In this document: positions 1 to 33,074 of the stretch, piece after piece
How the letters are laid out: every line of letters begins with the position of its first letter
How positions within the stretch are numbered: position 1 is the stretch's first letter
Virus record (IMG/VR): IMGVR_UViG_2737471830_000002
Source of the DNA: a virus
Lineage: Duplodnaviria; Heunggongvirae; Uroviricota; Caudoviricetes
DNA length: 33,074 nucleotides
Direction: 5' to 3' (one strand)
Position numbers and translations under genes: made by a program
Notes under the pieces: generated by a model
What the model was told of the DNA's origin: nothing
The model's database searches: none
The model's input: only the letters and a program-made list of their open reading frames with translations

Positions 1-1209
1 TTACCCATCAATCACACCGGGTCTGAAATCAAATACATTTGCATCCCATATAGTAAGATGAAATCTACAGTGATTCATCACTCCGGGAGCATGTTCCATA
101 TGAACAATTTTACTCATTTGAGGATGAGGCTGCGATTTTAATCTTATTAGAATGTCTCCAATTCCAGATGATATATTACCTGAAGATGTTGGTAAGCTTG
201 TGTCGCGAAAATGATAGGTTGAGAACCATGAAGATAAGTTTAAATCTAGTGAAGATATAAAGTTTAACTTATTTGTACCAACACCAATGGCATGAGCAAC
301 AGTAAAACCTGTTGAAGATACATCTATTTCATTAAAAATCAAAACTTCTTCATCAATTGAATTGCAATCTATAGAAAAACCATATCCTTCATCCATAACA
401 GGAGATGTAGCAACCTCTTGTTTTACTGCTCCCTGGCGGTTAAAAACATAGAATGGACCAAATTTTGTCTTTTGAGTTAACCTGTCAAGATTTGCTGGCG
501 AGGTATAGTATTTTGTACCTCTAATTGTTAATGCAATACGTGTGTATCCTCCTCCAGGGATATCGACAGTTATCCTCATTCCGTTTCCGATGACATCAGT
601 AAGAACGTTTTTAAATATCAACCCATCTATGTTGCTGCGGATAATGAACTCTACATCAGGGCCAATGTGCAACCGTTCCAGCAGTGAGACATCTATATTA
701 TGTGGTCTAGTAATTAAATACTTCCCTGAATTTACTACAAAAGAACCGTCTTTAAGCATATCATCAAGATAATCACTACACGATATATTACCAGTATTAT
801 CAGCCCCGTAAGATTTTAGATCCCCCCCAATGTATTGATAACCGTATGGAGAATGAAGTTGTTCCTTTAGTTGATCAGGGTCATACTTCAGCACATTCGG
901 AAAATAGAACTGCTGAGAACCGTACGCATCATATACAGCCATAGAATGGCCTTGCACGGTAACGAATTTGGCAATCTGTCCGTTATATACAGGATATCCG
1001 GCAGCGTTAATGATGATTGGCTGTGCAACAGGAACGTGAGAGCCGTCTTCGTTCTCCACATAAACCTGAATCTGGTTTTCAGGATTTACCGGGTCAGTGT
1101 CAATTTTACCGATATAAATTTTGCCATTGGCTACGGCTTTAAAAGAACGCGCCATAGTGAAGAGTTGCGAAGGCATGCTTACCACAACATTTGCGGTGAT
1201 ATCTGACAT
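1..1209 (-). CDS. Tailspike protein, 402 aa, P22-type head-binding N-terminal domain with a divergent short C-terminal domain
   Basis: N-terminus [46 protein letters not shown] closely matches the P22/Sf6/HK620 tailspike N-terminal domain; ATG at 1209 preceded by GGAG; stop codon occupies 1..3. Confidence 0.8.
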
Positions 1210-1225
1210 TTCATTGCTCCAGACG

Positions 1226-1252
1226 AATGATGTGATGCAACCATGATGTGAT
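1226..1252. promoter_or_regulatory. Direct repeat ATGATGTGAT x2 plus ATGCAA/TTGCAT inverted repeat in the divergent tailspike-mnt intergenic region; candidate operator
   Basis: Repeats read directly at 1226..1236 and 1242..1252 between divergently oriented tailspike and mnt starts. Confidence 0.3.
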
Positions 1253-1330
1253 TGCATACCGAAATGGTACTATTGAGTATTTATCCAGTAGGTTACGATG
1301 CCATTCCACCCAACTGGTGAGGCATCAAGG

Positions 1331-1591
1331 ATGTACAGCAAATACGACGAGGCGCAGTTTCACTTGAGACTTCCGCATGAACTCCACGCGAAAATTAAGC
1401 AGCGTGCGAAGATGAATAACAGGTCGCTGAACTCAGAGATAATTGCAGCGATTGAAGAATCATTGGCTAAACAAAGCTCTGCATCAGTTTACATTGACGA
1501 TGCAGAGCGTATGGCAGAACAACAATCTGATATGGTTAAGAAAATTGTCTTTGATACGCTCAAGGAGCTATATAAAAAAGACAGCAACTAA
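1331..1591 (+). CDS. mnt: Mnt-like ribbon-helix-helix repressor (immI-type)
   Basis: C-terminal half DAERMAEQQSDMVKKIVFDTLKELYKK resembles P22 Mnt; RHH-like N-terminus; ATG at 1331 with AAGG upstream; divergent from tailspike as in P22 immI. Confidence 0.7.
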   Translation: MYSKYDEAQFHLRLPHELHAKIKQRAKMNNRSLNSEIIAAIEESLAKQSSASVYIDDAERMAEQQSDMVKKIVFDTLKELYKKDSN

Positions 1592-1680
1592 CCATCCATT
1601 ACGGAGGATTTATGCAAAGAGATATGATGAATATTGCATTCTACATATTTGGTTTTTGCACTTTCCTGGTGTTTGCAAAG

Positions 1681-3678
1681 CTATTCTGACAACGCATCAG
1701 ACTTAGCCCCCTGCGTCAGAGCGTTAATTGCCTTTTGTGCCTGCTGCATTGCTTTCTCAAAGGCTGTTGATCCGCGTGGGGTGTTTGCCATTCGGAGCAT
1801 TGCATTTCTGAATGGTTCGCTCTCATAGGCGCGAGTAAGAAGTCCGTAGCTTACTGCTGCGCCAGTTGTCGCCGGGTTCATTGCCGTCCCATACCCGATA
1901 ATGAACGGGATGGTTTGCTGCCCTGTTGGTGTTGTTACTGCCGCTTTTGCTGCCTGCTGAGTGGACTGAAGGTAATTTTTCAAACCTTTCAGATAAGCAG
2001 CGTCCTGCCCCTTAAATGTGATGCCAGTCTGGCTTTGCAGGATGTTAAGCTGTCGAAGGAACTGGTCAGGGGATCCACCTGATTTCTCCATCGCCTTTCC
2101 AATGATGCCATTGCGCATTTGCGCCCTGCCAACACGACCAACTGAGTTATACAGCGTCTTAATTTCCGATTTGTTCTTGCTGAATAGCATGTTATTGACA
2201 ACTTCCGGCGTCAGATCGCCTTTCATGAGAACATTCTTCAGCCTGGTATTCTTTAGTTTCGCCGCTTCGTCAGCGTAGACGGCATTGGCCTGCTGATATT
2301 TACGGAGAGTATCGTTGCCAAGATTCTGACCAATGGCACCATTGATATCGTCGGTCATTGCCTTGTAAACGCGCTGAATGGCAGCATCGGAACGGTTTGG
2401 TAACACTGGTCGCTCCCCCTTCACGTCCATTCTGAACTGGCTGCGCAGATCGCTTAATTGCTTCAAATCCAGATTTACCGGACCATCAGGACCAGCATTG
2501 CGAACAAGCTCATCACGATAGGACTGAAGTTTTGAAATAGTCTCGTTATCAGCAACCTTACCAAGCTTCTGCAGGTTAGGTATTTCTGTATCAATCTGCT
2601 GAATTGCTCTTGCAGGCTGAATGTTTATTCCCGCCATAGCATTCTGAACCTGCTCCAGTCGATTTCCTGCAGCGCGACGAATTCCTGATGTTTTCGCTTT
2701 AAGGCTGTCAATAACAACCGCTGGATCATACTCACCGAATTTATCAGCAAATCTCTGAACCAACTGGCTTCTCGCTTCCTGTTGCGTTGCTCTCATTCCG
2801 CTTGTGCCAGCCAGGGGGATATTTTCTGCTGTCGTTTGCGCCATTTTTCCGACGCGGGAAGTAGGCTGTAACAGGTCTGTGGTGTGCAGAGGCACTCCTT
2901 CACGCTCTGCAAATCTGATAGTTTGCTGCGCTTCTGGTGCTATCGAACCACGAACACCACGATAAGCAGCACCTAATCCACGTCCGGCAGCGTTAATAGC
3001 ACCGCCAGCCAGCACACCAACGCCTAAATCGGTGGCGAGTGCTTCCGCATCATCTTTCGCACTGTTTGCAGCAAGTGATCCAACTGCGTTTTCTGCGAGA
3101 AGGCGAGTTGCCCCCTGAGCAATTCGACCAGCAAGTGTTGGTGCCTGTGTTGCCGCTCTCTCAACGCCAGCAGGAGTGAGGTAAGGCAATGCTTCAGCAA
3201 ATACCCTTCCCTCTGTCGTTTGTGGAGTCAGCGCGCCTTGCTGAAGGCCAAAGTCCTGCTCTAATCCCTGCGTTGTTACTCGTGGCGCTGGTTGATATGT
3301 ACCATCGCCAATGCCGAGTTTACCGCCAGCCCAAGCCGCCGCGCTTGTTACAGCATCTGCAACTGATGCAGGTATGTTTGCCACGTTCACGCCAGCCTGC
3401 ACCAGTCCGCGACCAGTCTCTTTCACTGCTTCACCAAGATCAGACATAAATCCACTTTGCTGTGGTTGTTGCTGTGCTACTGGTTGCTGTGTATCCACTG
3501 GCTGCACAGATGGCAATGGATAGGCAGCATAGAAAGCTTGCTTAGCCTGCTCTGCATTTTCTCCGGCTTGCGGGGCCACGACTTCATTGAAGTATTGCTC
3601 CTGAGCCTGCGCTTTTTGTTCTGGTGCTAACGCCTGATACTGTGGAGAGGCGATAACATCTTTCCATGCTTTAGCCAT
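1681..3678 (-). CDS. Ejection (injection) protein, P22 gp16 position
   Basis: 665-aa ORF, low-complexity Q/A-rich, last gene of the ejection-protein block by synteny with P22 (16-20-7-14-26-10-4). Confidence 0.6.
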   Translation of the reverse strand: MAKAWKDVIASPQYQALAPEQKAQAQEQYFNEVVAPQAGENAEQAKQAFYAAYPLPSVQPVDTQQPVAQQQPQQSGFMSDLGEAVKETGRGLVQAGVNVANIPASVADAVTSAAAWAGGKLGIGDGTYQPAPRVTTQGLEQDFGLQQGALTPQTTEGRVFAEALPYLTPAGVERAATQAPTLAGRIAQGATRLLAENAVGSLAANSAKDDAEALATDLGVGVLAGGAINAAGRGLGAAYRGVRGSIAPEAQQTIRFAEREGVPLHTTDLLQPTSRVGKMAQTTAENIPLAGTSGMRATQQEARSQLVQRFADKFGEYDPAVVIDSLKAKTSGIRRAAGNRLEQVQNAMAGINIQPARAIQQIDTEIPNLQKLGKVADNETISKLQSYRDELVRNAGPDGPVNLDLKQLSDLRSQFRMDVKGERPVLPNRSDAAIQRVYKAMTDDINGAIGQNLGNDTLRKYQQANAVYADEAAKLKNTRLKNVLMKGDLTPEVVNNMLFSKNKSEIKTLYNSVGRVGRAQMRNGIIGKAMEKSGGSPDQFLRQLNILQSQTGITFKGQDAAYLKGLKNYLQSTQQAAKAAVTTPTGQQTIPFIIGYGTAMNPATTGAAVSYGLLTRAYESEPFRNAMLRMANTPRGSTAFEKAMQQAQKAINALTQGAKSDALSE

Positions 3679-5072
3679 TAATCACCCCATAGTGAAGAAA
3701 AGTTACTGCTGGCTGCTGGCTGTGATACCTGTGCAGGTTGAGATTGCTGCCGCTGAGATTTACCAACATTAACGTTATATTGTTGGTTGTAATTGTTGGT
3801 GTATTCCTGAATCTCACGAATCGACTGCTGCATAGCCTCCGGGCTTGAATAGTCAACCTGCGGCATCCCCTGAAAATACATCTTCGCTTCTGCAACGGTG
3901 TTAATACCACTGGCCCCCATGTCCCTTGCTGCCGCCACACCCTGATTCTGCATTCTGCCCTGAATACGTTGTGCTGAGTTATATAACTGGCGCTGCTCTT
4001 TTCCTGTTAATCGGCTGCGAACATCAGCACCAATTGCCGGGTTACCTGCGCCGCCGGTCATTCCTGTCATGAAATCGAGAGCAGAAGCGTCTGCATTTGC
4101 GATCGCGTCGATATCCTTCTTCATGGCATAGTTTTGTGCTGATGCAGACGATGTTGCAGGCGCTGCGATTGAACTGGCAGGAACGCGAACCATATTCCCC
4201 TCGTTGTCGATGCCTTCGTAGAACGCATTTGCCCCAGCGCCGTGAAGTTTCCCGCCAACCGTTACAGTTCTGCCATCTGATAACTGAACTGTACGCTCAT
4301 CATTCCCAGCGGTTCCTCTTGTTGACGCTCGCTGCATTGCCAAATCCTGCCCGCGTCGCGCAGTAGAAGCAGATAAATCCTGACCGCGCATCGTGATGTT
4401 CTGACCTCGTGCTGTTAGCGCCTCTCCAGCCTGATTGCTGCGGATTGTCTCTGCAAGTTTTCCGCGATCAATCTCACGCCCAACGATTCTGTCTTGCGCC
4501 TGAAAATATTGTTCTGGACCAAGAGCAGCCATTCCAAGGTGATCAACAAACTCTGTGAAACCTTGTGGATTTTGCTGATACATTTTCGCCACATCCAGAG
4601 GGTCTACTCCGGCACGAGTAAGCTCAGATGAGTTGTTCTGCAACCATGACATCATGACTTCTAGAGATGAAGCTGCGAGTCTGACACTTGCTGCCAGTGT
4701 ACCGACAGTGGAACGCTGGTCTTCATCGACAAATTTCATGCCGTTTCTTACAGCGTCAAACTGCTCAGGATACTGTGATGCCAGTTTTCGCATTGCATCG
4801 CGGTCACCAGATGTATATGCATCAGCATAAGCCTGCTGAAACTCTTGCTGTCGCTTCTGCTGATCCATCTGCTTATACATATCCATGACAGATGAAATGC
4901 CCTGCAAAGCCTGCAAGCCAACGTTATTACGTCCTGAACGCTCCATCTCGTTATTCTGTCGAATGTATGCAAGCGTGGCGTCTGCATCACTTGCTCTTGG
5001 AGCGTTGGAGTTCATGCCGCCTAACCCGGCAAGAAGCGCGCCTGAATTACCAGCCTGTTGCCATGTAGCCAA
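3678..5072 (-). CDS. Ejection protein, P22 gp20 position
   Basis: 464-aa ORF; size and synteny; start overlaps the downstream gene stop. Confidence 0.6.
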
Positions 5073-5084
5073 GAGACACCTCCA

Positions 5085-5738
5085 TTAAAACAGTGAACCA
5101 AGAAGGCCGACGCCAGCACCAATTGCTGTACCCCAACCAGGCATGATTGCAGTACCTGCAGCTGCACCTGCCGCAGCTCCACCCAAGGCGCTCTGAAATC
5201 CTGATGGTTTATTCGCATTAGCCGCAGATGCTGCCGCCTGCTGTTGATACAATTGGCTGACGTTGTTGGCATAGTTCTGCCCGGCGTTTGCCTGACCTGT
5301 AAGAGCGCCAAGGCCGATATTTGCCAGATTGTTGTAGTTGTTCATCTGACCTGACAGCCAGTTTTGACCGAGTGTAGGTGCGATTGCTGCTAACTGGTTT
5401 CCTGTTGCTGTAGAGCCTAATCCACCCGTTGCCTCTGCTGCTGCCAGACTCTGGTAACGCGCCTGCCCTGCAAGGTCTTTGTACTGCTGGGAGTTGTAAT
5501 ACTGGTTAAGCGCCTGACCTTGCCCCTGAAGAGAGGAAAGATTCTGCAACTGTGATACGTACTGCTGAGCGAGTGGCGTGAACGGTGCAAGGTTTTGCAT
5601 GTTCGTCTGCCACATTTCACGCTGCAGTTCGATGCCCTTTTCAGTTGCGCGTGCCTGCTCTTTTGCTCCGCTATCACCGCCACCTTTGCAGTACACAGCT
5701 TTGCTGAGGTGCTTATTGGCAATCTGGAAAATTAACAT
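5085..5738 (-). CDS. Ejection protein, P22 gp7 position
   Basis: 217-aa Gly/Ala/Gln-rich ORF; synteny. Confidence 0.6.
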   Translation of the reverse strand: MLIFQIANKHLSKAVYCKGGGDSGAKEQARATEKGIELQREMWQTNMQNLAPFTPLAQQYVSQLQNLSSLQGQGQALNQYYNSQQYKDLAGQARYQSLAAAEATGGLGSTATGNQLAAIAPTLGQNWLSGQMNNYNNLANIGLGALTGQANAGQNYANNVSQLYQQQAAASAANANKPSGFQSALGGAAAGAAAGTAIMPGWGTAIGAGVGLLGSLF

Positions 5739-6195
5739 TCTTTAGCTCCTCGTATTTTGAGCGCGGTAACTGATAAATCGTGATGCCTACAGGCTTTCCA
5801 TTGCTGGTATAAGCATCATCAAGGTGACCAACACGGGTAGCGCCAAGCAAACGGATAATTGCCCGTCCGTATTTCGTTGTGTCAGGAACCATAGTGATGC
5901 TGTTAAGGAATGGTGAGTTTTCGAGAAGCCATTTGCAGAATAATCGATGCCCTTGCAGTGCATATTCACCACGGAATCCGGGGTCGTACACCGCATGGCA
6001 TTCAACAACGCTATGCCAGAAGTGACGCACTTCATGAACTCCAGCCAGCACTAATCCTTCGTAGATGCCGAGGTATACCGCATCAGGCTTGATGTAGTAT
6101 TTATCTCCACTGTCTACGATATTTCCCGTGTTTGCCGGGTTGTTGAGGAATTCTGCAAGCTTCACCGGATTATCGATGAGCTTTATTTCCATCAC
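5713..6195 (-). CDS. P22 gp14-position protein (head completion / DNA stabilization)
   Basis: 160-aa ORF between the gp7-like and tail needle genes; synteny only. Confidence 0.5.
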
Positions 6196-7040
6196 TGCTC
6201 CGCAATGATTTTGATGGTTGTGGCAGTAAACGCCGCACCATTTGACTGAATGGTTAACGTGCTGCCATTTGTGGCAAGAAAGCCGTCTTTATCCACGCTG
6301 AAGAACGTAGCTAACAAGATGTTATCAGTTGTTGTCGCCGAGTTGCGACTGCTTACCAGTGTGTCAGGAACAGAGCCGGAAAAGGTTAGCTGCATTGACC
6401 TGTTGGCGGTTCCGCTGGGCCACGTCCCGACGATCGACAGCTTGAAGAACAAGGTTTTGTTCTCGTTGAACACAACCATCTTGTTGTTAACGGTGTCGAA
6501 GAATGGTGCCAACGTGCCGGATGACGGCGTGAGCGTTTTCAGCAGGCTAACAAGGTTGATCGGCGCTGTCGGGATGGTTACAGATACGCCAGAGTAAACA
6601 ACCTCTGACTTCTTGCGAGTAGTGGCATACTCCAGAGCATCGATGCGCGTTTCATGGTCTGAAACCTGCGATTCCAGCGACTGAACTCTGGTATCAAGCG
6701 ACGCAATATCGCTTTCATTCTTAGCGATTCGCGTTTCATGTTCCTGAAGAGTTAATTCTGCCTGGCTGATTCGCTCCTCATGATTAACAAGCGTTGCTTC
6801 CGCAGCAGAAATTCGCTGCTCATGGTCAGCGAGAATCACATCCTGCTCATCGTTCCTGACTTGTGCGTCATAAGCGCCCTGTCCGGCCTCGTTGGCCTTG
6901 TTAGCCACGTTACCAACATCAGTGCCCTGTGCGATAACGTAAAGCAGATACGACTGCGAGAAGATATTGCGTGGAAGAACTGATGTATCGATCCGCGTAG
7001 CCTGAATGATTACCGGCACATTGAGATTCGAATCCGCCAT
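6192..7040 (-). CDS. Tail needle protein (P22 gp26-like) with extended C-terminal domain
   Basis: N-terminus [43 protein letters not shown]...[16 protein letters not shown] matches P22 gp26; coiled-coil heptads follow; 282 aa. Confidence 0.8.
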
Positions 7041-8458
7041 TACTCAATCCTTATCTGAGCGCCAGACAGAGTGACAGGTGACTTCGTGATAACGCGCAAT
7101 TTGAAGCCGACATTTTTCCTGATGCGCCCGACTCGCTTCCACAAAACACGTTTGTCGTAAACGAACGGTTCATTCTGTTCAATCATCTGCTCACGTCCGT
7201 AATTTATGCCGTCAGTGGTTGCAGAGAGAAAAAGGCGGTCAGCGTACTGAGCAACACCCGTCGATGATTCCACCTCCAGATCAAAGCATCTGGCGTTATC
7301 TGCTTTGAAGAGTGGAGTAAACAGCAGGTGTTCCTGTTGAAGCCCATACTGACTGCTGATATCGAACTGCAATTTCCCGGTCACCGATTCCAGCTTATCG
7401 CCGCACGTTATCTGATTGCCTTCGTAAATGAAGTCGATAGCGCGGTACACATCGTCATACAGGCCTGTTTTCAGCACACACCATTGCGGACCATTGGCGC
7501 TTGAAGATGCGTCGTACACGAGAACATGGCGAGGAAGATGGATAACCAGCAATTCATGAGCATCAAAACGCAGCGATTCCATTACGCCATCAGCCAGTTC
7601 ATCAGCAGTGTAGGAGCGTAGTATTTTCTCAATGCTCGCGCTGGCGATTGGTGATACCTGACCGGAGCCGATGATATATACAGACGGCGCACCTGTTGCC
7701 GGATTGCTGATGAACGCATACGAATCAGCAAACGGCGTTTTGCAGTAAGTCCCGGCAATGCCTTTCTGCACCATCAGCGATGGCTGTGCGACATACAAAG
7801 CAGCACCAACTGTGGTTGCACCAGTCAGGGAGAAATATTCAATCGTCGATGAGCCAAAGCAGACGATGAAGTCTCGCCATGTTCCGATGCCGATGATGCC
7901 GTCAGGCTGTGATTCTGCCCGATATTGTGCGCTGTAGCGGTCAGGATGCGATTCGTCTTCAAGATCAGTGATAAACCATGAATCAGTACCGTCTTTTGAC
8001 CACGCATAACGCCCACGTAAGCGCGTAATGTCACGAACAGAACCTAGCTCATACTGCGTAAATCCACTGTCTGTAGGCCAGTTTGAGACGGTTTTAACCG
8101 TGCCATCATAGCGATACTCGACCAGTTGACCATTAACGCCTACCGCCTGTGATGTCCGACCATGCGCCATTGATACACGACCACTTCCGTCGACGTCACC
8201 GACTTCGCTTTCGCCTTTGTAGAGCTTGCCGCCACACACGCGATAAACAGCACTCTGCGCCATGTTGTACTCGACGCCTCGAGATATACCGTTCACATCA
8301 GAACGTTTGGCAATGCCCGGGAATGAGCGAAGATATCCGCTGCTGTTCAGGATTTCTTTGGGTGTAGCCAACATATTCACTGGCAGATAGTCGATATAGT
8401 CGGCGTTTCGAAAGTCTTTGCCGACACCTTTCATAAGCGGAAGTTGCTGAATCGGCAT
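7040..8458 (-). CDS. Tail hub protein (P22 gp10-like)
   Basis: 472-aa ORF, same length as P22 gp10, between gp26-like and gp4-like genes. Confidence 0.7.
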
Positions 8459-8958
8459 TATTCGCTCCCGTTATCGCAAGGTTCCTTTCGGTGGAAGTAA
8501 TTCCAACCATTCCACTTCGCCAACTGGTTACCACTACCAACAGGCATACGGTTTGGATAATCGGACTTACATTTAGCGGCTTTTGCTCTGTCCATTGCAG
8601 ACAGTTTGACGAGTCGCTCTTTCCCGTATCTGGCAGTGGTTATAAGTTTTGCAGACGCTTCCAGCGCATAATCCGGAGCAATGCGGCAGGCAAGGTTGAA
8701 AATGACGGCATTGATAGCGTTATTTGATAAGCCGTGTTCATCGCCAGGATCTGGAGCGACATCTGCATCAGCGAAAATGTAGCCAACGTTGATACCTGGT
8801 GACGCATCACCGCCAAGCCATTCAGCCATCATCATTTCAAGGTCGTTGACGCCGTCTTCCATAGACTGCGGTTCGACATCGGTTAACGTGGCATTTGATG
8901 CCACACCGAGCTTACGTAATGCCGCAAGGACTAAATCACCCTTCGTTGTCAGGTTCAT
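8458..8958 (-). CDS. Tail accessory protein (P22 gp4-like)
   Basis: Start at [33 protein letters not shown] (ATG at 8958), matching the P22 gp4 N-terminus; the longer ORF-track start with SQ repeats is an upstream extension. Confidence 0.8.
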
Positions 8959-9547
8959 CTGCTGCCGCCTTAGGTTTTCGACCAGGCTTTTTACGCTGTT
9001 TTTCTTCTGGCTCTGGCTCTGGCTCTGGCTCTGGCTCTGCAATAGCCGGACGCAAACTCAGGAGTCGTCCAAGAACATCATTTGCTTCATGACCATCCCA
9101 CTCTTTCCCGAACTCAAGCTCAGTACCTTCAGGAAGGAACTCGATTTCTTCAACAGGTAGGTGATAAGTGATTTCGCCTTCTGGAGTGGTGATACCAGCA
9201 ATGATCCAGCCATCCCACTCTTCACCGTCACTGTGTTTGCGAGACCACCACGAAAGCTCAGCGTAAGCATGCATCAGCGATGAGAAGAGGCGCACTCGGT
9301 GAGCGTAAAGCTCGTTAAAAGTGTGATAACCGTCGGACACTTCGCCCATATCAACTGGGTAAGTTTCACCTCCGCCAACACTGCCAATTTGATCACCAAC
9401 AAGAGGATCATCAGGAACATCGTCAGGGTGCTTATACCAGCCATTTGCTAAGTGCACAGCTACATCATCAGGATCAACGGTTTTCGTTTTCAGCTTGCGT
9501 CCCCAGATTTTGGTATCTCCGCCAGCCTGAAAAATCATTACGCTCAT
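8936..9547 (-). CDS. Hypothetical protein inserted between coat and gp4; C-terminal (EP)5 repeat and Lys/Arg-rich tail
   Basis: 203-aa ORF from ATG at 9547 (GGAGAT RBS) to 8936; no counterpart at this position in P22 as recalled. Confidence 0.5.
9009..9038. repeat. Tandem hexanucleotide repeat (GGCTCT)5 on plus strand, inside a coding region
   Basis: Five perfect tandem copies; encodes [10 protein letters not shown] in the 203-aa ORF frame. Confidence 0.8.
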
Positions 9548-9590
9548 TGGTATCTCCAATAGAAAAGGGAGCCGAAGCTCCCTCTGGTTA

Positions 9591-10886
9591 TCACGCAGTC
9601 TGGTTAGGCAGACCAACACCAATTGCCTCTGGTCGTACAGCACATGCTGAATACCACACAGCAATACGGCACTTGCCAGACAGAGTGTTGATATCACCCT
9701 GCGTTGCGAAGATGCCGTTAACACCAATACCAGGAATGCTGAAGGAGGAAGTTTTCATGCCAGCAAACAGTTCATGGGTTACCGGAATCGGCTGAGACAG
9801 CAGGCGGATTGAGTCATCAGCCCAGAACACGTTAGCGGTGGTTGTTGCCACGTTCAGAACGTTTACCGGAGTGGTATCAGCAAGAGATGTGTTTACATTA
9901 GCGTAAGCCTTCTCTTCTTTTGTCAGTGACGCGTCATCCAGTGCAATCGGTTTCGGCGTGATTTCGATGTGAGTACCATCGATCACACGGGTGATTGAGA
10001 AAGTCGCATCATCAGTAAGCACGTTCTTCGCCATCTGAGACAGGAATTTCACACCAGTGAAGCTGATTTTGTCGCCGCGCTTAAACCCGGTGGTGGAGGA
10101 TACGGTCACCGTTGCAACACGGTTGTCGACGTTCTCCTTGTTACCATCGGTATCAAGGGTGTATTCCTGCGGCTTAAACTTCTGCGCTCCAGTCACAGTT
10201 ACACCAGTAGCGGTTGACTTGGTAACTGCCGGAAGTTTCGGTGAGCGAAGAATTTCATCAAAGCCAGCAATCTGACGCTGAATAGTACCGTTGCGATACG
10301 CTTCTTCAGGAACGCGCCCAAAGATGTCACCATCTACCAGGTTGCGGCCTGCTTTGCGGTAATCGTCAGGGTTCAGGAAGTAACTGATGCCCATATCGCG
10401 GTTTAGCTCACGGGAGAACATCAGGCGCTCTGCATCAGACACAAAATCCCAGCCAGACAGGCCAGTAGATGGACCAATTGCGCGGGTATCGTGAACAACA
10501 AGCGAGCCCATTTCAGTTGCCTGTTTGGCAATCGCTGACTCAATGTTATTCGCCAGTTTTTTGGCGGATGCCTGGATGCGGCGACGGTAAGAACGCTCAT
10601 CACGCAGGTCATCTGCACGAAGCTCGAAGAAATCGTTATCCGGATCACCCATGTTGCATTTCACGGAGAGTTCCAGAATCCCGGTAGCGTTGCCAGTTAA
10701 ATCCCAGCCAGTCTGAGTTGGCGCTTCCTGCTCAACAGGCATCCACACGGTGTTGCTTGAACGTTGCATGGATTCTGCAGGAGGGGTGTATTTTGTCACT
10801 TTGGACGCCATTGGCGTCAAGTTCTGGACGGTTTCGATGATTTCATCCAGAGCATACGTGACCAGTTGACCTTCATTTAATGCCAT
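9591..10886 (-). CDS. Major coat protein (P22 gp5-like)
   Basis: 431 aa; [27 protein letters not shown]...[13 protein letters not shown]...GVGLPNQTA is near-identical along its length to P22 coat. Confidence 0.95.
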
Positions 10887-11797
10887 TATCGAATTCCTTT
10901 ATTCAGTTGCGCCTTGAGCTTACGGTATGTCTCTACATCCCCTTTGTTTGCTGCCGCTTCCATCTGCTTTTCAATCGCAGATATATTTGCAGCAACAGCG
11001 TGTCCCTGAATGGGTTCATCAGGTAGCGGGGCTTCTGAAACAGGTTTGGCTCGAGGCTTGAGAGTTAAACGTTCTGACAGTCGAGTGAGTTCAATCAACG
11101 CGGATTGCCCGTCCATCGCCAGCAACTGGCGTGTTTTCTCAGGATTAGCACCAAGGTGATACATGAGAGCGGCGGATTTCTCCGGGAAGAGGCGCATGAT
11201 GTCGGCACCGACTGCTGGCGGCACCAGTTGCATGAATGCATCCTCTTTCTCCTGATAGTCAGGGATATTGAGCTTTTCCGCTGCGTCGTAGTGCTTACGG
11301 GCTGCCTCGACGTATTGCGCTGATTGCTGGGTGAACTCCTGAGTTTTGCGACCCTGCTCGGCGACAGCCTGGCTTCGTGCGTCCATAGCCTTGATCTGCC
11401 ATTCACTGTTTGCCTGCTGGAAGGCAGCCAGTGCGCGGCTCTGGTCATAGTCGTACTTAGCCAGTGCATCTTCGGAAAGATAATCGTTAGGGTCTGGTTG
11501 TTTTGGTAACTCAGGGTTCACCCGCAGGTGCTCCGGCAATTCTCCACGCTTAACCGCTTCCATCTGCTGCTCAAGCTCACGCTGGCGTTTGCGTTCGATG
11601 CGGCGACGGGCAAATTCAGCATTAGTTGCCGGGTCTTGTTTTGGTTTCTCATCGTCTTTCAGGACAATCTCGAAGCCTTCTTCCTGACCTGCGTTGTCGT
11701 TGGCATTATCGACAACTAAGCCATCAGCAGATGCCGCTGCATGATTGCCGGGCAGGGTTAATTCTTCAGAAGCCTGAATGTCGGTGGTTTGGTCCAT
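10886..11797 (-). CDS. Scaffolding protein (P22 gp8-like)
   Basis: 303 aa, charged/helical, between portal and coat. Confidence 0.8.
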
Positions 11798-11810
11798 GAT
11801 TAACTCTCTC

Positions 11811-13976
11811 TTATTGAGGTGTCTCGGCTACTCCGCCGGAGGGGATTTGAACTTGACGCATAAGATTCGCGAAATCCATGCGTTGTGAATGAGTCTGGTC
11901 TGCATCTTTAAGAAGCAGCTCAGCGTTAGCGCGAGCGTCTTTGCTGCGCTGTTGCTGGAATTGACCTACGAGCTTGAGGTACTCACGCAGTTCTGCCTGC
12001 TTGTCGAGGTCCATATTGTTGAAGATTTCTGCAATCTTCGCGGCGTTGAGTTGGTTTTGGGCTTCAACCTTGGCAGCTTCAACCTGAATCTGCGCCTGTT
12101 GGTTCTCTGCCTTGAGCAATTCAGCCTGACCTTGCAGAAGGATGCCCTGCGCCTGAATTTGCTCTGCTGATGGCTGCTGCGGCTGTTGTTGTGCCTGCTG
12201 CACCATCTCCATCTCTTCAGGTGTTTCTGGTTTCTTCAGCCCCATCATCACCAGTTGCTTGTTCGCGTACTCTCGCATCATCTCGACGCCTTTACCGTCA
12301 AGCAGCGTGAAGTATTGCAGCATCAGCATCTGGAACTCTGGAGTACCTTGCGGAACCTTGGTGAGTAACTCCTGAATCTCTGCGCGGTTCTGTTCCTTCA
12401 TACTCTGGAAGGATGGTCCAACGTCTGTATAGCACTCATAGCGACCGCGAATGTCGTTGAGTGTGACCACATTACCGGACTGGTAATCTACAACTTGCGC
12501 GTAGAGTTGAACGTCTTTCTCGCTACCATCTTCAAGTGTCAGCGTTACATGACGAGGAACATCATAAATATCGTTGACCATTGAGGCATAAATCTCGCCA
12601 TCACGTCGCATTGCGGTAGCCAGGTTATCCTGAAACACGTATGTCTCAAGGTCTGCCCGCATGTTCAGTTGATTGACGGTATCGAAAGCGACCTGACCAT
12701 TTGCCGCCTGCGCATCCACGCCAAGACTAGCCACCTCTTTCACTGCGTTGGTGGCAGCCTCAAGCATGTAAGCGTTGGCTTGCGGCACTTCAGGGTTTTC
12801 CATGTAGGAGATTGGACCAATCGGCAGGTCGTTACCGTTTTCATCGGTCTTGTTCTGCAGATAGTACGGATAGTCATCATTTCCACCGTACATGTATTCG
12901 TAGCCTTCGATTTGCTCAGGGAAGAAGGTCGGTTTCTTCTTCGGTGAACGAGCAACGATATCGGCGTTGAACGACATGATCATGTTACGAAGGCGTTGAC
13001 CGTCTTTCGTCAGCCTTACCACTCCCTCGTAGCACTCCTTGTCACCAGCGAATGACCATTCTCCATACACTGGAACGATTGGGATATGCTCTCCAGCTAT
13101 CTTCTCGCGGTCTTTCAGTATCTGCGTGCAGGTGATGATCGACTTATACACACGCCGACGCTTGACCTTACGCTCTGCTACCTTAATGAATCCACGATTA
13201 GCCAGGTCGTCGATGACGTCTTTGATATCCTGCTGGTAATAGCTGACCGGCTCACCTGTCAGCGGGTCGCGGTAGATGAAGACTTTCTCTTTCTTCTCTT
13301 CGACCTCGTAATACTCAGCGACGTAGACGACATCATTCGATACCCACGGAAACAGCCATGTATCGTTCGGATTCTGGAAAGATGGCAAGGTGTCCGGATC
13401 AATACCGTAATCCTCTGCGAACTCTTTCCAGCCATTGCGCGACAAGGCGTTAATCACCGTGCAGTGCTTAGCGTCGCTCTTATCCATCTGCTTGCTGTTG
13501 GCGTCCCATATGACGTGTGAGCAGGCTTCATGAATTGGCAGGCGTCGAATTACCTGATTGTTGCTTGTTGGATCGTTGTCTTCGTACTGCGTGACCAGAC
13601 GCCATGCACCAACGCCGGACTCTATCTGCTCACGAACGCCAACGTTAACGGCAATTTTTGCCGTGTTATGGCGCATATCAGTACGATACATCCCCATCAA
13701 CACATCGGCTGCATCAGGATTAGCACCGTCTTTTGGTCGGAAGAGAACGTCGATAGGGTTCCGGCGCATCTCTGCGACCAACTTCCTGACCACCGGGCGA
13801 ACAACATCGAATTGTCCGCGATATTGCAGGGTGGTGTAGTTTGATAGCCAGTCATCCCATTGCGACACTCGGCTAAAATACAGGTCATTTGTCGCCTCGG
13901 TTCTGGCTTCATCGCTCGCCATCCAGTCCGCGTCAAACTTACACAGAATGGAATTGAGTCTGTTTTCGTCGGCCAT
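11811..13976 (-). CDS. Portal protein (P22 gp1-like)
   Basis: 721 aa, between terminase and scaffold; C-terminal Q-rich coiled-coil barrel region typical of P22 portal. Confidence 0.85.
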
Positions 13977-15475
13977 TTAAGTTCTCCGTGCGATGGGCCT
14001 GATTGGGGCTGGTATCTTTTTCTCTTTTGGTTTTTTGATGTCCCGCATCATTTTGGCGAAGCGGCGCATCATGTATGCATAGCGAACGGCTGAGAGAACG
14101 TCGTCGTTAAGCTTGACGATTTTCCCGTTTTCATCACGGTGATAGAGGCGGAACTCCTCAAAGAATGGCTCACATGTGTTGAATACTTTGAAGCGACCAT
14201 CAAGCATCATGTCGCGCAATTCAGTGATGCCTGGCTCAACAGCGTTACCGCCATCAGGCCATGTCGCATGCTCCTGCAGCATCATAAAACCAGCATCTGC
14301 ATACTGCCCTTTGAGCTGCTCACCGCCGCCCTTCTCGTGCTGGTTTCCGTCATGAGGCCATGCTGTTGGCACTTTATGCGCCCATGATTTAACAGCTCCC
14401 CATGCCTGAACGGCTGTTTTTTCTTTCGCCTTCCACACGCGTGAAACGTAGATTGTGTCTGCGTCCTTATCCCACCAAAGCTGAACCTGCGCCTGCGGGT
14501 GATCCCATCCGAAATCCATCCCGCCAATTACGTAGAAGTGATCAGGACACTCGAACGGCTGACACTTAATCGTCTCTTCCGGTATCTGGAAGATTCGACC
14601 ACTACCCATCGTAGGAATACCGCGAGCACGCGCCTCTCTCTCATGCTCAGGATAGGATGCGATGATTTGCTCTTTCTGCTCGTCGGTGTAGTGTTCAGCG
14701 TCATAGATGGTCATGTTGACCACTTTCTGAGACTTGCTGGGATTCTTCAGGAACTTGGTAACAACGTCAGACATCCCCATCAGCGGGGTAAACGTCAGAA
14801 TTGAGAATTGACCGTATTTGTTGGTACGGGTAAGGCCTTCGCCATAAATGCTGTATGGTGGTTCTTCGTCAAACCACACGCCGTGGATTGTGTCACCCTG
14901 CCAGCGAGCACGGCCTTGCGAGTATGGTTTGAAGTAGCAGATTGAAATACCATCTTCAACGCCATCAGCCGTGTGATGCTTAACCAGAAGGTGATCAACA
15001 AGGTTCGGAAAGAAAGGAGACTTCTTCCAGCTAATGATGTCTTCTTTCGGTATGGAACCGTAGCCTGGCTCATCATTCTCTTCGATACGACCACACAGGA
15101 TGCGTTGAGTCGTTTTGGTTACAGTCTCGTTTGTCTCGCCACCAATCCAGAAGACAACAGGCTCATAGAAACGCTTACCTTTCCACTCTCCGCCATATTT
15201 ACCATCAGCAGGATATCCTTTTGTTCCCGGATAAGCCCGGTAAGGTGAAACGCGACTTCGGCAGCACCAGTAAATGACTTACCAAGCTGGTTACCAGCCA
15301 TAAAACAGCGCTCTGGATAGTCATGCCCGGCGTCGATGAACTCACGCTGTTTGCTGTATGGCGTAAATTCATATAGCAGGTGTGTGTTCCGGTAGTTATC
15401 TTCTTCTTCGAGTAGCTCGAGCAATTCGATTTGCTCTTCGTCGCTCAGGTTATCAAGAATCGCGTCCAGTTCCAC
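13977..15475 (-). pseudogene. Terminase large subunit (P22 gp2-like) interrupted by a 1-nt frameshift near 15226..15245
   Basis: N-terminal ORF (15119..15475) carries Walker A AGNQLGKS then turns to nonsense and stops; the adjacent frame reads RAYPGTKGYPADGKYGGEWKGKRFYEPVVFWIGGETNETV... continuous with the 13977..14879 C-terminal ORF. Span is 1499 nt, one short of 500 codons. Confidence 0.8.
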
Positions 15476-15947
15476 GGTTGAATAGCTCCTTGATACGAGA
15501 GCGCCGCTTATCGCGATCTCCCTTATCAGGTGTCACGTCTTCAACTTGCGACTGCTCTTTGAGGCCCAAATCACGGGCGATGATGTTAGCGTTGAGAAGG
15601 TCAGCGGCTGCGCCAGAAAATTTCTGGTCGTAGATGATGTCTTCCGCTCGTGATGTGACGTCAGAAAAACCTTCCATTGACCGGAAGGTTCCCCATGTTT
15701 GCCTGGTGATATCAAGGAAGGTACACAATCCTGAAATAGTCATGGCTCGCATCTTAGGGACATTAGCCTTAATTATTTCTCCCTGATATGAAAATACCTT
15801 ACCCTCCCATAGCGGGTTATCATCAGCCCACTCGAAGTATTCACAACAAGCAGCCCACAGCGCCTCAGGCGATTCGAATTTAGGATTTCGCCCATGACTA
15901 CTGCGGGCCTCCCAAAATCGGTTGCCCTTTGGTGCTGCCATATTCAT
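15453..15947 (-). CDS. Terminase small subunit (P22 gp3-like)
   Basis: [38 protein letters not shown] matches P22 gp3; overlaps the large-subunit start. Confidence 0.8.
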
Positions 15948-15948
15948 C

Positions 15949-16140
15949 TCACTTAATTGTCATTTCTGGTCGTTGGCTCTTCATGCTTTCAATCAATGAC
16001 TGCTTCAGCAATTCGAGTGTGCCAATCGCCTCACATACACTGATTTCACCATAATCATGGATGACGCTTTCCAGCCGCTCGTATAGCTCTTGAGTAATTG
16101 GGAATTTCTTCTCCTTACCCAAATTGATTACGCGGCTCAC
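15949..16140 (-). CDS. Hypothetical small protein (63 aa)
   Basis: ORF tightly packed between upstream small ORF and terminase small subunit. Confidence 0.45.
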
Positions 16141-16141
16141 A

Positions 16142-16384
16142 TCATGCTCCGGTAGTGAACAGGTCTAACGCTTCCTTCGATTTACGCACCGCTTCGATAG
16201 TGCGAGATGTGAAGTCTGGATTTGCACCGCCATCGTTGTAGTGCAACTTGAACAATTCCAGTTTCAGCTGGTCAGCCCCAATGAATGCAAACGCTTCCTC
16301 TGCCGCTGAATTGTTCTTAGATAGCAGTCGGTAAATTTCTAACTTGAATTTCTGTTCTTCAGTCATGGGAATAATCTCTGCCAT
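16142..16384 (-). CDS. Hypothetical small protein (80 aa)
   Basis: ORF with a 1-nt gap to the next gene; a GGGATA-N10-TATCCC hairpin plus T-run lies just upstream. Confidence 0.45.
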   Translation of the reverse strand: MAEIIPMTEEQKFKLEIYRLLSKNNSAAEEAFAFIGADQLKLELFKLHYNDGGANPDFTSRTIEAVRKSKEALDLFTTGA

Positions 16385-16641
16385 TGTTGGCTCCGTTTAT
16401 CCGTTAAAAGGGATATCAGTTAAGTTATCCCGTGTAGGGTATAAGCCATTGTCGAGACCACTCATTGAATGGCCTCTGCAATAACCGATGTCTTTCCATC
16501 AGTCCGCCACCACAAAGAATCTTTTTTTGCCATAAGGCTGGAGGTTCATCTTTCAGTGGCTGCCAGTGTTATTTCCCCACTTTCTGGCTTGGGTTGTGTC
16601 GCTGTACTGCCGTAATGCAAGAACTGGATTAACCAGCAGAA

Positions 16642-17172
16642 TCACACCATTCCGGGCAAATACATTTGCACTTCATTTGCCGCTCTCTGACGTGCAACAT
16701 GAAGCAATCTTTTTCGCCCACCAACGCCCCACTTAGCCATTTGGCTTGCGCACTGGCTTATCGCTTTGGTTTCAGTATTGATGATGTGATCGATTCTATT
16801 CAGACGGGACATTGCGCCAACGCCGAGACGGACAACCGTTTTGAAAACTTCATAAACTTCGATTTCAAATTCCGGCTTAATCCATGCTGCATATCTGATT
16901 GCCAGAAGTTCAACACCCCACACACCTGGTTCTGCACCACCTTTGATTATTTTAAGTGGTTGAATTTGTTCCAAAGTGCTTTTTTGCACTTTGGCCTCCA
17001 GTGCTTTTATGAAGCGTTTTATCTGCGCGCTACGCAAAAACTGGCTTGGGCGCTGTTGCTCTGTAGCCTCTCCATTTGCAACTGCTGCTGCATGGAGATC
17101 GTTTAAGTTGTAGCGTCCATCCTCATCAACACGAACGGACACACCATTGACAATAACTGTTGGGTACTTCAT
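16642..17172 (-). CDS. KilA-N domain protein
   Basis: N-terminus VIVNGVSVRVDEDGRYNLNDLHAAA is typical of KilA-N/APSES-type domains; 176 aa. Confidence 0.6.
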   Translation of the reverse strand: MKYPTVIVNGVSVRVDEDGRYNLNDLHAAAVANGEATEQQRPSQFLRSAQIKRFIKALEAKVQKSTLEQIQPLKIIKGGAEPGVWGVELLAIRYAAWIKPEFEIEVYEVFKTVVRLGVGAMSRLNRIDHIINTETKAISQCASQMAKWGVGGRKRLLHVARQRAANEVQMYLPGMV

Positions 17173-17319
17173 CAGTGATTACCTTTTAGTGATGAACCTT
17201 GTCACACAGGATTCCGGCCCACAGAAAGGCACCGATCACCAAACCGGCATCCTCAAGGGTCATCCTGAAAGGTTCTGTGTTCAGAAGTCGCGCGTGTGAA
17301 GCGCGTTTACTGCGGACAT

Positions 17320-17342
17320 AAAAAAGCCCCGCATCGCGAGGC
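17320..17342 (-). terminator. Intrinsic terminator downstream of the lysis cassette
   Basis: Minus-strand RNA GCCUCGC-GAU-GCGGGGC (one G-U pair) followed by UUUUUU, directly after the Rz stop. Confidence 0.5.
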
Positions 17343-17374
17343 TCATTAAATGGACTTTGTGATTTGCAAAAAAA

Positions 17375-17812
17375 TTATTTCAGGCATTGCGTCCTGATGT
17401 ATTCCTGCAGATAGTTAACCTGCGCGGTTATCTTGTCGATTCCACTTCGGAGACGGTAATAATTGAGTTCAGCATCTGCTGTAAGTCCTGGGCTTTCTCC
17501 ATCGCCCATGCTGCTGGCTCCGGTCGTTGACTTTGCACAGGTGGCGGCGACTTGCAGGCGCTTACGACCAGCAGAAACATCAGCACGGAGACTTTCGATA
17601 GTCGCGTTAGCATCAGCAAGCTCCTTTGTGTATCTGGCGTCAAGTTCTGCTACATCACGTTGACGCTTCTGCATGTCAGCGATTGTGGATGTGGCTTTAT
17701 CGCGCTGCTCTTTGTAGGCGATGGCGTTATCACGGTAATGATTAACAGCCCATGACAGGCAGACGATGATGCAGATAACCAGAGCGGAGATAATCGCAGT
17801 TACTCTGCTCAT
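17375..17812 (-). CDS. Rz: Rz i-spanin
   Basis: 145 aa with N-terminal TM segment and coiled coil; follows R; contains an embedded +1-frame lipoprotein ORF. Confidence 0.8.
17428..17613 (-). CDS. Rz1: Rz1 o-spanin lipoprotein, embedded in Rz
   Basis: Signal peptide with lipobox VVSAC followed by a proline-rich segment ([12 protein letters not shown]); entirely within Rz in another frame. Confidence 0.65.
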
Positions 17813-18285
17813 ACCTCAATCTCTCTGACCGTTCCGCCAGCTTCTTTGAATTTTGCAATCAGGCTGTCAGCCTTATGCTCGAACTGACCATAACCAGCCC
17901 CCGGCAGTGAAGCCCAGATATTGCTGCAACGGTCGATTGCCTGACGAATATCACCGCGGTCAATCATCGGTAAAGCGCCACGCTCTTTAATCTGTTGCAA
18001 TGCCACAGCGTCCTGGCTTTTCGGAGAGAAGTCTTTCAGGCCAAGCTGCTTACGATAGGCATCCCACCAACGGGAAAGAAGCTGGTAACGTCCGGCTGCT
18101 GTTGATTTGAGTTTTGGGTTTAGCGTGACAAGTTTGCGAGGGTGATCGGAGTAATCGGTAAATAGCTCTCCGCCTACAATGACGTCATAACCATGATTTC
18201 TGGTTTTCTGACGTCCGTTATCAGTTCCCTCCGACCACGCCAGCATATCGAGGAACGCCTTACGTTGATTATTGATTTCCACCAT
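17809..18285 (-). CDS. R: Endolysin, lambda R-type lytic transglycosylase
   Basis: 158 aa, [39 protein letters not shown]..., near-identical to lambda R. Confidence 0.95.
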
Positions 18286-18592
18286 CTTCTACTCCGGCTT
18301 TTTTAGCAGCGAAGCGTTTGATAAGCGAACCAATCGAGTCAGTACCGATGTAGCCGATGAACACGCTCGTTATATAAGCGAGATTGCTACTTAGTCCGGC
18401 GAAGTCGAGAAGGTCACGAATGAACCAGGCGATAATGGCGCACATCGTTGCGTCGATTACTGTTTTTGTAAACGCACCGCCATTATATCTGCCGCGAAGG
18501 TACGCCATTGCAAACGCAAGGATTGCCCCGATGCCTTGTTCCTTTGCCGCGAGAATGGCGGCTAACAGGTCATGTTTTTCTGGCATCTTCAT
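18269..18592 (-). CDS. S: Holin/antiholin, lambda S-type
   Basis: 107 aa, [39 protein letters not shown]..., with MKM dual-start motif; near-identical to lambda S. Confidence 0.95.
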
Positions 18593-18883
18593 GTCTTACC
18601 CCCAATAAGGGGATTTGCTCTATTTAATTAGGAATAAGGTCGATTACTGATAGAACAAATCCAGGCTACTGTGTTTAGTAATCAGATTTGTTCGTGACCG
18701 ATATGCACGGGCAAAACGGCAGGAGGTTGTTAGCGCAGCCTCTTGCCACCCGCTTTCACGAAGCCAGCCATTACGCTGGTTTTCTTTTATGCAAAGCACA
18801 CCGCACCGTAGCCACAGCGGATAAGGTGATTATTTTTGTCTGTCTGGTATTTGGTTTGATGTGCTTTCAGAAAGGTCGTGATT

Positions 18884-18918
18884 AAAACGCAAAAAGCCCC
18901 GAGCTATTAACTCAGGGC
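18884..18918 (-). terminator. tR'-like intrinsic terminator shortly downstream of pR'
   Basis: Minus-strand hairpin GCCCUGAG-uuaauag-CUCGGGGC followed by UUUUUGCGUUUU, about 30 to 60 nt downstream of the predicted pR' start. Confidence 0.55.
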
Positions 18919-18947
18919 TTTATTTAACGAGTGCATTTATCCATCGT

Positions 18948-18984
18948 TGTGTCAAATTTACCCAACTTTATTCAAAAAGTCAAT
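18948..18984 (-). promoter_or_regulatory. Late promoter pR' with Q-utilization region
   Basis: Minus-strand TTGACT (18984..18979), 18-bp spacer, TAAATT (18960..18955); the stretch TTGACTTTTTGAATAAAGTTGGGTAAATTTGAC closely matches lambda pR'. Confidence 0.6.
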
Positions 18985-19025
18985 ATCATGCCGTAAAGAT
19001 GTTGCCATCCGTGGCAATCATGCCG

Positions 19026-19649
19026 CTAACGTGTGACCGCATTCAAAATATTGTCTGCGATTGACTCTTCCTTGTGGCATTGCACCACCAGAGCGTCATA
19101 CAGCGGCTTAACAGTGCGTGACCAGGTGGGTTGAGTAAGGTTTGGGATTAGCATCGTTACAGCGCGATATGCGGCGCTTGCTGGCATTCTTGAATAGCCG
19201 ACACCTTTGCATCTTCCGCATTCTTTCTCAACAACTCTCCCCCACTGCTCTGTTTTTGCTATATCAACCGCACGACCTGTACCGTGGCAATCTCTGCATC
19301 TTGCGCCCGGCGTCGCGGCACTACGGCAATAATCCGCATAAGCGAATGTTGCGAGTACTTGCAGTACCTTTGCCTTAGTATTTCCTTCGAGCTTTGCCAC
19401 ACCACGGTATTTCCCCGATACCTTGTGTGCAAATTGCATCAGATAGTTGATAGCCTTTTGTTTGTCGTTCTGGCTGAGTTCATGCTTACCGCAGAATGCA
19501 GCCATTCCGAATCCGGCTTGTGATTGCGCCATCCCCATAGCAGCCATCACATCAGTACCGGAAAGAGAGTCAGAAGCCGTAGCCCGTGGTGAGTCGCTCA
19601 TCATCGGGCTTTTTGGCGAATGAAATTTAGCTACGCTTTCGAGTCTCAT
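19026..19649 (-). CDS. Q: Late gene antiterminator Q (lambda-type)
   Basis: 207 aa, MRLESVAKFHSPKSPMMSDSPRATASDSLSG...CRDCHGTGRAVD...CGRCKGVGYS, near-identical to lambda Q. Confidence 0.9.
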   Translation of the reverse strand: MRLESVAKFHSPKSPMMSDSPRATASDSLSGTDVMAAMGMAQSQAGFGMAAFCGKHELSQNDKQKAINYLMQFAHKVSGKYRGVAKLEGNTKAKVLQVLATFAYADYCRSAATPGARCRDCHGTGRAVDIAKTEQWGRVVEKECGRCKGVGYSRMPASAAYRAVTMLIPNLTQPTWSRTVKPLYDALVVQCHKEESIADNILNAVTR

Positions 19650-19834
19650 GGCCTTCCCCTTTTGCCCTGTTTGACCATCAGGACGCCGTTAACTATTACG
19701 TGACGCTCGCCTTTGCTGTCTCGGTTGTACTTGAGCACTGTTCCTCTTGCGCAGGAAAGCATCCTCGCCACTTCGGTCTGATTGCCTCGTGTCTGGATAA
19801 GAAGCTCTGGTATCGTTTGAATTGTGGCGTTCAT
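19646..19834 (-). CDS. ninH: NinH-like protein
   Basis: 62 aa; YGNQTEVARMLSCARGTVLKY...VNGVLMV resembles lambda NinH. Confidence 0.65.
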   Translation of the reverse strand: MNATIQTIPELLIQTRGNQTEVARMLSCARGTVLKYNRDSKGERHVIVNGVLMVKQGKRGRP

Positions 19835-20193
19835 ACGTTCTCCAGTTCGGTGATTTTTATTCCAAGCCTTCCGCCTGGTACTTTCACACCACGAATTACG
19901 CGAATGTCATCGAATTGCTCGTCGTCTTCCGCAAATCCGGCGTGGATAAGGGAGTCGAGTAAACCTTTCAGGATGTTATCGAGGTCGCGGCGGCGGGAGT
20001 CTGGAACGTCTGCGATGACTTTGATGCGGAGTCGTGATTTGGTGAAAATGTCTAACTTAAGTTGGCGGATGATTTGCTGAACGTCTTTTCGGTATTTCTG
20101 GCCTTTATCGCTGATGTAGTATTGGCTTCCCCGTCTTCGCCAGTAGGTATTCACCGATGGCGGGTATGGAAGCACAAACTGATATTCGTTCAT
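19831..20193 (-). CDS. rusA: RusA-family Holliday junction resolvase
   Basis: 120 aa; LPYPPSVN...DSRRRDLDNILKGLLDSL...GGRLGIKITE matches the RusA catalytic core. Confidence 0.8.
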   Translation of the reverse strand: MNEYQFVLPYPPSVNTYWRRRGSQYYISDKGQKYRKDVQQIIRQLKLDIFTKSRLRIKVIADVPDSRRRDLDNILKGLLDSLIHAGFAEDDEQFDDIRVIRGVKVPGGRLGIKITELENV

Positions 20194-20480
20194 GACTTAA
20201 TCTTCCCCTCCTTCAGCAGTATCGCCTGCGTCCTGATCACGCCTTCGAGGTGGTAAAGTCTGGCGTCTTTGTTGTCGAGGTTATGGGTGCGTCGGTCGAT
20301 TTCATCGTGACACGCGCTACAAGCCCATGCGCCGATCAGGTCGTCAGGCTTCATTCCCGTTCCGCAAATTCCAGCCATCCGGTAATGTGCCAGAACTGTA
20401 GTTTCAGGATTGCCATTGCATACGCCGTAAATACGTACCTGGCATTCTCTGCCGCGTGCTTCTTTGCGTAGGTTAGCCAT
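20190..20480 (-). CDS. YbcO-like (DUF1364) protein
   Basis: 96 aa, Cys-rich; lies immediately upstream of rusA as ybcO does in the DLP12 prophage. Confidence 0.55.
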   Translation of the reverse strand: MANLRKEARGRECQVRIYGVCNGNPETTVLAHYRMAGICGTGMKPDDLIGAWACSACHDEIDRRTHNLDNKDARLYHLEGVIRTQAILLKEGKIKS

Positions 20481-21202
20481 TAAGCAGCCTCCCCTGTTAC
20501 TTTCAGCATTCCGTTATCGAGAAGCTTTCTGGTCAGCCACTGTTGACCACGCCCGGTGATTTTTGTGGTGAACGATATCTGTATTCCGTGATTTGTGTTG
20601 ACCGCTGTTTCTTTCACTGTGAAATAGCCGCGATCCATATATTCCTGCATTGGCACATTGCGCCGGGAACCTGAAGCAATAAGGATTTTGTGATCGCGCA
20701 TCCATGCAAACAGTTTGTTTGGACCAATACCAACAACCTTTGCATAGTTTCCAATCAAAATTCCGCTGGCCTCGCCAACGCGATCGGCAAACTCAACTTT
20801 AGGTGCGGCAATTGCGAGCTGGTTTTCCAGTTGCATTTTCTGCTCAGCAAGATCAGCAGCAAGGCGCAACGCTTCTGGTAGCGTTTTGGGGATATTAACC
20901 GCAGTTTCTTCAAGCTCTCGCCAACGGTCAACAAGACGAGCGGTGAATTCCGGCGACAACTGGGCAACAACGACAATACTGTCTCGCTTACCTTGTTCGC
21001 CTTCGAAGACGTAATGCTCGTACTGAACATTGAACCCTAAGTTATTGATTCTTTCGAAAACCTCAATTTGAGGAAGCCGGATAACACCATTTTTAGCCAG
21101 CGTTTCGATGGTACGCTTCACATTGTCATGACGCTTACCAACCAACTCAGCGATTTCAATGCTTGTCATTTTGATGGCATTGCCATTTATTAACTCATTC
21201 AT
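20480..21202 (-). CDS. Rha/Roi-like phage regulatory protein with antirepressor (KilA-C/ANT) C-terminal domain
   Basis: 240 aa; N-terminal HTH-like segment MTSIEIAELVGKRHDNVKRTIETLAK; located in the nin region where roi sits in HK022/HK97. Confidence 0.6.
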   Translation of the reverse strand: MNELINGNAIKMTSIEIAELVGKRHDNVKRTIETLAKNGVIRLPQIEVFERINNLGFNVQYEHYVFEGEQGKRDSIVVVAQLSPEFTARLVDRWRELEETAVNIPKTLPEALRLAADLAEQKMQLENQLAIAAPKVEFADRVGEASGILIGNYAKVVGIGPNKLFAWMRDHKILIASGSRRNVPMQEYMDRGYFTVKETAVNTNHGIQISFTTKITGRGQQWLTRKLLDNGMLKVTGEAA

Positions 21203-21365
21203 CGTCTTCTTCCTCGTACATTGAGCTATTCGGATCGCTCATCAGTTCTGCGCAGCAGTGCTCACACACGTGAACTTCCAGCACATGCAGCTTCTGACCG
21301 CAGTTAGCGCACGTTAAAGCCCGCTCGACGCTTTCTTGTTCGTAACTTCGATTTGGGTCAATCAC
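21195..21365 (-). CDS. ninF: NinF-like zinc-ribbon protein
   Basis: [35 protein letters not shown] with CxxC...CxxCC; likely GTG start at 21365 overlapping the ninE stop (ORF track extends to 21407). Confidence 0.6.
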
Positions 21366-21544
21366 CTTGTATTCCTCGCACGATGTCTTAGCCACCGGAT
21401 ATCCCACAGGTGAGCCGTGTAGTTGAAGGTTTTTACGTCAGATTCTTTTGGGATTGGCTTGCGTTTATTTCTGGAGCGTTTCGTTGGAAGGTATTTGCAG
21501 TTTTCGCAGATGATGTCGGTGATACTTCGTCACTGTCGTCTCAT
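21362..21544 (-). pseudogene. ninE: ninE-like gene with in-frame TGA at codon 5
   Basis: ATG at 21544 overlaps the ninB stop (ATGA); reads MRRQ, TGA at 21532..21530, then 55 sense codons ([55 protein letters not shown]) ending in a stop overlapping ninF. Confidence 0.55.
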
Positions 21545-21981
21545 GCCGCCCTGTCTCCCCATCGCGCTTTCCATTCGAGAGCCAGTCGCGCTTCGTCTGA
21601 CCACTTAACGCCACGCTCTGTACCGAATGCCTGTATAAGCTCTAATAGCTCCGCAAATTCGCTTACCCGCATCCTGCTGGTTGACTGGCCTATTACCACA
21701 AAGCCATTCCCGGCAAGGTTAGGAACAACGTCCTGCTGCTTTAATGCTGCGGTAAACACACACTTCCAGCTTTCTGCATCCAGCCAGCGACCATGCCATT
21801 CAACCTGACGAGAGACGTCACCAAGGCAAGCCCAAAGCTTCCGATTCTGGTCTAAGCTGCGGTTGCGCTCCTGAATGATCACTACGATTGGCTTGGTTGG
21901 GTCTGGAAGGATTTGCTGTACTGCGTGAATAGCGTTTTGCTGATGTGCTGGAGATCGAATTTCAAAGGTTAGTTTTTTCAT
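21541..21981 (-). CDS. ninB: NinB (Orf-family recombination mediator)
   Basis: MKKLTFEIRSPAHQQNAIHAVQQILPDPTKPIVV... near-identical to lambda NinB; ATG at 21981. Confidence 0.85.
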   Translation of the reverse strand: MKKLTFEIRSPAHQQNAIHAVQQILPDPTKPIVVIIQERNRSLDQNRKLWACLGDVSRQVEWHGRWLDAESWKCVFTAALKQQDVVPNLAGNGFVVIGQSTSRMRVSEFAELLELIQAFGTERGVKWSDEARLALEWKARWGDRAA

Positions 21982-21997
21982 GACTTCCCTCTCCCCC

Positions 21998-22028
21998 AAA
22001 TAAAAAGGCCTGCGATTACCAGCAGGCC
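21998..22028 (-). terminator. tR2-like intrinsic terminator between helicase and ninB
   Basis: Minus-strand hairpin AGGCCTGC-tggtaatc-GCAGGCCT followed by TTTTTATTT. Confidence 0.6.
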
Positions 22029-22054
22029 TGTTATTAGCTCAGTGATGTAGATGG

Positions 22055-23431
22055 TCATACGTCAGCCCCTTGTGCATATCGTCTGCCACGTGCAGCAGGT
22101 GCATTTGATGCTGTGCAAATCTGTCTGGCTTCATCCTGGTCACATGCAACAAAGTGTCCGTTGCAGAACCGCTGGTAAACCGTACCAAGTGAGCCAAAAC
22201 GGTTTTTCGTCACGATGATTTCAGCAAATGGCGCGGCGCTACTGTTCTCGTCATATACCGCTTCCCGATAGAGCATGATGATTGAGTCTGCGTCCTGCTC
22301 AATGCTTCCTGAATCACGCAAATCTGCGTTTGTCGGGCGTTTGTTTGGTCGCTTCTCAACATCGCGCGAAAGCTGACTCAGGGAGATAACAGGCGTTTTC
22401 AGGTCTTTCGCCATCGCCTTCAGGCTTCCGGAGATGTGAGCAATTGCAAGGTCGTTGCGGTCTGCTTTCGGCTTCTCAATCAGGCCAAGATAATCCGCCA
22501 TGATGAGTGACAGGTTTGGATTTTCCTGTTTGTGCCGTTCTGCGATTGAGCGTATTTCTTCGACCGATAACCGCGAGGCATCGACTACCCATACATCCAA
22601 ATCCGCAAGCTGACTCATGCCGTTAGCAACACGTGCCCAGCCTTCGTCATCCATCGATGCAGGATTTCGCAGTACGCTAACAGACATCCTCCCGGCGTTG
22701 GCAATGCTTCGCTCTGCAATCTGCAATGCGCTCATTTCCATTGAGAAAATCAATACCCCGCGCCGGACGTCAGAACCAGGAATAACGCGGCTTGCCGCAC
22801 CTTCGGCAATCTTCAGCGCCAGTTCGGTTTTCCCCATACCAGGACGAGCAGCGATTATCACCAGGTCTTCCGCGTTCATCCCTCCGGTGATGGCATCAAG
22901 TTCTTCGATTCCGGTCTTCAGGGTATCTGACTCTTCTCCGTTCCTCAGACGCCTGTCAAGCGTGTCAGTGTAGTCAGTAATGATTTCCCCTAACCGTACA
23001 GGTTTAACCTCGTCACGGGGCTTTCTGATGGCTGAGAGACGCTTTACAAGCTCATCCATCGCCTGACTCGATGCGTCGATGGTTCCGCTCTGAATTGGTT
23101 CACGCATTTCATCCATGATTTCCAGCACCAGACGGCGGTGATAGTTATCCGCGACCATTCCGGCATATCCCTTCAGGTTTGCGGCACTCGGGCAGTTTTT
23201 GCTGGTCATCAGGATTGACGTGAAATGCTCCTCTCCGCACGCCTCGGCAACCATCAGCGCATCGATTAGGTTTCTGTTTCTCGCCTGCTTGCGGATAACC
23301 TCGAAGGCTTTCCGGTAGAGTGGAATTGAAAACGCTTCCGGATCCAGCGTTGCCAGAACGTCACTGGCGGTTGGAGTTAATCCACCAATCAGCAGGCCAC
23401 CGATAACGCTCGCTTCGATATCCTGTCTCAT
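22055..23431 (-). CDS. Replicative DNA helicase, DnaB family (P22 gp12-like)
   Basis: 458 aa; Walker A ARPGMGKT; DnaB-like C-terminal RecA fold motifs. Confidence 0.85.
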
Positions 23432-24249
23432 GCAATCCCCCTGTCTGCAAACTTCCCTTCCCGAACTCCCGTTAACGAGTCTTCCCTCAGCAGGTAATCA
23501 AAATCAGCCGTCCAGCCCGTGTCGTTGTCTCCGAAGTAAAACGGCTTGGCCTGATGCACAAACGCCCTGACATACGCTCTGAAACCGTCCACGTTTGGCG
23601 TTTTCAGTTGCGGGATGATTTTCTTCAGGCGGCGTTTGCGTTTCTCGTTGACCGCAACAGCGTGTGGCAGTCTGTCACCGACTTCGGTGTTGTAGGCGTT
23701 CAGGAAGGATTCGTAGTCGATTCGTTCTGCCTTGCGACGTTCAGGTTTAACCTGCCCATCGCCGCCCCCGTTAGGGGGTAAGGGGGTATTTGTATTTATT
23801 GTCTTTTGTATATTGTCTTTTGTGTTTAGCTGACTTGGCTTATACCCATTAGCTGACTTGGCTAATGTTTTATTAGCTGTTTTAGCTAATGTTAAGCTGT
23901 CCTGGCTAATCCACTGCGAAACCACCTTGTTCACTCCGATTTTCACGCCATCAGCAATGAGGAATTTACGCTCAATAAGCTGGCGCTTGGCAGCGCAAAC
24001 ATGAGTGTGATGAATACCTGTCATGGCTGCTATCTGCGTGTTTGTGAGTCGATCCATCGGCTTATTGAATCCGTATGTCTTGCGCATGATAGCGAGCATC
24101 ACCTTCAACTGCCGGACGGTTAAATCAGCCATCAGCAGACTGTCGGTAATCTCGTTAGCAACGCGCATGAAACCATCTTCGGTATCTGCCACGCGATGCT
24201 CCACGACCTCCAGTTGAGGCCTGTAATCAGCTAACTTAACGACGCCCAT
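23428..24249 (-). CDS. Replication initiation protein (P22 gp18 / lambda O-like)
   Basis: 273 aa; N-terminal HTH region; ori iterons embedded mid-gene; precedes the helicase with ATGA overlap. Confidence 0.75.
23770..23910. repeat. Putative replication origin: iterons plus AT-rich stretch inside the initiator gene
   Basis: Direct repeats TTAGCTGACTTGGCT x2, TTGTCTTTTGT x2, GGGGGTA x2, GGCTAAT x2 and an AT-rich run. Confidence 0.5.
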
Positions 24250-24397
24250 GTTTCACTCCTGCTTTGGCTAGTCTGTAAACACCAACAAGGCGCTCTGCGA
24301 ACGCCATGTTATTTGCTGCGGCTACCACTAATCCCTCAGGTGAATCAGGGTGTCGAATCTCTTCTTTTTCCTGGTATTTCTTACGACGTTTTGTCAT
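24227..24397 (-). CDS. Hypothetical small basic protein (56 aa) between C1 and the initiator
   Basis: ATG at 24397 with AGGAG RBS; MTKRRKKYQEKEE...; stop overlaps the gp18 start. Shorter than the ORF-track cutoff. Confidence 0.4.
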
Positions 24398-24431
24398 AAT
24401 TACTCCTGTGGATTGATCCAGTCTTTCTACA

Positions 24432-24710
24432 TCAGGCCTCGAAGAATTCGCCGTTCTTCGGGGCTTTTTCTTTTGTCAGCATTCTGGCTACTTTCTTAGC
24501 CAGTTCCGCCAACTCCTCGTCTTCAACACCCCATTCAAGAACAGCCAGAAGCATTCCCATTTTTGGGATGAAGCTGTCTTTCCATCGCGAAATTTGCGAT
24601 TCATTAATCCCTAACGCGTCGGCAACCTTTCGCTGACCACGTACAGCAATTCGATTCAGGATGTTGCTTGTAATTGCATTCGCTTTCTTGCGAGTACTTG
24701 TAAGTTCCAT
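24432..24710 (-). CDS. CII-type transcriptional activator (P22 C1-like)
   Basis: MELTSTRKKANAITSNILNRIAVRGQRKVADALGINESQISRWK...LAVLEWGV matches the lambda CII / P22 C1 family; ATG at 24710 with AAGGA RBS. Confidence 0.75.
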   Translation of the reverse strand: MELTSTRKKANAITSNILNRIAVRGQRKVADALGINESQISRWKDSFIPKMGMLLAVLEWGVEDEELAELAKKVARMLTKEKAPKNGEFFEA

Positions 24711-24724
24711 ATGTAAGTATTTCC

Positions 24725-24761
24725 TTAACAAATAAGAAGTTATGCGCATCAACTTATGCGC
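24725..24761 (-). terminator. tR1-like hairpin between nutR and the cII-like gene
   Basis: Minus-strand GCGCAT-AAGTTG-ATGCGC followed by a U-containing tail; position corresponds to lambda tR1. Confidence 0.35.
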
Positions 24762-24768
24762 GTTGTAT

Positions 24769-24812
24769 TCCCGCATTTCGGCGGGAATGAGGACCATGAC
24801 TGTTAAAGAGCG
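24769..24812 (-). promoter_or_regulatory. nutR (boxA CGCTCTTTAACA and boxB hairpin)
   Basis: Minus-strand CGCTCTTTAACA (24812..24801) then TCCCGCCGAAATGCGGGA (24786..24769); the same boxA/boxB pair recurs at nutL. Confidence 0.6.
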
Positions 24813-24818
24813 GTGTTA

Positions 24819-25013
24819 CTATTTGTTTTTCTTGTTGCTTGGGAAAGGACGAACTTCCTCTCCAATCACACTGCCATCAGGCTTTACCGTAACCATGATG
24901 TTACGGCCTGCCAGAATGGCCTTGCTGATAGCGCACTGGATTACACCAAAGTCACTGGCTGCTTTAGCCTGTCCATGGATTTTGGCGTAATCGGCAAGTG
25001 TCATTCGAATCAT
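24819..25013 (-). CDS. cro: Cro repressor (lambda-type fold)
   Basis: [62 protein letters not shown] aligns along its length with lambda Cro; ATG at 25013 after GGAGAG. Confidence 0.8.
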
Positions 25014-25042
25014 ATGCACTCTCCGTTATTAACCATGAACAA

Positions 25043-25112
25043 AGAATACTACAGGTATTCAAAGCAATCAATACTCAGGGTATTTTTAGTTTAAGTACCT
25101 TAGCTATTAGAA
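25043..25112. promoter_or_regulatory. OR operators with divergent pR and pRM
   Basis: AATACTACAGGTATT (25045..25059) and AATACTCAGGGTATT (25070..25084); minus-strand pR -35 TTGATT and -10 TATTCT overlap them; plus-strand TAGAAT (25107..25112) lies 7 nt before the cI ATG, implying a leaderless cI mRNA. Confidence 0.6.
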
Positions 25113-25119
25113 TTAAGCT

Positions 25120-25836
25120 ATGGAAAATAAAAAATCACTGACGACAGAACAGCTCGAAGACGCTAAGCGGCTTAAGGCTTTGTATGAGTCAAAAAAGAAA
25201 GAATTGGGAATAACCCAATACTCAATTGCTGATGAACTGGGTATCACCCAAGGAGCGGTAGGGCATTATCTTAATGGCAGAAACGCGCTAAACGTTGAGG
25301 TTGCATCTGGTTTTGCACGATTGTTGCAAGTCTCAATTGCTGATTTTAGCCAGTCAATTGCTGCCAAGGTTGCAGAACAGGCAGAAAGCCTTAAGAGCGA
25401 TGCCAACGTAAGGTATGCAGGGGAATACAGAGCAGGAAAGAGGTATCCGGTGTTAAGCAGTATCCAGGCTGGCTCGTGGTGTGAAGCATGCGAACCATAC
25501 ACCATTAAAGACATAGATGTTTGGCTTGAGTCTGACGCGCATATTCAAGGTAATGCGTTCTGGCTTAAAGTGGAAGGTGATTCAATGACGGCACCGGTTG
25601 GGTTAAGCATTCCAGAGGGAACATTCGTTCTTTTCGATACCGGAAGGGAGGCGATCAACGGCAGCTTGGTCATAGCAAAACTTTCTGACTCTAACGAAGC
25701 AACATTCAAGAAGCTGATAATCGACGGCGGAAATAAATACCTCAAGGGACTTAATCCTGCATGGCCTCTCGTGCCAATCAATGGAAACTGCAAGATTATA
25801 GGCGTTGCAATTGAGACAAAACTAAGGCTGGTTTGA
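25120..25836 (+). CDS. cI: CI repressor (HTH N-domain plus S24 LexA-like autopeptidase C-domain)
   Basis: 238 aa; LTTEQLEDAKRLKALYESKKKELGITQ...AFWLKVEGDSMTAP...FKKLI parallels lambda CI including the cleavage-domain motifs. Confidence 0.9.
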   Translation: MENKKSLTTEQLEDAKRLKALYESKKKELGITQYSIADELGITQGAVGHYLNGRNALNVEVASGFARLLQVSIADFSQSIAAKVAEQAESLKSDANVRYAGEYRAGKRYPVLSSIQAGSWCEACEPYTIKDIDVWLESDAHIQGNAFWLKVEGDSMTAPVGLSIPEGTFVLFDTGREAINGSLVIAKLSDSNEATFKKLIIDGGNKYLKGLNPAWPLVPINGNCKIIGVAIETKLRLV

Positions 25837-25853
25837 TCACGCAAGGGGCGATT

Positions 25854-26222
25854 ATGGTTGGAACCGCTATAGCAAGCTTTTTTGGGATGTTGGCAATCTC
25901 GACAATTTACGGCTTAGCGCATGCTTTTATTGCGAAATCTCTATCAGAAAAAATAAGCCAGGCTTGGGCGCATAGATCAGCTCGTTTCATGATTCTGGTG
26001 ATCATAGCAATACAAGGGATATCTGCATTTATCCTCTATGGTTCAAGCTTATACCTGTTGTATCAAGGCGCGACATTTACGCCTTACACCAGTGATTACG
26101 GAACGCTATACGATGGTAGTGAAGACATCTCTATGGCTTGGATCGTCTTTGGTTTATCTATGGCCGTGTCTGTTGTAGCAGACATCATTAAGGTAATTCT
26201 CGTCTTAACCTTCGCTGACTAA
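25854..26222 (+). CDS. Small integral membrane protein co-transcribed with cI; candidate superinfection-exclusion/abortive-infection factor
   Basis: 122 aa from ATG at 25854 (AAGGGG RBS), 18 nt after the cI stop; three or four predicted TM segments; no similarity recognised. Confidence 0.55.
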   Translation: MVGTAIASFFGMLAISTIYGLAHAFIAKSLSEKISQAWAHRSARFMILVIIAIQGISAFILYGSSLYLLYQGATFTPYTSDYGTLYDGSEDISMAWIVFGLSMAVSVVADIIKVILVLTFAD

Positions 26223-26309
26223 CCCATAATCCCGGCAGCAATAGCTATCGGGATCCACTTCACATATCCCGCATAAAAAAACACTGAACAAGAAGACACC
26301 GAAAAAATA

Positions 26310-26396
26310 AATATCCTTTGTATTCATTTGCTTATCATTATTTCACCAAAAATAAATACCTTGGGTATTTACACAATAGAATACCTACAGTATTCT
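26310..26396 (+). promoter_or_regulatory. OL operators and pL
   Basis: AATATCCTTTGTATT (26310..26324), AATACCTTGGGTATT (26355..26369), AATACCTACAGTATT (26380..26394); -35 TTTACA (26368..26373), 17-bp spacer, -10 TATTCT (26391..26396). Confidence 0.6.
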
Positions 26397-26441
26397 TTAG
26401 CCATCAGCAGGACGCTGGAAGCCAAACGGAACAGATTGGCA

Positions 26442-26483
26442 GGCTCTTTAACATTGATGGGATTGTCCCGCCGAAATGCGGGA
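26442..26483 (+). promoter_or_regulatory. nutL (boxA and boxB)
   Basis: GGCTCTTTAACA (26442..26453) and TCCCGCCGAAATGCGGGA (26466..26483), identical boxB to nutR, upstream of N. Confidence 0.6.
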
Positions 26484-26590
26484 ACCAAAGAGTAGTTGGC
26501 TTTGGGGTGACGTGAAGTGCAGCTGCACGACGGCAACCGGAAGATAAGCACCCGGAGCGTCACCGCCAAAGTCAATCATCGGAGGTCAAC

Positions 26591-26896
26591 ATGACAGTAG
26601 TCATTACTTATCTGGCTGACGATAACGCCAGAAATCGCCGCAGAGCACGCAGACAGGCTCAACGTGAACAGGCAATGCAAGAACAGCGATTGGCACGAAA
26701 AATTGCGCTAAAGCTCTCTGGTTGCGTCAGAGCAGATAAAGCAGCATCACTCGGAAGCCTTCGCTGCAAGAAGGCAGAAGAAGTCGAGAGTAAACAGAAC
26801 CATATTTACTACCGCAAGCCACGCAGTGAAATGGGTGTGACCTGTTCAGGCCGCCAGAAGCAACGCGGAAAATCAATTCCAGCTTATTACGATTGA
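26591..26896 (+). CDS. N: N-type transcription antiterminator
   Basis: Arginine-rich motif NARNRRRARRQAQREQ at the N-terminus; C-terminus ...KPRSEMGVTCSGRQKQRGKSIP parallels lambda N; GGAGG RBS. Confidence 0.8.
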   Translation: MTVVITYLADDNARNRRRARRQAQREQAMQEQRLARKIALKLSGCVRADKAASLGSLRCKKAEEVESKQNHIYYRKPRSEMGVTCSGRQKQRGKSIPAYYD

Positions 26897-26904
26897 GGTG
26901 AGAT

Positions 26905-27156
26905 ATGGAATTTCATGAAAGTGCGATTTGTGATTTTCGCGCTAACGCAAATTCAGTAAAACCACAGCCAATTGCAGTTCTTTTTAAAACAATGGGTGCG
27001 TGGGCTGTTTTATGCTTCGCCGCTGACGACACTGACGCAAGAATGGCAATAGGCCAAGAGATGGAGATGGACCCGACAAACGATGAATTCATAATTTATG
27101 GCGCTCCATCTAATTACTTACTTGATACCTGCAACATTTACAACAAGGCTGCCTGA
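26905..27156 (+). CDS. Hypothetical protein (83 aa) at the ral-equivalent position
   Basis: ORF directly after N with GAGGTGAG RBS; followed by an intrinsic terminator. Confidence 0.45.
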   Translation: MEFHESAICDFRANANSVKPQPIAVLFKTMGAWAVLCFAADDTDARMAIGQEMEMDPTNDEFIIYGAPSNYLLDTCNIYNKAA

Positions 27157-27175
27157 TGGTGGCCTTTATTTTTGG
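27145..27175 (+). terminator. Intrinsic terminator (tL1-like)
   Basis: AAGGCUGCC-UGAU-GGUGGCCUU stem-loop followed by UAUUUUUGG. Confidence 0.5.
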
Positions 27176-27202
27176 CATAAACAACAGAATAAACACTGCA
27201 CT

Positions 27203-27230
27203 GTGTATTCATTCCAACGAGTGAATACAC
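27203..27230. repeat. Perfect 9-bp inverted repeat GTGTATTCA-N10-TGAATACAC
   Basis: Read directly; lies between two intrinsic terminators in an intergenic region. Confidence 0.6.
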
Positions 27231-27292
27231 GGAGCAATGTCGCTCGTAACTAAACAGGAGCCGACTTGTTCTGATTATTGGAAATCTTCTTT

Positions 27293-27320
27293 GCCCTCTA
27301 ATGTGAGGGCGATTTTTTAT
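27293..27320 (+). terminator. Intrinsic terminator
   Basis: GCCCTC-TAATGT-GAGGGC followed by GATTTTTTAT. Confidence 0.6.
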
Positions 27321-27338
27321 CTGTGAGGATATGAACAG

Positions 27339-27707
27339 ATGTCAAACATCAAAAAATACATCATTGATTACGACTGGAAAGCATCAATAGAAATTGAAAT
27401 CGACCATGACGTAATGACAGAGGAAAAACTTCACCAGATTAATAATTTCTGGTCAGACTCTGAATACCGACTCAATAAACACGGCTCTGTATTAAATGCT
27501 GTATTAATCATGCTGGCACAACATGCTCTGCTTATAACAATTTCAAAAGACCTAAATGCATATGGTGTTGTTTGTGAGTTCGACTGGGATGATGGAAATG
27601 GTCAGGAAGGATGGCCTCCAATGGATGGTAGTGAAGGAATAAGAATTACCGATATCGACACATCTGGAATATTTGATTCAGATGATATGACTATCAAAGC
27701 CGCCTGA
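27339..27707 (+). CDS. Hypothetical acidic protein (122 aa), candidate anti-defence factor
   Basis: ORF with GAGGA RBS, bracketed upstream by two terminators; Asp/Glu-rich (for example DWDDGNGQEGW, ITDIDTSGIFDSDDM); no recognised family. Confidence 0.55.
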   Translation: MSNIKKYIIDYDWKASIEIEIDHDVMTEEKLHQINNFWSDSEYRLNKHGSVLNAVLIMLAQHALLITISKDLNAYGVVCEFDWDDGNGQEGWPPMDGSEGIRITDIDTSGIFDSDDMTIKAA

Positions 27708-27782
27708 GCGCGGCTTTACCGCATACCAATAATGCTTCACGAGAGGCATTTTCATTATGCAATCAAATATAAGGAGTTACCC

Positions 27783-27917
27783 ATGATGCACTTTCAGCTC
27801 GCGGGTAGCGGCGTCATGTCCGCTTTCTACCCGCACGAATCTGAATTATCACGCCGAGTTAAACAATTAATCAGAGCAGCAAAGAAACAACTGGAGGCGT
27901 TATGCGCAATGAAATAG
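27783..27917 (+). CDS. cIII: CIII-like protein (FtsH inhibitor family)
   Basis: 44 aa from ATG at 27783 (AAGGAG RBS); HFQLAGSGVMSAFYPHESELSRRVKQLIRAAKK parallels the lambda CIII central helix. Confidence 0.5.
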   Translation: MMHFQLAGSGVMSAFYPHESELSRRVKQLIRAAKKQLEALCAMK

Positions 27918-28054
27918 CCATTAATCACCAGATGCTTCGTGCTGCACAGAACAAAGCAGTAATAGCCAGATTTATTGGTGATTCAAAAATGTGGCTTGAA
28001 GCAAATAAAGCGATGAAATCAGCTATCAACCTTCCGTGGTATCGCAGGAAATGA
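27902..28054 (+). CDS. kil: Kil-like small protein
   Basis: 50 aa; start overlaps the cIII-like stop, GGAGG RBS; VIARFIGDSKMWLEANKAMKSAI resembles the lambda Kil core as recalled. Confidence 0.4.
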   Translation: MRNEIAINHQMLRAAQNKAVIARFIGDSKMWLEANKAMKSAINLPWYRRK

Positions 28055-28129
28055 GTTTTACAGATAACTGGTCAGACGAAGAATTCATTCGTCAGATGAA
28101 AGATTTAATCGGTAACGAAGGAGATATTC

Positions 28130-28300
28130 ATGTCACTTGCAACCACAGTGAAGGAGAGCAAGTTACAGAGACGCATGTACACGCAGAAAGCTCTCTGGTA
28201 TCGCCATAATGGTGACCGCGAAGGAATGCGGGTATGCCTTAATTTGTCCCGAGTCGAAGTATTAAATCAGCGTTATTTCCTTGGGCCGTGTCCATTCTGA
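28130..28300 (+). CDS. Hypothetical small protein (56 aa); alternative overlapping ORF at 28051..28209
   Basis: ATG at 28130 with AAGGAG RBS, ends 8 nt before the annealase start; which of the two overlapping frames is expressed cannot be decided from sequence alone. Confidence 0.3.
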   Translation: MSLATTVKESKLQRRMYTQKALWYRHNGDREGMRVCLNLSRVEVLNQRYFLGPCPF

Positions 28301-28308
28301 GGTGAATT

Positions 28309-29016
28309 ATGGATTTGAACAAATTCGATGAGCCATTCAGCCCTGAAGATATCGAATGGCGAATACAGCAAAGCGGTAAAACACGCGATGGCAAGGTGTG
28401 GGCTATGGTGCTGGCTTATGTCACGAACCGGGCAATCATGAAACGCCTGGACGATGTTTGCGGCAAAGCAGGATGGCGCAATGAATACCGCGATATTCCC
28501 AACAACGGCGGAGTTGAATGCGGCATATCAATCAAGATTGATTCCGAATGGGTAACCAAATGGGATGCTGCTGAAAACACGCAGGTAGAAGCCGTCAAAG
28601 GTGGTCGTTCCGGTGCAATGAAGCGCGCTGCCGTTCAGTGGGGAATCGGTCGGTATCTGTATAACCTTGAGGAAGGTTTCGCACAAACATCTCTCGATAA
28701 AAAGCAGGGGTGGCACAGGGCAAAACTGAAGGATGGAACAGGATTTTACTGGCTCCCTCCATCGCTGCCGGGATGGGCAATCCCAGCATCAGATAACAAA
28801 CCATCACCAGAAAATACCAACCAGAAATCTCCATCGGTTGACTGCGAACAAATCCTGAAAGACTTCAGCGATTATGCGTCAACAGAAACTGACAAGAAAA
28901 AACTCATCGAGCGTTATCAGCGTGACTGGCAATTAATGGCTGGCAACGAGGAGGCGCAGGCTAAATGCGTTCAGGTAATGAACATCAGAGTTAACGAACT
29001 AAAACAGGCGGCATAA
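28309..29016 (+). CDS. Rad52-family single-strand annealing protein (Sak-like recombinase)
   Basis: 235 aa; GGRSGAMKRAAVQWGIGRYLYNL resembles the Rad52 N-domain signature; immediately precedes ssb. Confidence 0.6.
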   Translation: MDLNKFDEPFSPEDIEWRIQQSGKTRDGKVWAMVLAYVTNRAIMKRLDDVCGKAGWRNEYRDIPNNGGVECGISIKIDSEWVTKWDAAENTQVEAVKGGRSGAMKRAAVQWGIGRYLYNLEEGFAQTSLDKKQGWHRAKLKDGTGFYWLPPSLPGWAIPASDNKPSPENTNQKSPSVDCEQILKDFSDYASTETDKKKLIERYQRDWQLMAGNEEAQAKCVQVMNIRVNELKQAA

Positions 29017-29523
29017 ATGGCAAGCAGAGGCGTAAATAAGGTGATTATCCTTGGTCGGGTAGGACAAGACCCGGAAGTTCGATACTCACCATCAGGAACA
29101 GCGTTCGCTAACCTGACAATAGCCACGTCAGAACAATGGCGAGATAAAAATACTGGCGAGCAAAAGGAATTGACTGAATGGCATCGTGTTGCTGTATCCG
29201 GGAAACTGGCTGAGGTCGTGGGGCAGTATGTGAAAAAAGGTGATCAGATTTATTTCGAGGGAATGCTGAGAACCAGAAAGTGGAAAGACCAGTCAGGGCA
29301 AGACCGTTACACAACCGAGGTTCATGTCGGAATTAATGGCGTGATGCAAATGCTTGGCGGCATTGGCGACAGCAAACAACAAGCAGCCAGCAAGCAATCA
29401 CAGAAGCCACAGCAGCAATCATCACCAGCACAACACAACGAACCTCCGATGGATTTTGACGACGATATACCCTTTGCACCAGTAACTCTCCCCTTCCCTC
29501 GTCACGCTATTCACGCAATTTAA
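29017..29523 (+). CDS. ssb: Single-stranded DNA-binding protein with C-terminal extension
   Basis: OB-fold N-terminus [44 protein letters not shown]...; acidic tip [11 protein letters not shown] is followed by [15 protein letters not shown] before the stop. Confidence 0.9.
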
Positions 29524-29536
29524 TCAGGAGAAAATC

Positions 29537-29833
29537 ATGCCAGCGCCTCTGTATGGTGCGGATGACCCGCGCCGCTGTTCCGGCAATTCCATATCGGAGG
29601 TGCTGGATAAATTCAGAAAAAACTACGACCTGATAATGTCGCTACCGCAGGAAACGAAAGAGGAAAAGGAATTTCGCCATTGTATATGGCTTGCAGAGAA
29701 AGAAGAACGCGAGCGAATTTACCAGACATCAATCCGACCATTCCGCAAAGCCACATATACCCACTTCCCTGAATATATCGACCCGCGCCTGCGTAATTAC
29801 CGCTCACGCTATGGCGCTATCAGTAATGACTGA
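29537..29833 (+). CDS. Hypothetical protein (98 aa)
   Basis: ORF with GGAG RBS following ssb. Confidence 0.45.
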
Positions 29834-29843
29834 GGAATTTACC

Positions 29844-30008
29844 ATGAGAGGACTTGCATACAATCCCGGCATTCTTCCGGCAGAAATGATTATTCGCCAA
29901 CGCGTAAAGCCAATGCCATCGAGAGAGGAATTGCTTAAGAGAAATAGTTTCGGTTCTGTTAATGACAACAAATATCTGAATGCGATGTGGCGGAGTGGGA
30001 AGAAATGA
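29844..30008 (+). CDS. Hypothetical small protein (54 aa)
   Basis: ATG at 29844 with GAGGAA RBS; stop overlaps the next gene start (ATGA). Confidence 0.4.
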
Positions 30009-30775
30009 AACAAATGTCACTAATTGAGATGGATGGATTTCTGAAAGGTAAATGCATCCCACGAGATTTAAAGGTTAACGAAACAAACGCTGAATATCTT
30101 GTCCGTAAGTTCGGTGAACTTGAATCAAAACTCAACGAGCAGCGTGAGTATTACGAGGGCGTTATCTCGGATGGGAGTAAGCGTATTGCTGAACTGGAGA
30201 AAAGCGAAGAGCAACTCATCAACGAGCGTGACCATGCTGAGTATGCTTTAGCTGATATGTATTTTGCAGCAACCGGGAACAGGCCGGAATGGAGTAACTG
30301 TTTCAGTTTTTCAGATGCAGTAGATGCCGTAGTTGACAGAATTGCTGATTTAGAAGCTAAACAGCCATCGCCAGTAGTACCGGAAGAAAAACCAATGCCT
30401 AATCCTCTTAGCATGTACGCGGTTGATGCTGTTGCCGCTATTGCAGAGGTGAGAGGCTGGAATGCCTGCCGCGCCGCCATGCTTCATGGTGCCGAACCTG
30501 TAAGCCAAACTTACAAGTTGAACGAGCTATCTGGCAACTCTCCGGTAACTCCGGATAGTTGGATAAGCTGTAGTGAGCGAATGCCGGACGATAAACAGTA
30601 TGTTTGGTTTTTTGGGGAGTCTCGCGGATTTGCTGGACGCGATACCTTCGAAGGGTATTACGATTGGTCGAGAAACAAATGGTGGGCAGTAACTGACATT
30701 GGAGAAGAACCTGCATCAAAAGTAACCCACTGGATGCCGCTGCCAGAACCGCCGTGGGAGGTTAACCGTGGCTAA
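30005..30775 (+). CDS. DUF551-like prophage protein
   Basis: C-terminal region [18 protein letters not shown]...WWAV...[10 protein letters not shown] resembles the DUF551 signature common in enterobacterial prophages. Confidence 0.55.
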
Positions 30776-30875
30776 CCTGCAACTTGCCGTCAAAGGTGAA
30801 TAACAATCCTCGCACTCGCGGGGATTTCTTTTATCTGAACTCGTTACGGCGGGTTTTGTTTTATGGAGATGATAA

Positions 30876-31043
30876 ATGCACTTCCGAGTCACAGGTGAAT
30901 GGAATGGAGAACCATTCAACAGAGTTATCGAAGCAGAGAACATCAACGACTGCTATGACCACTGGATGATATGGGCGCAGATAGCACATGCAGACGTAAC
31001 CAATATTCGAATTGAAGAACTGAAAGAACACCAAGCCGCCTGA
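30876..31043 (+). CDS. Hypothetical small protein (55 aa)
   Basis: ATG at 30876 after GGAGATGATAA; a terminator hairpin overlaps its stop. Confidence 0.35.
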   Translation: MHFRVTGEWNGEPFNRVIEAENINDCYDHWMIWAQIAHADVTNIRIEELKEHQAA

Positions 31044-31056
31044 TGGCGGTTTTTTA
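31033..31056 (+). terminator. Intrinsic terminator
   Basis: AAGCCGCC-TGAT-GGCGGTTT followed by TTTTTATT. Confidence 0.5.
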
Positions 31057-31065
31057 TTGCCTGAT

Positions 31066-31082
31066 TTGCAGGTTCGATTCCC
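31066..31082 (+). other. tRNA T-arm-like fragment (TTGCAGGTTCGATTCC) upstream of the excisionase gene
   Basis: Matches the T-loop consensus GGTTCGATTCC and, as recalled, the argW T-arm, but is not part of a foldable full tRNA. Confidence 0.4.
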
Positions 31083-31100
31083 TATTCGGAGATAGCACTC

Positions 31101-31301
31101 ATGCAACACGAACTACAGCCTGATTCACTGGTTGATTTGAAATTCATCATGGCTGATACTGGCTTTGGTAAAACCTTCATCTACGACCGGATTAAGTCCG
31201 GCGACCTGCCAAAAGCCAAAGTTATCCACGGGCGAGCAAGATGGTTATATCGTGACCATTGTGAATTCAAAAATAAGCTCTTAAGCCGCGCTAATGGGTA
31301 A
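31101..31301 (+). CDS. torI: Excisionase / recombination directionality factor, AlpA/TorI family
   Basis: 66 aa, MQHELQPDSLVDLKFIMADTGFGKTFIYDRIKSGDLPKAKVIHGRARWLYRDHCEFKNKLL; winged-helix AlpA-type; matches E. coli TorI as recalled. Confidence 0.75.
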   Translation: MQHELQPDSLVDLKFIMADTGFGKTFIYDRIKSGDLPKAKVIHGRARWLYRDHCEFKNKLLSRANG

Positions 31302-31374
31302 AATAGCGGGTAAAATATTTTTCACATCTAAAAAATACCATTCCAATCAATCCCCTGCCGCTTCAAGTAGATGT

Positions 31375-31389
31375 CTGCAGGGGACACCA
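31375..31389 (+). other. Attachment-site core: tRNA 3'-end fragment CTGCAGGGGACACCA (likely argW-derived)
   Basis: Acceptor-stem 3' strand plus discriminator plus CCA with no upstream tRNA body; phage genes to the left, host-like sequence to the right. Confidence 0.55.
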
Positions 31390-31549
31390 GATACCCTTCA
31401 AACGAAATCTACCTTCACTCCGTAAAAGATGGGTTTGGCAGCATGCCCTATATCTACTCATTTTTACTGCAACAGGTTGAAATCTCAGCACTGTCAGAAA
31501 GCGTTGATGACTAAACAGCCCTGGGCCGGGCGATGTAACCATCACACAG

Positions 31550-31748
31550 AATCCTGATAGCGAAATATGGCGTGACTCGATACTTCACTCCGCAATGCAT
31601 TCCTTGATGAATTCGCATGCCCGTGATACACGGGACAGGTCGCTGAATGACGACAATGTCCTGGAAATCAGCGAACCGCGTATCCGGAGTACATTTGAGC
31701 GACTGTACCAGAACATGAATGAGGCGTTTGGATTAGGTGATTATTAGC
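31550..31748 (+). other. Open frame without convincing start; possible gene remnant in the host flank
   Basis: About 66 sense codons ending ...RLYQNMNEAFGLGDY then stop; not identified. Confidence 0.2.
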
Positions 31749-31826
31749 AGGGCTAAGCATTTTAGTATTATTATTTTCCGGTTGAGGGATATGGAGATAT
31801 CGACAACAACCGGAAAAAGTTTACGT

Positions 31827-33074
31827 CTATATTGCTGAAGGTACAGGCGTTTCCATCACTATTTGCTCGCGTTTTTTACTCAGGAAGAAAATGCCAAATA
31901 GCAACATCATGCAGACAATACCCGAAATTGCGAAGAAAACTGTCTGGTAGCCTGCGTGGTCAAAGAGTATCCCAGTCGGCGTTGAAAGCAGCACAATCCC
32001 AAGCGAACTGGCAATTTGAAAACCAATCAGAAAGATCGTCGACGACAGGCGCTTATCAAAGTTTGCCACGCTGTATTTGAAGACGGATATGACACAAAGT
32101 GGAACCTCAATGGCATGTAACAGCTTCACTAATGAAATAATCCAGGGGTTAACGAACAGCGCGCAGGAAAGGATACGCAACGCCATAATCACAACACCGA
32201 TAAGTAATGCATTTTTTGGCCCTACCCGATTCACAAAGAACGGAATAATCGCCATGCACAGCGCTTCGAGTACCACCTGGAATGAGTTGAGATAACCATA
32301 CAGGCGCGTTCCTACATCGTGTGATTCGAATAAACCTGCATAAAAGACAGGAAAAAGTTGTTGATCAAAAATGTTATAGAAAGACCACGTCCCAACAATA
32401 AATATGACGAAAACCCAGAAGTTTCGATCCTTGAAAACTGCGATAAAATCCTCTTTTTTTACCCCTCCCGCATCCGCCGCTACGCACTGGTGATCCTTAT
32501 CTTTAAAACACATGTTGATCATCATAAATACAGCGCCAAATAGCGAGACCAACCAGAAGTTGATATGGGGACTGATACTAAAAAATATGCCGGCAAAGAA
32601 CGCGCCAATAGCATAGCCAAAAGATCCCCAGGCGCGCGCTGTTCCATATTCGAAATGAAAATTTCGCGCCATTTTTTCGGTGAAGCTGTCAAGCAAACCG
32701 CATCCCGCCAGATACCCCAGGCCAAAAAAGAGCGCCCCCAGAATTAGACCTACAGAAAAATTGCTTTGCAGTAACGGTTCATAAACGTAAATCATAAACG
32801 GTCCGGTCAAGACCAGGATAAAACTCATACACCAGATGAGCGGTTTCTTCAGACCGAGTTTATCCTGAACGATGCCGTAGAACATCATAAATAGAATGCT
32901 GGTAAACTGGTTGACCGAATAAAGTGTACCTAATTCCGTCCCTGTCAACCCTAGATGTCCTTTCAGCCAAATAGCGTATAACGACCACCACAGCGACCAG
33001 GAAATAAAAAAGAGAAATGAGTAACTGGATGCAAAACGATAGTACGCATTTCTGAATGGAATATTCAGTGCCAT
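31827..33074 (-). CDS. cscB: LacY-family oligosaccharide:H+ symporter, probably sucrose permease CscB
   Basis: 415 aa, 12-TM MFS; aligns along its length with LacY; the start codon is the last three bases of the window. Confidence 0.8.
   Translation of the reverse strand: MALNIPFRNAYYRFASSYSFLFFISWSLWWSLYAIWLKGHLGLTGTELGTLYSVNQFTSILFMMFYGIVQDKLGLKKPLIWCMSFILVLTGPFMIYVYEPLLQSNFSVGLILGALFFGLGYLAGCGLLDSFTEKMARNFHFEYGTARAWGSFGYAIGAFFAGIFFSISPHINFWLVSLFGAVFMMINMCFKDKDHQCVAADAGGVKKEDFIAVFKDRNFWVFVIFIVGTWSFYNIFDQQLFPVFYAGLFESHDVGTRLYGYLNSFQVVLEALCMAIIPFFVNRVGPKNALLIGVVIMALRILSCALFVNPWIISLVKLLHAIEVPLCVISVFKYSVANFDKRLSSTIFLIGFQIASSLGIVLLSTPTGILFDHAGYQTVFFAISGIVCMMLLFGIFFLSKKREQIVMETPVPSAI

Follow-up and report, generated by a model that had tools for sequence, protein, structure and literature searches.

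Closest described systems

The closest described system is the small RNA LPR1 of bacteriophage lambda, since renamed PreS, an Hfq-enriched sRNA encoded between ea10 and ral, which was reported by Silverman, Nashef, Bruner, Noy, and Melamed (bioRxiv 10.1101/2024.10.31.621285). Its 3' end corresponds to the tL2a terminator, its 5' end was set from coverage and northern sizes, and the northern blots gave forms of ~88 and ~68 nt, seen in the lytic cycle only, from 10 min after cI857 induction. By means of a single-stranded seed, confirmed through compensatory mutations, PreS pairs with the dnaA-dnaN junction, whereupon dnaN translation goes up, and it also pairs with alaS, which is repressed. Deletion of the seed or of the full sRNA lowered lambda DNA replication and reduced the spontaneous phage yield 2-4 fold, in an Hfq-dependent manner, and PreS was also reported in Stx-converting and other lambdoid phages (all from bioRxiv 10.1101/2024.10.31.621285).

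A second set of relevant RNAs is known from EHEC and EPEC, namely AgvB, AsxR, StxS, HnrS, and Pas, which are likewise Hfq-associated, encoded by lambdoid prophages, and ended by intrinsic terminators. They reside in the late or PR' moron region or in structural operons, in contrast to the pL operon location of PreS, and there is no sequence relationship.

The window discussed in the following is the whole stretch of 33,074 nucleotides of IMG/VR virus record IMGVR_UViG_2737471830_000002, read on the strand given. Among phage records, Stx1- and Stx2-converting phages come nearest to it (99% identity); the prophage that carries the region is an ordinary one of lambdoid or Stx-like type.

The early-left operon of the window

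On the + strand the order is cI, a candidate pL, a nutL-like boxA/boxB, N, ORF83, the PreS region, ea10, and cIII. The features that precede and follow the PreS region are:

25120-25836, + strand: cI-type repressor
26368..26396, + strand: candidate pL promoter, from a consensus scan (TTTACA-17-TATTCT, 9/12 matches)
26444..26483, + strand: nutL-like site, read from the sequence, with a boxA-like GCTCTTTAAC followed by a boxB-like hairpin, CCCGC-CGAAAT-GCGGG
26591..26896, + strand: N-like antitermination protein, 101 aa (phrog_271 'anti-termination protein N-like', E = 2.6e-35)
26905..27156, + strand: ORF83, 83 aa (phrog_2471, E = 1.4e-61), in the position of lambda ral
27339..27707, + strand: ea10 homologue, an acidic protein of 122 aa (phrog_646, E = 2.9e-70)

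As judged from its sequence, the locus is a lambdoid early-left (pL) operon with N-type antitermination. The candidate pL, a match to the consensus and nothing further, lies between cI and N, as does the lambdoid pL, and would drive transcription of N, ORF83, PreS, and ea10. The element at 26444..26483, located ~110-150 nt 5' of the N-like gene, is assigned to nutL by its likeness to lambda nutL. ORF83 is also annotated in HK106 and in VT2-Sakai-type phages; alignment with lambda revealed that its last ~17 nt, together with the terminator-like hairpin at its end (terminator 1, see below), are common to the end of lambda ral. The name ea10 is the one used in the annotation of lambda and the Stx phages, and its homologues are often mislabelled ssb. 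Compared with lambda, the window has ORF83 in place of ral and a stronger terminator 1, and its N and immunity region are of another lambdoid type. A first-pass annotation of this DNA had placed two terminators in an operon read under N control, a setting that the N-like gene, the nutL-like site, and the + strand gene order bear out; the region had not been recognized there as the counterpart of the lambda ral-ea10 spacer.

Identity and mapping of the small RNA

Over the 206 bp at 27140-27345, the identity to the lambda ral-ea10 intergenic region amounts to 97.6%, and this spacer of the pL operon very probably encodes the known Hfq-dependent sRNA PreS (LPR1). Its ends were placed with the cloning/T7 primers GAGCAATGTCGCTCGTAACT ... 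CCTCCAGTGTGAGGGCGATTTTTTA from Table S5 of the preprint, which gives the following arrangement:

27232..27319, + strand: PreS/LPR1 homologue, 88 nt, from the published primers; +1 at GAGCAATGTCGC..., 3' end at ...GAGGGCGATTTTTTA
27252..27319 (approximate), + strand: putative processed form of ~68 nt (LPR1-S), with the 5' end estimated from the published size
27267..27292, + strand: seed, or target-pairing region, from the mutagenesis and seed-deletion primers; identical to lambda

The window copy agrees with lambda PreS in 86 of the 88 bases, the two differences, at 27299 (T for C) and 27301 (A for G), both being located in the terminator loop. The published numbering of the alaS pairing (LPR1 nt 42-56) agrees with a +1 at 27232. 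Furthermore, the bases altered in the published mutants are those of lambda, with M1 (dnaN) corresponding to the CTG at 27271-27273 and M2 (alaS) to the GAA at 27281-27283, and the published seed deletion maps to about 27267-27283. The predicted fold of the RNA consists of a 5' stem-loop, a largely open seed, and the terminator with its U-tail, the intrinsic type of 3' end that is typical of Hfq binding and corresponds to the Hfq proximal-face module; the LPR1-S cut, as estimated, would be located in the AU-rich loop of this 5' stem-loop. With the dnaA-dnaN junction rebuilt from the primers of the preprint, the duplex with PreS was predicted at -41 kcal/mol, compared with -16.7 +/- 3.6 for shuffled seeds.

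Homology, operon place, seed bases, and a rho-independent terminator with U-tail all assign the window copy to PreS/LPR1, which it resembles in its position 5' of ea10, in the seed with the validated bases, and in the tL2a-type terminator. The feature is already known in the sense that a near-identical copy of it is present here, and for this window there is little new in a textbook lambda terminator and an sRNA that was characterised in 2024. The suggestion that an RNA of about 100 nt might be encoded between the two terminators was correct as to the presence of a small RNA; it measures 88 nt, runs from 27232 through the second terminator, and leaves out the inverted repeat.

A search of the whole window against Rfam at the gathering threshold returned 0 hits, and at E <= 10 the segment 27050-27450 gave chance-level hits only, every one of them at E >= 0.1 and well short of the threshold. 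The EHEC/EPEC prophage sRNAs AgvB, AsxR, Pas, and HnrS were considered and rejected, their loci being located in late or PR' regions; no member of the group AgvB, AsxR, StxS, HnrS, and Pas was found by Rfam in the window.

The terminator-like hairpins

A consensus scan for terminators found both of the hairpins that the first-pass annotation had named:

27145..27173, + strand: terminator 1, AAGGCTGCC-TGAT-GGTGGCCTT plus TATTTTT
27293..27318, + strand: terminator 2, the tL2a of lambda, GCCCTC-TAATGT-GAGGGC with T6 at 27313-27318

In each, a G+C-rich stem-loop leads directly into a T-tract of the transcribed strand, and each is more stable on the + strand. The stem of terminator 2 covers about 27293-27310. 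The scan by itself carries no enrichment (4 sites in 25000-29500 vs 4.1 +/- 2.0 in shuffles). The stem of terminator 1 (27145-27153/27158-27166) comprises 9 pairs, 5 of them G-C, with the ORF83 stop codon inside the TGAT loop, and its energy is -13.3 kcal/mol on the + strand vs -7.4 on the - strand. The identity of terminator 2 as tL2a rests on the statement in the preprint and on the annotation of phage O276, where the homologous hairpin is entered as 'Transcription terminator tL2a'; in HK106 it is a rho-independent terminator, and the lambda GenBank and RefSeq records have no terminator features at this spot. For termination at tL2a and its suppression by N, the basis is the tL2a literature that the preprint cites. 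In lambda, tL2a is the first of the tL2 cluster of the pL operon, a homologous hairpin and T-tract ~20 nt 5' of the ea10 start, from which the window copy differs in two loop bases.

The two hairpins behave differently among the relatives. Terminator 1 is strong in the window copy and in Stx phages; in lambda it is weak, with two stem mismatches. In one class of flanks it has been rebuilt with another 5' arm and loop (AGGCCG-CATAGT-CGGCCT), and it is missing in those flank classes in which homology starts at 27170, 27188, 27198, or 27232. Terminator 1 is therefore no constant partner of the repeat, and the layout of two terminators around a repeat is specific to this arrangement rather than a conserved unit. 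By its sequence distribution, terminator 1 appears to be part of the upstream gene and not of the cassette formed by the hairpin and PreS; it may serve as the gene-end terminator or as a stabiliser of ORF83. The tL2a hairpin would make the 3' end of PreS and at the same time dampen N-independent read-through into ea10.

It might be argued that these elements are insulators and nothing else, two tandem terminators that block read-through from pL into ea10 unless N is present, with no RNA product between them. Both hairpins do match the intrinsic-terminator consensus, tL2a is a classical terminator of the pL operon, and N as well as a nutL-like site are found in this operon. Such a reading is very unlikely, in view of the lambda sequence, which is identical over the body of the sRNA and gives rise to a stable sRNA that is bound by Hfq, has validated targets, and shows a phenotype in the phage. 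Moreover, the 114 bp from hairpin to terminator are far better conserved than the neighbouring genes, and terminator 1 is weak or missing in many carriers. The terminators are, in short, real-looking, the logic of antitermination by N holds, and there is a small RNA, so that the original interpretation is partly supported.

The inverted repeat 5' of PreS

The perfect 9-bp inverted repeat had been noted at 27203..27230, with GTGTATTCA at 27203-27211 and its exact complement at 27222-27230. This holds, and the structure proved to be larger than described:

27201..27232, + strand: predicted RNA hairpin directly 5' of PreS, with a 14-bp stem (27201-27214/27219-27232), two G-U pairs, and a CAAC loop

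The hairpin can be extended to 22-nt arms with 82% complementarity. Its last paired base is the +1 of PreS, and the repeat is located outside the mature sRNA. A bare 9-bp repeat is expected ~2-3 times per 33 kb by our own estimate. The 183-nt region, however, folds at -65.2 kcal/mol, compared with -39.1 +/- 4.2 after shuffling (z = -6.2; none of 200 shuffles did as well), and the 32-nt hairpin, at -17.7 kcal/mol, is among only 5 + strand loci this stable in the whole window. As - strand RNA it reaches -13.1 kcal/mol; for all 4 of the hairpins examined, the + strand RNA was the more stable one.

The hairpin was compared over ~280 related loci, taken from IMG/VR and phage records. In ~100 of them the exact place of the hairpin of the window (type A) is taken by another hairpin, CCTATAGCAGATT-T(A/G)CG-AGTCTGCTATGTG (type B), for which two of the search patterns had enriched the sample. 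When both are aligned from the base, a C pairs with the +1 G in either type, and 7 of the 13 pairs are changed on both sides with pairing kept. G-U pairs occur in both types, and in each case the + strand RNA is more stable than its complement. The covariation argument rests on this comparison of type A with type B, because within each type singleton changes only were found, some of which improve and some of which weaken the stem. In many carriers, the upstream stop codon directly abuts the hairpin. As regards the conservation of the repeat in related prophages, which had been put forward as a check, all elements are conserved in hundreds of phages, with the reservation that about a third of the loci sampled carry the type B hairpin instead.

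These data bear on the proposal that the repeat is a regulator binding site, that is, a DNA operator for a dimeric regulator, of phage or host, acting on ea10 or a local promoter. The perfect dyad symmetry over 9 bp and the location of the repeat 5' of a conserved unit speak for such a site. On the other hand, the half-site shows no enrichment across the window (10 matches with <= 1 mismatch vs 7.6 expected), a promoter-like site is not found close by, the stem extends by way of G-T pairs that pair only in the + strand RNA, and the arms of the full stem are separated by a mere 4 nt. Furthermore, relatives carry a hairpin of the same geometry and a different sequence, with 7/13 pairs replaced, and in phage O276 the 5' arm has been destroyed by IS903. 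An operator is accordingly rated as highly improbable. The compensated exchange of the stem between types A and B, the G-U pairs, the unenriched half-site, and the lack of a promoter together favour, from the sequence comparison, an RNA structure at the level of the transcript over an operator or a promoter.

It is conceivable, at somewhat less than even confidence, that the inverted repeat in its form as an RNA hairpin marks or creates the 5' end of PreS. In phage O276 (L125, MH547045), IS903 is inserted within the 5' arm at the equivalent of ~27209 in the window, such that the hairpin is destroyed and PreS and tL2a are intact; this insertion represents a natural mutant for the role of the hairpin.

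Conservation and mosaic spread

The PreS cassette occurs in 344 phage records. Among 5,426 complete E. coli genomes, 2,234 (about 41%) carry it, at up to 6 places per genome. PreS is unannotated in RefSeq and absent from Rfam, a noteworthy gap in annotation for a cassette so common in E. coli. Over the ~280 loci, the left breakpoints of homology cluster at 27148, 27161, 27188, 27198, and 27232, and sequences 5' of 27198 are unrelated among the carriers; on the right, homology ends at 27310 or 27318, or runs on into ea10. The cassette has 34 distinct left and 39 distinct right flanks, and a reading of the ORF lists gave at least 8 gene families upstream (including Ral and ORF83) and at least 6 downstream (including Ea10 and CIII). 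The 114 bp between hairpin and terminator stand out from the flanking genes by a far higher conservation. The varied flanks and the clustered breakpoints characterise the hairpin and PreS as a mobile mosaic cassette.

The same loci allow one to judge an open reading frame of 51 aa at 27098-27253 (+), which takes in terminator 1, the hairpin, and the first part of PreS. A match to phrog_31828 covers its full length (E = 9.5e-42), and some records of Stx phages list it as a hypothetical protein; that it is a real gene is nonetheless scarcely credible, as 161 of 204 related loci, lambda included, have no ATG-initiated ORF in this frame, and the 51-aa form is kept in only 3. In addition, it overlaps ORF83 out of frame and crosses mosaic junctions. 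The family phrog_31828 is most simply understood as repeated automatic ORF calls on near-identical DNA. Not being conserved, the ORF was rejected as a gene; it is probably an ORF-calling artefact that has been propagated into PHROGs.

A third terminator-like hairpin, AATGCTTCACGAGAGGCATT followed by TTCATT, is located at 27731-27760 (+) between ea10 and cIII, at the expected place of the next tL2 site of lambda. In phages devoid of ea10, the sequence of 27731-27760 is situated directly 3' of the PreS terminator, from which it follows that ea10 behaves as an insertable unit.

Exact matches to the hairpin of the lambda type (L258-L280) were also encountered in assemblies of Pseudoxanthomonas, Shewanella, Bradyrhizobium, Pseudomonas, Neobacillus, and others. 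Several of these are contigs of ~48.4-48.5 kb, many with low coverage, which looks like contamination by lambda control DNA. The hairpin scan of genome contigs, consisting mostly of such lambda contamination in unrelated genera, is uninformative on host range.

A diverged relative in P22-like phages

In 33 of 95 type B loci, what comes after the hairpin is a diverged PreS relative of ~100-105 nt instead of the canonical PreS. This relative keeps the 5' GAGCAAT(A)TCGCTCGTAAC, its first 20 nt being as in PreS; in the core, GTTCTGATTATTGG is changed to GTTCTGGTTAATCG, which amounts to an altered seed, and there is extra sequence and a different terminator. It occurs in P22-like Salmonella phages, among them P22, ST160, ST104, and BTP1 (loci e.g. 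L227, L232, L229, L243, L249), and the P22 copy lies between ORF67 and gene 17 (AF217253 10490-10620, i.e. L281:1201-1331). Hybrids, which join the PreS seed to the variant terminator, were found as well (L101, L201). The relative is unannotated and has no Rfam family. The conservation survey of the preprint applied an identity cut-off of 92% or more (bioRxiv 10.1101/2024.10.31.621285), such that P22-like relatives would have been missed.

From its sequence, the P22-like element can be regarded as a putative diverged PreS-like RNA. It offers natural variation for studying the release of an sRNA from an antiterminated operon, as well as the part played by the conserved 5' hairpin. If the wider PreS family is real, the diverged seed of the P22-like relative would mean retargeted regulation of the host.

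How PreS might be made

Small RNAs of the 3'UTR type that depend on Hfq, such as CpxQ, are processed from longer mRNAs, and RNase III sites are known in the lambda pL transcript, in the N leader and in sib. PreS resembles the CpxQ type in that it shares its terminator with the operon transcript, appears without a promoter of its own, and exists in a shorter processed form; it differs in its intercistronic position within an antiterminated operon and in the dedicated hairpin at the 5' side. Along these lines, PreS may be cut out of the N-antiterminated pL transcript. We infer such processing because a sigma-70 promoter is not evident and because conservation does not extend upstream of the cassette. 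The hairpin may mark or generate the 5' end of PreS during excision, and may in addition serve the upstream mRNA as a protective cap at the 3' end.

The opposite case, in which PreS is the primary transcript of its own lytic-phase promoter inside the hairpin region, and the hairpin is promoter DNA or a 5' leader, deserves attention, because many sRNAs have a promoter of their own and because the conserved cassette starts ~34 nt 5' of +1, just covering the -35 and -10 positions. The consensus scan gave no promoter for PreS, and inspection revealed none common to both hairpin types. More specifically, type A has no sigma-70-like hexamers at the right spacing, and there are none that it shares with type B; the strictly lytic expression, with its start within 10 min of the inactivation of the repressor, is as expected of pL transcription; and the carriers are unrelated in sequence upstream of 27198. 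A separate promoter is thus considered unlikely, with some small room left for a weak internal one.

Processing from the pL transcript, the reading preferred here, has its own difficulties. The N-modified polymerase is expected to read through tL2a, where the 3' end of PreS forms, and with its 12-13 bp the type B hairpin is short for a canonical RNase III substrate. A hairpin processed by RNase III would have ~20 bp or more of near-continuous double-stranded RNA, cleaved inside the stem. In type A the +1 is 14 nt from the loop, and the required length is reached only when the imperfect 22-nt arms are counted; type B offers 12-13 pairs. The junction of hairpin and PreS, ACACG|GAGCAA, is unlike the preference of RNase E.

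Taken as a whole, a tentative proposal, somewhat less likely than not, would be that hairpin, sRNA, and terminator make up one portable cassette, of which the hairpin is an integral component selected for its structure, that endonucleolytic processing of the antiterminated pL transcript at this hairpin sets the 5' end of PreS and leaves a protective 3' hairpin on the upstream mRNA, and that PreS is one member of a wider, undescribed family which includes the P22-like relative.

Further hairpins in the window

A very stable hairpin is also located at 24434-24475 (+), GGCCTCGAAGAA...TTCTTCGGGGCT followed by TTTTTCTTTT. It is antisense to the 3' end of a cII-like gene (24432-24797, -) and has the position and the look of the terminator of the lambdoid OOP antisense RNA, with no Rfam match. 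The hairpin scan gave additional very stable hairpins with T-tracts at 18708-18764 (+), 18878-18934 (-), and 19570-19626 (+), which probably represent terminators close to where late or regulatory genes end.

What the first reader, a model, noticed from the sequence alone, without database searches (positions are those of the whole stretch)
27339..27707. Acidic 122-aa early protein at the ral/sieB/gene-17 position: candidate anti-defence factor
The ORF is strongly Asp/Glu-rich, has its own RBS, lies behind two terminators in the N-dependent early-left operon, and occupies the slot where lambdoid phages keep anti-restriction and exclusion-bypass genes. Its acidity is compatible with a DNA-mimic type inhibitor. 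No known family recognised.
Basis: inference. Interest (0 to 1): 0.55.

Follow-up and report, generated by a model that had tools for sequence, protein, structure and literature searches.

The report
Phage lambda ea10 gene, function unknown
The acidic 122-aa ORF is the known but uncharacterised early gene ea10 of phage lambda (Pfam DUF2528), so the ORF is real but not new, and the anti-defence idea is still an untested guess.

Summary
The ORF at 27339-27707 (+) is real. It encodes 122 aa with pI 4.3 and net charge -14. A GAGG ribosome-binding site lies 10 nt upstream, and two terminator-like hairpins sit further upstream in a pL/N-type early-left operon.

It does belong to a known family. It is the ortholog of phage lambda Ea10 (GenBank label 'ssb'), with 97.5% aa identity. 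It matches Pfam DUF2528 (157 bits; cut-off 22) and PHROG 646. At least 1459 of 5426 complete E. coli genomes carry it.

It does not occupy the variable ral/sieB slot. An unrelated 83-aa ORF fills the ral position here. ea10 is a conserved block joined to the PreS/LPR1 sRNA and the tL2a terminator.

No function is established in the literature I could search. It is non-essential, abundantly made, and predicted to be a homodimer.

New here:
- A confident AF2 model (pLDDT 94) with bb-aaaa-b topology and no convincing structural neighbour. It is not an OB fold.
- Acidity conserved across the family.
- An invariant EGWPxMDGSxG loop.
- Most family diversity lies in early regions of Mu-like prophages, often within 0.6 kb of Gam-type nuclease inhibitors.

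My best guess is a stoichiometric acidic inhibitor of a host DNA-processing or defence protein. This is low confidence.

The parts
27339..27707 (+). ea10 ortholog CDS (122 aa plus stop); Pfam DUF2528 / PHROG 646
   Evidence: ORF. Pfam DUF2528 at 157.4 bits, E=1.8e-46. PHROG 646 at E=2.9e-70. 97.5% aa identity to lambda ea10 and 98.4% to phage 21/mEpX2. pI 4.31, net -14. AF2 model pLDDT 94.
27325..27328 (+). Shine-Dalgarno GAGG, 10 nt upstream of the ATG
   Evidence: Sequence. The RBS is annotated at the same relative position in phage 21 record OL657228.
27291..27322 (+). Intrinsic terminator hairpin plus T-tract. Equivalent to lambda tL2a, which is also the 3' end of the PreS/LPR1 sRNA.
   Evidence: Terminator scan. 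Near-identity to lambda. tL2a/LPR1 described in bioRxiv 10.1101/2024.10.31.621285.
27230..27322 (+). Homolog of the lambda Hfq-dependent sRNA PreS (LPR1). The 5' end is approximate, inferred from the reported ~88-nt length.
   Evidence: About 98% identical to the lambda ral-ea10 intergenic region. Folds into a 5' stem plus terminator hairpin, z=-4.7 against shuffles. sRNA described.
27145..27176 (+). First terminator-like hairpin plus T-tract. It overlaps the stop codon of the upstream 83-aa ORF and the same sequence forms the 3' end of ral in lambda.
27731..27757 (+). Terminator-like hairpin between ea10 and cIII, also conserved in lambda
26905..27156 (+). 83-aa acidic ORF (PHROG 2471, unknown function) at the ral position. 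This, not ea10, is the variable-slot gene.
   Evidence: pI 4.24. Its last ~14 nt equal the ral 3' end.
26591..26896 (+). N-like antiterminator gene
   Evidence: PHROG 271 at E=2.6e-35. Weak Pfam N_peptide hit.
26353..26396 (+). Operator-like palindromes and a pL-like promoter (TTTACA-17-TATTCT)
   Evidence: Consensus-level evidence only.
26466..26483 (+). boxB-like hairpin (candidate nutL)
   Evidence: Inverted repeat TCCCGC/GCGGGA with a 6-nt loop. Assignment as nutL is inferred.
27783..27917 (+). cIII (likely true start at the ATG at 27783, behind an AAGGAG site)
   Evidence: Pfam cIII at E=4.6e-30, matching residues 19-55 of the longer ORF. Sequence.
27902..28054 (+). kil
   Evidence: Pfam Lambda_Kil at E=1.7e-20. 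PHROG 2055.

Best explanation
SHOWN. The ORF is the ortholog of bacteriophage lambda gene ea10 and belongs to Pfam DUF2528. It lies in the early-left (pL) operon. It sits downstream of N, of a variable 'ral-slot' gene, and of the tL2a terminator that also ends the PreS sRNA. It sits upstream of cIII and kil. The predicted product is a compact, cytoplasmic, single-domain protein with bb-aaaa-b topology. It is strongly acidic, and that acidity is conserved across the family.

FROM THE LITERATURE. Ea10 is made abundantly early in infection. It is dispensable for lytic growth on laboratory E. coli. It is predicted to form a homodimer, which has not been confirmed. No function has been shown.

INFERRED (my commitment). 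Ea10 does not bind ssDNA, despite the old 'ssb' label. I propose it acts stoichiometrically as a protein-binding inhibitor or modulator of a host DNA-processing enzyme, such as a nuclease, helicase or defence or repair factor. The proposed binding surface combines the conserved acidic surface with the invariant E-G-W-P-x-M-D-G-S-x-G loop and the E-I-D-H strand end. On this view it belongs functionally with the neighbouring Gam/Abc-type 'neutralise host nucleases' genes of temperate phages.

Confidence. Identity as ea10 is about 0.99. The stated mechanism is about 0.35.
For: Identity:
- Pfam DUF2528 at 157 bits against a cut-off of 22, and a full-length PHROG 646 match.
- 97.5% aa identity to lambda ea10. 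About 98% DNA identity from the ral 3' end through ea10, with the same synteny ral-slot/tL2/ea10/cIII/kil.

Expression and dispensability:
- Abundantly produced early protein once mistaken for Kil (PMC3961180).
- Non-essential in a CRISPRi screen (PMC10695390). A viable IS10 insertion exists (PMC2327257).
- Predicted homodimer, expressed and purified (bioRxiv 10.64898/2026.05.24.727406).

Mechanism:
- Acidity is conserved. 97.5% of 202 homologs have pI<5 and mean net charge is -13, down to 25% identity.
- 13 alignment columns are at least 60% D/E. A discrete invariant motif comprises E90, G91, W92, D96, G97, S98 and G100, together with K5, Y7, D22, N35 and R44.
- The confident model (pLDDT 94, pTM 0.85) is not an OB fold. 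There is no sequence similarity to the phage's own bona fide SSB.
- The family sits in early 'host-takeover' regions of lambdoid, Mu-like and other prophages.
- In 11 of 24 distinct divergent loci it lies within 0.6 kb of a Gam-type or host-nuclease-inhibitor gene on the same strand. Three unrelated inhibitor families are involved.
Against: - No experiment links Ea10 to any target.
- No structural or sequence similarity to any known inhibitor, DNA mimic or anti-defence protein.
- The linkage to Gam could simply reflect that both are early genes in short operons. In a region of about 12 genes, lying within two genes of each other is not rare.
- The conserved loop residues may be purely structural.
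- The family is absent from conjugative plasmids and, at this sensitivity, from virulent phages. Generic anti-restriction genes are common in both. This fits a role tied to temperate-phage development as well as it fits anti-defence.
- The gene is 95-99% conserved among about 200 lambdoid phages, so it shows no arms-race diversification.
Confidence: 0.35

Rival explanations
1. Ea10 is a DNA-mimic anti-restriction or anti-defence protein of the Ocr/ArdA type. It would block type I R-M, BREX or similar DNA-binding defences by imitating the phosphate backbone.
For: pI 4.3 and net -14. Acidity is conserved family-wide while most acidic positions vary in identity. Predicted homodimer with pI 3.8. 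Early expression next to the ral slot.
Confidence: 0.12
2. Ea10 is a developmental or physiological regulator specific to temperate phages. It would modulate host or phage replication, the cell cycle or the lysis-lysogeny decision rather than immunity. When overproduced in the absence of Cro it would be harmful to the phage (the 'Tro phenotype').
For: Table S5 of bioRxiv 10.64898/2026.05.24.727406 lists its function as 'Unknown (Tro phenotype)'. The family was found only in temperate elements: lambdoid, Mu-like and P4-like or other prophages. In 67 of 73 lambdoid loci ea10 is joined to PreS, an sRNA that boosts dnaN and phage replication. It sits beside cIII and kil, both modulators of host physiology. 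Accessory genes of the pL operon transiently block host replication initiation and division (PMC2147009).
Against: No gene-level evidence assigns any of these phenotypes to ea10 in the papers I could read. Linkage to PreS may only reflect a shared mosaic block.
Confidence: 0.25
3. Ea10 binds or destroys a small molecule. It would act as a sponge or small enzyme for an immune signalling nucleotide, in the way Tad1, Tad2, Acb2 and Acb4 do.
For: It is a small, abundant, probably oligomeric early protein. Its invariant polar residues (K5, Y7, D22, N35, R44, E90, D96, S98) look more like a defined site than a diffuse surface.
Against: No structural similarity to known sponges. Acb4 appeared only as a meaningless Foldseek hit (E=3, TM 0.15). 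H23 is conserved in only 71% of members.
Confidence: 0.08
4. The historical annotation is right: Ea10 is a single-stranded-DNA-binding protein ('ssb').
For: GenBank J02459 and many derived records label it 'ssb' or 'ssDNA binding protein'.
Against: No match to the Pfam SSB families. No similarity to the window's own OB-fold SSB at 29017-29523. The model has three strands and four helices, not an OB barrel. Only 9 of 122 residues are basic and only 2 basic positions are well conserved. No primary data were found in the searchable literature. Caveat: some genuine phage SSBs are acidic overall (my own knowledge).
Confidence: 0.05
5. Ea10 is a soluble SPFH/Band-7-like domain. It would interfere with the HflKC-FtsH machinery that controls CII/CIII stability, acting together with the adjacent cIII.
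Confidence: 0.04

Closest known systems
Bacteriophage lambda Ea10 (gene ea10, old label 'ssb'; UniProt P68658; Pfam PF10800 DUF2528; PHROG 646)
   Same: Same length (122 aa) and 97.5% aa identity. Same start codon and RBS position. Same flanking tL2 hairpins, PreS region and downstream hairpin. Same place in the pL operon, before cIII and kil.
   Different: There are three amino-acid differences from lambda. The upstream neighbour is an 83-aa ORF instead of ral/orf28/sieB. The downstream recombination module is Rad52/Erf-type plus SSB plus Abc2 instead of Gam-Bet-Exo.
DUF2528 genes of Mu-like transposable prophages (e.g. Burkholderia phage vB_E430, Stenotrophomonas phage Bhz63, and prophages in Salmonella, Citrobacter, Serratia and Oceanobacter)
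   Same: Same domain, size, acidity and conserved EGWPxMDGSxG loop. They are also early accessory genes transcribed with host-takeover genes.
   Different: Only 31-53% identical. They lie between the MuB-like ATPase and GemA/Mor, not in an N-antiterminated operon, and have no detectable cIII, kil or PreS neighbours.
DNA-mimic anti-restriction proteins (T7 Ocr, ArdA)
   Same: Small, acidic, early-expressed and probably dimeric.
   Different: No sequence or fold similarity. Charge density is lower. Conservation is focused on a loop motif. No experimental anti-restriction activity is reported.
Host-nuclease inhibitors Gam (lambda), Gam (Mu) and Abc2 (P22)
   Same: Dispensable early accessory genes of temperate phages. 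They are frequent close neighbours of DUF2528.
   Different: No homology to any of them. The proposed functional kinship rests on gene neighbourhood only.
OB-fold SSB proteins (Pfam PF00436)
   Same: Only the historical name 'ssb' is shared.
   Different: No HMM match, no OB fold and very few basic residues. The window encodes a genuine SSB elsewhere, at 29017-29523.
SPFH/Band-7 domains (HflK/C, stomatin, flotillin)
   Different: Scores are below the level of confident homology. There is no Foldseek or Pfam support and no membrane anchor or coiled coil.

Membership tests
Lambda Ea10 / Pfam DUF2528 (PF10800) | HMM score above Pfam's gathering threshold over the whole domain | tested here: met
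   157.4 bits against a cut-off of 22. Residues 16-119 match profile positions 1-104 of 104. PHROG 646 matches 1-122 of 122.
Lambda Ea10 / Pfam DUF2528 (PF10800) | Orthology to lambda ea10: near-identity and conserved position between the tL2 terminators and cIII-kil in the pL operon | tested here: met
   97.5% aa identity to J02459 ea10. DNA identity is about 98% including the flanks.
Lambda Ea10 / Pfam DUF2528 (PF10800) | Family signature residues (EIDH strand end; EGWPxMDGSxG loop) | tested here: met
   All are present in the window protein (E20-H23 and E90-G100). They are conserved in 196 aligned homologs.
DNA-mimic anti-restriction proteins (Ocr/ArdA type) | Strong net negative charge | tested here: met
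   Net -14, pI 4.31 and 18.9% D+E. The trait is conserved across the family.
DNA-mimic anti-restriction proteins (Ocr/ArdA type) | Sequence or fold relationship to a known mimic family | tested here: not met
DNA-mimic anti-restriction proteins (Ocr/ArdA type) | Surface carboxylates arranged like B-DNA phosphates; inhibition of R-M or other DNA-binding enzymes | not testable with these tools
This needs structure inspection and biochemistry.
OB-fold single-stranded DNA-binding proteins | Match to SSB HMMs (PF00436/PF22657) | tested here: not met
   DUF2528 was the only Pfam hit at E<=0.01. BLASTP against the window's own SSB gave E=0.38.
OB-fold single-stranded DNA-binding proteins | Five-stranded OB beta-barrel | tested here: not met
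   The AF2 model has three strands and four helices, at pLDDT 94.
OB-fold single-stranded DNA-binding proteins | Binds ssDNA | not testable with these tools
   This needs EMSA with purified protein.
SPFH / Band-7 domain | Band_7 HMM match; N-terminal membrane anchor and C-terminal coiled coil | tested here: not met
   No Pfam Band_7 hit. The 122-aa protein has no hydrophobic N-terminus or coiled-coil extension.
   The Pfam and PHROG scans return only DUF2528 / PHROG 646. In lambda, ral and ea10 are separate adjacent genes.

The most novel reading that the evidence does not exclude
DUF2528/Ea10 may define a new fold of abundant, acidic, dimeric early protein. Temperate phages of two very different architectures (lambda-like and Mu-like) would deploy it alongside Gam-type proteins to neutralise a conserved host nuclease or immune effector. 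The mechanism could be nucleic-acid mimicry or sequestration of a signalling ligand. That would make one of the last uncharacterised lambda early genes a widespread counter-defence factor.
Probability: 0.25. Interest if true: 0.6.

Novelty: already known. Interest (0 to 1): 0.3.

Why it matters
The gene is not new. It is lambda ea10, present in about a quarter of complete E. coli genomes and in Shiga-toxin phages. Its function has stayed open since the 1970s, and the widely copied 'ssDNA-binding protein' annotation is not supported by any homology or fold evidence found here.

If Ea10 proves to be a counter-defence or host-nuclease inhibitor, three things follow. It would add a new fold to the anti-defence repertoire. 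It would explain the family's conservation across lambda-like and Mu-like temperate phages. It would also matter for the biology of Stx prophages.

For the genome scan, the practical lesson is that this finding should be filed as a known gene of unknown function, not as a novel element.

Tried and rejected
- NCBIfam and PADLOC scans gave no hits.
- PDB sequence searches with the single protein and with the family profile gave only chance-level hits.
- Foldseek against PDB gave nothing below E=2. Foldseek against BFVD found only one family member.
- The AFDB libraries were unavailable, so no search of predicted structures beyond viral proteins was possible.
- Rfam scan of 24000-29000 gave no real hit. 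PreS is evidently not among the families matched.
- I checked for fusion or extension partners. The few longer family members carry no recognisable extra domain.
- The plasmid search returned only lambda or lambdoid genomes filed as plasmids, with no conjugative leading-region copies.
- Literature: Sergueev et al. 2002, Blasche et al. 2013 and Casjens & Hendrix 2015 are not held. A search for 'Tro phenotype' found nothing relevant.
- The supplements of two phage accessory-gene screens contain neither the name nor the sequence motif.
- The lambda two-hybrid map reports one interaction for Ea10. I could not retrieve the partner.
- A shared PPMD tetrapeptide with the SSB C-terminal tail was noticed and dismissed. 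In Ea10 it sits in a structured internal loop, and BLASTP shows no similarity.
- Model coordinates are not exposed to scripts, so surface-charge and pocket analysis could not be done.

Full report
**1. The observation**

The ORF at 27339-27707 (+) is present as described. It has an ATG start and encodes 122 aa. It contains 23 Asp+Glu against 9 Lys+Arg, giving net charge -14 and pI 4.31. The charge is concentrated in residues 81-120.

A GAGG Shine-Dalgarno lies at 27325-27328, 10 nt before the ATG. The curated phage 21 record marks its RBS at the same position.

Two terminator-like hairpins with T-tracts precede the ORF, at 27145-27166 and 27291-27312. A third follows it at 27731-27750. The count alone is not above chance: 3 found against 1.7 +/- 1.1 in shuffles.

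The operon context is a lambdoid early-left operon on the + strand:
- A cI-type repressor (HTH plus S24 peptidase) at 25120-25836, with Cro, CII and an O-like replication gene divergent on the - strand.
- Operator-like palindromes and a pL-like promoter at 26353-26396.
- A boxB-like hairpin at 26466-26483.
- An N-like gene at 26591-26896.
- Downstream, cIII, kil, a Rad52/Erf-type annealase, an OB-fold SSB and P22-type Abc2.

Among 36 distinct near-identical alleles, 16 codons carry synonymous variants and 14 carry non-synonymous variants. A random expectation would be 20% synonymous. No allele has an internal stop, so the ORF is under purifying selection.

**2. What it is**

The protein matches Pfam DUF2528 (PF10800) at 157 bits against a cut-off of 22, E=1.8e-46. 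It matches PHROG 646 end to end.

tblastn against 50,697 phage records finds it in 215 records. It is 97.5% identical to the gene that GenBank J02459 annotates as 'ea10 (ssb;122)' in phage lambda, and 98.4% identical to the copies in phage 21 and mEpX2.

A three-way DNA alignment shows about 98% identity to lambda and phage 21. This runs from the last ~14 nt of the upstream ORF (the same nucleotides that end ral in lambda) to the hairpin downstream of ea10, and it includes both upstream hairpins.

The gene is therefore lambda ea10 in its canonical place. RefSeq calls it 'DUF2528 family protein'. The segment covers at least 80% of the query in 1459 of 5426 complete E. coli genomes.

**3. The 'slot' claim**

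In lambda the order is N - (sieB, orf28, ral) - tL2 - ea10 - cIII - kil - gam. In this window the ral position is taken by an unrelated 83-aa acidic ORF at 26905-27156 (PHROG 2471, unknown function). VT2-Sakai, HK633 and about 50 other phages also carry it.

I examined 80 near-identical lambdoid loci from IMG/VR:
- ea10 stays joined to the 180-bp upstream non-coding segment in 67 of 73 loci with enough upstream sequence.
- The position further upstream holds ral in 29 loci, the 83-aa ORF in 5, and neither in the remaining ~39.
- Downstream the recombination module is Red-type in 38 loci and Rad52-type in 24.

ea10 is thus a conserved anchor beside a variable slot. It is not the slot gene itself.

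**4. The upstream non-coding segment**

A 2024 preprint describes an Hfq-dependent sRNA of about 88 nt, called LPR1 and renamed PreS. It lies between ral and ea10 in lambda, and its 3' end is the tL2a terminator. PreS raises translation of host dnaN and promotes phage replication (bioRxiv 10.1101/2024.10.31.621285; review PMC12197685).

The window's 27230-27322 is nearly identical to the lambda sequence. It folds into a 5' stem plus terminator hairpin with z=-4.7 against shuffles.

**5. What is known about Ea10**

In the literature I could search, no function is established.
- ea10 knock-down is tolerated (PMC10695390). An IS10 insertion in ea10 gives viable phage (PMC2327257).
- The protein is abundant early, and was once mistaken for Kil (PMC3961180).
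- The PreS authors state that its role 'is not fully understood'.
- A 2026 preprint lists lambda Ea10 (P68658, their Px2b) as 'Unknown (Tro phenotype)'. It predicts a homodimer with pI 3.82. The authors expressed and purified the protein from E. coli, but it did not migrate on blue-native gels, so the dimer was not confirmed (bioRxiv 10.64898/2026.05.24.727406).
- The label 'ssb' or 'ssDNA-binding protein' is copied through many records. I found no primary data behind it.
- The name and the sequence motif are absent from the supplements of two phage accessory-gene screens.

**6. Structure**

An AlphaFold2 model built on a 36-sequence family alignment is confident: mean pLDDT 94, pTM 0.85. Its topology is b(4-11)-b(15-22)-a(28-37)-a(41-48)-a(51-70)-a(74-80)-long ordered loop(82-100)-b(101-107). 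This is not an OB fold.

Structure searches gave the following:
- Foldseek against the PDB found nothing below E=2.
- Foldseek against BFVD found only one family member.

I treat the SPFH resemblance as topological only. Four points count against a real link: no second method supports it; there is no Band_7 HMM hit; the protein has no membrane anchor; and most family members are not next to a cIII gene. The AFDB libraries were unavailable. Model coordinates could not be read by scripts, so I could not map charges or pockets.

**7. The family**

A profile search of 1.84 billion representatives finds 581 clusters at E<=1e-3. Nearly all are single-domain proteins of about 120 aa. The few longer members carry no recognisable extra domain.

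Acidity is a family trait. Of 202 homologs, 97.5% have pI<5, and the mean net charge is -13.

In 196 aligned homologs spanning 25-100% identity:
- The best-conserved positions are K5, Y7, D22, N35, F37, W38, R44, L56, L59, F81, E90, G91, W92, D96, G97, S98, G100 and I101.
- These form an E-I-D-(H) strand end and an E-G-W-P-x-M-D-G-S-x-G loop.
- Thirteen columns are at least 60% Asp/Glu.

This pattern combines general acidity with one discrete site. It fits a specific binding or active site better than a purely periodic DNA-like charge array. The loop residues could also be structural.

**8. Genomic context of distant members**

Of 24 distinct divergent loci:
- 13 are early regions of Mu-like transposable prophages. 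There the gene lies between the MuA/MuB-like genes and GemA/Mor, on the same strand.
- Five are lambdoid.
- The rest sit in other prophage-like elements next to P4-type primases, a C5-methylase or an HNH gene.

In 11 of the 24 loci a Gam-type or 'host nuclease inhibitor' gene lies within 0.6 kb on the same strand. Three unrelated families are involved: Mu Gam, lambda Gam and PHROG 1518. In Oceanobacter and in Stenotrophomonas phage Bhz63 the two genes directly abut. In lambda itself gam lies about 0.3 kb downstream. In this window the analogous gene is Abc2, 1.8 kb downstream.

This linkage is suggestive but weak, because early regions are short.

The family was not found on conjugative plasmids. 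All 19 plasmid-collection hits are lambda or lambdoid genomes. At tblastn sensitivity it was also not found in virulent phages.

**9. Mechanism**

Identity as ea10 is certain. Its function is not.

I commit, at about 0.35, to this reading. Ea10 is an abundant, probably dimeric, acidic protein that acts stoichiometrically by binding a host DNA-processing or defence protein. It belongs functionally with the Gam/Abc-type genes around it, and it does not bind ssDNA.

The rivals are:
- A temperate-phage developmental regulator, linked to the Tro phenotype and to PreS (about 0.25).
- A small-molecule sponge or enzyme (about 0.08).
- A true ssDNA-binding protein (about 0.05).
- An SPFH-like modulator of HflKC/FtsH (about 0.04).

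Each is testable with a clean deletion that preserves PreS, pull-down/MS, EMSA and ligand-binding assays.

**10. Verdict**

The finding is an already known gene of unknown function, so its interest as a discovery is low to moderate. The useful additions from this work are:
- The 'ssb' annotation lacks any support from homology or fold.
- The fold has no convincing structural neighbour.
- Acidity and a loop motif are conserved family-wide.
- Most of the family's diversity lies in Mu-like prophages near Gam-type inhibitors.

Noticed in passing
window 27230-27322 (+): The non-coding stretch just upstream of the ORF is about 98% identical to the lambda region that encodes the Hfq-dependent sRNA PreS (LPR1). 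PreS ends at terminator tL2a and up-regulates host dnaN. Some E. coli genomes carry only this ~160-bp segment without ea10 (hits H79-H81).
   Followed up: partly
window 26905-27156 (+): An 83-aa acidic ORF (pI 4.24, PHROG 2471, unknown function) occupies the ral position. Its last ~14 nt are identical to the 3' end of lambda ral, marking a mosaic junction exactly at the gene end. It is shared at >=99% identity by 49 phage records, including VT2-Sakai and HK633. This gene, not ea10, is the true variable-slot gene and a better anti-restriction candidate.
   Followed up: partly
window 25833-26222 (+): A 129-aa hydrophobic ORF (PHROG 6534, unknown; no Pfam, NCBIfam or PADLOC hit) overlaps the end of cI. 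It sits where lambda has rexA/rexB, so it is a candidate prophage-expressed exclusion or defence gene.
   Followed up: no
window 28036-28300 and 29537-29833 (+): Two small overlapping ORFs of 57 and 56 aa (PHROGs 2123 and 1723, labelled 'recombinase') lie between kil and the Rad52/Erf-type annealase. A P22-type Abc2 anti-RecBCD gene (Pfam PF11043, E=1e-62) follows the SSB. The phage therefore already carries a known host-nuclease modulator in place of lambda Gam.
   Followed up: partly
window 29017-29523 (+): The OB-fold SSB contains the canonical acidic tip [11 protein letters not shown] but continues for 15 more residues ([15 protein letters not shown]). The motif is therefore not C-terminal, as it is in E. 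coli SSB. This could be a real variant or a read-through.
   Followed up: no
loci L012-L025, L029, L033, L036 (genome contigs); hits H88-H90 (plasmids): Copies 96-100% identical to lambda ea10 occur in assemblies of unrelated taxa such as Shewanella, Pseudomonas, Neobacillus, Paenibacillus, Kitasatospora, Enterococcus and Bradyrhizobium. They are often on low-coverage contigs or on 48.5-kb contigs labelled as plasmids. This is almost certainly lambda DNA contamination or spike-in in public records.
   Followed up: no
loci L005, L009, L040, L043, L046 (Mu-like prophages of Salmonella, Serratia, Citrobacter, Symbiopectobacterium): There is a recurring gene order. In L005 and L009 it reads MuB-like ATPase - DUF2528 - a ~95-aa PHROG 2041 protein with overlapping stop and start codons - a ~79-aa ORF - Mu Gam. 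L040, L043 and L046 show the same MuB - DUF2528 - Mu Gam spacing. The tightly coupled PHROG 2041 protein could be a functional partner of DUF2528.
   Followed up: partly
locus L044 (Gallionellaceae MAG) 5548-8153: In this locus the DUF2528 ORF is immediately followed by a C-5 cytosine DNA methylase, with stop and start codons overlapping. A phage methylase can serve as self-protection against restriction, which would fit an anti-restriction neighbourhood.
   Followed up: no

Follow-up and report, generated by a model that had tools for sequence, protein, structure and literature searches.

Orthodox cIII and kil genes followed by two overlapping small open reading frames, of which one appears to be selected in the overlap, in the early operon of a lambdoid phage

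We analyzed a stretch of 33,074 nucleotides of viral DNA (Caudoviricetes; IMG/VR record IMGVR_UViG_2737471830_000002), referred to below as the window, and concentrated on positions 27783 to 28300. Read on the plus strand, this segment would fall midway along a lambdoid prophage's leftward early (PL) operon. The genes of the operon come in the order N, an ea10-like gene, cIII, kil, ORF3, ORF4, a gene for a Rad52-like annealing protein, SSB, and Abc2. The features that matter for the analysis are these:

27339 to 27707, plus strand: ea10-like gene (DUF2528, 122 aa), upstream of cIII; Pfam PF10800, E = 1.8e-46.
27783 to 27917, plus strand: cIII, 44 aa; Pfam PF08134, E = 2e-30; phrog_550, E = 2.6e-13.
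27902 to 28054, plus strand: kil, 50 aa; Pfam PF06301, E = 1.7e-20; phrog_2055, E = 1.2e-35, full length.
28051 to 28209, plus strand: ORF3, 52 aa, the equivalent of Sf6 gp30; small and acidic, at the position of Arf; phrog_2123, E = 1e-41, end to end.
28118 to 28123, plus strand: AAGGAG, Shine-Dalgarno sequence for ORF4, with a 6-nt spacer to the ATG at 28130; it lies inside ORF3 codons 23 to 25.
28130 to 28300, plus strand: ORF4, 56 aa, the equivalent of Sf6 gp29, HkaM family; phrog_1723, E = 9.4e-36.
28309 to 29016, plus strand: Rad52/22-family single-strand annealing protein, 235 aa; Pfam PF04098, E = 5e-26.
29017 to 29523, plus strand: phage SSB, 168 aa; Pfam PF00436, E = 1.6e-36.
29537 to 29833, plus strand: Abc2 anti-RecBCD protein, 98 aa; Pfam PF11043, E = 1e-62, full length.

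All four ORFs of the segment were present at these coordinates, both in the ORF listing and on direct reading of the sequence. Chance ORFs are plentiful here, with 55 of at least 25 aa within 3.3 kb. Because small ORFs are so abundant by chance, the reality of the four rests on homology and substitution pattern and not on the openness of their frames. The DNA of the region is 93 to 100% identical to the annotated regions of HK97, HK022, Sf6, and mEpX2 and 93 to 99.8% identical to that of many phages and prophages; 1,119 of 5,426 complete E. coli genomes matched part of it, and 243 cover at least 80%. The module is an ordinary one, already known and catalogued in lambda-like prophages, and it has small value as a discovery, since HK97, HK022, and Sf6 have carried annotations of its genes for some two decades. 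The gene identities, the frame-specific selection, the synteny, and the predicted fold reported below come from the present analysis. Promoter and terminator scans of positions 27783 to 28300 returned nothing exceeding shuffled expectation, an Rfam scan of the region (E <= 1) returned no RNA family and a single chance match to mir-15, and RNA folding of the region revealed no unusual structure (z = -0.9).

By their profile matches, cIII and kil are orthodox members of their families. CIII scored 104.7 bits against PF08134 (cutoff, 25), with residues 2 to 38 covering positions 1 to 37 of the 37-position profile, and Kil scored 72.6 bits against PF06301 (cutoff, 27.6) over profile positions 1 to 31 of 31. 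Both values lie above the curated thresholds and bear out the sequence-only reading, which had proposed a cIII-like ORF of 44 aa and a kil-like ORF of 50 aa. The ATG of cIII at 27783 is preceded by AAGGAG at 27771 to 27776, with a 6-nt spacer, and the ATG of kil at 27902 is preceded by GGAGG at 27893 to 27897. The CIII annotation is carried by the HK97, Sf6, and E. coli RefSeq equivalents, and "host cell division inhibitory peptide Kil" is the PGAP name in a 99.8% identical prophage. As families, CIII proteins are lysogeny factors that inhibit the FtsH protease and stabilize CII, and Kil peptides inhibit formation of the FtsZ ring and cause filamentation; the two genes of the window would be expected to act likewise.

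The location of cIII just upstream of kil, and overlapping it, in the PL operon is common to HK97, Sf6, lambda, and P22. The overlap had been likened to that of lambda, and the likeness holds, with 16 nt shared in the window (27902 to 27917) versus 32 nt in lambda. Lambda cIII and kil belong to the same families by Pfam, come in the same order, overlap partially in the PL operon, and follow an ea10-like gene; lambda ea10 equals the ea10-like gene of the window in length and position. The correspondence is not complete, however. CIII of the window is of the HK022/HK97 type (PF08134) and reaches only E = 0.17 against the lambda-type family PF02061, and whereas lambda continues after kil with gam-bet-exo, the window continues with ORF3, ORF4, and the Rad52/22 gene.

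ORF3 and ORF4 overlap by 80 nt (28130 to 28209), with ORF4 in the +1 frame relative to ORF3. Because the ORF3 frame has a stop at 28207 to 28209, no single uninterrupted frame spans both ORFs. That these are two mutually overlapping small ORFs, as the sequence-only reading described them, is supported by their end-to-end PHROG matches (ORF4 aligns with positions 3 to 58 of the 58 in phrog_1723) and by the substitution pattern given below. The PHROG label "recombinase" on both small ORFs is misleading; it cannot be right for phrog_2123 and phrog_1723 because the profiles are only 52 and 58 aa long.

ORF4 has the marks of a genuine gene, served by a Shine-Dalgarno sequence of its own. A GGAG is found 5 to 9 nt upstream of its ATG in every lineage compared, those without ORF3 included. 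Homologues with 34 to 66% identity came from one phage each of Erwinia and Enterobacter, from prophages of Salmonella, and from metagenomes; many of them, including those of the two phages and of the Salmonella prophages, stand alone without an overlapping ORF3. PGAP annotated ORF4 in only some of the RefSeq records examined; it often leaves the gene out, and ORF4 merits consistent annotation.

The alignment of 22 diverse members of the family is essentially ungapped, with S10, A21, E43, F50, P55, and F56 invariant and L51 and G52 at least 90% conserved. These residues define the C-terminal motif F-L-G-x-x-P-F-COOH, and the protein of the window ends in YFLGPCPF. An AF2 model built from a 16-sequence alignment (pLDDT, 91.4) contains helices at residues 7 to 27 and 30 to 49 and a lower-confidence tail. 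The product of ORF4 is confidently predicted to be a 56-aa helical hairpin with a flexible tail ending in the invariant FLGxxPF-COOH. A Foldseek comparison of the model with the PDB returned generic helical hairpins only, none at E <= 0.001, and searches of NCBIfam, Pfam, and PDB sequences with ORF4 gave no match.

A named relative is HkaM of HK620, which was first annotated "arf" by position. The ORF4 family and HkaM align in hhalign with 92.7% probability (E = 4e-7), and intermediate sequences link the two. Like ORF4, HkaM is a small helical protein encoded directly upstream of a recombinase gene. The two differ in length (62 aa in HkaM, 56 aa in ORF4), are about 33% identical, and end in ...FLSVPSELPF and YFLGPCPF, respectively; hkaM follows kil directly, without an ORF3, and its partner is Sak4 rather than Rad52/22. 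Hutinet et al. (2018, PMC5928155) called HkaM an orphan and knew of no function for it. It was dispensable in that study, since Sak4 and SSB alone gave the oligonucleotide recombineering activity of the whole module (PMC5928155).

To follow selection in the two frames, we gathered 138 loci with an ORF4 homologue; 77 unique 250-nt cores also had an ORF3-like start. On a neighbor-joining tree of the 77 cores, 315 substitutions were placed by parsimony; the omega values take transition/transversion weighting into account. In the segment that belongs to ORF3 only (codons 2 to 26), the ORF3 frame had an omega of 0.55, a synonymous excess (p = 0.01), and both remaining frames had values of about 2. 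For the overlap, we obtained 0.28 when the changes were read in the frame of ORF4 (p = 1e-9) and 3.1 when they were read in that of ORF3. The segment of ORF4 beyond the overlap gave an omega of 0.15 (p = 3e-26). Pairwise Nei-Gojobori (NG86) comparisons of diverged lineages were in agreement and yielded dN/dS values of 0.19 to 0.39 for ORF3 codons 2 to 26, and, in the overlap, of 1.4 to 6 in the ORF3 frame and 0.12 to 0.42 in the ORF4 frame.

Changes that are silent in ORF4 numbered 3.3 per site in the overlap, where they alter ORF3, as opposed to 5.1 per site in the part belonging to ORF4 only. Thus, ORF3 adds little constraint to the overlap. Silent changes in the ORF3-only part numbered 2.4 per site. 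Because the first 80 viral loci were picked for 100% ORF4 identity, which biases ORF4 dN downward, the conclusions on selection rest on the ORF4-synonymous rates and on the cross-lineage pairs. Judged by these substitutions, purifying selection in the overlap acts on the ORF4 frame only. ORF3 does look constrained in its N-terminal part, before the overlap, and there only, with a signal of moderate strength. The sequence-only reading had held that the sequence alone cannot decide. This was a fair statement, but the comparative data do decide, and they point to the ORF4 frame as the one selected in the overlap.

ORF3 starts at the end of kil: its ATG (28051 to 28053) overlaps the kil stop codon TGA (28052 to 28054) in the tetranucleotide ATGA, by which ORF3 would be translationally coupled to kil. 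Constraint in ORF3 appears limited to codons 1 to 26 (28051 to 28128), and the tail overprints ORF4; the last 26 codons of ORF3 would simply continue across the ribosome-binding site of ORF4 and across its first 26 codons. Since the Shine-Dalgarno sequence of ORF4 falls on residues 22 to 25 (NEGD or SEGG), conservation there is in part not at the protein level. The functional part of ORF3 would be its N-terminal 16 to 26 residues (MSFTDNWSDEEFIRQM...), a module that also heads a very common 35-aa protein. The first 16 residues, MSFTDNWSDEEFIRQM, are shared by ORF3 and this 35-aa protein, MSFTDNWSDEEFIRQMNKMLNQHKEQEKDDDSDSE, on near-identical DNA; in phage Kapi1 the 35-aa protein is encoded ahead of a RecT-type module. 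In diverged lineages of the Enterobacter type, the N-terminus of ORF3 is kept with conservative changes (MSIADTWSEDAFVRLMQDLIGSEGG...) and the tail is freely different. ORF3 had no Pfam or NCBIfam family and no PDB sequence match, and an AF2 model of it, made without an alignment, was of low confidence (pLDDT, 64) and was set aside. The ORF3 frame encodes the peptides MSFTDNWSDEEFIR and DLIGNEGDIHVTCNHSEGEQVTETHVHAESSLVSP.

The N-terminal part of ORF3 contains a WSDEEFI motif that recalls Arf of P22 (PF17585). P22 Arf is likewise small and acidic and occupies the slot right after kil, and ORF3, like arf in P22, has kil on one side and the gene for the annealing protein on the other. P22 Arf (MQHEFSDEEFIALIS...) and ORF3 both have (W/F)SDEEFI near the N-terminus; the tail of P22 Arf is unrelated to that of ORF3, and P22 Arf overlaps no second gene. 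In statistical terms the likeness is weak. ORF3 gave no match at E <= 1 to Pfam PF17585 (Phage_Arf; threshold, 27 bits), a profile against which P22 Arf itself scores 116.6 bits. Against the PHROG Arf family, phrog_2445, it reached no better than E = 0.011, over 22 residues, and hhalign aligned it with Arf at 36% probability over 16 columns with 44% identity. According to a review of lambdoid recombination modules (PMC12315714), it is not yet understood what Arf and Abc1 do at the molecular level, and the section of that review on other proteins of the early left operon does not mention the ORF3/ORF4 pair (PMC12315714).

The product of ORF3 is probably a short peptide, acidic and coupled to kil, with its functional part at the N-terminus. 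We infer that it is translated; both downstream ORFs probably are, but they are not equivalent. Taken as a whole, the locus is best read as orthodox cIII and kil genes followed by two unequal ORFs: ORF4, a real gene whose product would be a tip-docking recombination accessory, and ORF3, which would be coupled to kil and have a functional N-terminus and an unselected tail. We hold this reading to be the probable one, with room left for others.

The strongest competitor, which we consider possible although rather unlikely, is that only ORF4 is a gene. The ORF3 frame would then be nonfunctional and positions 28055 to 28129 a leader or spacer, conserved on account of the ribosome-binding site of ORF4 and of its use as a homologous "boundary sequence" for module exchange. 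Lineages without ORF3 indeed have an untranslated spacer of about 70 to 80 nt at the same place, and PGAP annotated ORF3 in none of the RefSeq records examined. The dN/dS of 0.19 to 0.39 in codons 2 to 26 of the ORF3 frame argues against a mere spacer, as the other two frames carry no such signal, but the unconstrained tail of ORF3 is what a nonfunctional frame would have. Mutant alleles also fit such a frame: one prophage has TGA for TCA, a nonsense mutation, at ORF3 codon 8 and two have a replaced N-terminus, so ORF3 is dispensable at least in some resident prophages. One ORF3 variant, on the other hand, has tolerated a 21-nt triplication in frame.

Mosaicism bears on the same question. BLAST alignments break at 27900 (kil start), at 28051 (ORF3 start), near 28100 (inside ORF3 after codon 17), and at 28301 (ORF4 end); thus, the tail of ORF3 travels with ORF4 as a single block. 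The joint near 28100 lies within ORF3, and the first 50 nt of the ORF are near-identical across otherwise different modules, which fits a recombination linker. Against this stand the ORF3 start, kept with its ATGA start/stop overlap behind two different upstream genes, and the 35-aa ORF that begins with the same N-terminus on at least 1,000 contigs. The motif shared with P22 Arf, a genetically defined protein, also speaks for a coding function of this part of ORF3.

Considerably less probable is true dual coding, in which the tail of ORF3 would be functional as well (for example, as an acidic, disordered segment) and would be kept open while its sequence is free to vary. Three or four diverged lineages have the ORF3 frame open over 52 to 56 codons, with a tail free of premature stops, but the absence of ORF4-silent stops from the ORF3 tail (0 seen, 2 to 3 expected) is not significant; the comparison has low power, as only about 0.6 site-equivalents could give rise to such a stop. 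Tails are acidic in all variants, including the nonoverlapping 35-aa form (...DDDSDSE), and in P22 Arf; this acidity can, however, be a by-product of the purine-rich Lys, Arg, and Glu codons of ORF4 read out of frame. Early stops in that frame occur in two of the four ORF4-only lineages, which favors dual coding; against it, the tail has often undergone nonconservative changes (A to P, E to K, S to R).

We also compared the pair with its closest annotated counterparts. Sf6 genes 32-31-30-29 and HK97 cIII-kil-gp42.1/gp42 are the same genes in the same order, with 98 to 99% DNA identity over the shared part. Of the two Sf6 proteins, gp29 matches ORF4 with 100% identity and gp30 matches ORF3 with 98%, and their genes have the same 80-nt two-frame overlap. 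In HK97 the counterparts of the pair are gp42.1/gp42, and its PHROGs are 2123 and 1723; the pair is uncharacterized in Sf6 and HK97 alike; the gene downstream is Erf in HK97 and that of a Rad52/22 protein in the window. A literature search on HK97 gp42, Sf6 genes 29 and 30, and SSB-tip mimics found no functional study of ORF3 or ORF4.

In the HK97 record, a single ORF of 83 aa spans the region, and several fusion proteins of 81 to 82 aa, one of them on 36 contigs, are present in databases. Such entries could suggest that ORF3 and ORF4 are halves of one gene, split by a frameshift mutation or joined by programmed +1 frameshifting, a reading that we regard as very improbable. Two frames were found in 112 of 113 unique homologous regions, HK97 being the sole exception, and aligning HK97 with the window and Sf6 shows that its 83-aa ORF depends on a pair of single-base insertions spaced by 7 nt. 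Among the database fusions, the junction takes at least seven forms, a pattern that fits independent 1-nt deletions or sequencing errors and not a designed fusion or a programmed frameshift. Moreover, lineages that lack ORF3 have the ORF4 homologue by itself, with a GGAG and an ATG of its own. Inspection of the overlap by eye revealed no slippery or prfB-like +1 site, and the folding of the RNA was, as noted, unremarkable. We rejected programmed frameshifting on the varied fusion junctions together with ORF4's own start. For annotation, the fused gp42.1 of HK97 is an outlier.

Least probable of all is that one of the small ORFs has the anti-RecBCD function that the sequence-only reading had suggested, as gam has in lambda or abc in P22. 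The post-kil gene of lambda is gam and the slot lies inside a recombination module, but neither ORF3 nor ORF4 has any similarity to Gam, Abc1, or Abc2 in Pfam, NCBIfam, or PHROGs, and ORF4 is present also in modules with their own Abc2. A complete Abc2 gene lies apart from both ORFs, farther downstream at 29537 to 29833, and on these comparisons neither ORF is the anti-RecBCD gene of the module.

The other role suggested for one of the small ORFs, an accessory function in recombination, fared better. It is plausible by position, ORF3 lying in the arf slot with its SDEEFI motif and ORF4 abutting the recombinase gene, but ORF3 fails Phage_Arf. A recombinase gene starts 1 to 13 nt after the ORF4 stop (8 nt in the window) in all 138 of the loci with a readable downstream gene, a count that overstates the synteny, as the loci are not phylogenetically independent, but that spans four unrelated recombinase families. 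The downstream recombinases were HK97-type ERF in 60 loci, a divergent ERF in 6, Rad52/22 in 53, AAA_24 in 12, and Sak4 in 6; in 1 of the 138 loci, ORF4 was followed by HNH and then ERF. A scan of genome contigs returned six close relatives only. Because ORF4 is always found directly ahead of a recombinase gene, we infer that its most likely role is that of an accessory to recombination by the phage module; the dispensability of HkaM in recombineering with Sak4 and SSB counts against such a role.

How such an accessory might act is suggested by its C-terminus. We suspect, by analogy, that ORF4 acts through its Pro-Phe tip; as a guess, it would dock this tip onto a partner protein, as SSB tips do. 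The tips of SSB (...DDDIPF in E. coli, ...NDYPPF in HK620) share with the ORF4 family the Pro-Phe-COOH end on a flexible tail. The residues that precede Pro-Phe are acidic in SSB tips, whereas they are Gly, Pro, and Cys in ORF4, and ORF4 is without an OB fold, unlike SSB; the tip resemblance is a lead only. Modules of the kind that encode the ORF4 family use SSB tips to recruit the recombinase, and the NDYPPF tip of HK620 SSB was required for Sak4 stimulation and for the recombineering activity (PMC5928155). Thus, Pro-Phe tips matter in such modules.

More speculatively, the ORF4/HkaM family may mimic the C-terminal tip of SSB, with the helical hairpin holding out the invariant Pro-Phe-COOH at the end of its flexible tail. 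We think this unlikely, though worth stating. As a mimic, the tip would occupy the SSB-reading pocket of recombinases or of SSB-interacting enzymes of the host (ExoI, RecQ, RecJ, RecO, PriA), and docking would tune or protect phage single-strand annealing. If true, tip mimicry would account for the travelling of ORF4 with four unrelated recombinase families. ORF4 is a cheap candidate for an accessory factor in phage recombination or recombineering.

Two single-nucleotide insertions, separated by 7 nt, set the HK97 record (L001, AF069529) apart from all other 112 unique sequences compared. They lie in the region covering ORF3 and ORF4 (HK97 locus 1831-2082, window 28051-28300), which are equivalent to Sf6 gp30 and gp29. 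As a result of these insertions, the HK97 annotation consists of an 83-aa gp42.1 and an in-frame gp42. Possible explanations are a sequencing error in the record, which dates from 2000, and a double frameshift peculiar to the strain. The protein database also contains ORF3-ORF4 fusions of 81 to 82 aa with seven different junctions; one fusion, P0021, is carried by 36 contigs from E. coli. Loss of any single nucleotide within the 80-nt overlap joins the two frames. The features are listed below, in window coordinates or their equivalents.

26591-26896, N-like antiterminator (phrog_271, E=2.6e-35)
27145-27166, 27291-27312 and 27731-27750, terminator-like hairpins with T-runs, 5' of cIII
28051-28100, ORF3 N-terminal variants (loci L039, L076 and L112)
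28051-28300, fusion proteins P0001, P0005, P0021, P0023, P0024, P0027 and P0031
some 80 nt 5' of the ORF4 homologues, spacer (loci L016-L019, L107 and L108)

The three loci with a variant ORF3 N terminus are viral contigs. In one of them, codon 8 is a nonsense codon; the other two carry unrelated sequence in place of the N terminus, with ORF4 intact. In a Salmonella Chester protein (P0051), the heptapeptide EFIRQMK of the ORF3 N-terminal region (21 nt, equivalent to 28081-28101) is tandemly triplicated in frame, an arrangement present on 7 contigs. Where ORF4 occurs without ORF3, the lineages have in common a conserved, untranslated spacer (…CTACTCGTCCGGCTATCGCAGACGGGAAGCGCACAACCAAATTTCAGGAG…) that includes a small hairpin.

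Annotation of the two genes varies with its source. The PHROG profiles for 28051-28300, 2123 (52 aa) and 1723 (58 aa), bear the label "recombinase," which has spread to RefSeq phage annotations (NC_005344, NC_002167, and others). In an E. coli prophage with 99.8% identity (L024), PGAP gave this region no annotation, and in another locus (L025) it called ORF4 but not ORF3.

Of the three terminator-like hairpins upstream of cIII, one lies immediately 5' of the cIII Shine-Dalgarno sequence; their number is no higher than the shuffled expectation. In HK97, HK620, and Sf6, tL-type terminators are annotated at the same place. The score of the N-like protein fell short of the Pfam N_peptide cut-off. 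Its arginine-rich N terminus appears unlike that of phage 21 N, and its C-terminal part appears similar; the protein may be a mosaic N.

In the prophage SSB (29017-29523), the canonical tip DFDDDIPF is internal rather than terminal, being followed by a 15-aa extension that holds a second LPF. The same extension is found at another locus (L015, 3414-3881) on an SSB whose OB domain differs, whereas Sf6 gp27 ends in ...DDSDIPF. With its tip internalized, the extended SSB should not bind partners that require a free C-terminal carboxylate.

Follow-up and report, generated by a model that had tools for sequence, protein, structure and literature searches.

A Rad52/Sak-type annealase with an Erf-type C-terminal domain in an HK75-type recombination module of a P22-like Escherichia coli prophage

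The recombination modules closest to the one described here were recently classified by Zheng, Casjens, Davidson, Amundsen & Smith (2025; PMC12315714), who sorted 325 lambdoid phages by the content of their Rec modules. Modules that are positive for an anti-RecBCD function, an SSB and a SAP and negative for a nuclease were assigned to the HK75 type (27 of the 325 phages), and the ES18 type was defined as the HK75 type with a nuclease added (25 of the 325). The SSBs of Sf6 and ES18 were stated in that report not to have been studied experimentally, and the shuffling of partner-interaction domains was considered likely, yet beyond its scope (PMC12315714). For Abc2, the anti-RecBCD protein of P22, the structure of the RecBCD-Abc2 complex was reported by Wilkinson et al. 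(2022; PMC9836394), which places Abc2 on RecC's Chi-recognition domains and Pro68 of Abc2 in the active site of PpiB. In the published model Abc2 does not block RecBCD but alters it and thereby supplies the missing exonuclease, and phages were pointed out which encode Abc2 and apparently possess no exonuclease (PMC9836394). Murphy's model, as Wilkinson et al. outline it, takes the hijacked RecBCD to resemble a constitutively Chi-activated enzyme whose RecA-loading function may be redirected to the phage recombinase; loading of the annealase by RecBCD-Abc2 is a proposal even for P22 (PMC9836394). Work with HK620 revealed that the cognate SSB stimulates the annealase in vivo as well as in vitro via its last six residues (Hutinet et al. 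2018; PMC5928155). Finally, the epsilon34 genome paper noted a chimeric protein, in that the name 'Erf' of gene 36 rests on the C-terminal 56 aa only (PMC2629481); the 'Erf domain swap' is published. Domain shuffling itself is likewise already published, and the mosaic character ascribed to the present locus by a preliminary description, made from the DNA letters alone, is correct but was in print long before.

The stretch of DNA analysed here (33,074 nt; IMG/VR record IMGVR_UViG_2737471830_000002), henceforth called the window, carries on its plus strand an ATG..TAA open reading frame of 235 aa (28309..29016) which is predicted to encode a single-strand annealing protein, below referred to as the annealase. 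Its residues 4-136 match the Pfam family Rad52_Rad22 (PF04098) with E=5e-26 and 91.9 bits, the gathering cut-off being 20.3 bits, and the match spans positions 7-153 of the 153 profile positions. Against the same profile, the Sak protein (ORF252) of Lactococcus phage ul36, which is the prototype of the RAD52 homologs in bacteriophages, obtains a similar score (95.4 bits); BLAST aligns it with annealase residues 6-159 (E=9e-67), with 59% of 155 aa identical and 74% positive. The Sak/Rad52-like annealase which the preliminary description had placed here was thus recognized correctly, and its suggested HMM search gave Rad52_Rad22 and not ERF. The C-terminal part has another origin, since BLASTP relates residues 157-235 to residues 134-205 of P22 Erf (63% identity, E=2e-30), and the last 59 aa taken alone are 75% identical to the Erf C-terminal domain. 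Three parts are hence delineated on the plus strand: aa 1-160 (nt 28309-28788) make up an N-terminal annealing domain of Rad52/Sak type, about aa 161-178 form a linker predicted to be disordered, and aa 179-234 (nt about 28843-29010) constitute a C-terminal domain of Erf type with three helices.

The Erf-type tail accounts for the labels under which the protein is found. In PHROGs it matches phrog_1097, an 'Erf-like ssDNA annealing protein', with E=3.5e-130, and GenBank records often name its relatives 'erf' or 'putative DNA-binding protein Erf'. Taken literally, these labels, and the fact that the final 60-79 aa are 63-75% identical to P22 Erf, would make the annealase an Erf-family recombinase, a reading that is hardly credible any more: the ERF family (PF04404), against which P22 Erf itself scores 157 bits, does not match the annealase at E<=0.1, BLASTP detects no resemblance to the N-terminal domain of P22 Erf, and the N-terminal domain belongs to PF04098 and is 59% identical to ul36 Sak. 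As in the case of epsilon34 gene 36 (PMC2629481), the 'Erf-like' label results from the tail only, and on the Pfam and BLAST comparisons Erf identity is already refuted at the family level. Judged by sequence and modelled fold, the annealase belongs to the Rad52/Sak family of SSAPs and bears a tail of Erf type.

For the fold, an AlphaFold2 model was derived from 35 homologs (mean pLDDT 83.2), which shows an alpha/beta N-terminal domain (aa 1-160) followed by the linker, of low confidence at aa 163-175, and a three-helix C-terminal unit (aa 179-234). When this model was compared with the PDB by Foldseek, ranks 1-17 were occupied exclusively by Mgm101 and RAD52 chains (E between 2e-4 and 7e-3, with probabilities of 0.96 or more), after which the list jumps to E=0.17; the N-terminal domain is hence predicted to adopt the Rad52/Mgm101/Sak fold. 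For the C-terminal unit generic helical bundles were the sole structural matches. Sequence searches of the PDB with the annealase and with a 35-sequence profile retrieved no Rad52 or Sak structure, and hhalign of the annealase profile against residues 1-212 of human RAD52 gave nothing; the assignment to the family is therefore based on the Pfam match, ul36 Sak and the fold, and no claims on individual DNA-binding residues are made. A WW-domain-like match (Prp40, E=0.1) at residues 129-164 was rejected as chance, as these residues belong to the conserved Sak core, with which ul36 Sak aligns up to residue 159. In the model, residues 129-164 form small strands packed within the N-terminal domain. 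Ring formation, ssDNA binding and ATP-independent annealing would follow from the likeness to ul36 Sak; a literature search found no biochemical or genetic test of the window annealase or of any enterobacterial Sak-type member.

Directly downstream, the annealase TAA abuts the ATG of ssb (TAAATG junction), and this arrangement suggests that ssb is probably translationally coupled to the annealase. The gene (29017..29523, plus strand) encodes a phage SSB of 168 aa and of bacterial type, here termed SSB-1 type (PF00436, E=1.6e-36; TIGR00621, 167 bits), which confirms, far beyond chance, the annealase-ssb pairing proposed before. The TIGR00621 model ends at residue 153, and in the window SSB the canonical MDFDDDIPF motif is succeeded by 15 further residues; the same number of extra residues past the normally terminal DDDIPF is present in the SSB-1 proteins of HK75, mEpX2 and epsilon34. 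A spacer of 13 nt, which holds an AGGAG ribosome-binding site, separates ssb from abc2 (29537..29833, plus strand), whose 98-aa product is matched by the anti-RecBCD family PF11043 over its full length (E=1e-62) and by phrog_656. It is 93% identical to P22 Abc2, and Pro68 is kept in the alignment. Here the preliminary description requires revision: no Gam-like gene had been apparent to it, yet abc2, 13 nt past ssb, is the functional counterpart of Gam, so that the module is more than an annealase and an SSB devoid of control over the processing of ends. Next follows a DUF2737 gene (29844..30008, plus strand; phrog_1117, E=2e-38), which is homologous to P22 orf56 (74% identity by tblastn). No NCBIfam model matches the annealase, Abc2 or the small ORFs. 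Annealase and ssb lie downstream of N-like, cIII and kil genes in the early-left (pL) operon.

The statement that no exonuclease is visible holds as well, as no tested ORF of the pL operon, from the N-like gene at 26591 to the excisionase at 31301, matches a nuclease family in Pfam and/or PHROGs. Families of lambda-type Exo (YqaJ-type 5'-3' exonuclease) and Gam were likewise without a match among the tested pL-operon ORFs, which bears out the distinction from lambda exo-bet-gam drawn previously. In mEpX2, mEp235, epsilon34 and g341c the position between ssb and abc2 is occupied by a DnaQ-like gene (182 aa, PF16473), for which the 13-nt spacer of the window leaves no room. A homolog of P22 abc1 is absent from the whole window (tblastn, best E=2.4). 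Further recombination functions reside in the nin region, outside the module: NinB, a lambda Orf-like recombination mediator (21541..21999, minus strand; PF05772, E=8e-54), the Holliday-junction resolvase RusA (19831..20193, minus strand; PF05866, E=1.1e-16) and, just upstream of RusA, the putative nuclease YbcO (20190..20480; PF07102, E=1.8e-44). The window contains no Chi site, with 0.9 expected by chance; this is not significant alone and is weakly consistent with reports that phages encoding Abc2 avoid Chi. A scan of the window with ARAGORN detected no tRNA, so that an attachment site is not assignable from a tRNA.

By its content the module is of the HK75 type, with Abc2 present, contiguous SSB and SAP genes in the early-left operon and no nuclease; it lacks the Exo and Gam that define lambda Red, and from the P22 set of abc1, abc2 and an ERF annealase only abc2 is found. 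The annealase is 100% identical to a 'Rad52/22 family' protein of mEp235 and mEpX2; its identity is 99.6% with the HK75 and IME10 proteins and about 92% with ES18 gp49, epsilon34 gp36 and ST64T Orf-235. The module's gene order is common to HK75, mEp235, mEpX2 and ECP1 at a protein identity of 97-100%. Homologs of the annealase number 5,594 in the protein database at E<=1e-3, and among 5,426 complete E. coli genomes there are 332 in which 80% or more of the 1.9-kb module, used as query, is covered. PGAP names its products 'Rad52/Rad22 family DNA repair protein', 'ssb' and 'phage anti-RecBCD protein'. The module is thus an already known, widespread and correctly auto-annotated HK75-type set of a P22-like E. 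coli prophage, and beyond correct annotation it is of little importance.

Amongst named systems, HK75 itself and ECP1 share with the window the order kil, arf-like gene, annealase, ssb, abc2 and DUF2737, whereby HK75 is 97% identical to the window in DNA over about 2-2.2 kb; the modules of mEp235 and mEpX2 are alike, plus the extra nuclease gene. Outside the module the likeness ends, as HK75 is a siphovirus with other virion, immunity and integration modules, whereas the window encodes a P22-like tailspike and a TorI-type excisionase. The arf-erf-abc1-abc2 module of P22 occupies the same pL-operon position after c3 and kil, likewise has no phage exonuclease, and shares with the window abc2, the annealase C-terminal domain and orf56/DUF2737 after abc2; it differs in its ERF core (PF04404 versus PF04098) and in having abc1 where the window has ssb. 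Having been set apart from P22 erf-abc in the preliminary description, the module therefore deserves a divided verdict: the annealase core does differ, abc1 is lacking and any similarity to arf is weak at most, but both modules have abc2 and the C-terminal domain in common, and the module is a close relative of P22 erf-abc. ul36 resembles the window in the Sak annealing domain and the ssb immediately downstream, but the C-terminal ~90 aa of its Sak are unrelated, its host is Gram-positive, and no abc2 is present in the portion of ul36 examined. HK620 (hkaM-sak4-ssb-abc2) has the same architecture, the same Abc2 and a cognate SSB with an acidic tail; unlike the window, its annealase Sak4 is a RecA-core ATPase (PF13479) without an Erf-type C-domain, and its SSB is non-homologous. 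Lambda Red (exo-bet-gam) is comparable in operon position and in combining a Rad52-superfamily annealase with control over RecBCD, whereas the window has no Exo and no Gam, possesses a phage SSB and is proposed to re-purpose RecBCD instead of blocking it. The Redbeta C-terminal domain, which binds Exo, is a small helical partner-binding unit and in this resembles the C-domain of the window annealase. Binding of SSB to lambda Beta is cited by Zheng et al. (PMC12315714).

To place the module in a wider context, a survey was made of those 80 IMG/VR loci whose Abc2 sequences are most similar to that of the window, a sample biased by containing the closest Abc2 relatives only, and the 68 with at least 2.5 kb upstream of abc2 were classified. 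Annealase, SSB and abc2 occur together in 67 of the 68, in three co-varying sequence types. An ERF core is combined in 42 loci with a divergent C-domain (type B, 37% identical to that of the window) and a 127-aa SSB ending DDSIPF (SSB-1b), with nothing extra; a Sak core is combined in 20 with a C-domain as in the window (type A) and SSB-1, a DnaQ-like nuclease being present in eight; and a Sak4 core is combined in five with an SSB ending NDYPPF (SSB-2), with no C-domain and nothing extra. The one remaining locus has a DnaQ-like nuclease and no recognised annealase, C-domain or SSB. The exact layout of the window is found in 12 of the 20 Sak-core loci, the Erf-type C-domain in 62 of the 68, and P22 abc1 in none of them. 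A class of Erf-core modules without SSB was considered and rejected: it arose from the limited sensitivity of tblastn, as the gene of 127 aa proved to be an SSB (phrog_44, E=1e-27, DDSIPF end). DUF2737 follows abc2 in nearly all of the 80 loci; small ORF, annealase, SSB, abc2 and DUF2737 make up the general plan of abc2 loci. Among species-representative genomes, the full-length annealase with both N- and C-domain is confined to Enterobacterales, and the Sak core alone occurs at 55-61% identity in Gemmatimonadota, Desulfobacterota, Bacillota and other phyla. Annealase and SSB are neighbours in about 16 of the 21 loci from species representatives of Enterobacterales, abc2 being detected only in an E. 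coli locus, and the C-domain is present in non-Escherichia Enterobacterales loci without detectable abc2. The pair sak-ssb, adjacent also in ul36, is thus the conserved core, and Abc2 is an add-on seen in phages of Escherichia, Salmonella and Shigella.

The mechanism proposed for the module starts out from what was obtained here, namely the identity and order of the genes, the domain architecture, the fold and the distribution, and draws its activities, namely annealing, the hijack of RecBCD by Abc2, stimulation by SSB and the role of the C-domain, from the homologs ul36 Sak, P22 Erf with Abc2 and the Sak4-SSB pair of HK620. The annealase is very probably the strand-annealing protein of an HK75-type module in which Abc2-hijacked RecBCD replaces the exonuclease. 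Expressed in the order of the pL operon, a small acidic accessory protein, the annealase, SSB, Abc2 and the DUF2737 protein would be produced. Abc2 would then bind RecC of the host RecBCD and render the enzyme blind to Chi and biased towards degradation of the 5' strand. Resection of ends by RecBCD-Abc2 would yield 3' single-stranded tails of the kind lambda makes with Exo, and it is for this reason that no phage exonuclease should be needed; the proposed takeover of RecBCD would so explain the missing exonuclease. The phage SSB would coat the resulting ssDNA, and the Rad52/Sak N-domain, presumably as an oligomeric ring, would bind it and anneal it to its complement at another end or at a replication fork, the expected outcome being RecA-independent recombination and concatemer formation. 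The Erf-type C-domain would serve as a portable partner-binding module, most likely for the acidic tail of SSB. The extra DnaQ-like or HNH nuclease in the modules of epsilon34, mEpX2 and ES18 implies that dispensing with a nuclease is not universal.

A possible, if rather unlikely, alternative is that the annealase-SSB pair acts alone at forks and gaps, by oligo-type annealing to lagging-strand ssDNA and template switching, while Abc2 only shields linear DNA from RecBCD and is uncoupled from the annealase. It finds support in sak-ssb being the conserved core, adjacent in ul36, with abc2 detected only in an E. coli locus, and the occurrence of the pair without detectable abc2 in other Enterobacterales indicates that the annealase does not depend on Abc2. 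In HK620, moreover, ssb restored full oligo recombineering and abc2 added nothing (PMC5928155), so that the contribution of Abc2 would be confined to dsDNA ends. Against such an uncoupling, abc2 lies at most 13 nt from ssb in one operon in Escherichia, Salmonella and Shigella phages, and the genetics of P22 and of lambda Bet with Abc2 favour RecBCD-dependent, Chi-independent recombination, as cited in two papers (PMC5928155, PMC9836394). Action at forks and gaps and the hijack of RecBCD are not mutually exclusive.

Two further explanations depart from the annealase-with-hijacked-RecBCD reading in what they assume of the protein or of the prophage. That a Sak-type protein is mainly a cofactor of host RecA which stimulates strand exchange, and no autonomous annealase, goes back to biochemistry on lactococcal Sak and Sak3, which De Paepe et al. 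(2014) cite; it appears improbable here, because the Rad52-like phage recombinases that they tested, Redbeta, RecT (Rac, phi80) and Erf (D3), are RecA-independent in vivo (De Paepe et al. 2014) and Abc2 is proposed to divert RecBCD from RecA loading (PMC9836394). That the module is an inactive remnant of a decaying prophage might be read from the end of the window inside the tailspike gene and from the missing integrase beside the excisionase gene. The excisionase is, however, of TorI type, and the window encodes head, tail, lysis, replication and immunity functions. In TorI-type systems (KplE1/HK620) the integrase presumably lies at the other prophage end. With module ORFs that are intact and 97-100% identical to those of the plaque-forming phages HK75, mEp235 and mEpX2, decay is highly improbable.

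As to the partner of the C-domain, it may tentatively be pictured as a portable adaptor for the SSB acidic tail whose sequence type is possibly matched to the tail, although we hold this finer assignment to be somewhat doubtful. Within the abc2-centred sample each type of C-domain goes with its own type of SSB, A with SSB-1 and B with SSB-1b; C- and N-domain types are fully linked in that sample and hence inseparable there. Type B, in the sampled Erf-core modules, which we read as HK97-like, is paired with an SSB-1b ending YDDSIPF. Type A is also present in P22, which has no phage SSB and where the partner is presumably the host SSB; the tail of E. coli SSB ends in the same motif that SSB-1 carries. 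An adaptor role of this kind would also fit the binding of SSB to lambda Beta. The use of the C-domain as a handle for loading by RecBCD-Abc2 was examined by co-occurrence, and the domain was judged not to be Abc2-specific, as it occurs without detectable abc2 in Enterobacterales and as modules of the HK620 type have abc2 without a C-domain. The locus survey thus suggests the SSB tail rather than Abc2 as partner. Host partners of SSB are thought to need the carboxylate of its terminal Phe. If the adaptor picture is true, the conserved 15-residue extension after DDDIPF would bury the Phe carboxylate in SSB-1 and make this SSB 'private' to the phage annealase.

Across the survey, lambdoid modules present themselves as interchangeable parts, in which three unrelated or very distant annealase cores, three SSB types and an optional nuclease are combined with one Abc2. 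The idea of employing the annealase as a recombineering tool, also raised in the preliminary description, is reasonable but not new: large SSAP libraries were screened, albeit without co-expressed cognate SSBs, and neither the Rad52 nor the Sak family was significantly enriched in the E. coli screen of an SSAP library that Wannier et al. (2020) describe in their preprint, for which reason expectations should be modest. When the annealase is cloned for this purpose, its cognate SSB should be co-expressed and, for dsDNA in recBCD+ cells, Abc2 be added.

Upstream of the annealase, the position of P22 arf is taken by a small acidic ORF (28051..28209, plus strand) with a putative accessory function, which matches phrog_2123 over residues 6-57 (E=1.4e-41). 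It was listed from a GTG at 28036, but the ATG at 28051 fits the start of the PHROG profile. With P22 Arf only the 7-aa 'SDEEFI' motif is in common, and the two proteins are at most weakly similar. The ORF lies upstream of the annealase in 60 of the 62 abc2 loci in which the latter protein has a C-domain of Erf type. It overlaps by 80 nt, in a different frame, with a second small ORF of 56 aa (28130..28300, plus strand; phrog_1723, E=9.4e-36), which is annotated in mEpX2 (F855_gp34) and in Sf6 (gene 29).

The annealing core of the Sak-type annealase (aa 1-160 of the 235-aa product of 28309..29016) was found to be retained at 55-61% identity in homologous loci of Gemmatimonadota, Desulfobacterota, Bacillota, Campylobacterota and candidate phyla (L108-L165, taken from GTDB species-representative genomes). 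Since these identities extend across phyla and are unusually high for a phage protein, either strong constraint on the core or its wide horizontal spread is suggested. Within the annealase, phmmer matched aa 129-164 (window 28693-28800) to the Prp40 WW domain over GWHRAKLKDGTGFYWLPPSLPGWAIP. This match was marginal (E=0.1), the same segment is kept in ul36 Sak, the RAD52-like homolog of a lactococcal phage, and residues W148, P151, L153, P154, W156 and P159 were identified to be invariant in an alignment of 35 sequences, hence the segment is probably a Sak-specific structural element and not a WW domain.

A second type of module was identified in E. coli, which is exemplified by the IMG/VR locus L007 (2989-3977) and 41 similar IMG/VR loci and in which the annealase possesses an Erf core. 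Here, the N-domain shares 92% identity with P22 Erf, the C-domain is divergent, being 37% identical to that of the window annealase, and the SSB comprises 127 aa and ends in DDSIPF. This SSB occupies the place which in P22 is the abc1 slot. Within the abc2-centred IMG/VR sample, the types of C-domain, N-domain and SSB were found to co-vary perfectly. Upstream of the window annealase, two small ORFs, assigned to PHROG 2123 (28036/28051..28209) and PHROG 1723 (28130..28300), lie in different frames and overlap by 80 nt (window 28036-28300); both PHROGs carry the label 'recombinase', the basis of which is not evident. The first of these ORFs encodes an acidic product with an 'SDEEFI' motif in common with P22 Arf and occurs with Sak-core as well as with Erf-core annealases (60 of 62 loci).

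The canonical tail motif MDFDDDIPF is present in the window phage SSB, yet it is internal rather than C-terminal, as it is followed by a 15-aa extension (aa 154-168, window 29476-29520) which is identical among the SSBs of the window, mEpX2, HK75 and epsilon34, and the TIGR00621 model stops at aa 153. Partner binding by the E. coli SSB needs the carboxylate of the terminal Phe, and as a consequence the extension may alter which partners are recruited by the phage SSB.

Two copies of the enterobacterial phage module were encountered on contigs of other assignment, namely with 100% protein identity in an 'Actinomycetes bacterium' MAG (L086, JAFADF010000066.1) and with 78% in 'Chryseobacterium sp. 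18061' (L090, CACSKA010000001.1); both contigs probably derive from mis-binned or contaminated assemblies.

Further recombination functions locate to the nin region (19831-21999, all genes on the minus strand), which encodes NinB/Orf at 21541..21999, YbcO, a putative nuclease, at 20190..20480, and the resolvase RusA at 19831..20193; a Rha/KilAC antirepressor-like gene (20480..21202) is also present there. The Chi sequence (GCTGGTGG) occurs on neither strand of the 33-kb window, with 0.9 sites expected from shuffles, which is not significant alone and is consistent with the Chi avoidance reported for Abc2-encoding phages.

The plus-strand gene 25833-26222 (phrog_6534) encodes a predicted membrane protein of 129 aa and occupies the slot flanked by the genes for the cI-like repressor (25120..25836) and the N-like protein. 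As lambda carries rexAB in this slot, the product is a candidate exclusion or defence moron expressed in the lysogen.

At one prophage end, an excisionase-like gene (31101..31301), annotated as TorI in matching E. coli genomes, directly adjoins the host cscB-like MFS transporter gene (31827..33074, minus strand); no integrase lies between the two (window 31101-31827), and no tRNA was found by ARAGORN. In the KplE1/HK620-type arrangement int and xis reside at opposite prophage ends, and a TorI-type xis beside a host gene without an integrase fits this arrangement. The window starts inside a minus-strand gene (1-1257) for a product in which the head-binding domain of the P22 tailspike was recognised (PF09008, E=1e-67), by which the prophage is classified as a P22-like podovirus having its recombination module in common with siphoviruses such as HK75.

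Follow-up and report, generated by a model that had tools for sequence, protein, structure and literature searches.

[quoted passage not shown] The window, i.e., the whole stretch of 33,074 nucleotides under analysis (IMG/VR record IMGVR_UViG_2737471830_000002), is a lambdoid E. coli (pro)phage, and its ssb gene occupies positions 29017..29523 of the plus strand. The first-pass annotation of this DNA noticed the extension, suggested that the phage SSB may fail to recruit host partners and could act as a competitor or decoy, and named a lost stop codon as the alternative. The free C-terminal Phe of SSB is viewed as a near-universal handle which recruits well over a dozen genome-maintenance proteins to ssDNA, and mobile elements that keep the tip yet bury it suggest a deliberate rewiring or insulation of this interaction hub.

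Layout of the extended ssb gene

The open reading frame (ORF) starts with ATG at 29017, ends with TAA at 29521..29523, and comprises 168 codons and the stop, the 168 aa product being the “SSB-1” of the lambdoid Rec module. The OB-fold ssDNA-binding domain (aa 6-104; 29032..29328; Pfam SSB 1.6e-36), modelled by AlphaFold2 as a beta-barrel, is followed by a Gln/Pro-rich disordered linker (aa 113-142; 29353..29442; pLDDT <50) and by the canonical 11-residue acidic tip (aa 143-153; 29443..29475), which matches the tip of E. coli SSB at every residue and is internal, not C-terminal. The F153 codon (29473..29475) completes the tip, and the conserved 15-residue extension (aa 154-168; 29476..29520) leads directly to the stop codon; all these features are on the plus strand. 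The TIGR00621 ssb model (3.7e-49, above the cut-off) aligns to residues 4-153 and stops at F153, which places the 15 residues outside the canonical end. Thus the protein possesses the OB fold (PF00436/TIGR00621) and the disordered linker with the D-D-D-I-P-F tip of a bacterial-type SSB, but its tip Phe has no free alpha-carboxylate, since 15 residues follow F153. ORF, translation, and model end agree in this respect with the first-pass annotation.

The gene upstream of ssb encodes a Rad52/22-type single-strand annealing protein (28309..29016, plus strand; Pfam PF04098, 5e-26), and its stop codon abuts the ssb ATG at 29014-29019 (TAAATG), an arrangement kept in relatives which suggests that annealase and ssb are translationally coupled. 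The next gene of the Rec module is the anti-RecBCD gene abc2 (29537..29833, plus strand; Pfam PF11043, 1e-62). The SSB-1 assignment is based on homology to the Sf6 and ES18 SSBs and on the slot between the annealase and the anti-RecBCD/nuclease genes of the early-left operon, and the gene order is the same in phage HK75 with its annotated pL, Nun, cIII, and kil.

In the AlphaFold2 monomer model built on a 69-sequence alignment the OB barrel is confident (pLDDT about 80-90), while residues 115-168 have pLDDT <50 and no secondary structure, so that in the model the extension has the character of a disordered short linear motif. The possibility that it docks in cis on the OB fold was considered and rejected, as the model contains neither contact nor structure there, a weak negative result which concerns the monomer only. 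A search of PDB chains for the extension found no solved structure that contains it.

By itself a read-on of this length is not informative: the chance that 15 random codons contain no stop is 0.49, and therefore any significance can come only from comparison with other sequences. Such comparison indicates that the feature is non-random, because both its length and its sequence are conserved across hundreds of independent alleles.

Spread and selective constraint of the extension

The ssb gene of the window is 99.6% identical to that of phage HK75, and the same allele, at an identity of at least 99%, is present in HK75, mEp235, and mEpX2, always extended. Extended genes are also found in Salmonella phages epsilon34 and g341c (88.8% identity) and in ECP1 and CP-1639 (about 73%). 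Among the best 120 protein clusters obtained with the whole protein as a query, about 110 have exactly 15 residues after (I/V)PF and only 7 finish at the tip. The extension family can be described by the pattern [AS]-P-[VIAL]-[TG]-L-[PQT]-[FY]-[PSG]-[RK]-H-x-[IVM]-[HY]-x-[IL]; the window carries the modal E. coli form, which matches [AS]P-x-[TG]-L-x-[FY]-x-[RK]-H-x-x-x-x-[ILV] at exactly 15 residues. A Salmonella cluster of 588 member sequences (P0001) ends in PRHAI, with a 12-residue extension devoid of the last three residues, and this natural partial truncation could be experimentally informative.

Among 5,426 complete genomes of E. coli, 297 have the fused junction of tip and extension, and in another 108 an endonuclease gene directly follows the Phe codon; the fused junction is also present in 91 of 120 viral contigs. 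The comparison of alleles at codon 154, proposed by the first-pass annotation, therefore identifies the extended form as the common one (297 extended versus 108 endonuclease-interrupted E. coli genomes), so that one half of a refutation named in that annotation applies. A degenerate DNA junction pattern retrieved 20 species-level genomes, which include Pseudescherichia, Lelliottia, Atlantibacter, Enterobacter, Kluyvera, Buttiauxella, Citrobacter, and Symbiopectobacterium as well as the Morganellaceae genera Providencia, Proteus, and Moellerella.

The extension is kept even in SSBs of only 60-70% identity and in other genera. Moreover, the same tip and extension are borne by a second OB-core subtype (N-terminus MAINxITxSGNV, ~153 aa, Pfam SSB 3.8e-18), which was found at seven loci (L129, L133, L134, L140, L141, L143, and L145), and this implies that different ssb genes either exchanged the tail or share a very old common ancestor. 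The gene directly upstream also varies, being of Rad52/22 type in the window, ECP1, and several others, of ERF type at L129, L134, L141, and L143-145, of RecT type in the Providencia loci, of AAA_24/Sak4 type at L154, L155, L157, and L158, and in Moellerella a gene for a YqaJ-type exonuclease. The presence of the extension depends neither on the OB-core subtype nor on the neighbouring recombinase family. A docking site for the cognate annealase was for this reason rejected as the general role of the extension, since four unrelated recombinase families adjoin it in phages and none on plasmids.

Some single loci deserve separate mention. A contig labelled Chryseobacterium sp. 18061 (CACSKA010000001.1) contains an enterobacterial-type Rec module of Rad52, ssb, and exonuclease genes, and contamination or mislabelling is likely. 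In a rearranged prophage remnant of E. coli EC931 (L002:2396-2573) a truncated holin gene adjoins what is left of ssb, its final 59 nt, and IS5 is close by; in another such remnant (L063) an unrelated 71-codon ORF runs into a 19-residue stretch of this kind.

The framing of the extended protein as a phage SSB holds in so far as it is present in phages, but the feature is not phage-specific, because IncN plasmids share it. The SSB of IncN conjugative plasmids ends in the tip followed by 15 residues of the same family, and the junction query retrieved 89 plasmid records of IncN type, 87 of them conjugative (extended genes, e.g., pTR4 L165:2005-2538, L166:1501-2031, and L146). The IncN ssb is located in the leading/anti-restriction region with no recombinase genes nearby; a gene of SprT-family metalloprotease adjoins it on the opposite strand and anti-restriction genes are close. 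Most plasmid SSB matches align only up to query residue 153, that is, without the extension. SSBs of F-type plasmids typically end at the tip.

A diverged form was found in Pseudoalteromonas. There IPF is the end of the housekeeping SSBs (108 of the 120 listed), whereas accessory prophage SSBs (P0210 and P0352-P0427; genes at L163:6001-6657 and L164:6001-6600) carry a conserved 14-residue extension, [AS]PIGLQ[YH]P[AGN]LLxxx, the first eight positions of which are common to the enterobacterial one. Among the best 150 representatives from a library of 1.84 billion proteins, 66 tip-bearing SSBs end at PF and 17 run on, the latter with several other types of short extension among them.

These sequence comparisons show that the extension is ancestral and the defining feature of a large SSB family on gammaproteobacterial mobile elements, which covers the Rec modules that temperate phages of lambdoid and P22-like type carry across Enterobacterales, the IncN leading region, and the diverged Pseudoalteromonas form. 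Other, apparently unrelated extensions after IPF were noticed in intact metagenomic SSBs (P0256, P0287, P0299, P0315, P0316, P0225, and P0309), some of 9 residues (AQHMKHTFI, SNYELRSVI, RQYQHRQLY, and AQVPYLAGI) and others of 11 (APYLSRKGYIV), 6 (APVPFY), or 5 (APEFR) residues. Buried SSB tips may be a wider phenomenon.

Selective constraint was estimated by region in 107 extended homologues, in the retrieval of which the extension was not a criterion. Mean pairwise identity was highest in the tip (0.95), followed by the OB fold (0.88), the extension (0.82), and the linker (0.46). The length of the extension was invariant; P155 and L158 were invariant as well, and F/Y160, R162, H163, I/V165, and I/L168 nearly so. 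For the codon analysis twelve alleles of maximal extension diversity were chosen from a set retrieved by whole-protein similarity, with their DNA obtained by exact-protein look-ups. Pooled pairwise (Nei-Gojobori) counts, which ignore phylogeny, gave dN of 0.14 for the OB fold, 0.60 for the linker, 0.07 for the tip, and 0.22 for the extension, with pS = 0.52 in the latter. Because synonymous changes pile up in the extension, the constraint acts at the protein level, and the direction is clear, the peptide being under purifying selection. An earlier dN/dS of ~0.15 was discarded, since it came from a pattern-retrieved set and the search pattern biased the estimate; at the nine unconstrained codons of that set nonsynonymous and synonymous counts were about equal. 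The lost stop codon is rejected, as the extension is family-wide, fixed at 15 residues, and under purifying selection.

The insertion site at F153/A154 and the 45-nt junction

The boundary between the F153 and A154 codons (29475..29476) is an empty insertion site, at which relatives hold an endonuclease gene of ~440-520 bp (Sf6, Huey, and ES18 gp47 types). In Sf6, Huey, and many prophages ssb halts after IPF and is followed by an endonuclease ORF of ~155-160 codons (Huey L005:1963-2445; Sf6 L006:1975-2463; the ES18 gene is at L149:2472-3031). The last 14 residues of the Sf6/Huey-type endonuclease are encoded by 45 nt identical to positions 29479..29523 of the window, and the TAA which ends ssb in the window (29521..29523) serves in these relatives the endonuclease gene instead. 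The insert thus reads into the extension codons, which explains the annotation of Sf6 gp26 as having “14 contiguous amino acids identical to E. coli SSB”.

The direction of this transfer can be judged from the endonucleases themselves. Most of 77 gp26 homologues end within a few residues of WHKHNKPIY, and the tail is found only in copies beside ssb; the Ala codon with which the extension begins survives in some inserted alleles (DEAPVTLPF); and in the AlphaFold2 endonuclease model residues 1-143 have pLDDT ~97-98, while the captured tail has 44-68. It follows from these data that the gene entered an already extended ssb between F153 and A154, and that the extension motif belongs to the SSB, not to the endonuclease. 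The opposite derivation, with the extension as a leftover of the endonuclease C-terminus after deletion, was rejected, since endonuclease homologues elsewhere are tail-less and far more diverged SSBs are extended.

The same observations bear on the more general explanation by accident, in which a stop codon was lost or an endonuclease deletion left a fused 3' end and the extension is neutral. It would agree with the identity of the last 14 residues to the C-termini of Sf6 gp26 and the Huey endonuclease, with the existence of a decayed endonuclease copy in Klebsiella phage phiKp_30, and with the even odds of a 15-codon read-on (0.49). Nevertheless, it is highly improbable and effectively refuted, as endonuclease homologues elsewhere have no tail; the extension is conservatively substituted in diverged SSBs, on IncN plasmids, and in Pseudoalteromonas (14 residues) without an adjacent endonuclease of this type; its dN is about one third of that of the linker; and recent transfer of a single block is contradicted by the pS of 0.52.

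The window and Huey differ at 1 position in 426 nt upstream of the insert and are identical over the 45 nt downstream, and the tip codons are recoded in 26 of 26 readable endonuclease-carrying alleles, which is an indirect hint that the enzyme may cleave the empty (extended-ssb) allele and be copied into it. The Sf6 and Huey types have the C-terminal half in common and differ in their N-terminal halves, whereas ES18 carries at the same site a different gene, gp47, encoding an unrelated HNH_3 protein (match 8.6e-13), and has wholly lost the extension. The decayed Sf6-type copy of phiKp_30 (L004:2350-2555) keeps ~24 nt of its beginning and ~70 nt of its end around unrelated sequence, and the extension codons there are diverged (PRHAAYAI). 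On this comparative evidence the 3' end of ssb is a recurrent insertion hotspot for mobile endonuclease genes. The inserts provide ssb with a stop codon, which restores the canonical free tip, and the Sf6/Huey type runs in frame into the extension codons. As a side observation, the Sf6-type endonuclease ORF is present in 98 complete E. coli genomes and is unannotated in the RefSeq records listed (e.g., NZ_CP027355.1, 416445-416881); it appears to be missed systematically by PGAP.

The 45-nt block (29479..29523, plus strand) is also a mosaic junction. On its upstream side lies either ssb or the endonuclease gene; downstream comes abc2, at 52 fused and 21 interrupted loci, or a gene of Rv2179c-like 3'-5' exonuclease, at 38 fused and 8 interrupted ones. 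It has 0 differences in 45 nt between the window and epsilon34, while the rest of ssb differs by 12.3%, and it is near-invariant among the E. coli and Salmonella phages (L007-L128), the ssb genes of which differ by 12-27%. This identity, the alternative modules on both sides, and the occurrence of the block alone in rearranged prophages would be expected if the DNA itself were constrained as a module-boundary or homing-site sequence with only incidental translation. Such an explanation is quite improbable, because the near-identity is confined to the E. coli/Salmonella phage pool; across genera the block diverges synonymously with the peptide kept, and IncN and Pseudoalteromonas have different DNA with the same peptide core.

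Proposed role and comparison with known systems

The best explanation as a whole, to which a probability of about 50% is assigned, is that of an ancestral, conserved, disordered extension that masks the tip from host partners and serves, alone or together with the tip, as a docking motif. The masking relies on the need for a free C-terminal Phe, on which the first-pass annotation is supported by published experiments. In E. coli SSB+Gly, where one residue follows F177, measurable binding of chi and DnaG is abolished and the protein complements poorly, only under slow growth (PMC3045619; PMC3632105); with ExoI, RecQ, chi, and probably also Redbeta, the key contacts are made by the side chain and carboxylate of F177 (PMC6393309). 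Since a single Gly has this effect, 15 residues should block canonical docking of the tip, and with DDDIPF no longer C-terminal, chi, DnaG, ExoI, RecQ, RecO, and PriA would all be affected. By this analogy the tip is probably masked from host partners, and the SSB of the element would coat its own ssDNA, either recombination intermediates beside an anti-RecBCD gene or the incoming T-strand beside anti-restriction genes, without drawing nucleases, helicases, and RecA loaders of the host. A role as competitor or decoy is conceivable, but has no support.

Simple masking leaves two facts unexplained, namely, that the buried tip is so strongly conserved and that phages with a free tip are viable. 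The tip is conserved above the OB fold (0.95), which would be odd if it were merely disabled, so some function must be left to it: it may regulate ssDNA binding in cis, take part in a composite motif, or be exposed once the protein is processed. Sf6, ES18, and Huey, in which the endonuclease insertion leaves the tip free, are viable phages, and plaque formation therefore does not require the extension. Both facts would be accounted for if the extended SSB were a pro-protein, cut after F153 by a protease of host or element with the canonical tip set free when or where it is needed, and conservation of the extension could then reflect protease recognition. Still, this is unlikely: the phage loci have no consistently co-occurring protease gene, and the SprT-like metalloprotease gene adjoins ssb only on IncN plasmids. 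No cytoplasmic processing site is known to resemble the IPF/AP boundary.

Conservation of the extension sequence itself argues for more than passive capping, as a simple cap needs no conserved sequence, and the extension, or tip and extension together, is probably a specific short linear motif. Its core, [AS]-P-hydrophobic-[TG]-L-x-[FY]-P, would bind a conserved partner, either separately or as a composite with the tip, and since the neighbouring element-encoded proteins vary, this partner is more likely a conserved host protein. The extension probably acts as a separate docking element. Alternatively, the extension might be a signal of stability or localisation, i.e., a C-terminal degron of ClpXP/Lon type or a plasmid type IV secretion signal, as a disordered C-terminal tail with small or aliphatic end residues preceded by Arg-His may suggest. 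Any resemblance to known degrons is presumably weak, and conservation peaks in the N-terminal half (P-x-x-L-x-[FY]-P), while the extreme C-terminus differs between Enterobacterales and Pseudoalteromonas. Plasmid SSBs are translocated to recipients by the F-like T4SS, which speaks for a secretion signal, although the same paper contains nothing specific on such a signal in the IncN SSB (PMC8406263). Phages have the same peptide and no T4SS, and both variants of this explanation are very unlikely.

The beta sliding clamp is the best candidate partner at the sequence level and should be taken as a lead only. The tight-binding Hda clamp motif QLSLPL and the extension segment PVTLPF are alike at 5 of 6 positions, a resemblance of sequence alone, and the clamp-binding consensus is QL[SD]LF or QxxLF (PMC12309361). 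Although the Leu and the aromatic residue are conserved, position 1 of the extension is an invariant Pro instead of the critical Gln, and many extension variants have at position 3 Gly, which weakens clamp binding (PMC12309361). It is rather doubtful that the extension serves as a docking peptide of portable kind (core P-hydrophobic-[TG]-L-x-[FY]-P) that tethers SSB-coated ssDNA to a host replisome hub and at the same time blinds DDDIPF. If it were so, phage intermediates and plasmid T-strands would be channelled to replication and not to repair, degradation, or SOS signalling, and after endonuclease insertion the same peptide would tether the nuclease.

The preferred reading of a masked tip with a docking motif is relevant to the ways in which recombination modules of phages and conjugative DNA on its entry escape host nucleases and SOS, and to the portability of annealase/SSB pairs in recombineering. 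It also concerns annotation, as extended proteins are labelled plain “ssb” and Sf6 and ES18, the prototypes in the literature, represent the interrupted form. Full-text literature search for the extension peptide strings gave no match, and the extension after the tip goes unmentioned in a 2025 survey of lambdoid Rec modules, according to which SSB-1 proteins “have not been studied experimentally” (PMC12315714). Apart from the Sf6 annotation note, the Sf6 genome paper being outside the literature searched, the extension appears to be undescribed; the window gene is an ordinary member of a large family, the defining feature of which appears to be both undescribed and experimentally tractable.

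Among known systems the homotetrameric E. coli SSB (PF00436/TIGR00621) has in common with the window protein the OB fold, the disordered Gln/Pro/Gly linker, and the acidic tip, but the latter protein has 168 aa (178 in E. coli), is an accessory copy on a mobile element, and has its tip buried by 15 residues. The closest described relatives, Sf6 gp27 and ES18 gp48 (SSB-1; Genome Res 2025, PMC12315714), belong to the same family and occupy the same position; these prototypes are endonuclease-interrupted and end in IPF, whereas the window represents the uninterrupted, commoner extended form. In SSB+Gly (Naue et al. 2010/2013), as here, a residue after Phe removes the free tip carboxylate, although that variant is artificial and one residue long, while the window-type extension is natural, 15 residues long, and sequence-conserved. 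Leading-region SSBs of conjugative plasmids are likewise accessory SSBs on mobile elements, and those of IncN share the extension.

The insertion site finds its parallel in free-standing HNH homing endonuclease genes of phages, as the presence/absence polymorphism between near-identical flanks, the several unrelated genes per site, the decayed copies, and the co-travelling altered flanking codons are all seen at F153/A154. As to function, the HK620 SSB (“SSB-2”) requires its six C-terminal residues, NDYPPF, for stimulation of the cognate Sak4 annealase (PMC5928155). Like the window SSB it is encoded beside its recombinase, but it is remote and non-homologous, with a free tip-like end and no extension; its NDYPPF nevertheless indicates that tails of phage SSBs can be partner-docking elements.

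Follow-up and report, generated by a model that had tools for sequence, protein, structure and literature searches.

[quoted passage not shown]

The four genes at positions 29537-31043 of the 33,074-nucleotide viral sequence analysed here (IMG/VR record IMGVR_UViG_2737471830_000002; this whole stretch is called the window) are genuine but unremarkable. They close the early-left operon of a P22/HK620-like E. coli prophage, and the block that they form is already known as the common mosaic exo-xis or 'ea' region of lambdoid prophages. We consider it probable (roughly 0.8) that the block forms the promoter-distal part of the pL operon in a P22/HK620/Sf6-like (Lederbergvirus-type) prophage inserted at the argW tRNA by the csc sucrose genes, and that its genes have the roles proposed below. 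The gene identities, the mosaic structure, the hairpins and the context were observed directly; the expression logic, the oligomerisation of ORF3 and the roles of ORF2, ORF3 and ORF4 are inferred from them. Hundreds of records of phages and E. coli already annotate such regions similarly, and the structure of Abc2, the product of the best-understood gene, has been solved on its target, which leaves little discovery value. The value is instead corrective, as the genes can be labeled abc2, DUF2737, Ead/Ea22-DUF551 and lambda orf55 rather than four uncharacterised ORFs. The remaining interest lies in DUF2737, DUF551 and Orf55, which are very widespread (one of them in lambda itself) and still lack a function.

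Gene content

The block consists of four tightly packed plus-strand ORFs of 98, 54, 256 and 55 amino acids (ORF1 to ORF4), the second and third of which overlap in an ATGA junction. Shine-Dalgarno sequences are recognisable for three of the four, and independent gene callers report the same four genes in at least 24 public contigs. A preliminary description of this DNA had delimited the ORFs at 29537..29833, 29844..30008, 30005..30775 and 30876..31043; they are present as claimed, with family matches far beyond chance. It is extremely improbable that any of the short ORFs is open by chance alone. ORFs of 54 and 55 codons are short, and close relatives differ little, with similar synonymous and non-synonymous counts (too few differences to decide), but ORF2 and ORF4 match family profiles with E values of 4e-30 and 7e-40, and the frame and core residues are kept in homologues at 36-52% identity. 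P22 has a homologue of ORF2 at 74% identity, the AF2 model of ORF4 is confident, and all four nucleotide differences between ORF4 and its lambda counterpart are synonymous.

The preliminary description had also assigned no function to any of the four. This does not hold for ORF1 (Abc2), ORF4 (lambda Orf55) or ORF3 (Ead/Ea22-type), and it stands for ORF2 insofar as the DUF2737 family has no assigned role; ORF2, ORF3 and ORF4 all belong to common, already catalogued phage families. A match to well-characterised phage genes, which the description had named as counting against it, exists for ORF1, and in name only for ORF3 and ORF4. The Ea22 family of ORF3 has a published phenotype, and lambda orf55 is a known gene without a known function.

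General searches returned little. NCBIfam gave no match for any of the five proteins queried, Rfam gave none in 27000-33074 at E <= 1, and PADLOC found no credible defence match in 29537-31043, only a coiled-coil artefact at 0.0059. Searching the PDB by sequence with ORF2, ORF3, ORF4 and a 17-sequence DUF551 profile yielded nothing under E 0.1.

abc2 and the recombination module

28309-29016, plus strand: Rad52/Rad22-type annealing protein (Pfam, 5e-26)
29017-29523, plus strand: SSB (Pfam, 1.6e-36)
29537-29833, plus strand: abc2, anti-RecBCD protein 2 (Pfam PF11043, phrog_656, PDB 8b1t/8b1u)

Judged by sequence, ORF1 is Abc2, a phage protein that binds RecC and re-programs the host RecBCD nuclease (PMC9836394). 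It matches the Pfam family Anti-RecBCD_p2 at 1e-62 (208.8 bits, cut-off 25) over its full length, with residues 1-98 aligned to profile positions 1-97 of 97, and 89 of its 98 residues (91%) are identical to P22 Abc2 in PDB entries 8B1T and 8B1U (2.4e-57). The alignment covers the RecC-binding helices (residues 3-66), with two differences from 8b1t_A in residues 1-75. ORF1 also keeps the PpiB site Pro68, the proline that is modelled in the PpiB active site for P22 Abc2.

The Rad52_Rad22 and SSB genes lie directly upstream, and abc2 is the last gene of a Rad52-SSB-Abc2 recombination module (for the module concept, see PMC12315714). With Abc2 bound, RecBCD would no longer respond to Chi, and resected DNA would be passed to the phage annealing protein. 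The preliminary description had suspected anti-host cargo, and for ORF1 this is apt, as Abc2 acts on RecBCD; for ORF3 and ORF4 it is plausible. A homologue of HK446 Gp33 is found in the overlapping frame 28051-28209, and comparison of 28130-28300 with HK446 Gp33 gave no match.

The DUF2737 gene

29844-30008, plus strand: DUF2737 gene of the HK620 hkaI, P22 orf56 family (PF10930, phrog_1117)

ORF2 encodes a basic protein (54 residues, pI 10.7) that matches PF10930 at 4.2e-30 (103.8 bits, cut-off 25) and phrog_1117 at 2e-38. It has homologues in HK620, P22, ST104 and epsilon34; HK620 hkaI is 96% identical and the orf56 region of P22 74%.

A chimeric Ead/Ea22-type protein

30005-30775, plus strand: chimeric Ead/Ea22-type protein (256 residues, pI 4.7)
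30005-30133, plus strand: ORF3 residues 1-43, common to HK446 gp27 (Oad2) (BLASTP)
30122-30208, plus strand: ORF3 residues 40-68, common to the lambda Ea22 coiled coil (BLASTP, 25/29 identical)
30557-30754, plus strand: ORF3 residues 185-250, DUF551 domain (Pfam PF04448, 2.5e-15)

ORF3, whose exact protein is named 'DUF551 domain-containing protein' at NCBI, is a chimera as far as its alignments tell, consisting of an Oad2-type N-terminus, a coiled coil, a proline-rich linker and a C-terminal DUF551 domain. The N-terminus is identical to HK446 gp27/Oad2 at 41 of 43 positions (95%, E 3e-27), and no significant segment of Oad2 aligns beyond ORF3 residues 1-43; the DNA at 29843-30132 is common to phage N7 and E. 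coli locus L004. The following 29-residue segment, 92% identical at the DNA level to lambda ea22, falls inside a long helix predicted by AF2 for residues 28-90. The DUF551 assignment of the preliminary description is confirmed by a score of 57.5 bits against a cut-off of 22. The domain is predicted to be all-beta with four strands (AF2 pLDDT 70-88) and carries the conserved WISCSERMP motif and a second, 11-residue motif; the invariant residues in our DUF551 alignment (A4) are W, C, S, M, P ... V, T, W, P, L, P, P.

The protein shows the three-part layout of Ead/Ea22 proteins, i.e., a short N-segment, a long coiled coil and a separable C-terminal domain. Its score against the Ead/Ea22-like family PF13935 is 21.0 bits, below the gathering score of 27, and this match spans only residues 33-65 on the last 27 profile positions. 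Residues 59-253, however, are 64% identical to a very common 390-residue Ead/Ea22-like protein seen in 980 contigs. ORF3 is 134 residues shorter than this protein; its N-terminus differs, and 47 residues are deleted ahead of DUF551. The Ea22-type coiled coil probably oligomerises ORF3, and the portable DUF551 domain probably docks on a host or phage partner. By analogy to the Ea22 proteins of lambda and Stx phages, ORF3 may modulate the outcome between lysis and lysogeny or the stress and defence responses of the host.

A more specific version of this analogy, in which ORF3 acts as a tetrameric pro-lysogenic factor that damps prophage induction, is less likely than not, and we hold it only tentatively. 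The architecture, the coiled-coil segment common to both and the identity to the common Ead/Ea22-like protein speak for it, as does the presence of DUF551 in the 'V2' variants of Stx-phage Ea22, but the phenotype was measured on other variants, and the C-terminal domain of the lambda protein is inactive alone and bears no relation to DUF551. Moreover, the N-terminus and the deletion set ORF3 apart from the common form, and the tetramer and the pro-lysogenic phenotype are known only for the lambda and Stx-phage proteins.

The N-terminus points in another direction. HK446 gp27/Oad2 was recently reported as an OLD inhibitor (bioRxiv 2026), and ORF3, perhaps together with ORF2 and Orf55, could be an anti-immunity protein whose gene neighbours the RecBCD manipulators that set off 'guard' systems. 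Through its coiled coil and DUF551 domain it would bind and silence a host sensor, for example OLD, a retron or Gabija. We regard this as unlikely; it is compatible with the main pL-operon explanation rather than exclusive of it. Only 43 of Oad2's 175 residues are shared, the remainder being unrelated, and even the HK75 homologue, with 54% identity along the full length, does not inhibit OLD. Since ORF3 has no counterpart to Oad2 residues 44-175, anti-OLD activity cannot be inferred for it; the common N-terminus may merely mark a recombination junction, and the source is a single 2026 preprint.

A broader proposal, which we consider less likely still, is that ORF3 belongs to a modular counter-defence family in which an N-segment and coiled coil carry exchangeable C-terminal 'warheads'. 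Independently of this, the orf55 cassette could encode a small acidic inhibitor of a host protein. The warheads would include the Oad2 body, the lambda Ea22 C-terminal domain and DUF551. Were this true, the genes beside Abc2 and Gp33 would neutralise immune sensors that guard RecBCD, and DUF551 would be a warhead against some further target. Because the preprint places a bona fide anti-OLD protein in the exact slot of ORF3, a counter-defence test is worthwhile, and a possible counter-defence role of ORF3 is the main lead that the block offers.

The orf55 cassette, terminators and attachment site

30800-31063, plus strand: 'orf55 cassette' of two hairpins, Shine-Dalgarno sequence, orf55 and terminator (alignment A1, blastn map)
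30805-30836, plus strand: terminator-like hairpin 1, a 9 bp stem (30805-30826) with a tetraloop, then TTTCTTTTAT
30837-30866, plus strand: terminator-like hairpin 2, an 8 bp stem (30837-30856), then TTTTGTTTTAT
30876-31043, plus strand: orf55 (lambdap35), 55 residues (tblastn, lambda 29121-29285)
31033-31058, plus strand: predicted intrinsic terminator over the orf55 stop codon
31101-31301, plus strand: xis, TorI/HK620 hkaC-type excisionase (phrog_66; annotations in N7, Sf6, L004 and L005), given as context
31375-31389, no strand: attR core CTGCAGGGGACACCA, the 3' end of a tRNA-Arg argW-type att site and the prophage end

With 100% amino acid identity to lambda Orf55 (lambdap35) and a match to PHROG 676 at 6.6e-40, the predicted product of ORF4 is lambda Orf55. 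The protein is acidic (net charge -6), and its AF2 model has a beta-beta-alpha-beta fold (pLDDT 93). The gene travels in a cassette of 264 bp, at either end of which homology breaks off sharply. Of 5426 complete E. coli genomes, 2171 (40%) contain at least 80% of the cassette. Orf55 most likely binds or inhibits a host protein. Donaldson 2021 proposed from modelling that it inhibits host RNA polymerase in the manner of T7 Gp2, which we find improbable. Arg45, the proposed contact to the beta-prime jaw, is not conserved in the seven distant homologues of alignment A3, where the position holds V, E, E, N, H, D and D.

Three plus-strand sites around orf55 fit the pattern of a rho-independent terminator, a GC-rich hairpin followed by a U-tract, and the minus strand of these sites has no U-tract. 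The 81-nt region with hairpin 1 folds at -24.3 kcal/mol (z -3.4), and this hairpin is also present in lambda. In hairpin 2, both variable stem positions in A1, which took in lambda, HK140, N7 and phiv205-1, keep pairing (U-G to C-G and U-G to U-A). The hairpins at 30805-30826 and 30837-30856 had been missed by the preliminary description. It did place an intrinsic terminator just before the excisionase gene, and this agrees with the stem at 31033-31052, whose loop contains the orf55 stop codon, and its T-run. The HK140 annotation has a rho-independent terminator at this site, and the site is conserved in lambda.

We considered and rejected equating the orf55 hairpins with lambda tL3, as lambda has a separate hairpin just past exo (~31265-31287), which we take to be the position of tL3; literature searches gave no usable tL3 coordinates. 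Likewise, the repeat after the terminator that was examined as a cII-dependent pI promoter reads TTGC-N5-TTGC rather than the canonical N6, and we therefore claim no pI promoter.

The xis gene shows no non-synonymous differences from the torI gene of locus L004. The attR core lies near the block, as the preliminary description had expected; it matches the attP core of Sf6 and the attR of phiv205-1 without a difference, and the flanks diverge immediately after it. A tRNA scan of the window found none; intact argW must lie past the other prophage end.

Expression of the block

The upstream context comprises cI, an N-like gene, a nutL-like site, cIII and kil, and the block lies on the plus strand downstream of these genes, in keeping with the earlier placement in the distal pL region. 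This context argues for delayed-early expression from pL rather than lysogenic conversion. In the lysogen, repression of pL by cI would keep the genes of the block silent. Upon infection or induction, N-modified RNA polymerase would transcribe them as delayed-early genes and would read through the three predicted intrinsic terminators around orf55; for unmodified polymerase, the same terminators would insulate xis from stray upstream transcription.

The preliminary description had also suggested lysogenic-conversion cargo, a claim that finds no support in the pL-strand context, in the plus-strand promoter search or in the location of the Sf6 conversion gene. That the orf55 cassette or the whole block is a moron, i.e., an autonomous unit expressed from the repressed prophage, is very unlikely. 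The cassette adjoins att and moves discretely between unrelated phages, but a search of the plus strand from 28084 to 31744 found no sigma-70-like promoter, either in the 100-nt gap before orf55 or elsewhere in the block. Terminator-like hairpins do bracket orf55, but the upstream ones are oriented like the gene and would therefore halt incoming transcripts, not initiate one. A moron's terminator is present, while a promoter of its own was not found in that interval. In lambda, orf55 sits in the pL operon, and the Sf6 conversion gene oac lies past int, on its other side and away from this slot. In lambda lysogens, the genes with known expression are cI, rexAB, lom and bor.

Comparison with known phages

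The lambda exo-xis region (ea22, ea8.5, orf55) and the P22/HK620 'ea' or hka region occupy the same location between the recombination genes and xis, on the same strand and in the same operon, and show the same mosaic behaviour. The orf55 DNA of lambda is ~97% identical, its three flanking hairpins included. The region here lacks orf60a, orf61, orf63, orf73 and ea8.5, and the xis that comes next is of the TorI/HK620 type, not lambda Xis. Most relatives have a much longer region, with 6-10 genes in Sf6, N7 and E. coli prophages as opposed to 3 here.

As in P22, abc2 closes a recombination module beside an annealing protein and SSB, although Pfam scores place the accompanying annealing protein in the Rad52/Rad22 type, and it is not P22 Erf itself. 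ORF1 differs from P22 Abc2 by nine substitutions or indels. These cluster in the last 25 residues, a part of the protein that is disordered in the structure.

ORF3 has a close architectural parallel in Ea22 'V2' of Stx phages (Goddard et al. 2024), which has the same order of N-segment, coiled coil and C-terminal DUF551 domain, but the first 43 residues of ORF3 come instead from the HK97 gp37/HK446 gp27 lineage. The gene for gp27 (Oad2) sits in the same slot as ORF3: it lies upstream of xis and overlaps the DUF2737 gene at that gene's stop codon. E. coli K-12 CPS-53 YfdS and other stand-alone DUF551 proteins have the same C-terminal beta domain and motifs; in these proteins the domain either makes up nearly all of a chain of 80-140 residues or is fused to a dATP/dGTP pyrophosphohydrolase, whereas in ORF3 it is fused to a coiled coil.

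Identity of the block genes and their place in the pL operon

Every gene of the block at 29537-31043 belongs to described families that are routinely annotated, and the block is thus already known. All four ORFs lie on the + strand at exactly the positions given in the preliminary description, and each has a family-profile match far beyond chance: Anti-RecBCD_p2 (E-value 1e-62), DUF2737 (4e-30), DUF551 (2.5e-15, an accurate earlier call) and phrog_676 (6.6e-40). In at least 24 public contigs, found by look-up of the exact ORF3 protein, independent gene callers arrived at these four genes, spaced identically. ORF1, ORF2 and ORF4 have clear Shine-Dalgarno sequences, and ORF3 appears to be translationally coupled to ORF2.

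Features in and around the block, in window positions
25120-25836, +: cI-type repressor gene (HTH and S24 peptidase domains), upstream of the block
26443-26484, +: nutL-like element upstream of the N-like gene, boxA-like GGCTCTTTAACA then boxB-like hairpin TCCCGC-CGAAAT-GCGGGA
26591-26896, +: N-like gene (Arg-rich product), upstream of the block
DUF2528, cIII and kil genes, +: upstream of the block
28309-29016, +: Rad52/Rad22-type annealing protein gene, upstream of the block
29017-29523, +: SSB gene, upstream of the block
29537-29833, +: ORF1 (abc2), 98 aa
29844-30008, +: ORF2 (DUF2737), 54 aa
30005-30775, +: ORF3 (Ead/Ea22-type with DUF551), 256 aa; ATG overlaps the ORF2 stop codon as ATGA
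30800-31063: orf55 cassette, 264 bp, sharp boundaries
30805-30826, +: terminator-like hairpin 1, upstream of orf55
30837-30856, +: terminator-like hairpin 2, upstream of orf55
30876-31043, +: ORF4 (orf55), 55 aa
31033-31052, +: intrinsic terminator, 8-bp GC-rich stem with the ORF4 stop codon in the loop, then TTTTTTATT
31101-31301: xis, TorI/HK620-type, downstream of the block
31375-31389: att core CTGCAGGGGACACCA, identical to the Sf6 attP core and the phiv205-1 attR
31595-31747: DUF4942 gene remnant, 50 codons, beyond attR
31827-33074, -: cscB, after the DUF4942 remnant

The window carries a P22/HK620/Sf6-like (Lederbergvirus-type) prophage, with N7, phiv205-1, HK022, Sf6, Kapi1 and CUS-3 as the closest phage records. 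Upstream of the block, the genes for cI, the N-like protein, cIII, Kil, the Rad52-type protein and SSB follow one another on the + strand, and Cro and CII are encoded on the opposite strand. This context places the block at the distal end of the pL operon, bearing out the location proposed previously. The N-like protein has an Arg-rich N-terminus and scores weakly against Pfam N_peptide (17.7 bits vs 27.9). A 129-aa ORF with hydrophobic stretches and no Pfam match (25833-26222, +) follows cI immediately and in the same orientation; exclusion genes of the rex/sieB type, which lysogens express, occupy this position. In two other assemblies with otherwise identical prophage ends (L010 and L011), the Rad52-type gene and ssb are separated by an inserted gene for a 155-aa HNH_3 endonuclease (1549-2016), which is missing from the window at the junction 29016/29017. 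The chromosomal right flank of L010 also differs and is not csc.

ORF1 and ORF2

The preliminary description held that none of the four ORFs had an assignable function. This was wrong, as ORF1 matches a well-characterised phage housekeeping gene, abc2. The match to Pfam PF11043 is full-length (208.8 bits), and 89 of 98 residues are identical to P22 Abc2 (PDB 8B1T/8B1U), with nearly all differences in the C-terminal tail. Pro68, the site on which host PpiB acts (PMC9836394), is present. In a survey of lambdoid phages, an annealing protein, an SSB and an anti-RecBCD protein constitute one contiguous 'Rec module' (PMC12315714); ORF1 therefore belongs with the adjoining upstream recombination module rather than with uncharacterised cargo. 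By close homology, it would re-programme RecBCD for the phage Rad52-type recombinase.

ORF2 is a 'known unknown'. Its product is very basic (pI 10.7), with 96% identity to HK620 hkaI and 74% to the P22 orf56 region. Searches for structure, defence and NCBIfam matches to it found none, and the one paper found to mention DUF2737 gives no function for the family.

ORF3 is a mosaic Ea22-type protein

ORF3 is a chimera of 'ea'-region modules, and its DNA falls into sharp homology blocks (blastn map vs related loci). In the protein, (i) residues 1-43 share 95% identity with HK446 gp27, (ii) residues 40-68 share 86% with the lambda Ea22 coiled coil, and (iii) residues 59-253 share 64% with a very common 390-aa Ead/Ea22-like DUF551 protein, relative to which 47 residues are deleted. 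The exact protein already has an NCBI entry, although among deposited phage genomes no full-length relative exceeds 64% identity. The AlphaFold2 model has a long helix (28-90), helices at 102-118 and 134-160, low-confidence segments (97-106 and 119-182) and a four-stranded beta domain (185-250, pLDDT 70-88). Since the match to Pfam Ead_Ea22 is below threshold (21 vs 27 bits), the term Ea22-type is used here for the architecture of ORF3, which counts only in part as a member of the family.

Two motifs, WISCSERMP and one of 11 residues, are invariant in DUF551 and flank a variable centre. Elsewhere the domain makes up small proteins of 80-140 aa by itself or is joined to other domains, and no PDB relative was detectable by sequence profile or by fold. 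It forms the C-terminal domain of Stx-phage Ea22 'V2' variants, and Ea22 of lambda and Stx phages is tetrameric and pro-lysogenic (PMC10834534). By analogy, the coiled coil of ORF3 most likely serves oligomerisation and its DUF551 domain docking to a partner, with an effect on lysis-lysogeny or on host defence.

ORF4 and the orf55 cassette

The ORF4 protein is 100% identical to lambdap35, encoded between ea8.5 and xis in lambda; all four nucleotide differences are synonymous. The surrounding cassette is conserved at ~95-97% in lambda and HK140, and aligning it with N7 and phiv205-1 brings out its boundaries as well. Of 5426 complete E. coli genomes, 2171 contain at least 80% of a 267-bp query that spans the cassette (30797-31063), at up to 8 places per genome. 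The xis gene that follows it is of three types (lambda Xis, AlpA-like and TorI-like). The hairpin-bearing ends of the cassette (30797-30878 and 30996-31063) are retained in Sf6 (locus L002, 4580-4696 and 4997-5394) and in some E. coli genomes, although the ORF body there is missing or has been replaced; they behave like recombination boundaries, as is usual for the 'boundary sequences' marked in the Sf6 annotation.

The terminator described just before the excisionase gene is real, and HK140 is annotated with a rho-independent terminator at this site. The 81-nt hairpin region upstream of orf55 has a folding energy of -24.3 kcal/mol (z -3.4). A further strong terminator-like hairpin of lambda, just downstream of exo and inside orf60a (L006 499-521, ~lambda 31265-31287), presumably corresponds to the classical tL3; the three that flank orf55 are separate from it.

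The AlphaFold2 model of Orf55 (beta-beta-alpha-beta, pLDDT 93) reproduces the published one (PMC8614690). The published proposal of Orf55 as a T7 Gp2-like modulator of RNA polymerase does not have good support, as Arg45, the proposed counterpart of the critical Gp2 arginine, is not conserved in distant homologues. A lambda CRISPRi essentiality screen left Orf55 out for want of a PAM site. The family is tiny, with 51 representatives at 50% clustering among 1.84 billion. Orf55 is acidic (net charge -6), as are many small phage inhibitors, which is only a hint that it might be one; that Orf55 and the DUF2737 protein could be small binders is a guess.

The prophage end

Similarity to Sf6 and phiv205-1 stops immediately past the att core. 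Because attP lies between xis and int in this phage type, xis is the last phage gene at the prophage attR. Beyond it come the DUF4942 remnant and cscB-cscK-cscA, as in two E. coli loci (L004 and L005), and an element integrated earlier seems to have left remains at the argW site. The xis gene has no non-synonymous differences from that of L004, which PGAP names 'response regulator inhibitor TorI' (WP_001163428.1). It matches the PADLOC model mad1 (7.6e-14), probably due to the shared Xis/AlpA fold. A TTGC-N5-TTGC repeat (31057-31069) lies directly past the orf55 terminator, 32 nt before the xis start codon; lambda has TTGC-N6-TTGC at the same place in the cassette alignment, presumably the cII-binding site of pI, and N5 is one base under canonical. 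Sf6 is annotated with 'possible pI' at the corresponding place, and this phage encodes a lambda-type CII.

Expression and possible roles

The block genes share the orientation of the pL-side genes and follow them, a scan of the block on its own strand gave no sigma-70-like promoter, and three intrinsic-terminator-like hairpins lie between ORF3 and xis. Going by established lambda and P22 biology, cI would hold pL off in the lysogen and keep the block silent; on infection or induction, N-modified polymerase would pass the terminators, giving delayed-early expression, and the triple terminator would shield xis from stray transcription by unmodified polymerase. A role in lysogenic conversion is unlikely, because the Sf6 conversion gene is located beyond int and nothing in the block has its own promoter. 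The earlier reading of the block as lysogenic-conversion or anti-host cargo is therefore half right, its anti-host part holding for Abc2.

HK446 gp27 (OLD anti-defence protein 2, Oad2) is reported to bind P2 OLD, an abortive-infection nuclease, directly and to inhibit it. OLD is activated by RecBCD inhibition and reportedly triggered by Gp33; the authors note that Oad2 relatives can occur fused to EaD/Ea22 proteins (July 2026 preprint, 10.64898/2026.07.10.737580). The HK446 gene order is abc2, gp29, DUF2737, gp27, xis, and Oad2 therefore occupies the slot held by ORF3. The window also encodes a Gp33 homologue, 87% identical to HK446/HK75 Gp33 (28051-28209, +), whose ATG at 28051 forms an ATGA overlap with the kil stop codon. 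An Sf6p29/HK97 gp42-like ORF (28130-28300, +) overlaps it out of frame; both frames are intact, and PGAP and the Logan gene caller annotate 28130-28300 instead. Together, the common slot, the 43 shared N-terminal residues and the Gp33 homologue raise the possibility, on thin evidence, that ORF3 is a counter-defence protein. However, (i) 132 of the 175 Oad2 residues have no ORF3 counterpart, (ii) a full-length Oad2 homologue from HK75, 54% identical, already lacks anti-OLD activity (10.64898/2026.07.10.737580), and (iii) the shared N-terminus coincides with a recombination junction in the blastn map. A possible counter-defence role of the ORF3 family, as suggested by the preprint, is the one lead worth pursuing.

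Compared with known systems, ORF1 is alike to P22 Abc2, including Pro68, and lambda carries all three orf55-flanking hairpins (L006 2430-2677). The ORF3 model matches the Ea22 plan of N-segment, coiled coil and C-terminal domain; the likeness of ORF3 to Oad2 is confined to the slot and the first 43 residues.

Follow-up and report, generated by a model that had tools for sequence, protein, structure and literature searches.

The argW-type attachment region at the right end of a P22-like prophage and the tRNA-like box upstream of its excisionase gene torI

The phage DNA described here carries two short pieces of a tRNA gene near its right end, one on either side of a small excisionase gene. This raises the question which of the two marks the boundary between prophage and chromosome, and what the other one represents. 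A preliminary description had taken the downstream piece for a displaced argW 3' end at the prophage boundary and the upstream piece for either a relic of an earlier integration or a part of the attachment arm. All positions given below refer to the window, i.e., the whole stretch of 33,074 nt that was analyzed. Taken together, our results make it very likely that 31057-31389 represents the right end of a P22-like prophage with the argW module of KplE1, HK620 and Sf6, and that the upstream piece belongs to the phage, the box at this place being probably a cis element.

The prophage boundary and its recombination module

The annotated tRNA-Arg gene argW of E. coli EC187792, which comprises 75 nt, was used as reference. 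Alignment of both pieces with this gene, a check that had been proposed in the preliminary description, gave an exact match in either case. CTGCAGGGGACACCA, which occurs in the window as a single copy at 31375-31389 (+ strand), equals argW nt 61-75 in the same orientation and comprises the 3' strands of T stem and acceptor stem together with the CCA end. TTGCAGGTTCGATTCC, likewise present as a single copy (31066-31081, + strand), equals argW nt 46-61, again in the same orientation. For exact matches of 15 or 16 nt to any part of argW the chance expectation in 33 kb, both strands included, is approximately 10^-3 by our own arithmetic. With ARAGORN no tRNA gene was found in the window, so that both matches are fragments and not genes, and Rfam yielded no tRNA match within 30700-31850 even at E = 10. 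The features of the right end and the gene at the opposite edge of the window are the following:

1..1257, - strand: N-terminal part (head-binding domain) of a P22-type tailspike gene (Pfam Head_binding, E = 1e-67)
31101..31301, + strand: torI, excisionase (recombination directionality factor), by identity to known TorI
31296-31303 and 31308-31315, + strand: two direct GGGTAAAA repeats, P arm of attR, matching the 'repeat_region attP' of HK620
31351..31358, + strand: TCCCCTGC, inverted copy of the core sequence GCAGGGGA, 18 nt left of the core, read from the sequence
31369..31374, + strand: GATGTC, putative phage-side core-type half-site left of the crossover region, from the consensus
31375..31389, + strand: attR core, displaced argW 3' end including CCA, by exact match to argW
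31390..31826, no strand assigned: native chromosomal DNA downstream of argW, found directly after argW in prophage-free genomes
31827..33074, - strand: oligosaccharide permease of the LacY family (Pfam LacY_symp, E = 3e-193; TIGR00882)

A chimera of the yfdC-argW region and window positions 31390-31750 matched 1,414 E. coli genomes, e.g., E24377A, without interruption, which identifies the DNA to the right of 31389 as the normal sequence downstream of argW. The exact match and the precise junction of the empty site thus bear out that 31375-31389 is a displaced argW 3' end marking the prophage boundary. The sugar permease that had been noted to the right of this boundary was recovered as well, as the LacY-family protein encoded at 31827-33074, and is presumably the sucrose permease CscB. 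Within 31595-31747, between attR and the permease gene, there is a short remnant at approximately 31599-31688 for which RefSeq entries of relatives give a partial DUF4942 pseudogene; it is probably left over from an older island at the argW hot spot.

The assignment of the attR boundary is correct and already known for phages of the HK620/Sf6/KplE1 type. The block 31060-31392 is present, with torI annotated, in 1,405 of 5,426 complete E. coli genomes. The boundary as such adds nothing new, as about a quarter of these genomes contain the block and annotations of it exist for K-12, HK620 and Sf6.

The recombination module is common to KplE1, HK620, Sf6 and CUS-3 and contains a 16-nt core, CTGCAGGGGACACCAT; intS is located at attL beside argW, and torI at attR. 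Several elements of this module were found in the window. The core CTGCAGGGGACACCA(T) of KplE1, HK620 and Sf6 is matched exactly over 15 nt, the sequence at 31375-31389 being identical to the 'attP core' of HK620, to pawZ of K-12 and, except for the missing final T, to the 16-nt core published for KplE1. Moreover, the P-arm repeat GGGTAAAA occurs twice between torI and the core. A core of argW type was detected in all 36 genomic loci and in all phage relatives examined. The ORF at 31101-31301 (66 codons) encodes a protein which is 100% identical to TorI of K-12, HkaC of HK620, gp18 of Sf6 and PDB entry 1Z4H. The excisionase that had been placed at the right end is therefore TorI, and its gene sits immediately inside attR, with 73 nt between the end of torI and the core.

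In vitro, IntS, TorI and IHF recombine a 220-bp attL with a 135-bp attR to yield attP and attB, as described for KplE1 and HK620 substrates. Mapping of the published primers placed the GGGTAAAA repeats inside this functional 135-bp attR. The repeats, replaced by GGGCATAA in other lineages, are conserved at the P-arm position and, judged by sequence and position, are probably the arm-type sites of IntS. In the free phage the order is xis (torI)-attP-int. Integration into the 3' end of argW brings IntS to the left end beside a rebuilt argW, and TorI, the P arm and the displaced original argW 3' end (31375-31389) to the right end. For excision, this core would recombine with the identical sequence that ends argW, a step that would need IntS, TorI and IHF. 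The same excision mechanism as in KplE1 and HK620 is expected here.

A comparison of 63 distinct att sequences showed that the left half-site follows the consensus G-R-T-G-T-C/A, which is invariant or nearly so. Together with GACACC the left half-site forms an imperfect dyad across TGCAGGG, and for this reason TGCAGGG was taken as the likely crossover region. The sequence TCCCCTGC (31351-31358), an exact inverted repeat of GCAGGGGA (31377-31384), is kept in every lineage compared, including the most distant ones.

For the integrase, a position at the far end of the prophage, beyond the tailspike and outside the window, had been predicted, in a split arrangement like that of TorI and IntS. A search with IntS by tblastn detected no integrase in the window. 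The tailspike gene is cut by the left window edge, and its head-binding domain is encoded within 4-1257 (- strand). In relatives, the gene at the left end is annotated as tailspike or head-binding protein, and further to the left lie intS, in part together with gtr genes, and argW. The best relatives of the source genome are approximately 97-99% identical. In two collinear relatives the region beyond the tailspike could be inspected: one continues directly with intS and argW, and in the other a gtr cluster is followed by intS. The integrase is seen there beside an intact argW, at the place predicted, and the arrangement corresponds to the known IntS/TorI layout.

Some of the loci retrieved from IMG/VR differ from this pattern. 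Downstream of the core, six contigs (L142, L149, L184, L212, L216 and L218) continue not with host DNA but with an arm and an integrase that belong to another element, the arm repeats being of the GCGTATAAC, GGTATAAG or GGGTAAAA type. They resemble tandem arrays in which different elements have the argW core in common. Two metagenome-assembled genomes labeled Actinomycetes and Parachlamydiaceae (L020 and L036) contain enterobacterial TorI-type modules of 85-92% identity on short contigs, which most likely result from binning contamination.

Identity and origin of the upstream fragment

The region upstream of torI contains the following features:

30876..31043, + strand: 55-aa ORF, final early-left gene ahead of the recombination module, with homology to the lambda segment beside xis
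31033..31058, + strand: terminator-like intrinsic hairpin with T run, from a terminator scan, also present in HK620, Sf6 and CUS-3
31057..31069, + strand: TTGC-N5-TTGC, according to the HK620 and Sf6 records the CII-binding site of a predicted 'phage integration' promoter
31066..31081, + strand: 16-nt match to argW (5' strand of the T stem and T loop), exact over argW nt 46-61
31072..31082, + strand: conserved box GTTCGATTCCC, left edge of the xis-attP-int module, from the alignment of lineages

Around the 55-aa ORF the DNA is approximately 96% identical to lambda 29091-29361, and this homology ends at about 31069. The box lies 5 nt upstream of the Shine-Dalgarno sequence GGAG of torI (31088-31091). 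For the T-arm 16-mer no match was found in the searchable literature.

While the upstream fragment proved to be a genuine piece of the argW T arm, exact over nt 46-61 as noted above, neither of the two origins suggested for it could be upheld. The fragment is located at the same place in virion DNA of HK620 and Sf6 and in KplE1 of K-12. Its presence in virion genomes implies that it arrived with the phage and was not left behind in this chromosome, which speaks against a relic of an earlier integration. Nor is it a part of the attR that suffices for excision in vitro: the left primer of the published 135-bp attR corresponds to window positions 31278-31297, so that the fragment ends 197 nt to the left of the attR start, and many relatives with the same core lack it.

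The GenBank record of CUS-3 (CP000711) implies a different boundary. CUS-3 has the same module and the same right-end sequence up to 31081, and its record marks TTGCAGGTTCGATTCC as the core of attL and attR and ends there, leaving out torI and the real core. If this T-arm fragment were the true crossover core, the prophage described here would end at 31081, and the 16 nt do indeed repeat the T arm of argW in direct orientation. However, the last 908 nt of CUS-3 recur in UTI89 with 100% identity, and torI and the 3'-end core come directly after them. The virion DNA of HK620 and Sf6 also contains torI, placed between the fragment and the annotated attP core. Furthermore, the empty site joins argW to 31390 and not to 31082, and in attL of CUS-3 the 16-nt 'core' is followed by the rest of argW and then by an int arm of HK620 type. 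A crossover within the T-arm fragment is thus extremely improbable. In UTI89 (L007 2700-2716) the true core, CTGCAGGGACACCAT, is one G short. This loss could impair excision, and it may be the reason why the inner repeat was chosen over the true core in the CUS-3 record. As this reference record illustrates, the 16-nt T-arm repeat can mislead the calling of prophage boundaries.

The two fragments overlap by one base and would together rebuild argW nt 46-75. We therefore considered them as halves of a longer tRNA copy in attP into which torI had been inserted, but this was rejected: in many lineages the phage half-site beside the core still reads TTCGATGTA, i.e., a decayed T loop is in place. 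The upstream box accordingly represents an additional copy, and it is by coincidence that the fragments of the E. coli lineage overlap by one base.

According to the annotations of HK620 and Sf6, the T-arm fragment would be part of a CII-activated promoter of pI type, from which integrase is made without excisionase. Both records place a predicted pI promoter at this position, and the window encodes a lambda-type CII (24432-24713, - strand; Pfam Phage_CII, E = 1e-42). The first TTGC is homologous to the pI box of lambda, and the lambda homology stops there. Going by the geometry of lambda pI, transcription would presumably start between the ribosome binding site (RBS) and the ATG of torI. Several findings argue against such a promoter: the TTGC elements are spaced by 5 nt (31057-31069) instead of the canonical 6 nt, the box would occupy the promoter spacer, which is normally not conserved, the TTGC pair is absent where the box has other left contexts, and no sigma-70-like hexamer pair was detected. 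That the fragment belongs to a pI-type promoter is hence unlikely, and the 5-nt spacing of the sole CII-like box before torI casts doubt on the pI annotation of HK620 and Sf6 itself. A sigma-70 promoter at the box was likewise rejected, as no sigma-70-like hexamer pair appeared in the promoter scan.

Conservation and possible role of the box

When IMG/VR was scanned with the family alignment only loci with 100% identical TorI were obtained, and the scan was repeated with two distant excisionases. In an unanchored MAFFT alignment of 13 diverse lineages, no block upstream of the start codon was invariant except GTTCGATTCC. The box was present in 70 of 98 distinct upstream contexts, and 61 of these 70 share a C after GATTCC which is absent from argW. 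Upstream of the excisionase RBS, (A/C)(A/G)GTTCGATTCCC occurs in Erwinia phage Midgardsormr38, the Salmonella phages Emek and g341c, and Erwinia phage phiEt88, the excisionases of which are 88%, 49%, 48% and 36% identical to TorI, respectively. GTTCGATTCC(C) remains invariant approximately 5 nt upstream of the RBS in lineages with an excisionase of 36-50% identity. The box was also found in genomic loci of Serratia, Citrobacter, Pantoea, Edwardsiella, Enterobacter and Phytobacter and in many IMG/VR contigs. In Midgardsormr38 (L008 1956-1984) two tandem copies of CAGGTTCGATTCCC precede the excisionase gene, 16 nt apart.

Both the 5-nt linker to the RBS and the left flank vary between lineages around a constant box. 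Its left neighbors are of at least two unrelated kinds, namely a lambda-type terminator with TTGCCTG and the first 21 codons of a P22-type xis. The constancy of the box beside unrelated left neighbors indicates that it is the first conserved element of the xis-attP-int module. The ORFs ypdJ of K-12 (L006 795-935) and an ORF of Emek (L011 1901-1963) consist of the first approximately 21 codons of P22-type xis and are cut about 12 nt before the box. This truncated xis reveals a mosaic joint, at which a xis-int module of P22 type has given way to the argW module.

With respect to the origin of the box, the match to argW extends differently among lineages, covering nt 46-61 in E. coli, nt 49-63 in Serratia (L021) and nt 51-63 in Pantoea (L024). 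Based on these sequences, a derivation of the box from argW is likely, since a conserved 10-mer that equals part of the module's own target tRNA is improbable by chance.

The box could, on the other hand, be a neutral scar, i.e., an argW segment without function that the phage lineage picked up through aberrant recombination, in one event or in several. Many relatives have the same core, arms and excisionase without the box, from which follows that it is not needed for recombination, and some of these relatives resemble the product of a clean deletion of approximately 24 nt (TTGCCTG-GAGAT vs TTGCCTGG-CTTCCAGGTTCGATTCCCAAACC-GGAGAT). Besides this dispensability, the argW match is extended in different directions by different lineages, and single variants within the E. 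coli population are about as numerous in the box as in its flanks. In contrast, ten positions are invariant in 13 lineages despite diverged linker, spacer and left flank and an excisionase of down to 36% identity. Repeated capture would also have to account for the C after GATTCC, which most copies (61/70) share and argW lacks; this points to a single origin followed by conservation. The deep conservation favors a function of the box, whereas its dispensability and the ordinary variation in E. coli leave room for neutrality. All in all, a functionless scar is conceivable, if on the unlikely side.

As the box is conserved even where the excisionase has diverged to 36-50% identity, we regard it as probably a constrained cis element acting on excisionase expression. 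RNAalifold predicted no conserved pairs at the box in the 13 lineages, and with Rfam only sub-threshold chance matches were obtained for this region.

One candidate for the factor acting at the box is TorI itself, which would bind GTTCG before its own gene and thereby repress itself. The published TorI sites are 8-mers around GTTCG, GATCG or GTCCG, and TorI is known to act as a repressor of intS through such sites. GTTCG is part of the box, and the Erwinia phage with two copies 16 nt apart fits this picture. However, in phiEt88 and in the IMG/VR phage contigs L199, L205 and L206 the recognition helix has changed from KTFIY to KYFY and the P'-arm repeats at the positions of TorI sites are now of ATTACC and GTTAC types, but the box still reads GTTCGATTCCC. 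In addition, its conserved part reaches well past GTTCG. Because the box stays unchanged where the excisionase sites change, the operator was rejected as a candidate; we consider it very unlikely.

Another candidate is the integrase. The box is a second copy of the T-loop region of argW including GATTCC, which by our placement of the crossover would be the chromosomal left half-site. As a best guess, it would be recognized by the core-binding domain of the integrase, given that it copies the left half-site of attB and stays constant where the neighboring arm and excisionase sites have changed. Two points count against this view: a half-site on its own offers only a weak target to a tyrosine recombinase, and the box always has the chromosomal form GATTCC instead of the GATGTC of the phage working half-site. 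The more specific proposal, that GTTCGATTCC(C) is a working copy of the argW left half-site through which the integrase or another factor reading the T loop sets the amount of excisionase, is offered tentatively and with low confidence. If it were true, it would add an undescribed layer of directionality control in the widespread family of argW phages.

What is left beyond the known boundary is modest: a tRNA-like 11-mer before the excisionase gene which is conserved across phages of Enterobacterales and for which no description was found in the searchable literature. torI is reportedly kept silent by Rho-dependent termination upstream. Its promoter has been termed 'non-characterized' in the literature. 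Considering that this promoter is uncharacterized and that TorI synthesis is the switch for excision, the box is an inexpensive and specific target for mutagenesis.

Comparison with known attachment modules

KplE1 (CPS-53) of E. coli K-12 is one of the closest counterparts. It possesses the same 15-nt argW fragment, labeled there as pseudogene pawZ for the copy of the argW 3' end, an identical TorI, the same P arm and the same T-arm fragment upstream of torI. KplE1 is, however, a remnant of 10 kb located beside dsdC, whereas the prophage described here is a full-length P22-like genome beside a sucrose-type permease. The base following the core is T in K-12 and G in the window, so that the identity of the cores extends over 15 and not 16 nt.

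In HK620 and Sf6, the region from the terminator through the T-arm fragment, hkaC or gp18, respectively, and the attP core is 97-98% identical to the window, with the same order xis-attP-int. Both are free phage genomes, in which the core is followed by the int arm, while here it is followed by chromosomal DNA. The AlpA-type relatives of Pseudomonas have a different gene layout.

The system also resembles that of lambda in that a tyrosine integrase acts together with a small winged-helix excisionase and IHF on arm-type and core-type sites, and the genes preceding xis are homologous in the two systems. The attP of lambda, however, is located beyond int, and int and xis are found together at one end of the prophage. 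In the argW module attP is located between xis and int, which places the two genes at opposite prophage ends.
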